Source: a virus | UHGV virus genome: UHGV-0041835 | DNA length: 18,062 nt | Strand: one strand, 5' to 3' | Shown: positions 1 to 18,062 of the stretch, in pieces | Position numbering within the stretch: the first letter of the stretch is position 1 | Layout of the letters: the number at the start of each line of letters is the position of its first letter | Translations under genes and position numbers: made by a program | Notes under the pieces: model-generated | Told to the model about the DNA's origin: nothing | The model's input: only the letters and a program-made list of their open reading frames with translations | Database searches by the model: none

Positions 1-49
1 GTGTATTGCTCACAATAATTGCATGAGTTGCCCATCGATATGGGCAGCT

Positions 50-511
50 CTATCTGCACTGCTCATTAATATACTTCTGGGTTCCTTCCAGTTGTTTTTG
101 CATAGTGATCAGCCTCTCTCTGAGGGTGAAATAATCCCGTTCAGCGGTGTCTGCCAGTCGGGGGGAGGCTGCATTATCCACGCCGGAGGCGGTGGTGGCT
201 TCACGCACTGACTGACAGACTGCTTTGATGTGCAACCGACGACGACCAGCGGCAACATCATCACGCAGAGCATCATTTTCAGCTTTCGCATCAGCTAACT
301 CCTTCGTGTATTTTGCATCGAGCGCAGCAACATCACGCTGACGCATCTGTATGTCAGTAATTACCGCGTTCGCCAGCGTCAGTTCTCTGGCATTTTTGTC
401 GCGCTGGGCTTTGTAGGTAATGGCGTTATCACGGTAATGATTAACAGCCCATGACAGGCAGACGATGATGCAGATAACCAGAGCGGAGATAATCGCGGTT
501 ACTCTGTTCAT
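50..511 (-). CDS. Rz: Spanin, inner-membrane subunit (Rz, i-spanin)
   Basis: Translation from [26 protein letters not shown]... is near-identical to lambda Rz as recalled, with an N-terminal TM segment. The ATG at 511 overlaps the endolysin stop (ATGA); the track ORF extends to a GTG at 523. Confidence 0.9.
109..291 (-). CDS. Rz1: Spanin, outer-membrane lipoprotein subunit (Rz1, o-spanin), embedded in Rz in another frame
   Basis: 60-aa ORF wholly inside Rz. It has a lipobox-like LVVVGC signal and a proline-rich stretch ([13 protein letters not shown]), matching lambda Rz1 as recalled. Confidence 0.85.
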
Positions 512-1005
512 TGCTGACCCCACAAACAGATTTCACGCTCAATCTCACGACGAGTCATGAGACCTTTCCATTGCTTACCGCCAGCATATGTCCAGCGACG
601 TAGCTGATCACATGCGCCTTTGATATCGCCCTGGTTTATTTTGCGAAGAAGCGTCGATGTTCTGAAATTGCCAGCACCCACGTTGTAAACGAATGAGTAA
701 AGAGCGCCGCGCATTGTTTCCGGTATATCGACTTTGATGTACGGGTTAATTTGTCTGGCGACCGTGGCAAGGTCTTTATTCAGGAGGGCTTTGCATTCTG
801 CTTTGGTATACGTTTTACCGAGCATGATGTCTTTTCCTGTATGCCCGTGACATACAGTCCATACACCAACAATATCTTTGTATGGTATGTAGCTGACACC
901 TTCCAGACCATCGTTACCACTTGGGCCAGTGATTAACACTGATGCTATAGCAATTGCTCCGCCACCAATAGCAGCAGCAACGGCTTTTCGTAATGATGGA
1001 GGCAT
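508..1005 (-). CDS. R: SAR (signal-anchor-release) endolysin, lysozyme family, phage 21 R-like
   Basis: 165 aa. N-terminal Gly/Ala-rich weakly hydrophobic segment ([20 protein letters not shown]) typical of a SAR domain, followed by a T4-lysozyme-like catalytic region. Start overlaps the holin stop. Confidence 0.9.
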
Positions 1006-1220
1006 TATTCACCTCTCGCAGCCTTGCGCTTATCTTCTTTAATCTTGAAATAAAGGTTTGTCAGGTACGTCAGCAGGCCAAATACCAGGCTACCCAGCAC
1101 ACCTATTGCCGCCCACTGTGAGGGCGTGACTTTATCGAGCAACTGTAAAAACCAGTACCCGGCACTACCTGCTGAGGTACCATAGGCGACACCCGTTGTT
1201 AACTTATCCATGGATTTCAT
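1005..1220 (-). CDS. S: Pinholin (phage 21 S-like class II holin) with dual-start motif
   Basis: 71 aa beginning MKSMDKL (Met1 and Met4 give a possible antiholin/holin dual start), two predicted TM helices, and a charged C-terminus ([13 protein letters not shown]). Lies immediately upstream of the endolysin. Confidence 0.85.
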
Positions 1221-1345
1221 AACCCCACCTCGCAGACAAAGCGGGTGTAAATTAAGGGGATACTACGTATCGCAATAAAGGCAGAAACGTAACAGATTCG
1301 GAGTCAGTGAATAACTCAGGTATTGGGTTATCAGCTAATATCGAG

Positions 1346-1382
1346 ACTCAAAAAATGGAAAAACCCGCTCGACGGCGGGTTT
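1346..1382 (-). terminator. Candidate intrinsic terminator on the minus strand, upstream of the holin gene
   Basis: 8-bp GC-rich stem AAACCCGC/GCGGGTTT (1361-1382) with a 6-nt loop. On the minus strand it is followed by TTTTTCCATTTTTTGAG. Confidence 0.45.
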
Positions 1383-1808
1383 AAGCTGTGTGACGAAGTA
1401 ACCACTCTTAACAGCATAACCAATTTTTTACGTACGTAAACTACTAAATGATATTTGTGAGAATGCCACCGAGTGTTCAAAACACCACCACAAATGCATA
1501 AGAAAACTTCAACAAATAACCAGTTAATAATTTCCGATGTTATTTTTAGTTTGTTTAAATTAAGCTAAAGAATTATAGAGCACTTATAAATAAGTGCCAT
1601 TAATATAAATTAGCTAATAGATTTATTTTTGTTCAGACAAGAGCCATGAATAGGATTAGATAGAAAAGGTTCAGATAAAAATAGAGATCTACTTCACAAA
1701 TTAAATGAGAAACTAAAACTTACATCTTGAAATAATCACATTGATTAGATGAATATTTATCGCGCAGTGACATCATTTTTTAATAATAGTTCAAAAAAAG
1801 GGCGTACA

Positions 1809-2891
1809 ATGAAAAAATTAACAGTGGCAATTTCTGCTGTAGCTGCATCAGTACTGATGGCGATGTCTGCTCAGGCAGCTGAAATTTATAATAAAGACAG
1901 TAACAAGCTGGATCTATACGGGAAAGTTAATGCCAAGCACTACTTCTCCTCTAATGATGCAGATGATGGTGATACTACTTATGCCCGTCTTGGCTTCAAA
2001 GGTGAAACCCAAATCAACGATCAACTGACTGGTTTCGGTCAGTGGGAATATGAATTCAAAGGCAACCGTGCTGAATCTCAAGGTTCTTCCAAAGACAAAA
2101 CCCGTCTTGCATTTGCAGGCCTGAAATTTGGTGATTACGGCTCAATCGATTACGGCCGTAACTACGGTGTAGCATACGACATCGGTGCGTGGACTGACGT
2201 TCTGCCAGAATTCGGTGGTGATACCTGGACCCAAACAGATGTGTTCATGACTGGTCGCACTACTGGTGTTGCAACTTATCGTAACAACGACTTCTTTGGT
2301 CTGGTCGATGGCCTGAACTTTGCTGCTCAGTATCAGGGTAAAAATGACCGCACTGACGTAACTGAAGCTAACGGTGATGGTTTCGGTTTCTCCACTACTT
2401 ATGAGTATGAAGGATTCGGCGTGGGTGCAACCTATGCTAAATCAGATCGCACTGACGGTCAGGTCGCCTATGGTAAGAGCAAATTCAATGCCTCCGGCAA
2501 AAATGCGGAAGTATGGGCTGCAGGCCTGAAATATGATGCGAACAATATCTATCTGGCTACCACATATTCTGAAACTCAGAATATGACCGTTTTTGGTAAT
2601 AACCATATTGCAAACAAAGCACAAAACTTTGAAGCAGTAGCACAATATCAGTTTGACTTCGGTCTGCGTCCATCTGTTGCTTACCTTCAGTCAAAAGGTA
2701 AAGACCTTGGTGTTCATGGTGACCGAGACTTAGTCAAGTATGTCGATGTCGGTGCTACTTACTACTTTAATAAAAACATGTCCACTTTTGTTGATTACAA
2801 AATCAACTTAATTGACGATAGTAAGTTTACCAAAACAGCTGGTATTGATACCGACGACATCGTCGCTGTAGGTCTGGTTTATCAGTTCTAA
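1809..2891 (+). CDS. nmpC: Outer-membrane general porin (OmpC/OmpF family; prophage NmpC/Lc-like moron)
   Basis: Signal peptide [29 protein letters not shown], a beta-barrel porin sequence and the C-terminal VGLVYQF motif ending in Phe. The real start is the ATG at 1809 with AAGGG upstream; the track ORF begins at an upstream in-frame ATG at 1749. Orientation is opposite to the flanking late genes. Confidence 0.9.
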
Positions 2892-2900
2892 TCTGACTTA

Positions 2901-2942
2901 CGAAAAAGATATGTTGCGGGAGGCTTTGCCTCCGCAACATAT
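2901..2942 (-). terminator. Hairpin terminator (minus-strand sense), candidate tR'-like terminator about 140 nt downstream of Q; may also end the porin transcript
   Basis: Stem ATGTTGCGGGAGGC/GCCTCCGCAACAT with loop TTTG. The minus strand has ATCTTTTTCG right after the stem; the plus strand has no U-run. Confidence 0.5.
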
Positions 2943-3029
2943 AAGTGGAGCCCTCAAGCCACTTCCTTTAGAAGCACTACCTTGCTTCTTACTATATAAA
3001 CCTTCTGTTATATATTACCCTTTATTTTG

Positions 3030-3056
3030 GGGGCGTTTCCACGCCCCATTTTTAAT
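3030..3056 (+). terminator. Intrinsic terminator (plus strand) downstream of the porin gene
   Basis: Stem GGGGCGT/ACGCCCC with loop TTCC, followed by ATTTTTAAT on the plus strand. Confidence 0.5.
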
Positions 3057-3079
3057 AACTTTTAGTAAACAATTGCATA

Positions 3080-3463
3080 TCAATTAGAATTATTAGCAAC
3101 GATATCCATATCTAACCGGATATCTAATGCCATTAACATCCCTTCAATTATGCCCTCAGCCTTCTGTAACCTTTTCCCGATATAACCATCCGAGCAGCAA
3201 TGCTTACTTGCCAGTGACATGAATGTCATACCACATACATAATAATCTACTAATAAATCGTGTAAATCGCTGTTGTTCTTTTTCAGACGGGCCATGCACC
3301 CGCAAATGATCATCGCGTCATCGTCACAACATTGCGGGCGAGATTTTACTTTTGAAGGAATTAATCCCTTAAAACCGGCGGCAATGGACGACCAGGTCAC
3401 ATCTTCATGATTATTAGCCGCCCACGCACCCCAACGCTCAAGAACCATCTGAATATCACGCAT
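3080..3463 (-). CDS. Q: Late-gene antitermination protein Q (21/DLP12 QuuD-like)
   Basis: 127 aa from [22 protein letters not shown]..., with Cys-rich zinc-binding motifs ([23 protein letters not shown]). ATG at 3463 has GGAG 8 nt upstream; the track ORF starts at an upstream TTG. Sits upstream of the late region. Confidence 0.85.
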
Positions 3464-3548
3464 CAACTTACTCCACAAAAATCAGACCAGAACGCCAATT
3501 ACAAGCAAAAATCAACAAAACAGTATTAGTTGATTGTTATCTCTGACT

Positions 3549-3686
3549 TCATACTCCTGTTCCTGTCAGGGTTTTGGCGTAATTCTTCAGTATTCGGTAA
3601 TCGGTCAAAACAGAACCGAGGAAACGATATAAGCGCAGACGCCCCCAGCGGTGGCGAAGAAGTTCTGCCATATTAAACTCAAACAT
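3549..3686 (-). CDS. ylcG: Small conserved lambdoid protein, YlcG-like (45 aa)
   Basis: Not in the ORF track (under 60 aa). Hand translation gives [45 protein letters not shown]. The ATG overlaps the rusA stop (TGATG), and the position between rusA and Q matches DLP12. Confidence 0.55.
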   Translation of the reverse strand: MFEFNMAELLRHRWGRLRLYRFLGSVLTDYRILKNYAKTLTGTGV

Positions 3687-4048
3687 CATTCATTCCCCAT
3701 TTCGGTGATGGTCAGTTCCAGCCTCCCACCTTTGGTAACAGGCATCTTCACAACGCGGTAATCAACGACCTGAGCATCATCCAGCCAGAAACCTGCTTTA
3801 GTGAGTGCGTCAAAAGCGGCTTTTTGCAGATTATCCAGGTCACGGCGACGGCGATCCGGCATGTGGCACTCAATGCGGATTTTCACAGGCATAGCCAGGC
3901 CGATATCCAGCATTGCGTTTTTAATGATTCGGGCGACGTTATCGCGGTATGCCTGCCCCTCTGCGCTGACGTGCGTGCGCCCGCGATTATGGCGGTAATA
4001 GCGATTATTGCTCGGAGGCCAGGGTAATGTGATGCTGTAGGTATTCAC
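3686..4048 (-). CDS. rusA: Holliday-junction resolvase RusA
   Basis: 120 aa, [37 protein letters not shown]..., matching prophage RusA as recalled. The start codon is GTG. Confidence 0.9.
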
Positions 4049-4262
4049 GCCTTAATAACCCCCTCTTTCAGCCACATAACCTGTGTTCTCGCCATACCTT
4101 CCAGCGCGCATTCTTTTGCATATGCAGCATCGACTTGCTTGGCATGCCCTTTACCGGCAATCTTCTGTATGCGCTAAACCTAGATAGAATCCACTCTGTG
4201 CACATTGAAGCCCGCTCTATGCTTTCTTTCAGGTATTGAAGGGATTGAGATGGGCTAAGCAT
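4045..4262 (-). pseudogene. Probably frame-disrupted small gene upstream of rusA (N-terminal and C-terminal parts in different frames)
   Basis: The 64-aa track ORF (4068-4262) starts next to the upstream gene's stop. A second frame is open from 4173 to a TGA that overlaps the rusA GTG (GTGA) and encodes ...[28 protein letters not shown], but it has an in-frame TAG at 4174-4176 and no usable start. Both ends look translationally coupled to neighbours while the middle changes frame. Confidence 0.3.
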
Positions 4263-4602
4263 TATTGGCCTCCTGCATCAGGAGAAAGACAATCATGGCG
4301 GCGCGGAGAGGTCTGGTATCAAATATTGGGCTTACGCCTTTTGCATCCACACACCATTCAGTTAACTGGTCTAAGATAGAAATCCTGTATTTCTCAATAA
4401 TCGGCCATGAAGCGCTCGGATCATTGCAGTAGTCAGGCAAATGATTTAATGGCTCAAAAGTTGTATCAGCATTTCCGTAATACCATTTGTTGGTGTTATT
4501 CCCTGATGTTTCCGGTTTACTTGCCCAAAGGCCTTTAAAAATTATGTCTCCTACCATTCTGTTAATTTCAAAATCACTTAACTGTGAATAATCCATTGTC
4601 AT
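4255..4602 (-). CDS. Hypothetical nin-region protein (NinX/DUF2591-like)
   Basis: 115 aa from [19 protein letters not shown].... ATG at 4602 overlaps the ninE stop (ATGA). Family assignment is from memory only. Confidence 0.55.
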
Positions 4603-4775
4603 TTCCTCGCACGATATCTTAGCCACCGGATATCCCACAGGTGGGCTGTGTAATTGAAGGTTTTTACGTCAGATTCTTTTGGGATTAGCTTGCGTTTATT
4701 TCTGGAGCGTTTCGTTGGAAGGTATTTGCAGTTTTCGCAGATTATGTCGGTGATGCTTCGTCGCTGTCGTCTCAT
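4599..4775 (-). CDS. ninE: NinE protein
   Basis: 58 aa, [58 protein letters not shown], recognisable as lambda NinE. ATG at 4775 overlaps the methyltransferase stop (ATGA); the track ORF is extended upstream. Confidence 0.8.
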
Positions 4776-5299
4776 GCAGCCCTCCTGACGCCCTGCCCGA
4801 TCGCCATCAATGCCGCTTTGGATACGGTAGTAAACATCCGTCGAGGACTGATGAACGGTCGCCAAATCAGCAGCATGGAGCCTTTGCTGTTTCCCTTCTT
4901 CTCCAGCCCTGTCGATGGTTCGATAAAATTAATCCGTCCATCAGTGATAATACGAACTTCGTCAACACTCTCCAGAGCCTTGCTGAACCATCCGACAGAC
5001 ATATCCTCTGGCACAAGCATCACTACCGTCTGTCGCTGTTGTATACACTGCTCAGCGGCTTTTTCCACCCACGGCCTGATATTGCTGTACGGTGGGTTAT
5101 TCCAGATTGCACCGTGGCTTACCCACTCAGAATTGAGCGCGTCGTCGTCCTCAGTTAGCCAGTGAGCGCACAGAGCATTTTTGTCGCTCGCTGCCGAATC
5201 CAGCCAGAATCCAAACTCAATATCCAGTGCATCAAAAAGCCAAAGCGGCGTTTGCCAGCAGTCCTTGTCGTGTGCTGGCGTATTTGATTTGATAGTCAT
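4772..5299 (-). CDS. DNA N6-adenine methyltransferase (phage Dam-like orphan MTase)
   Basis: About 175 aa from [25 protein letters not shown]..., containing the NPPY catalytic motif of N6-adenine methyltransferases. Start overlaps the ninB stop (ATGA). Confidence 0.8.
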
Positions 5300-5736
5300 G
5301 CAGCCCGATCTCCCCATCGCGCTTTCCATTCGAGAGCCAGTCGCGCTTCGTCTGACCACTTAACGCCACGCTCTGTACCGAATGCCTGTATAAGCTCTAA
5401 TAGCTCCGCAAATTCGCTTACACGCATCCTGCTGGTTGACTGGCCTATTACCACAAAGCCATTCCCGGCAAGGTTAGGAACAACATCCTGCTGCTTTAAT
5501 GCTGCGGTAAACACACACTTCCAGCTTTCTGCATCCAGCCAGCGACCATGCCATTCAACCTGACGAGAGACGTCACCTAAGCAGGCCCATAGCTTCCTGT
5601 TTTGGTCTAAGCTGCGGTTGCGTTCCTGAATGGTTACTACGATTGGTTTGGTTGGGTCTGGAAGGATTTGCTGTACTGCGTGAATAGCGTTTTGCTGATG
5701 TGCCGGAGATCGAATTTCAAAGGTTAGTTTTTTCAT
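5296..5736 (-). CDS. ninB: NinB (Orf) recombination mediator protein
   Basis: 146 aa from MKKLTFEIRSPAHQQNAIHAVQQILPDPTKPIVVTIQERNRSLDQNRKLWACLGDV..., matching lambda NinB as recalled. The track ORF begins 6 codons upstream. Confidence 0.9.
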   Translation of the reverse strand: MKKLTFEIRSPAHQQNAIHAVQQILPDPTKPIVVTIQERNRSLDQNRKLWACLGDVSRQVEWHGRWLDAESWKCVFTAALKQQDVVPNLAGNGFVVIGQSTSRMRVSEFAELLELIQAFGTERGVKWSDEARLALEWKARWGDRAA

Positions 5737-5749
5737 GACTTCCCTCTCC

Positions 5750-5784
5750 CCCAAATAAAAAGGCCTGCGATTACCTGCAGGCCT
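5750..5784 (-). terminator. tR2-like intrinsic terminator between ren and ninB
   Basis: GC-rich hairpin AGGCCTGC...GCAGGCCT (5761-5784); the minus strand follows it with TTTTATTTGGG. Position matches lambda tR2, upstream of the nin region. Confidence 0.55.
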
Positions 5785-5809
5785 GTTATTAGCTCAGTGA
5801 TGTAGATGG

Positions 5810-6100
5810 TCATCTTTTAACTCCATATACCGCCAATATCCGTTTCATCGTGGCACTCTGGCGACACTCCTTAAAAATCAGGTTCGTGCTCATCTTTCCT
5901 TCCCGTTCTTCCTTGGTAGCAAACCGGTAATACACCGTTCGCCAGACCTTACCTTCGATAACCAGAAGACCTGCCCGTGCCATTTTAGCCGCGGCCTGAT
6001 TTATGCTGGTTACTGTTGCGCCTGTTAGCGCGGCAACGTCCGGCGCACAGAAGCTATTATGCGTCCCCAGGTAATGAATAATTGCCTCTTTGCCCGTCAT
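5810..6100 (-). CDS. ren: Ren protein
   Basis: 96 aa, MTGKEAIIHYLGTHNSFCAPDVAALTGATVTSINQAAAKMARAGLLVIEGKVWRTVYY..., matching lambda Ren. Start overlaps the P stop. Confidence 0.85.
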   Translation of the reverse strand: MTGKEAIIHYLGTHNSFCAPDVAALTGATVTSINQAAAKMARAGLLVIEGKVWRTVYYRFATKEEREGKMSTNLIFKECRQSATMKRILAVYGVKR

Positions 6101-6798
6101 ACACTTGCTCCTTTCAGTCCTAACTTAGCTTTAATTTCTGCGATCTTCGCCAGCGCCTGAACACGATTTAGAGGTCTGCCGCCCATGACAGGAAGTTGTT
6201 TTACTGGTTCAGGTATCGTCTCACCACGGTTAATTCGCGCTGTCATACAGGTCAGTTCATCGGCAGCCTTGCGTCGTAATTCCGCGTCAGTCAGCGCATT
6301 GGCCCGCATGTTCTGGTACAGGTTGGTAACCAGCCAGTAGTGCGCGTTCGATTTCCACGGATAAGACTCTGCATCCGGATACAGGCCTCGCTTCCGGCAA
6401 TACTCGTAAACCATATCAACCAGCTCGCTGACGTTTGGCAGTCCGGCGATAACGGATGCTTCTTCCCGGCACCATGCAACAAACTGCCCGGGTGATGGCA
6501 GAAATGGTCGATTCTGCCGACGGGCTACGCGCATTCCTGCGTTAACCTGTTCCATTGTGGTGATCCCGTTTTCCCGGAAAGCCAGAACCCACTGGCGGCG
6601 GATTTCGTTCAGTTCGTTCTGGTCACGGTTAGCCAGACTCGCCGGGAAAGTTGCCAGTAACTGGCTGAACACACCGTTGATGATCTGCGCTACCTGCTGT
6701 ACCTGCGGCTTTTCGTCGTACTGTTCCGGCATGTTGTTGGCGATCCGACGCATCTGCTCACGGTCAAAATTAACCATCTGTGCGGCGATGTTTTTCAT
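6097..6798 (-). CDS. P: Replication protein P (DnaB helicase loader)
   Basis: 233 aa, MKNIAAQMVNFDREQMRRIANNMPEQYDEKPQVQQVAQIINGVF..., near-identical to lambda P as recalled. Confidence 0.9.
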   Translation of the reverse strand: MKNIAAQMVNFDREQMRRIANNMPEQYDEKPQVQQVAQIINGVFSQLLATFPASLANRDQNELNEIRRQWVLAFRENGITTMEQVNAGMRVARRQNRPFLPSPGQFVAWCREEASVIAGLPNVSELVDMVYEYCRKRGLYPDAESYPWKSNAHYWLVTNLYQNMRANALTDAELRRKAADELTCMTARINRGETIPEPVKQLPVMGGRPLNRVQALAKIAEIKAKLGLKGASV

Positions 6799-7694
6799 AA
6801 ATCCACCCCGTAAATCCAGTCAGTGTTTGTCAGGTCGAGTTTTGGTTTGCAGGCTGTCACACCTGCCTGTTGCTTGTTACGGTTGATTTCGAGCTGGGTC
6901 CACTTGTCGCGGAGTTTGGCCGGGCTCAGCACGTTACCGGACCAGAAGTTGTCCTGGCATGCCCAGCGGAACAGTACACACATGTCGCGATGGTTACGTC
7001 CGTCACGTTCACGCATCAGGCGGATATCGTTAGCCCACCCTGCAAAATTCGGTTTTCTGGCTGATGGCGCGATGGTCTTCACCATGTCAAACATCCATTC
7101 TGCGGCGGTCAGGTCTTCTGCTGTCCCCCACTTGCTGCCGCTCTGAATTGCAGCATCCGGTTTCACCACAGAAAGGTCGTTTTCTGGCTGGTCAGAGGAT
7201 TCGCCAGAATTCTCTGACGAATAATCTTTTCTTTTTTCTTTTGTAATAGTGTCTTTTGTGTCCCCCTGTTTTGAGGGATAGCAATCCCCCAATTTGAGGG
7301 ATGTTTTATCCCTCGTTTTAGGGGATTTTCCCTCGTTTTGAGGGATACACCATTCTGAGATGTTTTTATTTGGTCCAAACATGCCGCCTTGCTGCTTGAT
7401 AATATTCATTCTGACGAGTTCTAACTTGGCTTCATTGCACCGTTTGACGGGTAACTTTGTAATCTCGCTAAGTTGAGAATCGGTGATTCTGTCCATTGGT
7501 TTATTCCATCCATAGGTTTTACGCAGAATGGCAAGCAGCACTTTAAACTGTCGCTTGGTCAGATCTGCGCCTGAATAAGCCTCAAGCAGCATATTTGATA
7601 GTCTGGCGTAACCATCATCGAGATCTGCCACATTACGCTCCTGTTTGGCAAAGTTACCTCTGCAGAAGTTGAGTATTTTTGCTGTATTTGTCAT
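6795..7694 (-). CDS. O: Replication initiator protein O
   Basis: 299 aa, MTNTAKILNF...TDWIYGVDL, near-identical to lambda O as recalled. Contains the origin iterons internally. Confidence 0.9.
   Translation of the reverse strand: MTNTAKILNFCRGNFAKQERNVADLDDGYARLSNMLLEAYSGADLTKRQFKVLLAILRKTYGWNKPMDRITDSQLSEITKLPVKRCNEAKLELVRMNIIKQQGGMFGPNKNISEWCIPQNEGKSPKTRDKTSLKLGDCYPSKQGDTKDTITKEKRKDYSSENSGESSDQPENDLSVVKPDAAIQSGSKWGTAEDLTAAEWMFDMVKTIAPSARKPNFAGWANDIRLMRERDGRNHRDMCVLFRWACQDNFWSGNVLSPAKLRDKWTQLEINRNKQQAGVTACKPKLDLTNTDWIYGVDL
7201..7346. repeat. ori-lambda-type replication origin: four iterons (about 7261-7346) plus adjacent AT-rich region (about 7201-7260), inside the O gene
   Basis: Four roughly 18-bp repeats, each an inverted repeat of form (T)CCC(T/C)(C/A)...TTTGAGGG(A): tccccctgttttgaggga, atcccccaatttgaggga, atccctcgttttagggga, tccctcgttttgaggga. 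Flanked by the T-rich tract tctttt cttttttcttttgt. Confidence 0.8.
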
Positions 7695-7726
7695 AATGAC
7701 TCCTGTGGATTGATCCAGTAATGACC

Positions 7727-8023
7727 TCAGAATTCCATCTGGATTTGTTCAGAACGCTCGGTTGCCGCCGGGCGTTTTTTATTGGTGAGTCCATCAAGCG
7801 CATACTTAAAAGCCCTGCTAATCGGACTGATGTCTGATGCCATTCCGAAAGCACACAAGACCGAAGCAATAAATCTCCAGTCCGTTCTGCTTATCTTCGA
7901 TTCATGACAGCCAATCATCTTTGCCAGACCGCGCTGGGTAATAGCTGACAGATTGATAAGTAAATCTGTTTCTGCGCGATCAACGTCACGCTGTGATAGT
8001 TTGCTGTAACTTGTTCTTTCCAT
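7727..8023 (-). CDS. cII: CII transcriptional activator (C-terminus lambda-like, N-terminus divergent)
   Basis: 98 aa. The C-terminal TNKKRPAATERSEQIQMEF is identical to lambda CII as recalled; the N-terminal two-thirds differ. Position between cro and O. Confidence 0.8.
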   Translation of the reverse strand: MERTSYSKLSQRDVDRAETDLLINLSAITQRGLAKMIGCHESKISRTDWRFIASVLCAFGMASDISPISRAFKYALDGLTNKKRPAATERSEQIQMEF

Positions 8024-8108
8024 TTCTTAAGATTTCCAATAGTGAATAGTTAGTTGAAAGGTATGCATGGAAACGCATATGGCCTTAGTTGGTCAGATAT
8101 CTTGGAAC

Positions 8109-8154
8109 TCGCTTTTCAGCGACGTAGGACGAATGTCCGTTGTTACAAAGAGCG
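8109..8154 (-). promoter_or_regulatory. nutR candidate: boxA plus boxB hairpin
   Basis: Minus-strand sense, just after the cro stop: CGCTCTTTGTAACAA (boxA-like) followed by TCGCT-GAAAA-AGCGA (boxB stem with GAAAA loop). The same boxB loop and core occur at the nutL candidate. Confidence 0.6.
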
Positions 8155-8164
8155 GATCCGCTTA

Positions 8165-8380
8165 TTAAGCGGCTTTGTGTTCCGGCGGGAACACGTCATC
8201 AAGACTGACTTTTGCGCCTAACTTGTTTAGGCACGCAACAAGAGCACGGCATGTTTTAAGGTCTGGGAAGCGACGACCAGATTCCCAATGTCCGATAGCT
8301 CCCTGTGTGCATCCAACTGCCTTAGCAAGTGTTGTTTGAGAGATATTCAGTGACTCTCGATATTTTCGTAGGTTGCTCAT
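8165..8380 (-). CDS. cro: Cro-like HTH repressor
   Basis: 71 aa, MSNLRKYRESLNISQTTLAKAVGCTQGAIGHWESGRRFPDLKTCRALVACLNKLGAKVSLDDVFPPEHKAA, with an HTH (QTTLAKAVGCTQGAIGHW). ATG at 8380 has GGAGGG upstream; the longer track ORF runs through the operator region. Divergent from cI. Confidence 0.75.
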   Translation of the reverse strand: MSNLRKYRESLNISQTTLAKAVGCTQGAIGHWESGRRFPDLKTCRALVACLNKLGAKVSLDDVFPPEHKAA

Positions 8381-8491
8381 ATGCCCTCCATAGTAAACAC
8401 GAATAAAAAAATACAATATGTACTTTGCGAATACAAGTAAAAATACACATTGTGCATGGATGGTTCCAGTACAGAGCGTAATAATAAGGAC
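8381..8491. promoter_or_regulatory. Immunity-region divergent promoter/operator region (OR with PR and PRM)
   Basis: AT-rich intergenic space between divergent cro and cI. Contains TACA...TGTA-type inverted-repeat motifs (for example tacaatatgtact at 8412-8424) that recur near the PL candidate. A possible -10 TAATAA ends about 8 nt before the cI ATG, suggesting a leaderless PRM-like transcript. Confidence 0.6.
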
Positions 8492-9151
8492 ATGAAAATG
8501 AAATGGTATGAACTGGCTAGATCCAGAATGAAAGAGCTCGGCATAACTCAAGAGAAGTTAGCCGAAGAGCTAGGTATGACGCAGGGTGGGATTGGACACT
8601 GGTTGCGCGGATCTCGTCATCCATCTCTTAGTGATATTGGTGTGGTGTTTAAATACCTTGGTATTGATAACATATCATTCAACCACGACGGGACATTTTC
8701 ACCTGTTGGCGAATACTCATCGGCCCCAGTTAAAAAACAATATGAGTACCCTGTTTTTTCTCATGTTCAGGCTGGGATGTTCTCTCCAGAACTCAGAACC
8801 TTTACCAAAGGCGATGCGGAGAGATTGGTAAGCACAACCAAAAAAGCCAGTGACTCTGCATTCTGGCTTGAGGTTGAAGGTAACTCAATGACCGCACCAA
8901 CAGGTTCCAAACCCAGCTTTCCTGACGGGATGTTAATTCTGGTTGACCCTGAGCAAGCTGTTGAGCCCGGCGATTTCTGCATAGCCAGACTTGGTGGTGA
9001 TGAATTTACCTTCAAGAAACTGATCAGGGATAGCGGTCAGGTGTTTCTACAGCCACTAAACCCACAATACCCAATGATCCCATGCAATGAGAGTTGTTCC
9101 GTTGTGGGGAAAGTTATCGCCAGCCAATGGCCTGAAGAGACGTTTGGGTGA
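8492..9151 (+). CDS. cI: CI repressor: divergent N-terminal HTH domain fused to a lambda-type C-terminal S24 autopeptidase domain
   Basis: C-terminal half is near-identical to lambda CI as recalled, including the Ala-Gly cleavage site (VQAGMF) and the Ser/Lys dyad (GNSMTAP, FKKLIRD). The N-terminal HTH ([18 protein letters not shown]) differs. Start is uncertain among ATG 8450, 8492 and 8498. Confidence 0.9.
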
Positions 9152-9190
9152 TGAAACCACTTTTATCTACAATTTACAGGGCGGTAAACA

Positions 9191-9748
9191 TTGGCAAAAA
9201 TAGATGATTATCAGCCAAGCCAAGTAGAAGTTGATAAAGTACTTTATTGTAAAAAAATAGTTAACTTTTCTGGCGTTAAATGGAAACAGAAACCAAGTCG
9301 CTCTGATATGTGGCTACAAGCCCATATCATCCCCTTGGATGAGGATTGTATACCTATACAAGGGCTAAAGTTTGAACTGAAATGGAAACCAGATCAGGAT
9401 TCAGAACCTGATGACCCGATTTCTTACCCTAAAATAAATATTATTGCTTTCTATCATAACAAGAGGGTTTTCGCGGTAGATACCTATCACTTTGACAAAC
9501 ACACGAATAGTTACAAGGTCGATCATCCGAAGTACCAAGATATCATTTACGGTGCTCACTACCATGTATACTATGAAGAAGCTGGATACTATAGTGATAG
9601 AATAGCGTTTCCAATCGAAGATGACATAAACCCAGATGACCTGGTAGGGTATTGGAATTACTTCTGTAAACATCTGAACATAACTTACTCTGGGAGAATA
9701 CCTTTACCGCTTGAAGATGAGTCGGGGCAAATGGGGTTTGGAATATGA
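9191..9748 (+). CDS. Hypothetical protein A (185 aa), first gene of an uncharacterised cassette downstream of cI
   Basis: Open frame beginning at TTG 9191; the only in-frame ATG is 39 codons in. No recognised motif. Acidic and Tyr/His-rich soluble protein with no predicted TM segment. Visibly more AT-rich than flanking phage genes. Its stop overlaps the start of gene B. Confidence 0.6.
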   Translation: MAKIDDYQPSQVEVDKVLYCKKIVNFSGVKWKQKPSRSDMWLQAHIIPLDEDCIPIQGLKFELKWKPDQDSEPDDPISYPKINIIAFYHNKRVFAVDTYHFDKHTNSYKVDHPKYQDIIYGAHYHVYYEEAGYYSDRIAFPIEDDINPDDLVGYWNYFCKHLNITYSGRIPLPLEDESGQMGFGI

Positions 9749-10497
9749 TGTGCTCAACAGTGATCTCACAACTAGGTTTCGAATGCCATCCAATAGGCAA
9801 GACCTTGAGAATTATCAGTCCATTCACTTACTGTGATGATGGAGAGCATGTCGGTGCCTTTATCCGTGAAGTCAATGGTAGGTATTTAGTTAGTGACAGA
9901 TGCGATGCCTTAATGAATATGGAGGCAAGAGGGATCTCGCTTACCAAAAAACGACTTGATGAGATACGACAATTACTGCTTAAAGAAGGCGCAGAACTCA
10001 ATGCTCGAGGAGAAATCATTGCTTGGGCAACAGAAAAGGATGTCGGTGCGATTACATCGAACATAATTAGAGCTGGTATACTCGCATCAACTTTGTCGTT
10101 AGACTGGTATCAGCCAGTTCAAGCTGAAAAGTTTGAAAGTATGGTTATTGATTATCTATATCACACAGAGCTTAGAGACGCACTTTCTCTTCGTGAAAAC
10201 GTATATGGCTTGAGTGGACATCAAATTACCGTCCCTGTAACAATAAAAACCGACATACCTAAATACGTTTTTACATCAAGCGTGAAACACGGAGGAAGCT
10301 GGAATAGTGCTTACTCATTGCTTGGGAAACTAATTGATCTTAAAGCTTCAAGTGAGGAGTATAACAACAGATTTGTTGTTATAGACAGCGAAGCAATTGG
10401 TGATCAAATGCAACAACTCTCCTTACTCTTCCATGAATCAAGCCAAGTTCTACCATTCTCCAAAAGAGAGACTTGGGTTAAGAGACTTGCAGCATAA
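9745..10497 (+). CDS. Hypothetical protein B (250 aa), second gene of the uncharacterised cassette
   Basis: ATG at 9745 or 9748 overlaps the stop of gene A (ATGATG), implying translational coupling. No recognisable family from the sequence. Followed 5 nt later by an intrinsic terminator. Confidence 0.65.
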   Translation: MMCSTVISQLGFECHPIGKTLRIISPFTYCDDGEHVGAFIREVNGRYLVSDRCDALMNMEARGISLTKKRLDEIRQLLLKEGAELNARGEIIAWATEKDVGAITSNIIRAGILASTLSLDWYQPVQAEKFESMVIDYLYHTELRDALSLRENVYGLSGHQITVPVTIKTDIPKYVFTSSVKHGGSWNSAYSLLGKLIDLKASSEEYNNRFVVIDSEAIGDQMQQLSLLFHESSQVLPFSKRETWVKRLAA

Positions 10498-10502
10498 TAC
10501 AA

Positions 10503-10531
10503 CCCGGCCTCAGCGCCGGGGTTTCTTTTCC
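10503..10531 (+). terminator. Intrinsic terminator ending the cI-cassette operon (tImm-like)
   Basis: Stem CCCGGC/GCCGGG with loop CTCAGC, followed by GTTTCTTTTCC. Confidence 0.6.
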
Positions 10532-10543
10532 TCACGTTCGCCC

Positions 10544-10553
10544 NNNNNNNNNN
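10544..10553. other. Run of 10 N: assembly gap or contig junction
   Basis: Literal NNNNNNNNNN. The roughly 35 bp on each side are near-identical copies (cctcagcgccggggtttcttttcctcacgttcgccc versus cctcagcgccgggttttctttgcctcacgttcgccc). Confidence 0.95.
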
Positions 10554-10762
10554 CCTCAGCGCCGGGTTTTCTTTGCCTCACGTTCGCCCACCTAAAAACA
10601 CATAACCAATTATATTTATTGAAAAATAAATAGATGCAACCCACTAAACCACGCAATTCTGATCTCTCCTTACATCGCCGAGGCAATACATCCACGCTAA
10701 AAAACAACACTATTAAATACAAAGCGTTATAAAAAACCACGCCAACTTACAACAAATTGTAT

Positions 10763-10791
10763 TGATCTTGTAAAGTACATATCGTACTATT
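10763..10791 (+). promoter_or_regulatory. PL candidate promoter with overlapping OL operator motif
   Basis: TTGATC (10763-10768), a 17-nt spacer, then TACTAT (10786-10791). The spacer contains AGTACATATCGTACT (10774-10788), an inverted repeat that matches the OR-region motif AGTACATATTGTA. Confidence 0.5.
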
Positions 10792-10836
10792 TAACCGTCA
10801 GCAGGACGCTGGAAGCCAAATGGAACAGACTGGCAG

Positions 10837-10881
10837 GCTCTTTAAACAACGTCGACTCTCGACTACGTGGCTGAAAAGCCA
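10837..10881 (+). promoter_or_regulatory. nutL candidate: boxA plus boxB
   Basis: GCTCTTTAA(ACAA) boxA-like at 10837-10849 and TGGCT-GAAAA-AGCCA hairpin at 10868-10881, in the leader upstream of N. Confidence 0.6.
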
Positions 10882-10979
10882 GATCACCCAACCACATAAG
10901 CTGTGGGATGCAATGCCGAAGCAACCGTCTCAGGAGGAGCTTCGAGATTGCATCGCCAAAGTTTATTCGGGAGGAATCC

Positions 10980-11252
10980 ATGTCCAGAAAAACAGAATTT
11001 AAAGGCACCGCAGCTTCTCGCCGTAGAGCTCGTCGCGCAAATCTGCAAAGTCAGGAGGCGATCAGCTCCGACAAGCTACACAGGCCAACCCCTTCACGAG
11101 TGGTCTTGCAATGCAAGCTCAAACCAGCAATGAGAGCAGAAGTGATAACTCTGACAACGTTGACCAGAAAATATGAAGGTTCAACTTGTCTTCCGAACGT
11201 AGCTCTTTACGCGGCAGGCTACCGGAAATCAAAACAACTGACGGCGAGATGA
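10980..11252 (+). CDS. N: Antitermination protein N (Arg-rich motif type, H-19B/933W-like)
   Basis: 90 aa from MSRKTEFKGTAASRRRARRANLQ... (N-terminal arginine-rich motif), with C-terminal ...LPNVALYAAGYRKSKQLTAR resembling the N proteins of P22-like and Stx phages as recalled. GGAGG lies 5-9 nt upstream of the ATG; the track ORF is extended upstream. Confidence 0.75.
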   Translation: MSRKTEFKGTAASRRRARRANLQSQEAISSDKLHRPTPSRVVLQCKLKPAMRAEVITLTTLTRKYEGSTCLPNVALYAAGYRKSKQLTAR

Positions 11253-11268
11253 TAAATTCATTTGCTAA

Positions 11269-11850
11269 TTACTTGTTTTTGCCATGCTTATCCTGAGCGA
11301 TAAGTTCATCCATAAGGCTGTCTGCCTTCCCGGCAAACCTAATGTAGCACTCATGTCTATAGCTTTCAGGGATAACGAAACGGTCGGTATCAGGATATCC
11401 AACAGCAGGAGGCCTTCGAACGAGGAGTCCTTTTTTGAGCAATGAAATTGATTCATGAGCGCCCTTTTCCGTTTGTAGCTGGTTATTAGCGGCTACAGCG
11501 AATGCCAAATACGCTCTTTCTCCAAGAGTTAACGAATCAAACAAATCTTGCACATATTTTTCTTCTTTAGATTTGCGCTTCTGAGCAGCGAATACCTCAA
11601 TTCTTTCAGTCACAGCGTGATAAGCGGAATTAACAACGCCGTTAAGCACATAGCTAACGCAAAACAACAGGATGTAATACATCCAGTAATGAGGAAGGAT
11701 TTCTGGATTATGCAGGTTTATCCATTCTTTTACGCTTACCGGCATAACAATAATCAATATGATCAGGATGATTAGCATATGAATCAACTGTTTAAGTGTC
11801 ATTCCTTGCAGGAAAAAATGCATTAGTTCCTGCCACCATGAGTTGTTCAT
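11269..11850 (-). CDS. sieB: Superinfection exclusion protein B (SieB)
   Basis: 193 aa from MNNSWWQELMHFFLQGMTLKQLIHMLIILIILIIVMPV..., with two hydrophobic TM segments and a C-terminal ...IRFAGKADSLMDELIAQDKHGKNK. On the strand opposite N, as expected for sieB. Confidence 0.8.
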   Translation of the reverse strand: MNNSWWQELMHFFLQGMTLKQLIHMLIILIILIIVMPVSVKEWINLHNPEILPHYWMYYILLFCVSYVLNGVVNSAYHAVTERIEVFAAQKRKSKEEKYVQDLFDSLTLGERAYLAFAVAANNQLQTEKGAHESISLLKKGLLVRRPPAVGYPDTDRFVIPESYRHECYIRFAGKADSLMDELIAQDKHGKNK

Positions 11851-11993
11851 CGGCGTTTCTCTTTTGCTCTCTGTAGGGGTGAATAGAGTTTATCCGATTT
11901 CTCGTTGTAGGGGTACACGAGAACCACCGAGCCTGATGTGGTTAAAAGACAGGCACAATCTTTACTACCGCAATCCACTATTTAAGGTGATAT

Positions 11994-12080
11994 ATGGAAG
12001 AAGAATTTGAAGAGTTCGAAGAGCATCCTCAAGATGTGATGGAACAATACCAGGACTATCCGTATGACTACGACTATTGA
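11994..12080 (+). CDS. Small acidic protein (lambda orf28-like)
   Basis: Not in the track. Hand translation MEEEFEEFEEHPQDVMEQYQDYPYDYDY. AAGGTGA lies 4 nt upstream of the ATG, and the 3' end overlaps the ral start. Confidence 0.45.
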   Translation: MEEEFEEFEEHPQDVMEQYQDYPYDYDY

Positions 12081-12264
12081 TACAAATCAATGGTGTGGAC
12101 AATTCAAACGATGCAATGGATGCAAGCTGCAATCGGAATGCATGGTTAAGCCTGAAGAAATGTTTCCTGTAATGGAAGATGGGAAATATGTCGATAAATG
12201 GGCAATACGAACGACGGCAATGATTGCCAGAGAACTTGGTAAACAGAACAACAAAGCTGCCTGA
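12064..12264 (+). CDS. ral: Restriction alleviation protein Ral
   Basis: 66 aa, MTTTIDTNQWCGQFKRCNGCKLQSECMVKPEEMFPVMEDGKYVDKWAIRTTAMIARELGKQNNKAA, matching lambda Ral as recalled. Confidence 0.85.
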   Translation: MTTTIDTNQWCGQFKRCNGCKLQSECMVKPEEMFPVMEDGKYVDKWAIRTTAMIARELGKQNNKAA

Positions 12265-12400
12265 TAGTGGCCTTTATTTTTGGCATAAATAACAGAATAA
12301 ACACTGCACTGTGTATTCATTCCAACGAGTGAATACACGGAGCAATGTCGCTCGTAACTAAACAGGAGCCGACTTGTTCTGATTATTGGAAATCTTCTTT

Positions 12401-12427
12401 GCCCTCCAGTGTGAGGGCGATTTTTTA
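12401..12427 (+). terminator. Intrinsic terminator in the early-left operon (tL-type), just upstream of ea10
   Basis: Stem GCCCTC/GAGGGC with loop CAGTGT, followed by GATTTTTTATC. Confidence 0.6.
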
Positions 12428-12446
12428 TCTATGAGGATATGAATAG

Positions 12447-12815
12447 ATGTCAAACATCAAAAAATACATCATTGATTACGACTGGAAAGCATCAATAGAA
12501 ATTGAAATTGACCATGACGTAATGACAGAGGAAAAACTTCACCAGATTAATAATTTCTGGTCAGACTCTGAATACCGACTCAATAAACACGGCTCTGTAT
12601 TAAATGCTGTATTAATCATGCTGGCGCAACATGCTCTGCTTATAGCAATTTCAAGCGACTTAAATGCATATGGTGTTGTGTGTGAGTTCGACTGGAATGA
12701 TGGAAATGGTCAGGAAGGATGGCCTCCAATGGATGGTAGTGAAGGAATAAGAATTACCGATATCGATACATCAGGAATATTTGATTCAGATGATATGACT
12801 ATCAAGGCCGCCTGA
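12447..12815 (+). CDS. ea10: Ea10-like early protein
   Basis: 122 aa, MSNIKKYIIDYDWKASIEIEIDHDVMTEEKLHQINNFWSD..., recalled as lambda Ea10. Position between ral and cIII. Confidence 0.7.
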   Translation: MSNIKKYIIDYDWKASIEIEIDHDVMTEEKLHQINNFWSDSEYRLNKHGSVLNAVLIMLAQHALLIAISSDLNAYGVVCEFDWNDGNGQEGWPPMDGSEGIRITDIDTSGIFDSDDMTIKAA

Positions 12816-12887
12816 GCGCGGCGTTACCGCATACCAATTACGCTTCACTCGAGGCGTTTTTCGTTATGTATAAATAAGGAGCACACC

Positions 12888-13052
12888 ATGCAATATGCCA
12901 TTGCAGGGTGGCCTGTTGCTGGCTGCCCTTCCGAATCTTTACTTGAACGAATCACCCGTAAATTACGTGACGGATGGAAACGCCTTATCGACATACTTAA
13001 TCAGCCAGGAGTCCCAAAAAATGGATCAAACAATTATGGCTATCCAGACTAA
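12888..13052 (+). CDS. cIII: CIII (inhibitor of FtsH-mediated CII degradation)
   Basis: Not a separate track ORF. Hand translation gives [54 protein letters not shown] (54 aa). TAAGGA lies 8 nt upstream of the ATG. Confidence 0.8.
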   Translation: MQYAIAGWPVAGCPSESLLERITRKLRDGWKRLIDILNQPGVPKNGSNNYGYPD

Positions 13053-13164
13053 ATTCACTATCGCCACTTTTATTGGCGATGAAAAGATGTTTCGTGAGGC
13101 CGTCGACGCTTATAAAAAATGGATATTAATACTGAAACTGAGATCAAGCAAAAGCATTCACTAA
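13021..13164 (+). CDS. kil: Kil (host cell-division inhibitor)
   Basis: 47 aa, [47 protein letters not shown], matching lambda Kil. Its start overlaps the 3' end of cIII in another frame; the track ORF 12895-13164 is its upstream extension. Confidence 0.75.
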
Positions 13165-13239
13165 CCCCCTTTCCTGTTTTCCTAATCAGCCTGGCATTTC
13201 GCGGGCGATATTTTCACAGCCATTTTCAGGAGTTCAGCC

Positions 13240-13536
13240 ATGAACGCTTATTACATTCAGGATCGTCTTGAGGCTCAGAGCTGGGCGCGTCACTACCAGC
13301 AGATCGCCCGTGAAGAGAAAGAGGCAGAACTGGCAGACGACATGGAAAAAGGCCTGCCCCAGCACCTGTTTGAATCGCTATGCATCGATCATTTACAACG
13401 CCACGGGGCCAGCAAAAAAGCCATTACCCGTGCGTTTGATGACGATGTTGAGTTTCAGGAGCGCATGGCAGAACACATCCGGTACATAGTTGAAACCATT
13501 GCTCACCATCAGGCTGATATTGATTCAGAGGTATAA
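13240..13536 (+). CDS. gam: Gam (RecBCD inhibitor), short form GamS
   Basis: 98 aa, [60 protein letters not shown]..., matching lambda GamS. AGGAG lies 12 nt upstream. Confidence 0.9.
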
Positions 13537-13541
13537 AACGG

Positions 13542-14327
13542 ATGAGTACAGCACTCGCAACGCTGGCAGGGAAGCTGGCTGAACGTGTCGGCATGGATTC
13601 TGTCGACCCACAGGAACTGATCACCACTCTTCGCCAGACGGCATTTAAAGGTGATGCCAGCGATGCGCAGTTCATCGCATTGTTGATCGTCGCCAACCAG
13701 TACGGCCTTAATCCGTGGACGAAAGAAATTTACGCCTTCCCTGATAAGCAGAACGGCATTGTTCCGGTGGTGGGCGTTGATGGCTGGTCCCGCATCATCA
13801 ATGAAAACCAGCAGTTTGATGGTATGGACTTTGAGCAGGACAATGAATCATGTACATGCCGGATTTACCGCAAAGACCGCAATCATCCGATCTGCGTTAC
13901 CGAGTGGATGGATGAATGCCGCCGCGAACCATTCAAAACCCGCGAAGGCAGAGAAATCACGGGGCCGTGGCAGTCGCATCCCAAACGGATGTTACGGCAT
14001 AAAGCCATGATTCAGTGTGCCCGTCTGGCCTTCGGATTTGCTGGTATCTATGACAAGGATGAAGCCGAGCGCATTGTCGAAAATACCGCATACACTGCAG
14101 AACGTCAGCCGGAACGCGACATCACTCCGGTTAACGATGAAACCATGCAGGAGATTAACACTCTGCTGATTGCCCTGGACAAAACATGGGATGACGACTT
14201 ATTGCCGCTCTGTTCCCAGATATTTCGCCGCGACATTCGCGCATCGTCAGAACTGACACAGGCCGAAGCAGTGAAAGCTCTTGGATTCCTGAAACAGAAA
14301 GCCACTGAGCAGAAGGTGGCAGCATGA
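13542..14327 (+). CDS. bet: Bet (Red-beta single-strand annealing protein)
   Basis: 261 aa, [59 protein letters not shown]..., matching lambda Bet. Confidence 0.95.
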
Positions 14328-15004
14328 CACCGGACATTATCCTGCAGCGTACCGGGATCGACGTGAGAGCTGTCGAACAGGGGGATGATGCATGGCACAA
14401 ATTACGGCTCGGCGTCATCACCGCTTCAGAAGTTCACAACGTGATAGCAAAGCCCCGCTCAGGAAAGAAGTGGCCTGACATGAAAATGTCCTACTTCCAC
14501 ACCCTGCTGGCTGAGGTTTGCACCGGTGTGGCTCCGGAAGTTAATGCTAAGGCGCTGGCGTGGGGAAAACAGTACGAGAACGACGCCAGAACCCTGTTTG
14601 AATTCACTTCCGGCGTGAATGTTACTGAATCCCCGATCATCTATCGCGACGAAAGTATGCGCACCGCCTGCTCTCCCGATGGTTTATGCAGTGACGGCAA
14701 TGGCCTTGAGCTGAAATGCCCGTTTACCTCCCGGGATTTCATGAAGTTCCGGCTCGGTGGTTTCGAGGCCATAAAGTCGGCTTACATGGCCCAGGTGCAG
14801 TACAGCATGTGGGTGACACGAAAAGATGCCTGGTACTTTGCCAACTATGACCCACGAATGAAGCGTGAAGGCCTGCATTATGTCGTGGTTGAGCGGGATG
14901 AAAAGTACATGGCGAGTTTTGACGAGATGGTGCCGGAGTTCATCGAAAAAATGGACGAAGCACTGGCTGAAATTGGTTTTGTATTTGGAGAGCAATGGCG
15001 ATGA
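14324..15004 (+). CDS. exo: Exo (lambda exonuclease, Red-alpha)
   Basis: 226 aa, [65 protein letters not shown]..., matching lambda Exo. Start overlaps the bet stop. Confidence 0.95.
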
Positions 15005-15183
15005 CCCATCCTCACGATAATATCCGGGTAGGCGCGATCACTTTCGTCTACTCCGTTACAAAGCGAGGCTGGGTATTTCACGGTCTTTCTGTTATCCGAA
15101 ATCCGCTGAAAGCCCAGCGGCTGGCTGAGGAGATAAATAATAAACGGGGGGCGGTATGCACAAAGCATCTCCTGTTGAGTTAA
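14995..15183 (+). CDS. Small early-left protein (lambda orf60a-like)
   Basis: 62 aa, [62 protein letters not shown]. Start overlaps the exo stop. Lambda homology is from memory. Confidence 0.5.
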
Positions 15184-15347
15184 GAACGAGTATTGATTTG
15201 GCACATAGCCTTGCTCAAATTGGAGTCAGGTTTGTGCCAATACCAGCAGAAACAGACGAAGAATTTCATACGTTAGCCACATCCCTTTCACAAAAGCTGG
15301 AAATGATGGTGGCGAAAGCAGAAGCAGATGAGAGAGACCAGGTATGA
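15156..15347 (+). CDS. Small early-left protein (lambda orf63-like)
   Basis: 63 aa, [63 protein letters not shown]. Confidence 0.5.
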   Translation: MHKASPVELRTSIDLAHSLAQIGVRFVPIPAETDEEFHTLATSLSQKLEMMVAKAEADERDQV

Positions 15348-15427
15348 CAACCACTGAATGCATTTTTCTGGCAGCGGGCTTCATATTCTGTGTGCTTATG
15401 CTTGCCGACATGGGGCTTGTTCAGTGA
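15344..15427 (+). CDS. Candidate 27-aa hydrophobic (single-TM) peptide
   Basis: Hand translation MTTTECIFLAAGFIFCVLMLADMGLVQ. Its ATG overlaps the orf63-like stop (ATGA), and its TGA overlaps a GTG that is in frame with the 15358-15540 track ORF (GTGA). Confidence 0.35.
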   Translation: MTTTECIFLAAGFIFCVLMLADMGLVQ

Positions 15428-15656
15428 CACCTCAGCAAGAAAACGCCCTTCGCAGCATTGCCCGTCAGGCTAATTCTGAAATCAAAAAAGTCAGACAGCA
15501 GTTTCCAAAAACGTCAATGACATTTGCCGTAGCGTACTGAAGAAGCACCGCGAAACGGTAACGCTGAAGGGATTCACACCGACTCATTTAAGCCTGGCAA
15601 TCGGCATGTTAAACGGCGTCTTTAAGGAACGATGAACATGAAAAGCAAAATTATCA

Positions 15657-15680
15657 GGGAGCTACAGGCTCCTTTTTTAT
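15657..15680 (+). terminator. Candidate intrinsic terminator
   Basis: Stem GGAGC/GCTCC with loop TACAG, followed by TTTTTTATT. Confidence 0.45.
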
Positions 15681-15733
15681 TGTTCGCATTCACCCTCAAG
15701 CGTATTAACCAACAGTTCAGGGATTAATGAAAG

Positions 15734-15955
15734 ATGGCAGACATCATTGATTCAGCATCAGAAATAGAAGAATTACAGCGCAACACAGCAATAAAAATGC
15801 GCCGCCTGAACTACCTGGCTGTATCTGCCACTCATTGTTGTGAGTGTGGCGATCCGATAGATGAACGAAGACGCCTGGCCGTTCAGGGTTGTCGGACTTG
15901 CGCCAGTTGCCAGCAAGATCTGGAGCTTATCCGCAAACAAAGGGGGATTAAGTGA
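15734..15955 (+). CDS. TraR/DksA-family C4 zinc-finger protein
   Basis: 73 aa with CxxC-(17)-CxxC (CCECGDPIDERRRLAVQGCRTCASC), typical of phage TraR/DksA-like proteins. Confidence 0.7.
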   Translation: MADIIDSASEIEELQRNTAIKMRRLNYLAVSATHCCECGDPIDERRRLAVQGCRTCASCQQDLELIRKQRGIK

Positions 15956-16281
15956 TGGCTAACCTGCAACTTGCTGTTAAAAGTGAATACTTCGATGCCA
16001 TGATTCGCGGAGAGAAAACGGAAGAGTATCGCCTGTGTAATGACTACTGGAATAAGCGAATTATGTTCCGGGAATATGACCGCCTGATTATCACAAAGGG
16101 ATATCCGAAGCGCGACGATTCCAGTCGCAGAATTGATGTTCCGTATGACGGATATGAAGTGAAGACAATCACACATCCGCACTTTGGCGATAAACCGGTA
16201 AAGGTGTTCGCTATAAAGGTGAATATCAGCACTGAATATCAATCCGCACAACACAAGGTCAAGAATGTTCAGAGTGATTGA
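15955..16281 (+). CDS. Hypothetical protein, possibly ASCH/DUF3850-like
   Basis: 108 aa from MANLQLAVKSEYFDAMIRGEKTEEYR.... The ATG overlaps the preceding stop (TGATG). Family call is weak and from pattern only. Confidence 0.45.
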   Translation: MANLQLAVKSEYFDAMIRGEKTEEYRLCNDYWNKRIMFREYDRLIITKGYPKRDDSSRRIDVPYDGYEVKTITHPHFGDKPVKVFAIKVNISTEYQSAQHKVKNVQSD

Positions 16282-16504
16282 CCCTAACACCTGGTACGTC
16301 GACCACCACGGCACTCCCTGCAAAATCCTGCGTTCTACCCACAACAAAGTTCACTACATCCGAAAAGGCAGAACATGTATCGCCAGCATGTTCCGCTTTA
16401 ATCATGACTTTGAACCTGTGAATAAAGCTGATGCAGATCGGATAGCAGAAGAGATCGAAACGGCAGAACACATTAAGAAGTTACGTGACATGCGCAGGAA
16501 ATAG
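16265..16504 (+). CDS. Hypothetical small protein
   Basis: 79-aa ORF whose start overlaps the upstream gene's 3' end; sits in the xis-proximal accessory region. No family recognised. Confidence 0.45.
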   Translation: MFRVIDPNTWYVDHHGTPCKILRSTHNKVHYIRKGRTCIASMFRFNHDFEPVNKADADRIAEEIETAEHIKKLRDMRRK

Positions 16505-16643
16505 AAAAATTGATAAATTCAATACTGCATTTCTCAGCATTAAATTTATCTCTATGACCAGTCAAGAGATGTACCTGCCATGAGCTTAATATCATGTCAG
16601 ATATATCGGTCACAAACTCCCTCAGCAGCTAAGAGGAGGACAA

Positions 16644-16880
16644 ATGTCTCGACTAATCACTTTACAGGACTGGGCTAAAGAAGAATTTGGGGACTTAGCA
16701 CCAAGTGAGCGAGTTCTGAAAAAATACGCGCAAGGGAAAATGATGGCCCCACCCGCTATAAAAGTTGGTCGCTACTGGATGATTGACCGAAATTCCCGTT
16801 TTGTAGGAACGCTTGCAGAACCGCAACTCCCAATAAACGCAAACCCAAAACTCCAAAGGATAATCGCTGATGGCTGCTAG
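16644..16880 (+). CDS. xis: Excisionase (Xis)-like protein
   Basis: 78 aa, MSRLITLQDWAKEEFGDLAPSERVLKKYAQGKMMAPPAIKVGRYWMIDRNSRFVG. The pattern LTLQ(D/E)W...PP(A/V)(I/V)K.GR resembles lambda Xis. AGGAGG lies 6 nt upstream, and the 3' end overlaps the int start. Confidence 0.7.
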   Translation: MSRLITLQDWAKEEFGDLAPSERVLKKYAQGKMMAPPAIKVGRYWMIDRNSRFVGTLAEPQLPINANPKLQRIIADGC

Positions 16881-18012
16881 ACCCCGATCTCACAAAATCT
16901 CTATACCCAATTTATATTGCAAATTAGATAAGCGAACCGGAAAGGTATATTGGCAATACAAACATCCACTATCCGGTCGTTTTCATAGCTTAGGAACTGA
17001 TGAGAATGAAGCAAAACAAGTTGCTACTGAAGCAAATACCATTATTGCTGAACAACGTACCAGACAAATATTAAGCGTCAATGAGCGTCTGGAAAGAATG
17101 AAAGGCAGGCGCTCAGACATTACGGTGACAGAATGGCTTGATAAATATATTTCTATCCAAGAGGACAGGCTGCAACATAATGAACTAAGACCCAACTCCT
17201 ATCGGCAAAAAGGCAAACCCATTCGTCTTTTCCGTGAGCATTGTGGAATGCAACACCTCAAGGATATTACCGCACTTGATATTGCCGAAATAATTGATGC
17301 TGTAAAGGCTGAAGGTCATAACAGGATGGCGCAAGTCGTGAGAATGGTGTTGATCGACGTCTTCAAAGAAGCACAACACGCAGGACATGTTCCGCCAGGA
17401 TTTAACCCAGCGCAGGCAACAAAACAACCGCGAAATCGAGTAAACCGCCAAAGATTGTCACTGCCCGAATGGCAGGCAATATTTGACAGCGTAAGCAGAC
17501 GGCAGCCCTATTTAAAATGCGGCATGCTACTTGCTCTTGTTACTGGACAACGTTTAGGCGATATCTGCAATTTGAAATTCTCTGATATATGGGACGACAT
17601 GTTGCACATTACTCAGGAAAAAACCGGTTCAAAACTTGCTATTCCGCTTAACCTGAAATGCGATGCTCTGAATATTACCCTTCGTGAAGTTATATCTCAG
17701 TGCAGGGATGCTGTTGTTAGTAAATATCTGGTCCATTACCGTCACACTACCTCTCAAGCAAACAGAGGAGACCAGGTTTCTGCGAATACTCTGACAACGG
17801 CTTTTAAAAAGGCCCGGGAAAAATGTGGCATAAAATGGGAGCAAGGAACTGCGCCCACATTTCATGAGCAGCGATCTCTGTCAGAACGGTTATATCGGGA
17901 ACAGGGTCTGGATACGCAAAAGTTGTTAGGCCATAAATCCAGAAAAATGACCGACCGATACAATGATGATCGTGGTAAAGACTGGATTATCGTAGATATC
18001 AAAACAGCATAG
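16870..18012 (+). CDS. int: Tyrosine integrase (lambda Int family)
   Basis: 380 aa. The C-terminal catalytic region has R...HxxR...Y motifs (TFHEQRSLSERLY...LLGHKSRKMTDRYNDDRGKDW) aligning with lambda Int as recalled; the N-terminus is arm-binding-like. Confidence 0.9.
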   Translation: MAARPRSHKISIPNLYCKLDKRTGKVYWQYKHPLSGRFHSLGTDENEAKQVATEANTIIAEQRTRQILSVNERLERMKGRRSDITVTEWLDKYISIQEDRLQHNELRPNSYRQKGKPIRLFREHCGMQHLKDITALDIAEIIDAVKAEGHNRMAQVVRMVLIDVFKEAQHAGHVPPGFNPAQATKQPRNRVNRQRLSLPEWQAIFDSVSRRQPYLKCGMLLALVTGQRLGDICNLKFSDIWDDMLHITQEKTGSKLAIPLNLKCDALNITLREVISQCRDAVVSKYLVHYRHTTSQANRGDQVSANTLTTAFKKAREKCGIKWEQGTAPTFHEQRSLSERLYREQGLDTQKLLGHKSRKMTDRYNDDRGKDWIIVDIKTA

Positions 18013-18022
18013 AAAATAGCCA

Positions 18023-18058
18023 GTTTTGGGGAAGGGTTTTGGGGAAAGTTTTGGGGAA
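18023..18058. repeat. Three tandem direct repeats of GTTTTGGGGAA immediately 3' of int
   Basis: gttttggggaa at 18023-18033, 18036-18046 and 18048-18058. The window ends at 18062, so the array may continue. Confidence 0.6.
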
Positions 18059-18062
18059 GATT

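Follow-up and report, generated by a model that had tools for sequence, protein, structure and literature searches.

Gene organization of the locus

The window, the whole stretch of 18,062 nucleotides of viral DNA that was analyzed (UHGV virus genome UHGV-0041835), contains a seemingly complete early region from int to Rz, and its porin gene is intact (Table 1). The porin open reading frame (1749-2891, plus strand) likely has its true start at the ATG at 1809, which gives a protein of 360 amino acids with the C-terminal residues YQF. In a profile search this protein covered positions 1-337 of the 337 positions of PF00267 (Porin_1) with an E value of 1.9e-151. The gene is flanked on the minus strand by the antiterminator gene Q (3080-3478) and by the S21-type lysis cassette (50-1220). 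The open reading frame, the Pfam match and the neighbouring genes confirm an earlier note on this DNA, which had described a complete OmpC-family porin gene lying antisense between Q and S-R-Rz.

The porin gene shows 99.8% nucleotide identity to that of phage ev017 and 88.8% to the lc gene of phage PA-2. The porin and PA-2 Lc share 91% amino acid identity, and their differences are grouped in four short stretches that are probably surface loops. By sequence, the porin belongs with the Lc/NmpC phage-borne general porins (Porin_1, OmpC/OmpD group). PA-2, DLP12 and ev017 share this layout, in which the porin gene is flanked by Q and S and read from the other strand; of 5426 complete E. coli genomes, 3340 contain the porin locus. 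The region is identified as the already known Lc/NmpC porin moron, here in a DLP12/PA-2-like lambdoid prophage. It has the features of a moron, namely its own terminator at 3030-3057, an upstream region of 25% GC and absence from 26 otherwise collinear relatives. The terminator, to which the earlier note had only alluded, was located on the plus strand by the terminator scan; it consists of a stem (3030-3047) and a T run to 3057 (-13.8 kcal/mol, z -3.35) and is conserved in PA-2 and DLP12. The earlier description of a self-contained porin transcription unit with a role in lysogenic conversion is right and already textbook knowledge as the lc/nmpC arrangement. Publications of 1975-2006 already describe the porin cassette, its role in lysogenic conversion and the IpeX RNA; their discovery value is small.

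Table 1. Positions of genes, promoters, hairpins and other elements discussed in the text
Feature	Positions	Strand	Basis or remark
Rz/Rz1	50-523 / 109-291	-	Gene call/Pfam
Lysozyme	508-1005	-	Gene call/Pfam
S21-type (P21-type) holin, dual start MKSM...	1005-1220	-	PF04971, E 2e-35
Holin leader; stem at ~1223-1247 sequesters the Shine-Dalgarno sequence GAGGTGGGG	1221-1345	-	Folds of 19 haplotypes
Hairpin A and U run, candidate Q-sensitive tR', ~+25 to +57	1346-1382	-	Terminator scan
Start-site element, invariant TAAGAGTGGTTAC	1398-1410	-	Spans the predicted start (~1408-1405) and the start of the qut/pause region
pR' homologue: -35 TTTACG (1440-1435), 16-nt spacer, -10 TATGCT (1418-1413)	1413-1440	-	BLAST to annotated pR'
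Porin regulatory region, AT-rich, 25-30% GC	1446-1808	+	PA-2 CRP-site homologue at 1681-1701; chance-level OmpR-like box at 1719-1738
Putative SigmaE-like promoter, TGAACTA N16 TCACT	1766-1793	-	Predicted; start near 1760, toward the lysis genes
Porin gene, Lc/NmpC/OmpD type	1809-2891	+	Full-length Porin_1; signal peptide at 1809-1877
Porin 3' UTR, 166 nt, IpeX-region homologue	2892-3057	+	~95% identical to PA-2 and K-12 DLP12
Hairpin B and CUUUUUC	2901-2942	-	5' stem-loop of IpeX on the plus strand; possible Q/early-right terminator on the minus strand
Intrinsic terminator of the porin/IpeX transcript, GGGGCGT-TTCC-ACGCCCC and ATTTTTAATA	3030-3057	+	Terminator scan
Antiterminator Q, DLP12 QuuD/933W type, 132 aa	3080-3478	-	PF06530, E 7.7e-54

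An IpeX-hairpin scan of genome contigs returned E. coli only, apart from one probable contaminant, a 442-bp contig of a Streptomyces assembly, and it identified no chromosomal non-phage source of the porin cassette. E. coli matches limited to sub-segments were screened for an ancestral porin-less arrangement; neither H54, a laboratory IS5 deletion, nor H50, a porin-upstream remnant beside ybcM, was informative on it.

The Q protein is 81% identical to that of phage 933W over 121 amino acids. The alignment stops at residue 125, the point at which the 933W Q gene enters its own pR', and the last seven Q codons of the window (3083-3103, IVANNSN) differ from 933W Q. Phage 82 was discarded as a model since its Q protein (X92588) is unrelated, so its pR' and QBE are not transferable to the window. 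For the holin gene, the record of phage 434B annotates both S71 and S68 products.

Upstream region of the porin gene

The GC content upstream of the porin gene drops to 25% at 1501-1800. Within this region, an OmpR-like box at ~1719-1738 agrees with the ompC C1 box at 14 of 20 positions, and the best matches to OmpR sites reach 14-15 of 20. Among 300 dinucleotide shuffles of the AT-rich region, 231 scored equally well or better. The tandem OmpR boxes upstream of the -35 element, scoring above chance, that mark an OmpR-activated promoter are absent from the porin upstream region. The OmpR-box-like elements to which attention had been drawn are therefore a chance-level resemblance. Of the host osmoregulatory control that had been deduced from them, host control itself is real; it is mainly catabolite control, with OmpR acting negatively, because the K-12 promoter PnmpC was reported in a 2024 paper to be activated by Crp and repressed by OmpR, IHF and MprA, and CRP sites are annotated in the PA-2 GenBank record (J02580).

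On the minus strand of the same region, the motif TGAACTA N16 TCACT may be read as a SigmaE-like promoter. In the published "-121 to +650" fragment of the DLP12 lysis promoter, the forward primer corresponds to 1862-1881, which places the published +1 near 1760. This reporter fragment of the DLP12 lysis operon begins within the nmpC signal-peptide codons and reads toward essD, and the paper names a Q-type antiterminator among the regulators of the operon.

Predicted late promoter module

A putative late promoter module was identified at 1359-1445 on the minus strand. BLAST matched it to the pR', qut and first terminator annotated in 933W and to the pR' annotated in Ss-VASD (E 6e-8 to 1e-9), and it is also homologous to the pR'/qut/first hairpin-terminator module of H-19B. 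The local alignment score of the module was 73, against a shuffle maximum of 31. The window contains no second pR'-like module, and TAAGAGTGGTTAC is present as a single exact copy. The modules of 933W, H-19B and Ss-VASD, which were found independently, have the same sequence at this element; its constancy among 120 viral contigs carrying the module is not independent evidence, because the search pattern demanded it. The 933W record places qut just downstream of the equivalent of TAAGAGTGGTTAC. For Stx phages, dRNA-seq mapped the pR' start and Term-seq a 3' end 258 nt further downstream (Sy et al. 2020, PMC7547250); the start falls 4-7 nt past the aligned -10 element. The -10-like pause position is less convincing, with TACTTC in the window (final T lost) versus TACATT in 933W.

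The pR' homologue agrees with the sigma-70 consensus at 8 of 12 positions, which equals the score of two chance-level candidates just downstream of Q. A consensus promoter scan overlooks the homologue at default stringency and gives a tie with the two Q-side candidates at a looser threshold; for this reason, the choice of a promoter by consensus scan alone was given up.

A relic of the 3' end and stop codon of an ancestral Q gene (AGTTTACGTACGTAA) lies at 1442-1428 on the minus strand and is still joined to the -35 element. Q abuts the module directly in 26 of the 120 contigs. An antisense porin gene intervenes in 93, in the order Q, antisense porin, module, and holin at +204/+220; no other arrangement of Q and module was found among the 120. 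By this comparison of the 26 relatives with the 93, the porin cassette (~1446-3103) is placed between Q and its late promoter. No pR'-like module follows Q directly in the window, where the homologous promoter lies 1.65 kb away at 1440-1413. The absence of a cognate promoter beside Q is positional only and leaves the mechanism unaffected; since Q acts in trans, the distance is no argument against it. The DLP12 Q-nmpC::IS5-S-R-Rz block is also found in phage 434B, where 1.2 kb of IS5 separates Q from S; being a sequenced phage isolate, 434B is presumably viable with it.

The assertion in the earlier note that late transcripts must run about 1.1 kb antisense through the porin gene is not supported, as homology to the 933W, H-19B and Ss-VASD modules puts the promoter at 1440-1413. 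Its fallback, a promoter near 1400-1500, fits this position. The porin is not a late gene, and obligatory antisense late transcription does not apply to it.

Hairpins and the porin 3' UTR

Both minus-strand hairpins with U runs that had been proposed as late terminators are present, hairpin A with its stem at 1361-1382 and hairpin B with its stem at 2909-2942, and the proposed distances (~140 nt from the Q stop codon to hairpin B and ~125 nt from hairpin A to the holin start) hold. The stem of hairpin A (AAACCCGC/GCGGGTTT) encloses a loop of 6 and is followed by TTCCATTTTTT on the minus strand. The hairpin has an energy of ~-12 kcal/mol, was called by the terminator scan and is homologous to the first "possible rho-independent terminator" annotated in 933W. 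Directly 3' of it are the L047 recombination junction and the point at which Stx-type sequences part from porin-type ones. Between the pR' homologue and the holin gene there is no terminator-like element other than hairpin A; the choice of tR' is thus not as undecidable from sequence as had been thought, and hairpin A is the candidate Q-sensitive tR'. The second terminator, which is the site of tR' in Stx phages, is absent from the window.

The porin 3' UTR, which runs from the porin stop codon to the rho-independent terminator as IpeX does, is strongly structured (-53.6 kcal/mol, z -6.4). Its length compares with 167 nt given for IpeX in a review. The IpeX region is ~95% identical to those of DLP12 and PA-2 and has few variable sites among 17 haplotypes. 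According to secondary citations, IpeX of DLP12/PA-2 is a published post-transcriptional repressor of OmpC/OmpF. Within this region lies hairpin B, whose stem has 15 pairs and a single bulge (-21.9 kcal/mol, z = -5.9). On the minus strand, CTTTTTC comes next. Either strand can fold (z -5.9 and -5.1), and the A/T run beside the hairpin does not vary among the 17 haplotypes. The terminator scan missed hairpin B, probably on account of the bulge. The pR' homologue lies 1.5 kb downstream of hairpin B, which is not the pR' terminator and on the minus strand could at most terminate transcripts leaving Q. The 3' UTR haplotypes vary too little for covariation in its two hairpins to be assessed on either strand. 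An Rfam search returned no family in 1150-3150 even at E values up to 5, only chance-level matches, and the sole match in the whole window was the cIII thermoregulator.

Proposed model and alternative readings

The observed gene content, homologies, two architectures and structures are brought together in a model with a porin cassette and a late promoter beyond it, to which a probability of about 0.75 is given as a whole; promoter activity, Q dependence and terminator efficiency are predictions from the sequence. The cassette (~1446-3103) would consist of a CRP-dependent AT-rich region, the porin gene, the 166-nt IpeX 3' UTR and its own terminator, placed between Q and the cognate late promoter and outside the late transcript. 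In the lysogen, it would be transcribed rightward on the plus strand to give a new porin, and the IpeX 3' UTR would lower OmpC/OmpF, a published function that is ascribed here by homology. Upon induction, Q, encoded 1.65 kb away (3478-3080), would work in trans on RNA polymerase that starts at pR' (~1406). The modified polymerase would pass the hairpin and U run at 1382-1346 into S-R-Rz, while the unmodified enzyme would halt there and yield an RNA of ~50 nt. The late transcript would thus reach the holin gene without crossing the porin gene.

Placing pR' right after Q (3079-2950), with tR' at 2909-2942, is highly improbable. The polymerase would then cross 1.1 kb of the porin gene in antisense, as well as the hairpin at 1361-1382, to reach the holin gene. 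The spacing of ~140 nt from the Q stop codon to hairpin B does resemble that of lambda pR'-tR', hairpin B is a strong one with five U residues behind it on the minus strand, and there are weak promoter-like matches (8/12) at 3041-3012 and 3018-2991. However, the segment is unlike the pR' module of this Q family (score 18 versus a shuffle mean of 19), it is the conserved IpeX 3' UTR, the true module homologue lies at 1359-1445, and Q directly abuts the module in the 26 porin-less relatives. In K-12, a strong terminator put between nmpC and quuD caused no detectable change in transcription into nmpC::IS5, which is weak evidence given laboratory conditions in which Q was not induced.

Another reading keeps pR' at 1440-1413 and takes hairpin A as leaky or auxiliary rather than as the operative Q-sensitive terminator; late silence in the lysogen would then be maintained by a weak Q-activated promoter, by Rho termination in the untranslated 186-nt leader or by the stem sequestering the S ribosome-binding site. 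This is considered unlikely. Stx-phage relatives read through the homologous first hairpin at least partly without Q, and their tR' 3' end maps 258 nt from the start (PMC7547250). The stem is broken by a G-to-T change in 32 of 95 porin-type relatives, the viable phage PA-2 included (-6.7 versus -12.0 kcal/mol). The DLP12 lysis genes are described as expressed and physiologically active in uninduced K-12, and the title of Rueggeberg 2013 terms Q "a Q-like transcription factor". Against this, the hairpin and U run of the window form a canonical intrinsic terminator that stays with the promoter as a single unit in divergent contexts, recombination junctions falling just 3' of it, and the terminator scan called no further terminator-like element before S. 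Given the read-through in Stx phages and the broken stem in a third of the relatives, the Q-sensitivity of hairpin A is of modest interest.

A complementary reading, in which hairpin B on the minus strand ends the early-right/Q transcript and the porin RNA ends at 3057, leaving ~150 nt of convergent overlap, is possible but doubtful. In the lysogen, the porin/IpeX transcript would then be a perfect antisense of the 3' end of whatever Q mRNA is made. Each terminator has a U run on one strand only, and neither the hairpin nor the A5/T5 run beside it varies among haplotypes. A bulged stem with five U residues behind it is a modest terminator, though; N-modified polymerase from pR would ignore the hairpin in lytic growth, and covariation showing selection on the minus-strand RNA is absent. 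It is improbable that the 188-bp Q-porin spacer is a two-way RNA device with crossed terminators (3057 and ~2903) and antisense action both ways. Porin/IpeX RNA, abundant in the lysogen and perfectly complementary to the last ~150 nt of any Q transcript, could then silence leaky Q expression and so stabilize lysogeny as an antisense, much as lambda paQ does. A weak minus-strand promoter at 3018-2991 could give an anti-IpeX RNA of ~80 nt ending at 2909-2942, which would release OmpC repression on induction.

The preferred model, with the promoter beyond the porin moron, has annotation value: it puts the late promoter of DLP12/PA-2-type phages, and the Q site, 1.65 kb from Q. This placement is useful for prophage annotation and for predicting Q-controlled genes.

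Comparison with known systems

The PA-2 lc record J02580 (Blasband et al. 1986) has Rz-R-S on one strand and the porin gene on the other, as in the window. It also shares the upstream region with an annotated CRP site, the 3' UTR and the pR'-like module. PA-2 differs from the window in the G-to-T mismatch in hairpin A and in the four short stretches of the porin. The DLP12 (qsr') prophage of K-12 has the same layout (quuD-nmpC::IS5-essD-rrrD-rzpD), the same Q type, ~95% IpeX identity and the same pR'-like module in its S leader, which is 16-17 nt shorter than that of the window. The K-12 nmpC gene is broken by IS5 near its 3' end, whereas the porin gene of the window is intact.

In lambda, the Q antiterminator acts at the constitutive pR', which is followed by a terminator (6S RNA, tR') upstream of S. 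The Q family of the window is a different one (PF06530). The lambda morons bor and lom are autonomous units with their own promoter and terminator and deviant GC content. They lie within or after an operon, whereas the moron of the window separates Q from its promoter.

The Stx phages 933W, H-19B and Sp5 contain a pR'-qut-tR' unit that gives rise to the StxS RNA (Sy et al. 2020, PMC7547250). The -35 element, the start region TAAGAGTGGTTAC, the first hairpin plus its U run and a portion of the spacer have homologues in the window, whose Q protein shares 81% identity with that of the Stx phages. In these phages the promoter overlaps the Q stop codon, whereas that of the window lies 1.65 kb away, past the porin gene. 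The first hairpin of the Stx phages is followed by a second terminator at +258 (the mapped tR') and then by tRNAs and stx, whereas in the window the holin leader follows the first hairpin directly.

Gene organization

The leftmost 4 kb of the window correspond to the end of a lambdoid prophage that carries late control and lysis, with the minus-strand gene order rusA, ylcG-like open reading frame, Q, holin, lysozyme and Rz/Rz1. A full-length Porin_1 gene is placed on the plus strand between Q and the holin gene, as the earlier note had described. The early region is complete in the remainder of the window (from the far end: int, xis, exo, bet, gam, kil, cIII, sieB, N, cI, cro, cII, O, P, ninB, dam and ninX).

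Several other elements were observed. The holin Shine-Dalgarno sequence (GAGGTGGGG), just upstream of the dual-start MKSM codons, is hidden by a conserved stem seen in all 19 folded leader haplotypes. Two overlapping open reading frames (185 and 250 aa) downstream of cI, at the lambda rexAB position, match a PADLOC candidate defence pair (PDC-M24A, E = 4.8e-4; PDC-M24B, E = 4.7e-10), and in Pfam match only DUF6978 (weakly) and DUF1828. The Rfam Lambda_thermo cIII thermoregulator is present at full length (88.5 bits; gathering score 50).

Features of the window discussed in the text
Feature	Position	Strand	Remark
Rz/Rz1	50-523 / 109-291	-	
Lysozyme	508-1005	-	SAR-type
Holin	1005-1220	-	P21-type, dual start
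Holin leader stem	1223-1247	-	
pR'/qut/first-hairpin module	1359-1445	-	
Promoter-proximal hairpin	1361-1382	-	U run to 1346
Distal PA-2 CRP site	1386-1406		
Sigma-70-like site	1572-1600	-	ATGGCA N17 TATAAT
Second PA-2 CRP site	1681-1701		
SigmaE-like site	1766-1793	-	TGAACTA-N16-TCACT
ipeX region	2892-3057		porin stop to terminator end
Hairpin near Q	2909-2942	-	then CUUUUUC
Porin terminator	3030-3057	+	third terminator element of region
Antiterminator Q	3080-3478	-	PF06530
ylcG-like ORF	3549-3689	-	
rusA	3686-4048	-	
Candidate defence pair	9191-10497	+	
cIII thermoregulator	12875-12933	+	

Late promoter

The late promoter is probably (about 0.75) a homologue of the Stx-phage pR' located in the module, with a predicted start at approximately 1406. 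A sensitive BLAST search of phage records with the holin-porin spacer as query aligned window 1359-1443 (minus strand) with approximately 300 Stx phages (78%; E = 1e-9 to 6e-8). In 933W, the aligned stretch carries the annotations 'pR' putative late promoter', 'qut' and 'possible rho-independent terminator'; in Ss-VASD, it is labelled 'putative late promoter PR''. The alignment conserves the -35 (TTTACG), CGTAAAAA within the spacer, the -10 (TATGCT in the window, TATCAT in 933W), the hairpin (AAACCCGC...GCGGGTTTTT) and, surrounding the start, an invariant TAAGAGTGGTTAC. The Stx-phage promoter is more than a prediction because its start has been mapped by dRNA-seq, 258 nt upstream of a Term-seq 3' end (Sy et al., PMC7547250); counted back on the 933W sequence, this start lies 4-7 nt past the aligned -10.

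The earlier note had late transcription running about 1.1 kb antisense through the porin gene, and mentioned a promoter near 1400-1500 only in passing; comparison with relatives favours the latter. The module is present as a single copy in the window, and the segment just downstream of Q did not resemble it (local score 18; shuffle mean 19, maximum 31), whereas the true match scored 73. Q is 81% identical to Q of 933W across residues 5-125 and divergent after. In 933W, the last Q codons extend into the pR' -35 and the stop codon lies within the promoter; the window module retains a relic matching these 3' codons (AGTTTACGTACGTAA). Phage 82 Q was rejected as a relative of the window Q, the proteins being unrelated.

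A fragment of the DLP12 lysis operon, the 'regulatory region, -121 to +650', was cloned in a 2021 paper; the regulators it names for this operon are the Q-type antiterminator, RpoE and Hha. Its forward primer maps to window 1862-1881, in the nmpC signal-peptide codons and directed toward essD, and the numbering of the fragment implies a start near 1760. By our own reading, the sigmaE-like site could start transcripts at about 1760 toward the lysis genes; it overlaps the porin 5' region and fits the '+1' of the published fragment. Such transcripts would need to pass the pR' module and its hairpin. The best sigma-70-like match of the region (10/12), also toward the lysis genes and within the AT-rich porin upstream region, may be due to chance, since shuffled sequences contain more promoter-like sites than the region overall.

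In the 1986 GenBank record of phage PA-2, the more distal of the two 'CRP binding site' annotations corresponds exactly to the initially transcribed (qut) stretch of the pR' homologue. It lies 400 bp from the start of lc, the porin gene, and, being in that stretch, is probably irrelevant to lc. If CRP binds there at all, the effect would be on the late promoter.

Terminator hairpins

Both minus-strand hairpins proposed earlier as tR' are real, and the choice between them, then considered undecidable from sequence, was narrowed by comparison. The hairpin near Q is ruled out because it is upstream of pR', while the promoter-proximal hairpin is a candidate whose uncertain status is one of the two least ordinary residues of the locus. 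Between the predicted start and the holin ATG (1220), no terminator-like element other than the promoter-proximal hairpin occurs, and the odds are slightly better than even that this hairpin is the operative Q-sensitive terminator. The claim is limited on three counts. Without Q, transcription in Stx phages passes the homologous hairpin and continues to a second terminator at +258; the -10-like pause element of the window is weaker than that of 933W; and position 1363 (G, 3' arm) is T in 32 of the 95 porin-type sequences, PA-2 and the related loci L001 and L010 among them. This change creates a C-U mismatch that opens the stem (-12.0 to -6.7 kcal/mol).

The 166-nt segment following the porin stop folds very stably (z = -6.4) and is approximately 95% identical in PA-2 and DLP12. 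It is the ipeX region, reportedly also described in Castillo-Keller et al. 2006. The hairpin near Q is its 5' stem-loop, and on the minus strand could terminate transcripts leaving Q. Speculatively, the crossed convergent terminators, the other least ordinary residue, would give a porin/IpeX RNA that is antisense to Q transcripts at their 3' end. The exact E. coli IpeX hairpin was also detected in a 442-bp contig of a Streptomyces alkaliterrae assembly (NZ_VJYK02000722.1), which E. coli DNA has almost certainly contaminated.

Porin gene and its regulation

The listed porin open reading frame begins at 1749; judging by the signal peptide and by the record of PA-2, the start is at ATG 1809 (360 aa). 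The RefSeq porin of the near-identical phage ev017 begins at the upstream ATG (380 aa), a likely mis-annotation of the start codon. The window porin is 91% identical to Lc, with the differences grouped in four short stretches.

GC content upstream of the porin gene drops to 25%. The OmpR-box-like element suggested there shares 14 of 20 positions with the ompC C1 site, a level that shuffled versions of this AT-rich sequence also reach. The porin is under host control, though of another type than OmpR-activated ompC: a 2024 paper names Crp as the activator of PnmpC and OmpR, IHF and MprA as its repressors. The second PA-2-annotated CRP site also maps to the upstream region.

Comparison with known loci

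The locus is already known, and the earlier note described it correctly. Window 1221-3079 shares 99.8% identity with phage ev017 and with several further sequenced coliphages, 88.8% with the PA-2 lc region (J02580) and 88% with quuD-nmpC::IS5-essD in DLP12, a cryptic prophage of K-12; it has a match in 3340 of the 5426 complete E. coli genomes. Phage 434B has the DLP12 Q-nmpC::IS5-S-R-Rz block, in which IS5 lengthens the distance from Q to S by 1.2 kb. In E. coli RM9513 (locus L008, 2501-2874), an unannotated stretch beside ybcM is 82% identical to window 1480-1849. It covers the porin upstream region and 40 nt from the beginning of the porin gene, the gene itself being absent, and is probably a remnant.

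A pattern scan of viral contigs identified 120 module loci. A 933W-like Q adjoins the module directly in 26, whereas 93 contain Q (93-100% identical to the window Q), antisense porin, module and then holin at +204 or +220; one was uninformative. Since only these two architectures occur among the loci, the porin cassette (approximately 1446-3103) stands in place of the ~60 nt joining Q to pR' in porin-less relatives, and it qualifies as a moron. In a hybrid prophage (L047, IMGVR_UViG_3300014519_000046), Q-porin-module is fused directly 3' of the hairpin to a late region of the kind typical of Stx phages, with a methylase fragment and a 483-aa protein in place of the S21-type holin. Stx-type and porin-type sequences part exactly at this same point, and the promoter-to-hairpin segment behaves as one unit.

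What the first reader, a model, noticed from the sequence alone, without database searches (positions are those of the whole stretch)
8165..9151. Hybrid immunity module: lambda-type CI C-terminal domain with a non-lambda DNA-binding domain, and matching Cro
The CI C-terminal half, including the RecA-stimulated cleavage site and Ser/Lys dyad, is essentially lambda, whereas the N-terminal HTH domain is different. Cro is also non-lambda. CI and Cro share a similar putative recognition helix (CI: [17 protein letters not shown]; Cro: GCTQGAIGHWESGRRFP), consistent with both binding one operator set distinct from lambda's. CII likewise has a lambda C-terminus on a divergent N-terminus. This points to mosaic recombination joints inside genes and a likely distinct immunity specificity that remains SOS-inducible.
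Basis: partly seen in the sequence, partly recalled or inferred. Interest (0 to 1): 0.45.

Follow-up and report, generated by a model that had tools for sequence, protein, structure and literature searches.

The report
Known Sakai-type lambdoid phage immunity switch
This is the on/off switch of a lambda-like E. coli phage: its repressor has lambda's self-cleaving rear half joined to a different DNA-reading front half, a combination already catalogued in the Shiga-toxin phages of E. coli O157:H7 and found in about one in nine complete E. coli genomes, so it is ordinary.

Summary
The cI gene (8492-9151, +) encodes a repressor whose residues 84-219 match lambda CI at 135 of 136 positions. The Ala-Gly cleavage site and the Ser/Lys dyad are both kept. 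Residues 1-83 match lambda at only 19 of 101 aligned columns. Cro (8165-8380, -) is an HTH_3 protein unrelated to lambda Cro and 35% identical to the CI N-domain. The two share the helix motif TQG(G/A)IGHW. The last 20 residues of CII are identical to lambda's. DNA breakpoints against lambda lie inside cII (7789/7790) and inside cI (8740/8741).

The interpretation also holds, but none of it is new. CI and Cro are 100% identical to those of the Stx1-converting phage and Stx2 phage II of O157:H7 Morioka (AP005153/4), whose six 17-bp operators are already annotated. The VT2-Sakai/Sp5 record carries the same module apart from one codon. The whole window is 100% identical to phage PhiR63_2. The non-lambda segment occurs in 631 of 5426 complete E. 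coli genomes. Published work shows that cloned Sp5 cI acts as a type-specific repressor and that Sp5 is mitomycin-inducible. The same domain mosaic was described for phage epsilon34 in 2008.

I found no biochemical measurement of the cognate CI on its operators. Verdict: real, correctly read, already known, low interest.

The parts
7727..8023 (-). cII (98 aa). Residues 79-98 (nt 7727-7789) are lambda-identical; residues 1-78 are divergent (HK022/Stx-phage type).
   Evidence: Pfam Phage_CII 116 bits; alignment; DNA joint at 7789/7790
8001..8033 (+). PRE-like establishment promoter. TTGC-N6-TTGT (8001-8014) lies across cII codons 4-8, followed by a 13-nt gap and the -10-like TAAGAT (8028-8033). 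It points towards cI. Inferred, not tested.
   Evidence: Only TTGCN6TTGY match on either strand of the 18-kb window; same position and geometry as lambda PRE (established knowledge)
8109..8155 (-). nutR-like element: boxA CGCTCTTTG and boxB hairpin TCGCTGAAAAGCGA, between cro and cII.
   Evidence: Sequence inspection; a matching nutL-like element GGCTCTTTAA...TGGCTGAAAAGCCA lies at 10835-10895 (+)
8165..8380 (-). cro (71 aa), HTH_3 type and a paralogue of the CI N-domain. The predicted recognition helix TQGAIGHWESG is aa 25-35 (nt 8276-8308). A GGAGGG Shine-Dalgarno sequence lies upstream.
   Evidence: 100% identical to Cro of AP005153 and many Stx phages
8409..8425 (.). OR1 (cro-proximal) AAATACAATATGTACTT. 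It covers the -10-like TATTGT of PR.
   Evidence: Identical to the 'putative operator' in AP005153; 0 mismatches to ARTACAN4GTAYT on both strands
8441..8457 (.). OR2 AAATACACATTGTGCAT. It abuts the weak -35 (TGGATG, 8457-8462) of the proposed PRM, with its centre about -43 from ATG 8492.
   Evidence: promoter assignment is an inference by analogy to lambda
8467..8483 (.). OR3 (cI-proximal) CAGTACAGAGCGTAATA. It overlaps the PRM -10-like AATAAT (8480-8485).
8492..8740 (+). cI N-terminal DNA-binding domain (aa 1-83), VT2-Sa/Sp5 type. Helix 2 is QEKLAEEL (aa 20-27) and helix 3 is [11 protein letters not shown] (aa 30-40). Q20 and Q31 align with lambda Q33 and Q44.
   Evidence: Pfam HTH_3 41 bits; phmmer alignment to lambda repressor 1LLI
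8741..9151 (+). cI linker plus C-terminal S24 autocleavage/oligomerisation domain (aa 84-219), lambda type. A94-G95 is nt 8771-8776, Ser132 is 8885-8887 and Lys175 is 9014-9016.
   Evidence: 135/136 aa and 93.4% nt identity to lambda; 26 differences in synonymous codons against 1 in a non-synonymous codon; Pfam Peptidase_S24 99.7 bits
10715..10789 (.). OL: three operators upstream of N. OL3 is 10715-10731 AAATACAAAGCGTTATA, OL2 is 10748-10764 TACAACAAATTGTATTG and OL1 is 10773-10789 AAGTACATATCGTACTA.
   Evidence: OL1 is identical to the AP005153 annotation; the other two differ from it by one base each.

Best explanation
This is the immunity (lysis-lysogeny) switch of a lambda-like temperate coliphage, and it carries the VT2-Sakai/Sp5 immunity type.

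Proposed mechanism:
- CI dimers bind three 17-bp operators in OR and three in OL through a diverged lambda-like HTH domain. The half-site consensus is AARTACA.
- This binding represses PR and PL, which overlap OR1 and OL1. CI at OR2 probably activates PRM.
- Cro is a small HTH_3 paralogue of the CI N-domain with nearly the same recognition helix. It binds the same operators during lytic growth.
- CII, acting at a TTGC-N6-TTGT site inside its own gene, drives cI from a PRE-like promoter to establish lysogeny.
- DNA damage induces the prophage because the linker and C-terminal domain are the lambda allele. RecA* would stimulate Ser132/Lys175-mediated cleavage at Ala94-Gly95, separating the DNA-binding domain from the dimerisation domain.

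The module arose by homologous or illegitimate exchange among lambdoid phages. The joints lie in the CI interdomain linker and near the C-terminal tail of CII.

Shown here: gene content, domain identities, DNA breakpoints, operator repeats, and identity to known phages. Inferred: promoter positions, activation at OR2, cooperative binding, and the cleavage itself.
For: Domain assignments. Alignments and catalytic residues. DNA breakpoints against lambda.

Operators. Six sites lie in two clusters of three, at the cro-cI intergenic region and upstream of N. No such cluster appeared in 200 shuffles, and there were 41 matches against 13.7 expected. The three OR sites are identical to those annotated in AP005153.

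CI/Cro helix co-variation across window, ST64T and epsilon34. TTGCN6TTGY is unique in the window and sits at the lambda-equivalent place.

Identity to known phages. CI and Cro are 100% identical to the Stx1-phage proteins. The window is 100% identical to PhiR63_2.

Literature. Cloned Sp5 cI prevents zygotic induction and acts only in strains carrying the cognate cI, and Sp5 lyses cells after mitomycin C (PMC3355084). This CI belongs to 'Clade I' of Stx-phage repressors, about 61% identical to lambda CI (PMC8951638).
Against: I found no direct biochemical measurement of this CI or Cro on these operators in the searchable library. The only EMSA located used lambda CI on VT2-Sa operators and gave micromolar, near non-specific affinities (PMC10742460).

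The simple sigma-70 scan did not call PR, PRM or PL, so the promoter placement is by eye and by analogy.

Operator spacings are 32/26 bp in OR and 25/33 bp in OL. These differ from lambda's 24/23 and 24/20 despite the same cooperativity domain, so the cooperative pairing cannot be read from lambda.

The cI start codon is ambiguous (8492, 8498, or the annotated 8456).
Confidence: 0.9

Rival explanations
1. The module is a recent hybrid between lambda itself and an Stx phage. On this reading it is a newly formed chimera specific to this phage rather than an old, widely shared allele.
For: Flanking replication genes O and P are 97.4% identical to lambda, and the CI C-domain is 99% identical in protein.
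Against: The same CI protein occurs in short-tailed Stx phages that are otherwise unlike lambda: 100% identical in AP005153, with the N-domain 100% identical in AP005154, 2851, 1717 and the PA phages. The non-lambda segment is in 631 of 5426 complete E. coli genomes. The C-domain DNA is only 93.4% identical to lambda, with 26 synonymous-codon differences against 1 non-synonymous. It is 404/411 identical to the Stx-phage copy but about 382-384/411 to lambda. So the junction is old and the allele has diverged under purifying selection.
Confidence: 0.05
2. The CI/Cro pair is a decayed or non-functional remnant of a cryptic prophage, and the similarity to working switches is only historical.
For: One database copy (VT2-Sakai AP000363) carries a stop codon at CI codon 31. 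Many E. coli prophages are defective.
Against: The window copy has intact ORFs for cII, cro, cI, O, P and N, and intact operators. The window is 100% or 99.8% identical to sequenced phage genome records PhiR63_2 and ev207. The synonymous excess shows continuing selection on CI.
Confidence: 0.03
3. CI and Cro recognise different DNA sites despite the similar helix. Cro might act only on a subset of the sites, or on other sequences.
For: The helices differ at 6 of 17 positions of the quoted strings. The flanking residues differ (CI L38-R39 against Cro E-S).
Against: The N-terminal half of helix 3 (TQG-IGHW) is nearly the same in both. In epsilon34 both proteins carry the parallel substitutions Q to K/R, I to V and G to S/C. 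There is only one family of repeated palindromes in OR and OL. In 434 and P22, the precedents with paralogous Cro, both proteins share the operators (established knowledge).
Confidence: 0.05

Closest known systems
Immunity region of VT2-Sakai/Sp5, Stx1-converting phage and Stx2 phage II of O157:H7 Morioka V526 (AP000363, AP005153, AP005154); 'Clade I' CI of Stx phages (PMC8951638)
   Same: CI is 219/219 aa identical and Cro 71/71 identical to AP005153. The three OR operators are identical. OL1 is identical, and OL2 and OL3 each differ by one base. The order cII-cro-OR-cI is the same.
   Different: The genomic background differs. Here the module sits in a long-tailed lambda-like phage (PhiR63_2/ev207) with lambda-type O and P, whereas the Stx phages have an HK022-like O and a different P. 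The genes between cI and OL also differ: here a DUF6978-like/DUF1828 pair.
Bacteriophage lambda CI (and the lambda switch)
   Same: The linker and C-terminal domain are 135/136 identical, including A-G, Ser and Lys. The N-domain has the same HTH_3 fold class, with Q33 and Q44 equivalents and an acidic helix 2. The layout also matches: three operators in OR and three in OL, each 17 bp, a PRE-like CII site, and nutL/nutR.
   Different: The N-domain is only about 19-30% identical and lacks lambda's N-terminal arm and about 18 residues. The operator half-site is AARTACA rather than TATCACC, and no lambda operators are present. Cro has a different fold family. Operator spacing differs. rexAB is replaced.
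Salmonella phages L/ST64T (C2, Cro) and epsilon34 (gp46, gp47)
   Same: These are the nearest heterologous relatives. ST64T has a C2 N-domain 55% identical and a Cro 69% identical, and its recognition helix TQGAIGHW is the same as in the window's Cro. Epsilon34 gp46 pairs a related N-domain with a lambda-like C-domain (about 80% to lambda) and has operators WTACRAWWTGTAT. Its CII also has a lambda-like C-terminus.
   Different: Different hosts and P22-like virions. ST64T/L C2 carries a P22-like rather than a lambda-like C-domain. Epsilon34's helix has K/R in place of Q.
Phage 434 and P22 switches
   Same: They work the same way: Cro is a small HTH_3 paralogue of the repressor N-domain and shares its operators.
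   Different: Sequence similarity is marginal (PDB matches to P22 C2 and 434 repressor at E of 0.01-1). Operator sequences and C-domains differ.

Membership tests
LexA/CI-type S24 autocleaving repressors | Peptidase_S24 domain above the curated threshold | tested here: met
   PF00717 99.7 bits against a cut-off of 23.3, residues 87-209
LexA/CI-type S24 autocleaving repressors | Ala-Gly scissile bond and Ser/Lys catalytic dyad | tested here: met
   A94-G95, S132 and K175 align with lambda A111-G112, S149 and K192
LexA/CI-type S24 autocleaving repressors | RecA*-stimulated self-cleavage | not testable with these tools
   Inferred from 135/136 identity to lambda. Sp5 carrying the same CI type lyses cells after mitomycin C (PMC3355084).
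Lambda-repressor-like HTH (HTH_3/XRE) DNA-binding domain | HTH_3 profile match in both the CI N-domain and Cro | tested here: met
   CI 41 bits and Cro 46.4 bits against a cut-off of 23; alignment to lambda repressor N-domain structure 1LLI
VT2-Sakai/Sp5 immunity type (Stx-phage CI Clade I) | Same CI N-domain and same Cro | tested here: met
   100% aa identity to the AP005153 CI and Cro. The VT2-Sakai copy differs at one codon.
VT2-Sakai/Sp5 immunity type (Stx-phage CI Clade I) | Same operator sequences | tested here: met
   OR1-3 and OL1 are exact matches; OL2 and OL3 each differ by one base
VT2-Sakai/Sp5 immunity type (Stx-phage CI Clade I) | Homoimmunity in superinfection tests | not testable with these tools
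   Requires lysogens and phage stocks
Lambda immunity (imm-lambda) | Lambda CI N-domain and lambda operators (TATCACCGC-type) | tested here: not met
   19/101 identity in the N-terminal part. No lambda OR1-like site, and no consensus hits in OR or OL.
Lambda Cro family | Match to the lambda Cro fold family | tested here: not met
   Only HTH_3-type Pfam families were hit. The global alignment to lambda Cro scores 13.
CII transcriptional activators | Phage_CII profile and a TTGC-N6-TTGC/T target at the gene's own 5' end | tested here: met
   PF05269 116 bits; unique TTGCTGTAACTTGT at 8001-8014

The most novel reading that the evidence does not exclude
The dimerisation, cooperativity and cleavage domain is 99% identical between this repressor and lambda CI, and the same domain at 76% identity or more is attached to at least four different DNA-binding domains in enterobacterial prophages. 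Heteroimmune prophages sharing a cell could therefore form mixed CI dimers or octamers. That would couple or mutually destabilise their switches, a repressor-level crosstalk or incompatibility between prophages that are formally heteroimmune. Nothing here tests this; it rests only on the sequence identity of the oligomerisation domain.
Probability: 0.2. Interest if true: 0.45.

Novelty: already known. Interest (0 to 1): 0.12.

Why it matters
The finding matters little in itself. It is a correct reading of a textbook case of lambdoid mosaicism, with exchange at a domain boundary inside cI and near the tail of cII. The particular allele is the widespread Sakai/Sp5 immunity type, which controls Stx2 expression in many O157:H7 strains.

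The practical point is that the same switch also occurs in non-toxigenic lambda-like phages of commensal E. coli, such as PhiR63_2 and ev207. These should therefore be homoimmune with, and able to recombine with, Stx phages.

The cognate CI-operator affinities appear not to have been measured. That is a gap for people modelling Stx-phage induction.

Tried and rejected
1. I tested whether this repressor is the biochemically characterised BAA2326 (O104:H4) repressor, which is also about 61% identical to lambda CI. Its footprinted operators (ATAACTGTGCGTAATG and others) and its gene neighbourhood (BsuBI restriction-modification, no N) do not match, so it is a different repressor.

2. I checked the JH2010/JH2016 Stx2a switch study. 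By primer sequence, its cro genes are not this type, although the JH2016 N gene end matches the window's N.

3. A third cluster of operator-like motif hits at 12296-12346 turned out to be the two arms of a hairpin and was rejected as an operator.

4. The generic promoter scan found no PR, PRM or PL. Promoters were therefore placed by analogy only.

5. The original Sato 2003 paper could not be opened. So I could not check whether immunity tests were reported there.

6. I did not run structure prediction. The sequence evidence was already decisive.

Full report
WHAT IS THERE

The window is the early region of a lambda-like phage, drawn in the opposite orientation to the lambda map. It is 100% identical over its full length to Escherichia phage PhiR63_2 (PV340574.1) and 99.8% identical to phage ev207.

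Around the finding the genes are:
- P, 6097-6798 (-), and O, 6795-7694 (-).
- cII, 7727-8023 (-).
- cro, 8165-8380 (-).
- A 111-bp intergenic region.
- cI, ending at 9151 (+).
- A two-gene cassette, 9191-10497 (+).
- An operator/promoter region.
- N, ending at 11252 (+).

CHECKING THE OBSERVATION

Pfam assigns CI an HTH_3 domain plus Peptidase_S24, Cro an HTH_3 domain, and CII the Phage_CII family.

Global alignment with lambda CI gives 135/136 identities from Tyr84 to the C-terminus. Upstream of that, only 19 of 101 aligned columns are identical. Ala94-Gly95, Ser132 and Lys175 correspond to lambda Ala111-Gly112, Ser149 and Lys192. The single C-terminal difference is Leu112 in place of a lambda Trp.

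Cro shows no meaningful similarity to lambda Cro. It is 35% identical to the CI N-domain over 62 residues, pairwise E=9e-13. Both proteins carry T-Q-G-(G/A)-I-G-H-W at the position that aligns with helix 3 of lambda repressor.

CII shares its last 20 residues with lambda CII and little else.

One nuance applies. The N-domain is not a foreign fold but a diverged lambda-repressor-like HTH. It is 30% identical to the lambda N-domain over 50 residues. Gln20 and Gln31 stand at the positions of lambda Gln33 and Gln44, and helix 2 is acidic.

WHERE THE JOINTS ARE

blastn against lambda aligns three stretches:
- 5380-7789 at 97.4%, covering P, O and the 3' end of cII.
- 8741-9152 at 93.4%, covering the cI linker and C-domain.
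- 10554-10668 at 89.6%, matching the stretch just downstream of rexB in lambda.

Nothing aligns in 7790-8740. The nucleotide alignments show abrupt transitions at CII codon 79 and CI codon 84. The second lies in the interdomain linker, ten residues before the cleavage site.

Within the C-domain, 26 nucleotide differences from lambda fall in synonymous codons and one in a non-synonymous codon. The Stx-phage copy is 404/411 identical to the window but only 382/411 identical to lambda. The junction is therefore old, and the domain is under strong purifying selection. It is not a recent cross with lambda.

OPERATORS AND REGULATORY SIGNALS

The intergenic region holds three 17-bp imperfect palindromes: 8409-8425, 8441-8457 and 8467-8483. 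Three more lie upstream of N: 10715-10731, 10748-10764 and 10773-10789.

Over the twelve half-sites the consensus is A-A-R-T-A-C-A. Positions 5 and 6 (A, C) are invariant, and A occupies position 2 in 11 of 12.

The degenerate pattern ARTACAN4GTAYT, allowing up to 2 mismatches, gives 41 matches against 13.7 expected. Clusters of three sites within 80 bp never occurred in 200 shuffles. A third apparent cluster at 12296-12346 is simply the two arms of a hairpin.

No lambda-type operator is present in OR or OL.

By eye, the -10-like TAT(T/C)GT of PR and PL lies at the centre of OR1 and OL1. OR2 abuts a weak -35 for a PRM whose -10-like AATAAT (8480-8485) would start transcription at about ATG 8492. 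That would give a leaderless cI mRNA, as in lambda. These promoter assignments are inferences, because the generic scan did not call them.

TTGC-N6-TTGT occurs once in the window. It lies across cII codons 4-8 and points towards cI, followed at lambda-like spacing by TAAGAT. This is a PRE-like promoter. nutR-like and nutL-like boxA/boxB elements are present.

IS IT KNOWN?

Yes. The 1.1-kb cro-cI stretch matches 118 phage records at 90% identity or more. These include the Stx1-converting phage and Stx2 phage II of O157:H7 Morioka V526 and the PA series, which cover about 95% of the stretch.

By protein search, the CI N-domain and Cro are 100% identical in phages 2851, 1717, YYZ-2008 and many others. 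The VT2-Sakai copy of the N-domain is 98.8% identical. The AP005153 CI is identical to the window's over all 219 residues. That record already annotates the six operators, PR and PRM as putative features.

The non-lambda 951-bp segment is present, at 80% coverage or more, in 631 of 5426 complete E. coli genomes. In the large protein collection, the 90% cluster of this CI type holds 1686 member sequences, against 1175 for the cluster of the lambda type.

Published work:
- Llarena et al. place this CI in 'Clade I', about 61% identical to lambda CI (PMC8951638).
- Xu et al. showed that cloned Sp5 cI prevents zygotic induction of Sp5. It acts in strains with the cognate cI but not in EDL933, which carries 933W. 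Sp5 lyses cells after mitomycin C (PMC3355084).
- Villafane, Casjens and colleagues described the same architecture for epsilon34: a lambda-like C-domain, an N-domain about 50% identical to L, VT2-Sa and Ni12, operators WTACRAWWTGTAT, and a CII with a lambda-like C-terminus and TTGCN6TTGC/T sites (PMC2629481).

The only binding data I found for VT2-Sa operators used lambda CI and gave micromolar affinities (PMC10742460). The well-characterised BAA2326 repressor is a different protein with different operators.

COMPARATIVE SUPPORT FOR SHARED CI/CRO SPECIFICITY

The helix-3 sequences are:

| Phage | Repressor | Cro |
|---|---|---|
| Window | TQGGIGHW | TQGAIGHW |
| ST64T/L | TQGAIGHW | TQGAIGHY |
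| epsilon34 | TKGAVSHW | TRGAVCHY |

The substitutions in epsilon34 occur in both proteins together. This is what is expected if the pair reads one operator set. The operators of all three phages are variants of ATAC(A/G)-N3-(C/T)GTAT.

DOMAIN SHUFFLING IN GENERAL

I took 120 database proteins whose C-domain is about 60% or more identical to the window's. Their N-terminal parts fall into nine clusters at 60% identity. Four of these clusters are attached to C-domains at least 76% identical. The lambda-type C-domain is thus a shared cassette, and the window's protein is one common combination.

VERDICT

What remains untested, as far as I could find, is the biochemistry of the cognate repressor-operator interaction. 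Also open is which operator pairs bind cooperatively. The spacings are 32/26 bp in OR and 25/33 bp in OL, against 24/23 and 24/20 in lambda.

A speculative reading not excluded by the data is that repressors sharing this C-domain form mixed oligomers in polylysogens. Interest is low.

Noticed in passing
window 9191-10497 (+): A two-gene cassette sits exactly where lambda has rexA-rexB: downstream of cI on the same strand and before the terminator and OL. The genes are 185 aa (DUF6978-like, phrog_2017) and 250 aa (DUF1828, phrog_1960), with an overlapping stop/start. They give weak-to-moderate matches to the PADLOC candidate defence system PDC-M24 (A: E=4.8e-4; B: E=4.7e-10). This is probably a prophage-expressed exclusion or defence moron.
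   Followed up: partly
window 10503-10600: The N-run at 10544-10553 is a scaffold join, not hidden sequence. The roughly 36 nt on either side are overlapping copies of one stretch of PhiR63_2. The real phage has a single hairpin terminator (CCCGGCCTCAGCGCCGGG followed by a T-run) after the DUF1828 gene, followed by sequence homologous to the region downstream of lambda rexB.
   Followed up: yes
L003 (AP000363.1 VT2-Sakai) 3501-4160: The deposited VT2-Sakai sequence has TAG instead of CAG at CI codon 31, the Gln that aligns with lambda Gln44 in the recognition helix. This explains why its cI is annotated as a truncated 510-nt CDS. The AP005153 copy and the window are intact.
   Followed up: partly
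window 12296-12346: An inverted repeat GTGTATTCA...TGAATACAC lies downstream of N. It produces spurious operator-motif hits and is probably a terminator-like hairpin.
   Followed up: partly
window 12875-12933 (+): Rfam finds the lambda cIII thermoregulator element (RF01804, 88.5 bits) at the start of cIII.
   Followed up: no
window 8409-8483 and 10715-10789: Operator centre-to-centre spacings are 32 and 26 bp in OR and 25 and 33 bp in OL. They are not mirror-symmetric between OR and OL, and they differ from lambda although the cooperativity domain is the same.
   Followed up: no
window 11269-11850 (-): A 193-aa ORF lies opposite to N and is annotated SieB (superinfection exclusion) in PhiR63_2.
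   Followed up: no
PDB entry 28tn chain A: A solved 82-aa 'lambda repressor-like protein' matches the window's Cro over residues 1-69 at E=4.5e-17. A structure for this Cro family therefore exists.
   Followed up: no

Follow-up and report, generated by a model that had tools for sequence, protein, structure and literature searches.

A 13-base element recurs at two early control regions of the lambda-like prophage DNA analysed here (the window, i.e. the whole stretch of 18,062 bp). One copy lies between cro and cI and the other upstream of the N antiterminator gene, which raises the question of whether the element belongs to repressor operators and, if so, to those of which immunity type. We conclude that it is very probably the core of OR1 and OL1 in a six-site, lambda-type switch of the VT2-Sakai immunity group. 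The genes concerned are the following:

cro, 8165 to 8380, minus strand: 71 aa, HTH_3 fold, recognition helix TQGAIGHW
cI, 8492 to 9151, plus strand: alternative start at 8498, recognition helix TQGGIGHW
N antiterminator, 10908 to 11252, plus strand: first gene of the PL operon, Pfam N_peptide E = 9.7e-33

Distribution of the repeated motif

The initial annotation had placed one element in both the cro-cI intergenic region and the PL spacer, and a pattern search confirmed the two copies. The first is AGTACATATTGTA at 8412-8424 on the minus strand (plus-strand reading tacaatatgtact); the second is AGTACATATCGTA at 10774-10786 on the plus strand, with the longer form AGTACATATCGTACT at 10774-10788. 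When up to two mismatches were allowed, the 13-mer matched three times in the 18,062 bp, the third match (8468-8480) falling within OR3. Shuffled sequences gave 0.69 matches on average and reached three in 6 of 200 shuffles. The symmetric core TACR-N3-YGTA is also present exactly three times in the window, at the same places, i.e. OR1, OR3 and OL1. The operator reading was to be given up if the motif proved similarly frequent throughout the window; both the 13-mer and the core are confined to the two control regions. Taken with the alignments of relatives described below, the pattern search and shuffle control indicate a motif that is specific to these regions and better conserved than the background.

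Six putative operator sites

The 13-mer is the core of OR1 and OL1, the highest-scoring operators, and six 17-mers were identified in all (given without strand):

OR1, 8409 to 8425: AAATACAATATGTACTT, minus strand AAGTACATATTGTATTT; top matrix hit
OR2, 8441 to 8457: AAATACACATTGTGCAT; matrix hit, also in AP005153 and published lists
OR3, 8467 to 8483: CAGTACAGAGCGTAATA; pattern and core search, AP005153, published lists
OL1, 10773 to 10789: AAGTACATATCGTACTA; pattern search, matrix hit, AP005153, published lists
OL2, 10748 to 10764: TACAACAAATTGTATTG; matrix hit, AP005153 feature
OL3, 10715 to 10731: AAATACAAAGCGTTATA; matrix hit, AP005153 feature

A half-site matrix was built from OR1 and OL1 alone and scored over about 18,000 positions. 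The 17-mers starting at 8441, 8467, 10715 and 10748 occupied between them the 6th, 10th, 11th and 14th ranks, and these four extra sites, all adjoining the two promoters, scored 7-10 bits versus about 21 for OR1 and OL1. In 5,000 dinucleotide shuffles of both AT-rich regions, four extra sites never arose (mean 0.19).

Each 17-mer is an imperfect palindrome in which two half-sites of the common form (A/T)A(A/G)TAC(A/G) enclose a 3-bp centre, so that one consensus and two-fold symmetry run through all six. A5 and C6 are invariant among the half-sites (12/12), with A2 found in 11 of them and T4 in 9; position 7 is always a purine, nine times A and three times G. Per site, 3 to 6 of the 8 symmetric position pairs match, and OR2, OL2 and OL3 have one weak half-site each. 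The sites form two triplets, one between cro and cI (8409-8483) and one upstream of N (10715-10789), with centre-to-centre spacings of 32 bp (OR1-OR2), 26 bp (OR2-OR3), 25 bp (OL1-OL2) and 33 bp (OL2-OL3).

The motif first noticed is real, but it is the core of only two of the six sites. OR1 and OL1 had been found in this way, whereas OR2, OR3 and OL3 had been missed and OL2 had been read in the wrong register. The TACA...TGTA repeat reported near 10747-10760 does exist (TACAACAAATTGTA, at 10748-10761 within OL2), but its TACA-N6-TGTA register was dropped for the ACA-N3-TGT register common to all sites, centred on 10756. The leftmost TACA of OL2 is not conserved, since relatives read TAGAACA there. 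A candidate seventh site, located between OR1 and OR2 (GAATACAAGTAAAAATA, 8428-8444), was also rejected: its left half alone fits the consensus, and TAC is changed to TGC in relatives.

Presumed promoters

Three promoters were assigned around the sites:

Presumed PR, 8408 to 8436, minus strand: -35 TTGTAT (8436-8431), 17-nt spacer, -10 TATTTT (8413-8408); read from the sequence
Presumed PRM, 8457 to 8485, plus strand: -35 TGGATG (8457-8462), 17-nt spacer, -10 AATAAT (8480-8485); predicted only
Presumed PL, 10762 to 10790, plus strand: -35 TTGATC, 17-nt spacer, -10 TACTAT; read from the sequence

The OR triplet overlaps the presumed PR and PRM hexamers. OR1, with the first motif copy, lies within the PR spacer and overlaps the PR -10; OR3 occupies the equivalent position in PRM, within the spacer and overlapping the -10. 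OR2 adjoins the PRM -35 and has its centre at about -43 relative to the PRM start, which is presumed to lie near the ATG at 8492. On the other side, OL1, with the second motif copy, lies within the PL spacer and overlaps the PL -10; OL2 shares 3 bp with the PL -35.

The presumed PR agrees with the 'putative major rightward promoter' of AP005153, PRM has a matching feature in that record and is invariant in relatives, and a promoter feature is annotated at the place of PL, for which relatives have TTGACC or TTGACT as -35. PR and PL are laid out alike, i.e. a -35, 5 nt, then AAGTACATATYGTAYT continuing into the -10. An alternative PR (TTTACT, 17 nt, TATTGT) is possible by its letters; the layout parallel to PL and AP005153 favour TTGTAT, 17 nt, TATTTT. 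A sigma-70 consensus scan called none of PR, PRM and PL, because their hexamers fall under its 9-of-12 threshold, and thus gives these promoters no independent support.

CI and Cro

The genes flanking the OR triplet encode a repressor with HTH_3 and Peptidase_S24 Pfam domains and a Cro with an HTH_3 domain. CI and Cro are 35% identical over the HTH and have in common the recognition helix TQG(G/A)IGHW. In CI, residues 1-83 form a distinct HTH domain and residues 84-219 correspond to the C-terminal S24 domain of lambda CI; a search of the PDB for the N-terminal domain returned no structure of it, the best matches being remote (E about 2e-4 to 5e-4). At the DNA level, cI is 93.4% identical to lambda from 8741 onwards, and OR and OL are without lambda similarity. 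Since lambda has a near-identical C-terminal domain with another N-terminal domain and other operators, and since lambda similarity starts at 8741, the N-terminal domain, cro, OR and OL travel as one immunity unit. The description of CI as a hybrid was thus apt, the protein being a mosaic joined at residue 84, but its specificity had been called unknown, whereas it is of the VT2-Sakai type, with operators annotated in AP005153.

The VT2-Sakai immunity group

The window belongs to a common lambda-like E. coli prophage whose immunity region is, by sequence comparison, of the type found in the Shiga-toxin phage VT2-Sakai. Cro is identical (71/71) to that of VT2-Sakai, Nil2 and 2B8, and also to that of PhiR57_1, and CI is identical (219/219) to that of Nil2, 2B8 and PhiR57_1; in record AP000363, the cI reading frame is broken after 30 codons. 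The 17-mers of OR1, OR2, OR3 and OL1 (4/6) equal the published VT2-Sa set, whereas OL2 and OL3 (2/6) each differ from the published sites by one base. Assignment to the group rests on this identity of CI, Cro and operator 17-mers. The OR DNA of the window is 95-97% identical to that of the group. Differences include the PL -35 (TTGACC in the group, TTGATC here) and the DNA between cI and OL, where the group has orf22 and the window has two ORFs resembling the PADLOC candidate PDC-M24. Members of the group include VT2-Sakai/Sp5, Stx2 II, the Morioka Stx1-converting phage, Nil2, 2851, 1717 and YYZ-2008.

The operator sites were already known: GenBank AP005153 annotates six 17-mers as 'putative operator', and the putative OR1-3 and OL1-3 of the group are given in AP005153/AP005154, in Yin et al. 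2015 (Table S5) and in Sedhom & Solomon 2023 (Table S1). As reported in the works that cite it, Fattah et al. 2000 is a further source for these putative operators. In Table S5 of Yin et al. 2015, the OR and OL labels are swapped relative to map positions. A full-text literature search for AAGTACATAT returned unrelated papers only.

Of 5,426 complete genomes, 566 contained the OR region; its carriers include Nissle 1917, ATCC 11775 (the type strain) and the Sakai-type Stx2a phages of O157:H7. Exact copies of both OR and OL of the window were found in non-Stx strains, e.g. Nissle 1917 and ATCC 11775.

Conservation in diverged relatives

In the relatives Louie, Dewey and phi458, OR is only about 85% identical, and the six best matrix hits are nevertheless these six positions. 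Variable alignment columns among these relatives amounted to 4/48 in the half-site cores, 5/18 in the centres and 5/36 in the outer positions, versus 46/115 in non-operator intergenic DNA. OL3 stands as an island of conservation. OR2 is kept in all three relatives, its changes being confined to the centre or directed towards the consensus, as in Dewey (GTG to GTA). The OR1-OR2 spacing is 32 or 33 bp among relatives. Judged from these DNA-level alignments, whose divergence sufficed for footprinting by comparison, the same six sites are kept while the DNA between them drifts.

Comparison with other switches

The gene order cro, OR, cI, cargo, OL, N is that of lambda, which likewise has three 17-bp dyad operators per region, O1 in the spacer and -10, an OL2 that overlaps the PL -35 by 3 bp, an OR-OL distance of about 2.3 kb and a nearly identical CI C-terminal domain. 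Here, OR2 adjoins the PRM -35. In contrast, the half-site is AARTACA here and TATCACC in lambda, the CI N-terminal domains are only remotely similar (E about 5e-4), Cro has an HTH_3 rather than a lambda Cro fold, and the spacings are 32/26 and 25/33 bp instead of 24/23 and 24/20 bp.

In phage 434, the repressor and Cro are both of the HTH_3 type with closely similar recognition helices and read the same operator set, ACAA-N6-TTGT. The parallel with 434 and P22 lies in TQGGIGHW of CI and TQGAIGHW of Cro, although the operator sequences of both phages are unrelated to those found here; P22 C2 itself is only marginally similar (E about 0.01 with Cro and 0.4 with the CI N-terminal domain).

Phages 933W and BAA2326 have Stx-associated lambdoid switches with an OR triplet as well, and their operators were characterised by EMSA and footprinting in the Koudelka laboratory. 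Both are heteroimmune to the type of the window, and their repressors and site sequences differ from those described here: 933W has 15-bp sites, with only two in OL, and the sites of BAA2326 are weakly symmetric.

The proposed switch and its alternatives

The position and dyad symmetry of the sites, their arrangement in two triplets, their conservation, and the flanking HTH-S24 repressor and HTH Cro all support the repressor-operator reading of the initial annotation, with binding itself predicted. We strongly infer a switch operated by the cognate CI and Cro. On the model of the lambda, 434 and P22 switches, both proteins would bind these sites, and the sequence in which the sites are filled, the activation of PRM and DNA looping may be analogous too. 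In a lysogen, CI dimers on OR1/OR2 and OL1/OL2 would keep RNA polymerase from PR and PL, given that OR1 and OL1 fall within the spacer and -10 and that OL2 reaches into the -35. From OR2, whose centre is at about -43 relative to PRM, CI would be in a position to activate transcription of cI, and CI on OR3 would shut off PRM when the repressor level is high. RecA-stimulated self-cleavage of CI would then allow Cro to act on the same sites.

The literature treats the 17-mers as established operators, and no measurement of a cognate repressor-operator interaction was found in it. A literature search that left aside the full texts of Fattah et al. 2000, Sato et al. 2003 and Tyler et al. 2004 retrieved neither footprinting nor EMSA nor reporter data obtained with the cognate CI or Cro. 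The sole EMSA found on these 17-mers used lambda CI, a non-cognate protein (apparent Kd 3.7-6.4 uM), and is uninformative on specific recognition.

With spacings of 32, 26, 25 and 33 bp versus 24, 23, 24 and 20 bp in lambda, pairwise cooperativity of the lambda style cannot be assumed. As the lambda-identical domain for cooperativity and looping is joined here to another DNA-binding domain and to spacings of 32-33 and 25-26 bp, we tentatively suggest, as a rather unlikely arrangement, that the cooperative pairs differ from those of lambda, e.g. OR2-OR3 with OL1-OL2, or pairs with a spacing of three complete helical turns. Comparably unlikely is that the six-site model is right only in part, OR1, OL1 and perhaps OR3 being high-affinity sites, while OR2, OL2 or OL3 would be unbound, dependent on cooperativity or read in another register, with a logic unlike that of lambda, as in 933W and BAA2326. 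The gap in matrix score between the four weaker sites and OR1 and OL1 would fit such a model, as would the restriction of the full TACR-N3-YGTA core to OR1, OR3 and OL1, the 32-33 bp spacings (not lambda-like, and variable for OR1-OR2 among relatives) and the non-canonical operator hierarchies that Koudelka's group reported in other Stx phages. Yet the four weak sites are kept in place in diverged relatives while the intervening DNA changes, and OR2 of Dewey shifts towards the consensus.

Readings that dispense with CI are far less probable. The likeness of PR and PL might stem from shared ancestry or common promoter elements alone, without a protein dedicated to binding there; both motif copies overlap a spacer and a -10, so that some similarity could arise from promoter constraints. 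This is very improbable: the dyad motif occurs six times, including places outside the promoter hexamers (OL3 and most of OR2), conservation tracks the half-site core and not the hexamers, and local shuffles never yield the cluster. Slightly less probable still is that LexA or another host regulator, or else Cro without CI, reads the sites. In its favour are the SOS link of the prophage and the frequency with which host factors target AT-rich palindromes, but a LexA box was ruled out in both control regions, no CTGT-N8-ACAG being present in 8381-8491 or 10700-10800 even with one mismatch allowed. The sites, moreover, move together with the module of cro and the N-terminal domain, and action of Cro alone is unlikely because CI and Cro have the same recognition helix.

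Implications

In the window, the six sites of the VT2-Sakai-type switch can be annotated with confidence as predicted operators. Should the cooperative pairs indeed differ, the switch logic would be unlike that of lambda despite the same C-terminal domain, a natural domain swap carried by about 10% of complete E. coli genomes. Among the lambdoid immunity groups of E. coli, the one that these sites define is one of the commonest, and in Stx phages, toxin production is gated by this switch.

Gene organization of the early region

The window corresponds to a lambdoid prophage whose early region is inverted with respect to the usual lambda map. The following genes were identified, with the Pfam evidence for each:

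7727-8023, minus strand: cII (Phage_CII, E = 7e-34)
8165-8380, minus strand: cro (HTH_3)
8492 (or 8498) to 9151, plus strand: cI (HTH_3 and Peptidase_S24)
9191-9748, plus strand: ORF in the rexA position (weak DUF6978 match)
9745-10497, plus strand: ORF in the rexB position (DUF1828)
10908-11252, plus strand: N (N_peptide)

The ORFs in the rexA and rexB positions overlap and, because they are located between cI and the OL operators, are presumably expressed in lysogens from PRM, the presumed cI promoter. Both resemble the PADLOC candidate defence system PDC-M24: the match to subunit B extends over its full length (E = 4.7e-10), that to subunit A is weak (E = 4.8e-4). Sakai-type Stx phages carry other cargo (orf22) at this position. 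Two further plus-strand ORFs of 380 aa are not related to each other, and neither is an IS element: 1749-2891 encodes a Gram-negative, prophage-borne porin (Porin_1, E = 2e-151; named ompC in the Nissle prophage) and 16870-18012 an integrase of lambda type that carries an Arm DNA-binding domain.

Protection of K-12 from lambda and Stx phages has been reported for the Nissle 1917 gene EcN_1294, called 'phage repressor (pr)' (Bury et al. 2018, PMC5987069). The published primers map to 7700-8069, over the cII ORF (exact match for the qPCR primers, one mismatch in each cloning primer), so that the gene reported as protective is the CII homologue and not the CI repressor.

CI and Cro proteins

Residues 84-219 of CI are almost identical to residues 101-236 of lambda CI, and similarity to lambda DNA starts exactly at 8741 (93.4 % over 412 bp), none being found in the CI N-terminal domain, OR, cro or OL. 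This makes CI a mosaic, in line with the hybrid nature ascribed to it in the initial annotation. PDB matches to the N-terminal domain (residues 1-83) were remote only. CI and Cro share 35 % identity over 62 residues, together with a common presumed recognition helix (TQGGIGHW in CI, TQGAIGHW in Cro). The repressor and Cro of phage 434 read the same operators, a pattern that this pair of proteins matches.

Operator-like motif and putative operator sites

The initial annotation had described an operator-like motif shared by the cro-cI intergenic region and the PL candidate spacer. Both copies were confirmed where it had placed them, i.e. AGTACATATTGTA on the minus strand at 8412-8424 and AGTACATATCGTACT at 10774-10788; the nearby repeat TACAACAAATTGTA is part of a real site, at 10748-10761, but had been given in the wrong register. 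When up to two mismatches were allowed, the 13-mer matched three times in 18 kb, always in the cro-cI or cI-N control region (shuffles: mean 0.69, at least three in 6 of 200), and the symmetric core TACR-N3-YGTA occurred exactly three times, at the same places.

Six 17-bp 'putative operator' features were transferred to the window from the homologous region of AP005153 (Morioka Stx1-converting phage), three between cro and cI (OR1-3) and three upstream of N (OL1-3):

8409-8425: OR1, AAATACAATATGTACTT
8441-8457: OR2, AAATACACATTGTGCAT
8467-8483: OR3, CAGTACAGAGCGTAATA
10773-10789: OL1, AAGTACATATCGTACTA
10748-10764: OL2, TACAACAAATTGTATTG
10715-10731: OL3, AAATACAAAGCGTTATA

As an independent test, a half-site matrix was built from OR1 and OL1 only, the two sites recognized initially. 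The remaining four 17-mers ranked 6th, 10th, 11th and 14th of about 18,000 positions, and four such extra sites were obtained in none of 5,000 dinucleotide-preserving shuffles of both AT-rich regions (mean 0.19). Among the 12 half-sites, A5 and C6 are invariant, A2 is present in 11 and T4 in nine, while position 7 is A in nine and G in three, giving the consensus (A/T)A(A/G)TAC(A/G) followed by 3 bp and its mirror image. The operator interpretation of the motif is supported, though it was incomplete, with two of six sites recognized and a third mis-registered.

Promoter geometry

The presumed promoters were read from the sequence:

10762-10767 (-35 TTGATC), 17 nt, 10785-10790 (-10 TACTAT), plus strand: PL
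8436-8431 (-35 TTGTAT), 17 nt, 8413-8408 (-10 TATTTT), minus strand: PR
8457-8462 (-35 TGGATG), 17 nt, 8480-8485 (-10 AATAAT), plus strand: PRM

All three were left uncalled by a consensus scanner, being below its threshold, so that they are assigned by their position and by the AP005153 annotation. At both presumed PR and PL, the operator begins 5 nt past the -35 and extends into the -10, the same placement as that of lambda OR1 and OL1; OL2 overlaps the -35 of PL by 3 bp. With the presumed PRM, OR2 would lie at about -43 and OR3 would cover the spacer and -10; the PRM start would fall on the ATG at 8492, giving, as in lambda, a leaderless cI message. The further in-frame ATG at 8498 is preceded at Shine-Dalgarno distance by AAGGA (8486-8490), an arrangement that would fit a longer transcript from PRE. 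Three kinds of cI start are given in database records (TTG 8450, ATG 8498 and a truncated ORF). In VT2-Sakai AP000363.1, a stop following codon 30 interrupts the cI frame and the annotated cI is a C-terminal fragment, owing to a sequencing error or else to a true frameshift of the isolate; a full CI of 219 residues is encoded in the remaining Sakai-type records that were examined.

Conservation among relatives

Phages ev207, ev017, PhiR57_1 and PhiR63_2 share the immunity region at 99.9 % identity. For its cro-cI and PL-N parts, identity is about 96.5 % to the Stx phages Nil2, 2851, 1717 and YYZ-2008 and to the Morioka Stx1 phage; the OR region is 96.7 % identical in VT2-Sakai and Stx2 II. The OR segment was found in 566 of 5,426 complete E. 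coli genomes (100 % identical in Nissle 1917 and ATCC 11775), the OL segment in 564 at a query coverage of at least 80 %. In the more diverged phages Louie, Dewey and phi458 (OR about 85 % identical), the six best matrix matches are the same six positions in each. Their substitutions affect the site centre (OL1 ATA to AAA), exchange allowed bases (OR1 ACA to ACG) or bring a site nearer to the consensus (Dewey OR2 GTG to GTA). CI and Cro of the compared phages are identical or nearly so, with identical HTH.

The sewage-isolated Klebsiella phage phiKp_30 (LC768498.2, 917-1180) shares cro, OR1 and OL1 with the window but has no cI, only about 130 bp between OR3 and OL2, and changes away from consensus in OR2 and OR3 (TTTTGCAT, GCGCAATA). 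This phage resembles a derivative of VT2-Sakai-type immunity that has no repressor and is possibly virulent.

Previous descriptions of the putative operators

These sites are not new: as putative operators, they have already been annotated and published for VT2-Sakai-type immunity. For Sakai-type (PST1) Stx2a phages, they were listed by Yin et al. 2015 (PMC4587872, Table S5), citing Fattah et al. 2000 and describing them as the "same as operator sequences in E. coli O157:H7 Sakai", and Sedhom & Solomon 2023 (PMC10742460, Table S1) gave the same VT2-Sa set. OR1, OR2, OR3 and OL1 agree exactly with both lists, OL2 and OL3 differing by one base each; the OR/OL labels in the Yin table are swapped relative to map positions. 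Published binding to these 17-mers was found for lambda CI only (apparent Kd 3.7-6.4 uM; the native lambda sites gave 0.2-3 uM in that assay), which, the protein being non-cognate, is no test of the switch model. Cognate biochemistry was found in the literature for heteroimmune 933W and BAA2326, and none for the VT2-Sakai type.

A probable lambda-style switch

The motif and sites are, with high confidence, best explained by a lambda-style switch. CI dimers on OR1/OR2 and OL1/OL2 would repress PR and PL; CI at OR2 would be positioned to activate PRM, OR3 would serve negative autoregulation and, after induction, Cro would act at the same sites. The analysis demonstrates the sites with their specificity, symmetry, positions and conservation, and what kind of proteins CI and Cro are; we infer binding, the order of occupancy, PRM activation and looping between OL and OR by way of the lambda-type C-terminal domain.

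Shared promoter ancestry with no protein binding was considered as another source of the motif; in the six-phage alignments, 4 of 48 core columns vary, as do 5 of 18 centre and 5 of 36 outer columns, against 46 of 115 in the non-operator intergenic sequence. A host factor such as LexA at the sites was considered too, but neither OR nor OL contains a LexA-type CTGT-N8-ACAG with at most one mismatch. Over the whole window, this pattern with one mismatch gave 17 matches (shuffle mean 6), probably reflecting CTG/CAG codon usage, a feature lost in dinucleotide shuffles.

A partial six-site model was also weighed. Centre-to-centre spacings are 32 bp (OR1-OR2), 26 (OR2-OR3), 25 (OL1-OL2) and 33 (OL2-OL3), compared with 24, 23, 24 and 20 in lambda, and therefore which dimers cooperate cannot be read off from lambda. 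The sole spacing that varies among relatives is OR1-OR2 (across 8425-8441 in the window), which is 32 bp both here and in the Sakai type and is extended by a one-base indel to 33 bp in Louie, Dewey and phi458. In lambda, this spacing is the one critical for cooperativity; the other three are constant.

For the lambda-style switch, OR1 and OL1 are separated by 2,364 bp, of which 46 bp are an apparent assembly artefact. At 10508-10553, 10 Ns (10544-10553) follow a 36-bp near-duplicate of downstream sequence (cctcagcgccgggg...cgccc and cctcagcgccgggt...cgccc), where PhiR57_1 has one copy without gap; the extra bases look like a scaffold join within the terminator downstream of the cI operon. The adjoining 10554-10668 is 89.6 % identical to lambda 35708-35819 (between rexB and OL3) and, with the 8741 junction in cI, forms lambda-like borders around non-lambda cargo. 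The CI N-terminal domain together with cro, OR and OL acts as a single immunity cassette.

Follow-up and report, generated by a model that had tools for sequence, protein, structure and literature searches.

A repressor-linked two-gene cassette in the rexAB position of a lambda-like Escherichia coli prophage: a candidate anti-phage module related to PDC-M24

The window considered here, that is, the whole stretch of 18,062 nucleotides of the virus genome UHGV-0041835, was found to be a lambda-like E. coli prophage, oriented opposite to the way in which lambda is usually shown. Its first part carried a lysozyme gene (508-1005, minus strand), a porin gene (1749-2891, plus strand), Q (3080-3478, minus strand), and then, all on the minus strand, the P-like and O-like replication genes (6097-7694), cII (7727-8023) and cro (8165-8380). 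After these minus-strand genes, the order continued on the plus strand with cI, two genes here called A and B, a terminator, an oL-like operator and N. The cI-type repressor gene (8456-9151, plus strand) encoded an HTH_3 domain (1.9e-10) and a Peptidase_S24 domain (1.1e-28) and heads what is presumed to be the lysogenic operon; its start was placed as RefSeq annotates the identical gene, with an internal Met at 8495 as an alternative. A spacer of 39 nt (9152-9190, plus strand) separated cI from gene A (9191-9748, plus strand, 185 aa, TTG start), which was followed by gene B (9745-10497, plus strand, 250 aa, ATG start) and an intrinsic terminator (10503-10530, plus strand). Downstream of the two genes lay the N antiterminator gene (10980-11252, plus strand), the start of the early-left operon, and beyond it sieB (11269-11850, minus strand), gam, bet and exo (13240-15004, plus strand) and an integrase gene (16870-18012, plus strand). 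The window contained two open reading frames of 380 aa, and a relationship between them was considered and rejected, one being the porin and the other the integrase.

The cI-A-B unit was bordered by the two arms of a 21-nt, 86% complementary repeat, to which no strand was assigned. One arm was an oR-like operator in the cro-cI intergenic region (8406-8426), and its inverted partner was an oL-like operator upstream of N (10772-10792). Because these arms flank cI, A and B, the three genes lie within the immunity region. In lambda, cI, rexA and rexB are followed by t_imm, oL and N, and rexAB are exclusion genes. The order cI-A-B-terminator-oL-like operator-N on a single strand thus puts the cassette in the rexAB position, and the original prediction, which had placed it in the rexA/rexB slot, was right in this respect. 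A near-duplicate was seen at 10508-10589 (no strand), with 36 nt on each side of 10 N (10544-10553). Neither phage ev207 nor E. coli Nissle has it, and it was therefore regarded as an assembly artefact of a scaffold join and not as a biological feature.

The signals around the two genes were those of a single transcription unit headed by cI, as far as layout can suggest one. The stop codon TGA of A (9746-9748) overlapped the ATG of B (9745-9747) in the sequence ATGATG, giving a gene overlap of 4 nt, so that the translational coupling claimed earlier for two genes of 185 and 250 aa downstream of cI and on its strand was borne out at the level of the overlap. The same is true of the terminator that had been proposed to end the cassette: a hairpin at 10503-10520, with a 6-bp all-GC stem and a 6-nt loop, was followed by a T-rich tail and had a predicted energy of -13 kcal/mol (z = -2.98). 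The cI-A spacer contained neither a terminator nor significant structure, and read-through from the cI promoter is therefore plausible. An internal promoter in the spacer or the cassette was also considered, and it was rejected since promoter-like matches numbered 5, against 7.0 expected from shuffled sequence. Six nucleotides before the TTG of gene A, the spacer carried a Shine-Dalgarno-like element, GGGCGG.

This TTG start had been suggested earlier, and it held up on closer inspection. An in-frame stop codon was located 6 nt upstream, the N-terminus of A (MAK.DDY.PSQ.EVD) was conserved from codon 1, and homologues began at the same codon; K22 and W31 did not vary, even among relatives sharing only 22% identity. 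Among 13 lineages, the start codon of A was GTG in 9, ATG in 3 and TTG in 1, the last being the E. coli phage cassette studied here, so that 10 of the 13 lineages used a non-ATG start. Both genes were compared with their counterparts from Izhakiella, Yersinia, Providencia and Xenorhabdus, where pN was 0.14-0.24 and pS, which was saturated, was 0.72-0.89. By this comparison, A and B are under strong purifying selection, and this together with their conservation excludes a gene-calling artefact. The GC content of A (0.382) and B (0.406) was below that of cI (0.466), N (0.496) and bet plus exo (0.52), and the GC3 values (0.36 for A and 0.34 for B) were below those of the flanking genes (0.44-0.61). 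The computed values agree with the earlier claim that the cassette is more AT-rich than cI, N and the red genes, and such a composition is consistent with horizontal acquisition.

The resemblance to lambda rexAB was one of arrangement. The two cassettes share the slot, the number of genes, the strand of cI and a terminator equivalent to t_imm, and lysogen expression, known for the lambda genes, is presumed for A and B. However, no Rex family was matched at E<=1 in Pfam, PHROGs, NCBIfam or PADLOC, in agreement with the original prediction, and the sequences of the two pairs are unrelated. RexB is a polytopic membrane protein, whereas A and B are soluble proteins with no membrane segment: the highest 19-residue Kyte-Doolittle mean was 0.45 in A and 1.19 in B, so that the earlier statement on transmembrane segments also stands, and AF2 models of both proteins were globular. 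The folds differ as well, since B combines a YbjN-like and a PD-(D/E)xK-like domain and A was unmatched. Having neither a Rex match nor a membrane partner, the pair was rejected as a RexAB homologue.

The view that neither protein belonged to a recognisable family proved wrong. Protein B, a member of phrog_1960 (1.6e-106), carried in its N-terminal part the Pfam domain DUF1828 (PF08861; residues 26-110; 33.5 bits against a cut-off of 22), which has a fold like that of YbjN and type III secretion (T3SS) chaperones. For residues 155-241, DefensePredictor Table S5 gives an HHpred assignment to DUF1829 (98.8%), and DUF1829 (PF08862) is placed in the PDDEXK clan of Pfam. The C-terminal domain of B had an alpha-beta-beta-beta-alpha-beta core of the PD-(D/E)xK restriction-endonuclease-like type. 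A search of PDB sequences with B found nothing. Against the PADLOC model PDC-M24B, B aligned over practically its whole length (4.7e-10; residues 2-249 to profile positions 4-254 of 256), and all 13 members of the B family examined matched this model, the best at 2.7e-13.

Protein A, a member of phrog_2017 (6e-67), was more difficult to place. In Pfam it came closest to DUF6978 (PF22398), with 22 bits against a cut-off of 29.6 and over the C-terminal part only, and weak matches of this kind were also obtained with 13 of 27 members of the A family. With PADLOC, PDC-M24A matched only residues 104-163, the C-terminal third of the protein (4.8e-4, 18 bits, partial). Three PDC-M24A models were matched by 7, 3 and 3 of the 27 family members, and none matched another PADLOC family. 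We regard A as a distant relative of DUF6978 and PDC-M24A, through a link that is weak and partial in the profile comparisons. The family itself is small: a HMMER scan of 1.84 billion cluster representatives at 50% identity gave 20 members at E<=1e-3, and neither this full scan nor a profile word search widened it beyond a small unannotated family. The predicted model of A was confident and showed a small alpha/beta fold, for which the PDB held no match. The sole match called significant in a PDB sequence search was SAKe6AC-LB, a designed six-blade Kelch protein (4e-6 by sequence and 2e-11 by profile). Because no single stretch passes the threshold, its score was taken to add up weak matches that recur over the near-identical blades, and a Kelch relationship was rejected as repeat inflation.

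The conserved residues of the two proteins bear on the question of which one might act. In A, K22, W31, R92, D97, N106, G121, H123, H125, F158 and P173 were invariant and H104 nearly so, and R92, D97, H104, N106, G121, H123 and H125 were located on consecutive strands of the model. With HxH on a strand, the two histidines would point to the same side, an arrangement seen in many metal sites, and D97, H104, N106, H123 and H125 look like a putative metal-binding active site in the predicted structure. In B, a canonical PD-(D/E)xK active site was rejected. The residues D...(D/E)xK expected on strands 2 and 3 were not conserved in the family alignment; strand 2 begins with G158-H159, and on strand 3 K173 and the residues following it vary in distant members. 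What the C-terminal domain of B conserved across the broad family was S157, G158, W186, D198 and R209, with H159 nearly invariant.

These patterns allow two opposite assignments of roles. It is possible, although we hold it only tentatively, that B is a sensor or scaffold and A a scarce metal-dependent effector. The reverse wiring, the main rival, was thought unlikely; it keeps the defence role, but B would be an unorthodox nuclease (S157-G158-H159, D198, R209) gated by DUF1828 and A its inhibitor, immunity or specificity partner. It draws on S157, G158, D198 and R209 being invariant and H159 nearly so across the broad B family, and also on the small protein coming first with a stop/start overlap, as is typical of antitoxin-toxin pairs. 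Nevertheless, the canonical D...(D/E)xK was not conserved, with K173 and the beta-3 residues varying in distant members, and the invariant His/Asp/Asn cluster of A fits an enzyme rather than an inhibitor. Moreover, the conserved weak start of A would yield less inhibitor than toxin. This start is not wholly comfortable for the assignment of A as effector either: if B must neutralise A, a weak start on the upstream gene would be unusual, and it counts against our explanation.

Copies at least 99.7% identical to the cassette were present in the Escherichia phages ev207, ev017, PhiR57_1 and PhiR63_2 and in an Stx1a-converting phage; PhiR57_1 and PhiR63_2 presumably come from Brenes & Laub 2025. 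Among 5426 complete E. coli genomes, 241 (~4%) contained it, as a single copy that was always chromosomal, and the carriers included CFT073, Nissle 1917 (in a prophage adjoining icd), the type strain ATCC 11775 and clone D i14. Homologues of B with 47-84% identity were found in Salmonella, Yersinia, Erwinia, Serratia, Klebsiella, Providencia, Photorhabdus, Aeromonas and Thorsellia. At each of the seven genome loci from other genera that could be used, A was directly upstream of B and the gene before A encoded an HTH-S24 repressor, in the order rep(-), cII(-), cro(-), cI(+), A(+), B(+), with an N-like gene next in some. Where B was 73-77% identical, cI was 34-57% identical, which suggests that the pair either is exchanged among immunity regions or changes at a much lower rate than these regions.

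The association also reached much farther. Distant metagenomic homologues of A (22-36% identity) were in six of six cases followed by a DUF1828-family gene of ~250 aa, usually with a 4-nt overlap; the domain was called by Pfam in five of the six partners and by alignment (29% identity) in the sixth. One of these six lineages again had the pair downstream of a Peptidase_S24 gene. In a Pseudomonas D3-like phage, a single extra gene separated a CI-like repressor from an A homologue that lacked annotation (hmmsearch 9e-23), and B came next. Other copies of the pair had a resolvase as neighbour or were part of a D5-primase element. Taken together, A and B were linked in every lineage examined, down to 22% identity for A and 27-31% for B, and in 11 lineages the pair was preceded, on its own strand, by an HTH-S24 repressor.

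So deep a placement directly after HTH-S24 repressors, kept even at 22% identity, could mean functional coupling with the repressor and not shared expression alone, and it was considered whether the pair might be an accessory of lysogeny or induction, or have another conversion function unrelated to phage exclusion, for example as a modulator of repressor cleavage, of the SOS response or of host physiology. The YbjN-like fold, which is found in regulators (8q8o, AmyR), would suit such a role. Still, the pair also occurred away from any recognisable S24 repressor (L011, L017), and the repressors have their own autocleavage domain. In addition, two independent defence predictors flag A and B, and exclusion genes fill this slot in lambda and several other temperate phages (rexAB; BstA). 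An accessory function was thus thought improbable, and we prefer to interpret the linkage in terms of defence.

The original prediction had inferred a probable anti-phage module from position. That part has since gained PADLOC, DefensePredictor and repressor linkage on its side; as a new proposal it did not survive, the module being already catalogued in two public sets. When the two proteins were compared with the 5027 models of PADLOC, a check proposed at the outset, only the cognate components PDC-M24A and PDC-M24B were matched. PDC-M24 is a candidate system, defined from genes within BREX, DISARM or RM loci and belonging to 145 PDC systems that were described as untested (Payne et al. 2024 preprint). 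Tables S5 and S10 of DefensePredictor (Science 2026) list WP_001062368.1 and WP_000968518.1, which are identical to the proteins of the pair, as "Predicted novel defense gene", with mean log-odds of 5.64 for B and 4.9-5.4 for A; the pair did not appear among the screened units, the plaque assays or the validated systems tabulated there. Since the exact proteins are in both prediction sets, the idea of a defence role is not new, and what remains new is the unmatched fold of A. The rex slot with its repressor linkage, PADLOC and DefensePredictor are three independent computational lines, and they point to anti-phage defence, a role that we consider somewhat better than even. In the literature, no text on DUF1828, DUF6978 or PDC-M24 in defence was found, nor any experiment on defence, toxicity or co-transcription with cI for this pair.

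The likeness to PDC-M24 comprises two adjacent genes on the same strand and in the same order, with B aligned over its full length. The differences are that A matches only with its C-terminal third, at 18 bits and below the Pfam cut-off for DUF6978, and that the A-B branch is small and resides in prophage repressor operons, while PDC-M24 was drawn from BREX, DISARM and RM loci. The pair fits best as a branch of the PDC-M24 candidate family that is divergent and carried by prophages.

Two small coupled genes on mobile elements (prophages, the D5-primase element, a resolvase neighbour) that are tightly linked to a repressor gene could also call to mind a toxin-antitoxin-like addiction or stabilisation module, one that would benefit the prophage by killing cells in which the immunity region is lost or silenced, and that would not act against phages directly. 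However, Pfam, PADLOC and NCBIfam revealed no toxin, antitoxin, HTH or RHH family in A or B, so that neither a known toxin nor an antitoxin-type DNA-binding domain is at hand, and relatives of both proteins were catalogued from inside BREX, DISARM or RM loci. We consider such a module to have little probability. It overlaps our main explanation in any case, because many toxin-antitoxin modules are themselves defence systems.

Based on these observations, we hypothesized that A and B form a lysogen-expressed, two-protein anti-phage moron of the superinfection-exclusion or abortive-infection type, belonging to a divergent branch of PDC-M24, and we favour this explanation by a modest degree. In the lysogen, A and B would be transcribed together with cI from the maintenance promoter, with transcription ending at 10503-10530. 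The ATGA overlap would couple their translation, and the conserved weak start would keep A scarce. The two proteins may then form an inactive complex, in which the DUF1828 domain of B holds A or senses a phage product, and the nuclease-fold DUF1829 domain, having no canonical D...(D/E)xK, would bind nucleic acid rather than cut it. Protein A would be the catalytic partner, with D97, H104, N106, H123 and H125 as a metal-binding active site. When a superinfecting phage is sensed, A might be released or activated, and the phage would be blocked at a cost to the cell or to phage nucleic acid.

Several known systems were compared with this arrangement. The validated system HipAD/DS-6 is two-protein and prophage-associated, and in it a DUF1829-labelled partner of the effector is proposed to be non-catalytic and DNA-binding. 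In DS-6B the label stands beside DUF3037 and is weak (HHpred 0.78). Homology of B to HipD/DS-6B by way of this label was rejected at an hhalign probability of 0.1, and the effector of HipAD, the HipA kinase, is absent from the A-B pair. PD-(D/E)xK nucleases, namely the type II restriction enzymes PspGI, NgoMIV and Cfr10I and the nuclease domain of Can2, were compared as well, DUF1829 being in the PDDEXK clan; but the B family has not conserved the acidic and lysine catalytic residues, and the cassette includes neither a DNA-recognition domain nor a partner methyltransferase. The gene of BstA adjoins a repressor gene, as A and B do. BstA, of the Salmonella prophage BTP1, is described as an abortive-infection protein expressed in lysogens. 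Unlike the two-protein pair, it consists of one large protein and has an anti-BstA DNA element of its own, and it bore no likeness in sequence or architecture to A or B and there was no BstA match in PADLOC.

If A and B exclude phages, the DUF1828/DUF1829 plus DUF6978 (PDC-M24) family would gain its first functional data, as would a fold that has no solved relative, that of A, and the pair would be a third, non-Rex type of occupant in the exclusion slot of cI operons. The pair is a small target (1.3 kb) whose native context is known, in well-studied strains. It occurs in an Stx1a-converting phage and in ~4% of complete E. coli genomes, among them those of the probiotic strain Nissle 1917 and the uropathogen CFT073, and could therefore bear on host range in phage therapy and on the spread of Stx phages.

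Prophage 3 of Nissle was implicated in resistance to lambda and Stx phages, a part for "other genes of prophage 3" being left open (Bury et al. 2018). This prophage has the same immunity region as the one studied here, a connection to A and B that is no more than circumstantial. The more far-reaching proposal, that A represents an unseen metal-dependent effector fold which together with B, as a catalytically degenerate partner, makes up a new mechanistic class of abortive infection expressed in lysogens, and that the pair is also the prophage-3 factor of Nissle (Bury et al. 2018), seems a rather long shot.

The slot downstream of cI gathers cargo. Between cI and gene A, a further gene of 113 aa was found in the Izhakiella locus L002 (5044-5385) and in the two Providencia loci, L004 (5053-5394) and L005 (5052-5393), and the N-terminus MAFNDIE... 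is common to all three proteins. The Izhakiella protein matched DUF3024 (3e-27) in a domain scan of that copy alone, while the Providencia copies were likened to it by their N-terminus. In the prophage itself, a minus-strand sieB superinfection exclusion gene (11269-11850) adjoins N, and therefore at least one additional exclusion gene lies near the A-B cassette. The early-left region also carries a plus-strand DUF2528 gene of unknown function (12447-12815). A full-length Gram-negative porin gene (1749-2891, plus strand; Porin_1, 2e-151) was placed between the lysozyme and Q genes, on the strand opposite to both, and the GC content of its upstream region (1401-1800) was just 27.5%. This porin gene is a probable second moron in the window.

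In public records, gene A can be unannotated or listed as a shorter protein. An unannotated homologue was identified by hmmsearch (9e-23) at 3486-4004 of the Pseudomonas phage VB_PaD_phPA-G locus (PP083311.1), where the record seems to leave a gap; it runs over the beginning of the gene B homologue and lies downstream of a CI-like repressor. Moreover, gene A was given as 142 or 146 aa in several public annotations, within A-family clusters of E. coli, Serratia and Enterobacter. Gene callers likely chose an internal ATG in these shorter versions, given that TTG or GTG is the start codon conserved in the family. Partial A and partial B were also detected in a 518-nt contig of an actinomycete assembly, that of Actinomadura rugatobispora; these fragments were 64% (A) and 82% (B) identical to the E. 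coli proteins, and the contig is almost certainly enterobacterial contamination.

Directly after the terminator stem that follows gene B, a 36-nt near-duplicate stands on both sides of a run of 10 N (10544-10553) at 10508-10589. In comparison with phage ev207 and E. coli Nissle, the duplicate was found in neither, so it is an artefact of scaffold joining. As for the control sequences of the immunity region, a 21-nt operator-like sequence in the cro-cI intergenic region (8406-8426) and another upstream of N (10772-10792) were inverted with respect to each other and 86% complementary over 21 nt; the two probably represent oR and oL. Arms of 16 nt, 88% complementary and parted by a 16-nt loop, form an inverted repeat (10907-10954) immediately before the start codon of N; this repeat may be a hairpin of the nut region or one at which the N leader is processed.

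A plating defect of lambda and Stx phages was published for the cloned "phage repressor pr" (EcN_1294) of E. coli Nissle (Bury et al. 2018). The cloning primers of that study match the window at 7699-7720 and 8051-8069 with 1-2 mismatches, and the interval that they bound (7699-8069) encloses cII (7727-8023), not cI. Since the cloned interval spans cII, the published defect may reflect CII over-expression.

Follow-up and report, generated by a model that had tools for sequence, protein, structure and literature searches.

The window, by which we mean the whole 18,062-nt stretch of DNA that was analyzed, closes with an excisionase gene, an integrase gene, and a short array of direct repeats. 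Over its entire length it matches Escherichia phage PhiR63_2 at 100% identity and ev207 at 99.8%; these are both lambdoid phages. The segment that comprises xis, int, and the array has 99.4% nucleotide identity to phage 21 (M61865.1, OL657228.1), and the 50 bp 3' of int are identical to those of phage 21. The rest of the window differs from phage 21 in being another lambdoid mosaic, of the PhiR63_2/ev207 type, with a porin gene. Judged by these identities, the window is a lambdoid phage with the int/xis/att module of phage 21. In the list of open reading frames, the 3' end of xis overlaps the start of int. The features of the module that lie within the window are as follows.

16644..16880, + strand: xis, excisionase, 78 aa (Pfam PF07825 Exc, E 6.7e-06); annotated as excisionase in phage 21 and PhiR63_2
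16870..18012, + strand: int, tyrosine integrase of phage 21 type, 380 aa (PF09003 and PF00589)
16870..17082, + strand: coding region of the Int N-terminal arm-DNA-binding domain, aa 1-71 (PF09003); contains the class-specific hairpin segment NLYCKLDKRTGKVYWQYK, aa 14-31
18024..18035, + strand: probable arm-type site, int-proximal copy TTTTGGGGAAGG; annotated attP subsite in OL657228.1, at -265 from the crossover boundary in phage 21
18037..18048, + strand: probable arm-type site, middle copy TTTTGGGGAAAG; annotated attP subsite in OL657228.1, at -252 in phage 21
18049..18060, + strand: probable arm-type site, core-proximal copy TTTTGGGGAAGA; annotated attP subsite in OL657228.1, at -240 in phage 21

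At the other end of the window, the porin gene (1749-2891, + strand) encodes a Gram-negative porin of 380 aa (PF00267, E 2e-151) that is annotated as OmpD/NmpC/OmpC in related phages. It is on the strand opposite to the neighboring lysis genes and looks like a "moron" of the lysogenic-conversion type. The lysis genes themselves form a phage 21-type cassette at 50-1220 on the minus strand, consisting of an S21-family holin (1005-1220, PF04971), a lysozyme (508-1005), and Rz (50-523).

The repeat array at the end of the window

Read from the sequence, int ends in a TAG stop codon at 18010-18012. An exact-match search of the window places three copies of the 11-mer GTTTTGGGGAA behind it, at 18023-18033, 18036-18046, and 18048-18058, with start-to-start spacings of 13 and then 12 bp. 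Ten nucleotides separate the stop codon from the first copy, which begins at base 11, and the end of the window reads TAG(stop)-AAAATAGCCA-GTTTTGGGGAA-GG-GTTTTGGGGAA-A-GTTTTGGGGAA-GATT. Both coordinates and spacing agree with an initial sequence-only reading, which had pointed out three identical 11-bp direct repeats, 12-13 bp apart, shortly 3' of the int stop. A single array was also reported by TRF (18022-18060, period 13, 3.1 copies, score 64). No inverted repeat was found within the array, and the last 360 nt contain no weaker copies of GTTTTGGGGAA (≤2 mismatches) besides the array on either strand. Across the whole 18-kb window, GTTTTGGGGAA has four matches at ≤1 mismatch, compared with 0.45 expected, and four or more matches were obtained in 0/200 shuffles. 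The fourth match, at 9101, carries one mismatch and is unrelated to the array.

Only 4 nt follow the last copy. The sequence-only reading had placed the end of the window either inside or just after the array. The second option stands and the first does not: phage 21 and a record with 100% identity have exactly three copies and then continue with ...GATTTTACATCATC... From this comparison, the array is complete at the window end.

The array in phage 21 and the sequence beyond the window

The comparison with the phage 21 attP, which the sequence-only reading had recommended, shows that these very repeats are annotated there as attP subsites. In OL657228.1 (L001), the identical 37 bp carry the label [quoted passage not shown] and the phage 21 arm and that of the window show no difference of substance. 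The label, at 2925-2961, covers only the int-proximal arm of an attP of ~400 bp; the core and a fourth site are reached 230-400 bp beyond the annotated triplet. The phage 21 arm repeats are already known and already annotated. In the open full-text literature we found no paper describing the arm sites of phage 21, and attP is not taken up in the announcement of its genome.

Past the array, phage 21 and PhiR63_2 show the same order of elements: a hairpin that copies the icd terminator, 165 bp that duplicate the icd 3' end on the opposite strand, the crossover boundary, and an AT-rich arm. The terminator hairpin is a separate element ~20 bp downstream of the array. The boundary of phage/host identity (...ATGGCGCAGCA|) is ~231 bp past the last repeat, and 120 bp past this boundary, on the AT-rich arm, both phages have a fourth perfect dodecamer, TTTTGGGGAAAG, in the orientation of the array. 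PhiR63_2, the record with 100% identity to the window, has the same downstream terminator, icd fragment, and fourth dodecamer as phage 21. In phage 21, the outermost dodecamers span 397 bp. This fits the minimal 21 attP of 366-418 bp, reaching out to the outermost repeated dodecamers, that Wang et al. reportedly delimited in the Journal of Bacteriology in 1997 (179:5705). The same work is said to have shown that 21 Int depends on the 21 arm consensus, not on that of e14.

In the lysogen MS8345, icd is intact and begins or ends 113 bp from the int stop, and the array is inside this 113-bp gap. The sequence-only reading had expected the att core and the host junction to lie beyond the window, and the extended records bear this out, with array, terminator copy, icd fragment, and boundary in the phages and the full icd gene in the lysogen. 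It had also named an origin from an unrelated host repeat or telomere-like array as the outcome that would speak against it, and nothing of this kind was seen in the extended sequence. The window phage itself would have its core, icd fragment, and fourth site past the window end, as in the identical and near-identical records.

Three smaller observations concern the far arm and the records. A weak inverted copy, TTAGCCAAAA, with two mismatches, occurs on the far arm ~67 bp past the boundary (about 3257-3266 in phage 21 L001 and 612-621 in PhiR63_2, L089) and may be the counterpart of the inverted P2 site of lambda. An exact IHF consensus is present once, on the far arm (2462-2474 in M61865.1, L002), which is at chance level (42/200 shuffles), and none is present between the array and the core. 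In M61865.1, the annotation puts the icd pseudogene at 537-700(-), whereas DNA resembling icd is found at 2211-2375; the coordinates given seem to have been mirrored from the opposite end of the 2910-bp record.

The integrase and the proposed function of the array

The window integrase has an Arm-DNA-bind_1 domain (PF09003) at residues 1-71 (E 1.8e-28, 98.8 bits with a cut-off of 22) and a catalytic domain (PF00589) at residues 200-367, and its alignment with lambda Int structures spans the whole protein (1z1b, E 2e-55). Int thus carries an arm-DNA-binding domain of the lambda type, in line with the sequence-only reading. Window Int and phage 21 Int are identical at 377/380 positions, with no differences in residues 1-180, and share an identical arm-binding N-domain.

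We conclude, with a probability of about 0.9, that the three repeats are the int-proximal (P'-arm) arm-type Int-binding sites of a phage 21-type attP. The sequence-only reading had put them forward as candidates for such sites, and the proposal is supported by the phage 21 subsite annotation, the identity of the module, the PF09003 domain, and the placement of the repeats. Points on the other side are the long distance from the triplet to the crossover, with no exact IHF consensus in between, and the exceptional locus and the phylogenetic confounding described below. As expected of a lambda-type system, copies of the motif occur on both arms, three in the window and the fourth, seen in phage 21 and PhiR63_2, outside it, and the triplet lies between the 3' end of int and the core. 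The int/xis genes, the array, and the icd fragment that make up a phage 21-type icd module are likewise all found, the icd part past the window end.

If this interpretation is correct, attP would extend over ~400 bp from int and consist of three TTTTGGGGAARR dodecamers, the icd terminator copy, the 165-bp icd 3' replacement, the core, and the fourth dodecamer. The crossover core would be at the far edge of the icd block, with the fourth dodecamer, in the same orientation, 120 bp further on. By analogy with lambda, residues 1-71 of Int would bind the arm sites, with each protomer also contacting the core through its core-binding and catalytic domains. Joined to the core in this way, the arms would form an intasome, leading to integration into icd or, with Xis, to excision. 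The terminator-plus-icd fragment in the P' arm keeps icd functional after insertion. The roles of the Int domains in lambda are summarized in PMC7736782. Physical binding of Int to the array is predicted from the lambda analogy, and individual sites would be assigned their roles in integration versus excision in the same conditional manner.

Arm motif classes among related integrases

A family scan with one genome per species covered 80 loci (Enterobacterales) with Int relatives that are 42-100% identical. In most of these loci, a tandem triplet begins no more than a few tens of nucleotides past the int stop, and spacings among the relatives are 13 bp and then 11-12 bp. The motifs fall into four classes, listed here with the signature at Int aa 14-31.

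Class TTTTGGGGA: NLY[C/R]KLDKR..K.YWQYK
Class TTTTGATAA: NLYPL[Y/F]SRK.NK.YWRY[K/R]
Class TTTTGCAGA: [G/S]LS[C/P]Y.D[A/S]RT.K.YWRYK
Class TTTTACTGA: NLFCF.DPRTKR.YWQYK

At 50 of the 51 scorable loci, the motif class is paired with its own signature; that is, the site sequence covaries with the arm-binding domain of Int, as is characteristic of lambda-type sites. Residues 14-31 are nearly invariant in the TTTTGGGGA class and different in the other three classes. The sole exception, L027, combines a TTTTGGGGA-type N-domain with TTTTGATAA repeats. This locus is in a rearranged tandem-prophage region, beside an N-terminally shortened int (L028, without the first 28 codons).

The core-binding and catalytic domains of Int, too, are more alike within a class than between classes, and class is partly confounded with Int phylogeny. 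A comparison of within- and between-class identity by domain, being subject to this confounding, was replaced by loci in which arm class and target are uncoupled. Four loci of the TTTTGGGGA class (L082, L085-L087) lack icd in the 200 bp next to int. Compared with window Int, their integrases are 30-32% identical in the core-binding domain, and their Xis proteins are 31-42% identical to window Xis, whereas the N-domain signature is almost unchanged. Because Xis and target have diverged and the signature has been kept, the repeats follow the arm-binding domain of Int. From these sequences, repeat class tracks neither Xis nor the integration target.

The same loci bear on the possibility that the repeats are sites for Xis, or for another accessory DNA-bending protein, and not for Int. 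Lambda Xis binds the tandem direct repeats X1/X1.5/X2, which the present array resembles in being made of tandem direct repeats at roughly helical spacing, and an xis gene that adjoins int would be co-inherited with the arm. However, Xis similarity is not tied to repeat class: it is lower in the distant TTTTGGGGA loci than in the TTTTACTGA class (45-51% identical to window Xis), against a nearly invariant Int segment at aa 14-31. Moreover, the motif occurs on both arms, like the Int arm sites of lambda and unlike its Xis sites, which are only on the arm distal to int, and the array has the position of lambda P'1-P'3. We therefore consider it very unlikely that the repeats are Xis sites and prefer their identification as arm-type sites for Int.

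Tandem prophages provide a further view of these arms. Elements resembling 21 and e14 lie in tandem at icd in Proteus columbae (NZ_NGVR01000027.1; L015, L042) and in Providencia alcalifaciens (JAOQNJ010000001.1; L027, L028). At the hybrid junctions of such prophages, the int-side triplet is of one class and the copy at +120 to +122 has the motif of the neighbor, the result expected, if the arms are assigned as proposed here, when one P arm joins the P' arm of another element.

Two loci of the scan carry questionable taxon labels. In the uncultured Sutterella metagenome-assembled genome USAL01000018.1 (L008) and in Vagococcus sp. NZ_JBQPOM010000057.1 (L010), an enterobacterial int adjoins an icd that is 100% and 96% E. 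coli-like, respectively, and both assignments probably reflect mis-binning or contamination.

Other explanations for the array

An effect exerted by the nucleic acid itself, with the G-rich array serving as a G-quadruplex (G4) or as another 3'-untranslated-region or terminator element that regulates int expression, likewise appears to us very unlikely. The int-sense strand does fit a loose G4 motif, GGGG-AA-GGG-TTTT-GGGG-AAAGTTTT-GGGG (18026-18057, + strand; four G runs, longest loop 8 nt), and the array that fits it is in the 3' untranslated region of int. In the other three classes, however, the positionally homologous arrays have neither G runs nor a G4 motif, and G4 potential is thus not the conserved property. 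The array also lacks an inverted repeat, and the terminator hairpin is separate from it. A terminator within the array was rejected on these grounds, the hairpin being downstream. A known RNA family was rejected as well: Rfam gave no family at threshold, and the best match, to tpke11 (21.6 bits versus a gathering score of 43), falls on the terminator.

Among relatives, the int-proximal array has two copies in five loci (L014, L052, L056, L061, and L081) and four in one (L018), and this range of 2 to 4 suggests gain and loss of units by slippage. We give almost no credence to the idea that the repeats arose by neutral slippage, by chance, or from the host and play no part in recombination: although such variation in copy number is what slippage-prone arrays show, the count was not reproduced in any of the shuffles, the array is unchanged among phage 21, PhiR63_2, and the lysogen MS8345, the segment formed by the int 3' end and the array is present at ≥95% identity in 1679 of 5426 complete E. 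coli genomes (~31%), position and triplet are kept across genera while the motif changes jointly at four fixed positions, and the array is on the phage side of the junction, not in host sequence.

Significance of the probable arm-type sites

With the repeats taken as arm-type Int sites, the element in the window carries a standard phage 21-type icd integration module with its P'-arm Int sites intact. The int 3' end together with the array is useful for annotating prophage ends. The fixed geometry and the joint switching of the motif reach well past 21 and e14, and the comparison of classes singles out residues of the N-domain as the probable determinants of arm specificity.

A broader generalization is possible, although we offer it tentatively and regard it as doubtful in its full form. 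The array could represent one allele of a four-site arm system, locked in its geometry, in a large Enterobacterales Int family, in which specificity would have been switched at least four times (TTTT-GGGG/GATA/GCAG/ACTG-A), with all four sites and a segment of ~8 residues in the N-domain hairpin changing together, independently of core/target specificity and of Xis. The four arm-specificity classes and their fixed geometry may so far have gone without a systematic description. If the generalization is true and undescribed beyond 21 and e14, this natural "recognition code" could guide the design of orthogonal Int/att pairs.

Comparison with e14 and lambda

According to published papers, e14 integrates at the same icd attB as phage 21. 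The e14 Int is 60% identical to window Int, and e14 has three tandem copies of TTTTGATAA before the icd terminator copy and one more on the other arm, with the same terminator-plus-icd-fragment organization as phage 21. Relative to the identity boundary, the sites of the two elements are placed as follows.

e14: motif TTTTGATAA, copies at -265, -252, -241, and +120
Phage 21: motif TTTTGGGGAA, copies at -265, -252, -240, and +120

The comparison with the e14 attP, another that the sequence-only reading had called for, therefore yields the same four-site geometry with a different motif. That all four sites have changed together within one geometry is what would be expected, on sequence grounds, for the recognition sites of one protein whose specificity differs between the two elements. 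The N-domain hairpin of Int is different, being NLYPLYSRKVNKVYWRYK in e14 and NLYCKLDKRTGKVYWQYK in the window and in phage 21. The elements also differ in that ~3 kb, containing ymfD, ymfE, and lit, separate the e14 int from the arm, whereas the window int is directly at the array.

The parallel with lambda, from which the sequence-only reading had argued, is close in organization. The three P' sites of lambda (P'1-P'3) are tandem and in the same orientation, and we verified that they abut and overlap the int stop; the window array parallels them, with the int-proximal copy TTTTGGGGAAGG, the farthest from the core, as the positional match to P'3 and the core-proximal copy TTTTGGGGAAGA as the match to P'1. 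On the other arm, lambda P1 has the same orientation, as does the fourth site of phage 21. Lambda Int and window Int share the same three-domain architecture with PF09003. The differences are in detail. The lambda arm motif is C/AAGTCACTAT and that of the window TTTTGGGGAARR, and comparison of the consensus sequences agrees with the earlier statement that the two are unrelated. Sites are spaced 10-11 bp apart in lambda and 12-13 bp apart in the window, and the P' sites are ~55-85 bp from the crossover in lambda but 240-265 bp from it in phage 21, where the P' arm is longer because the 165-bp icd fragment and the terminator intervene. The target is attB-lambda, between gal and bio, in one case and icd in the other, and the Int N-domain of the 21 family has a 5-residue insertion in its first hairpin relative to lambda Int.
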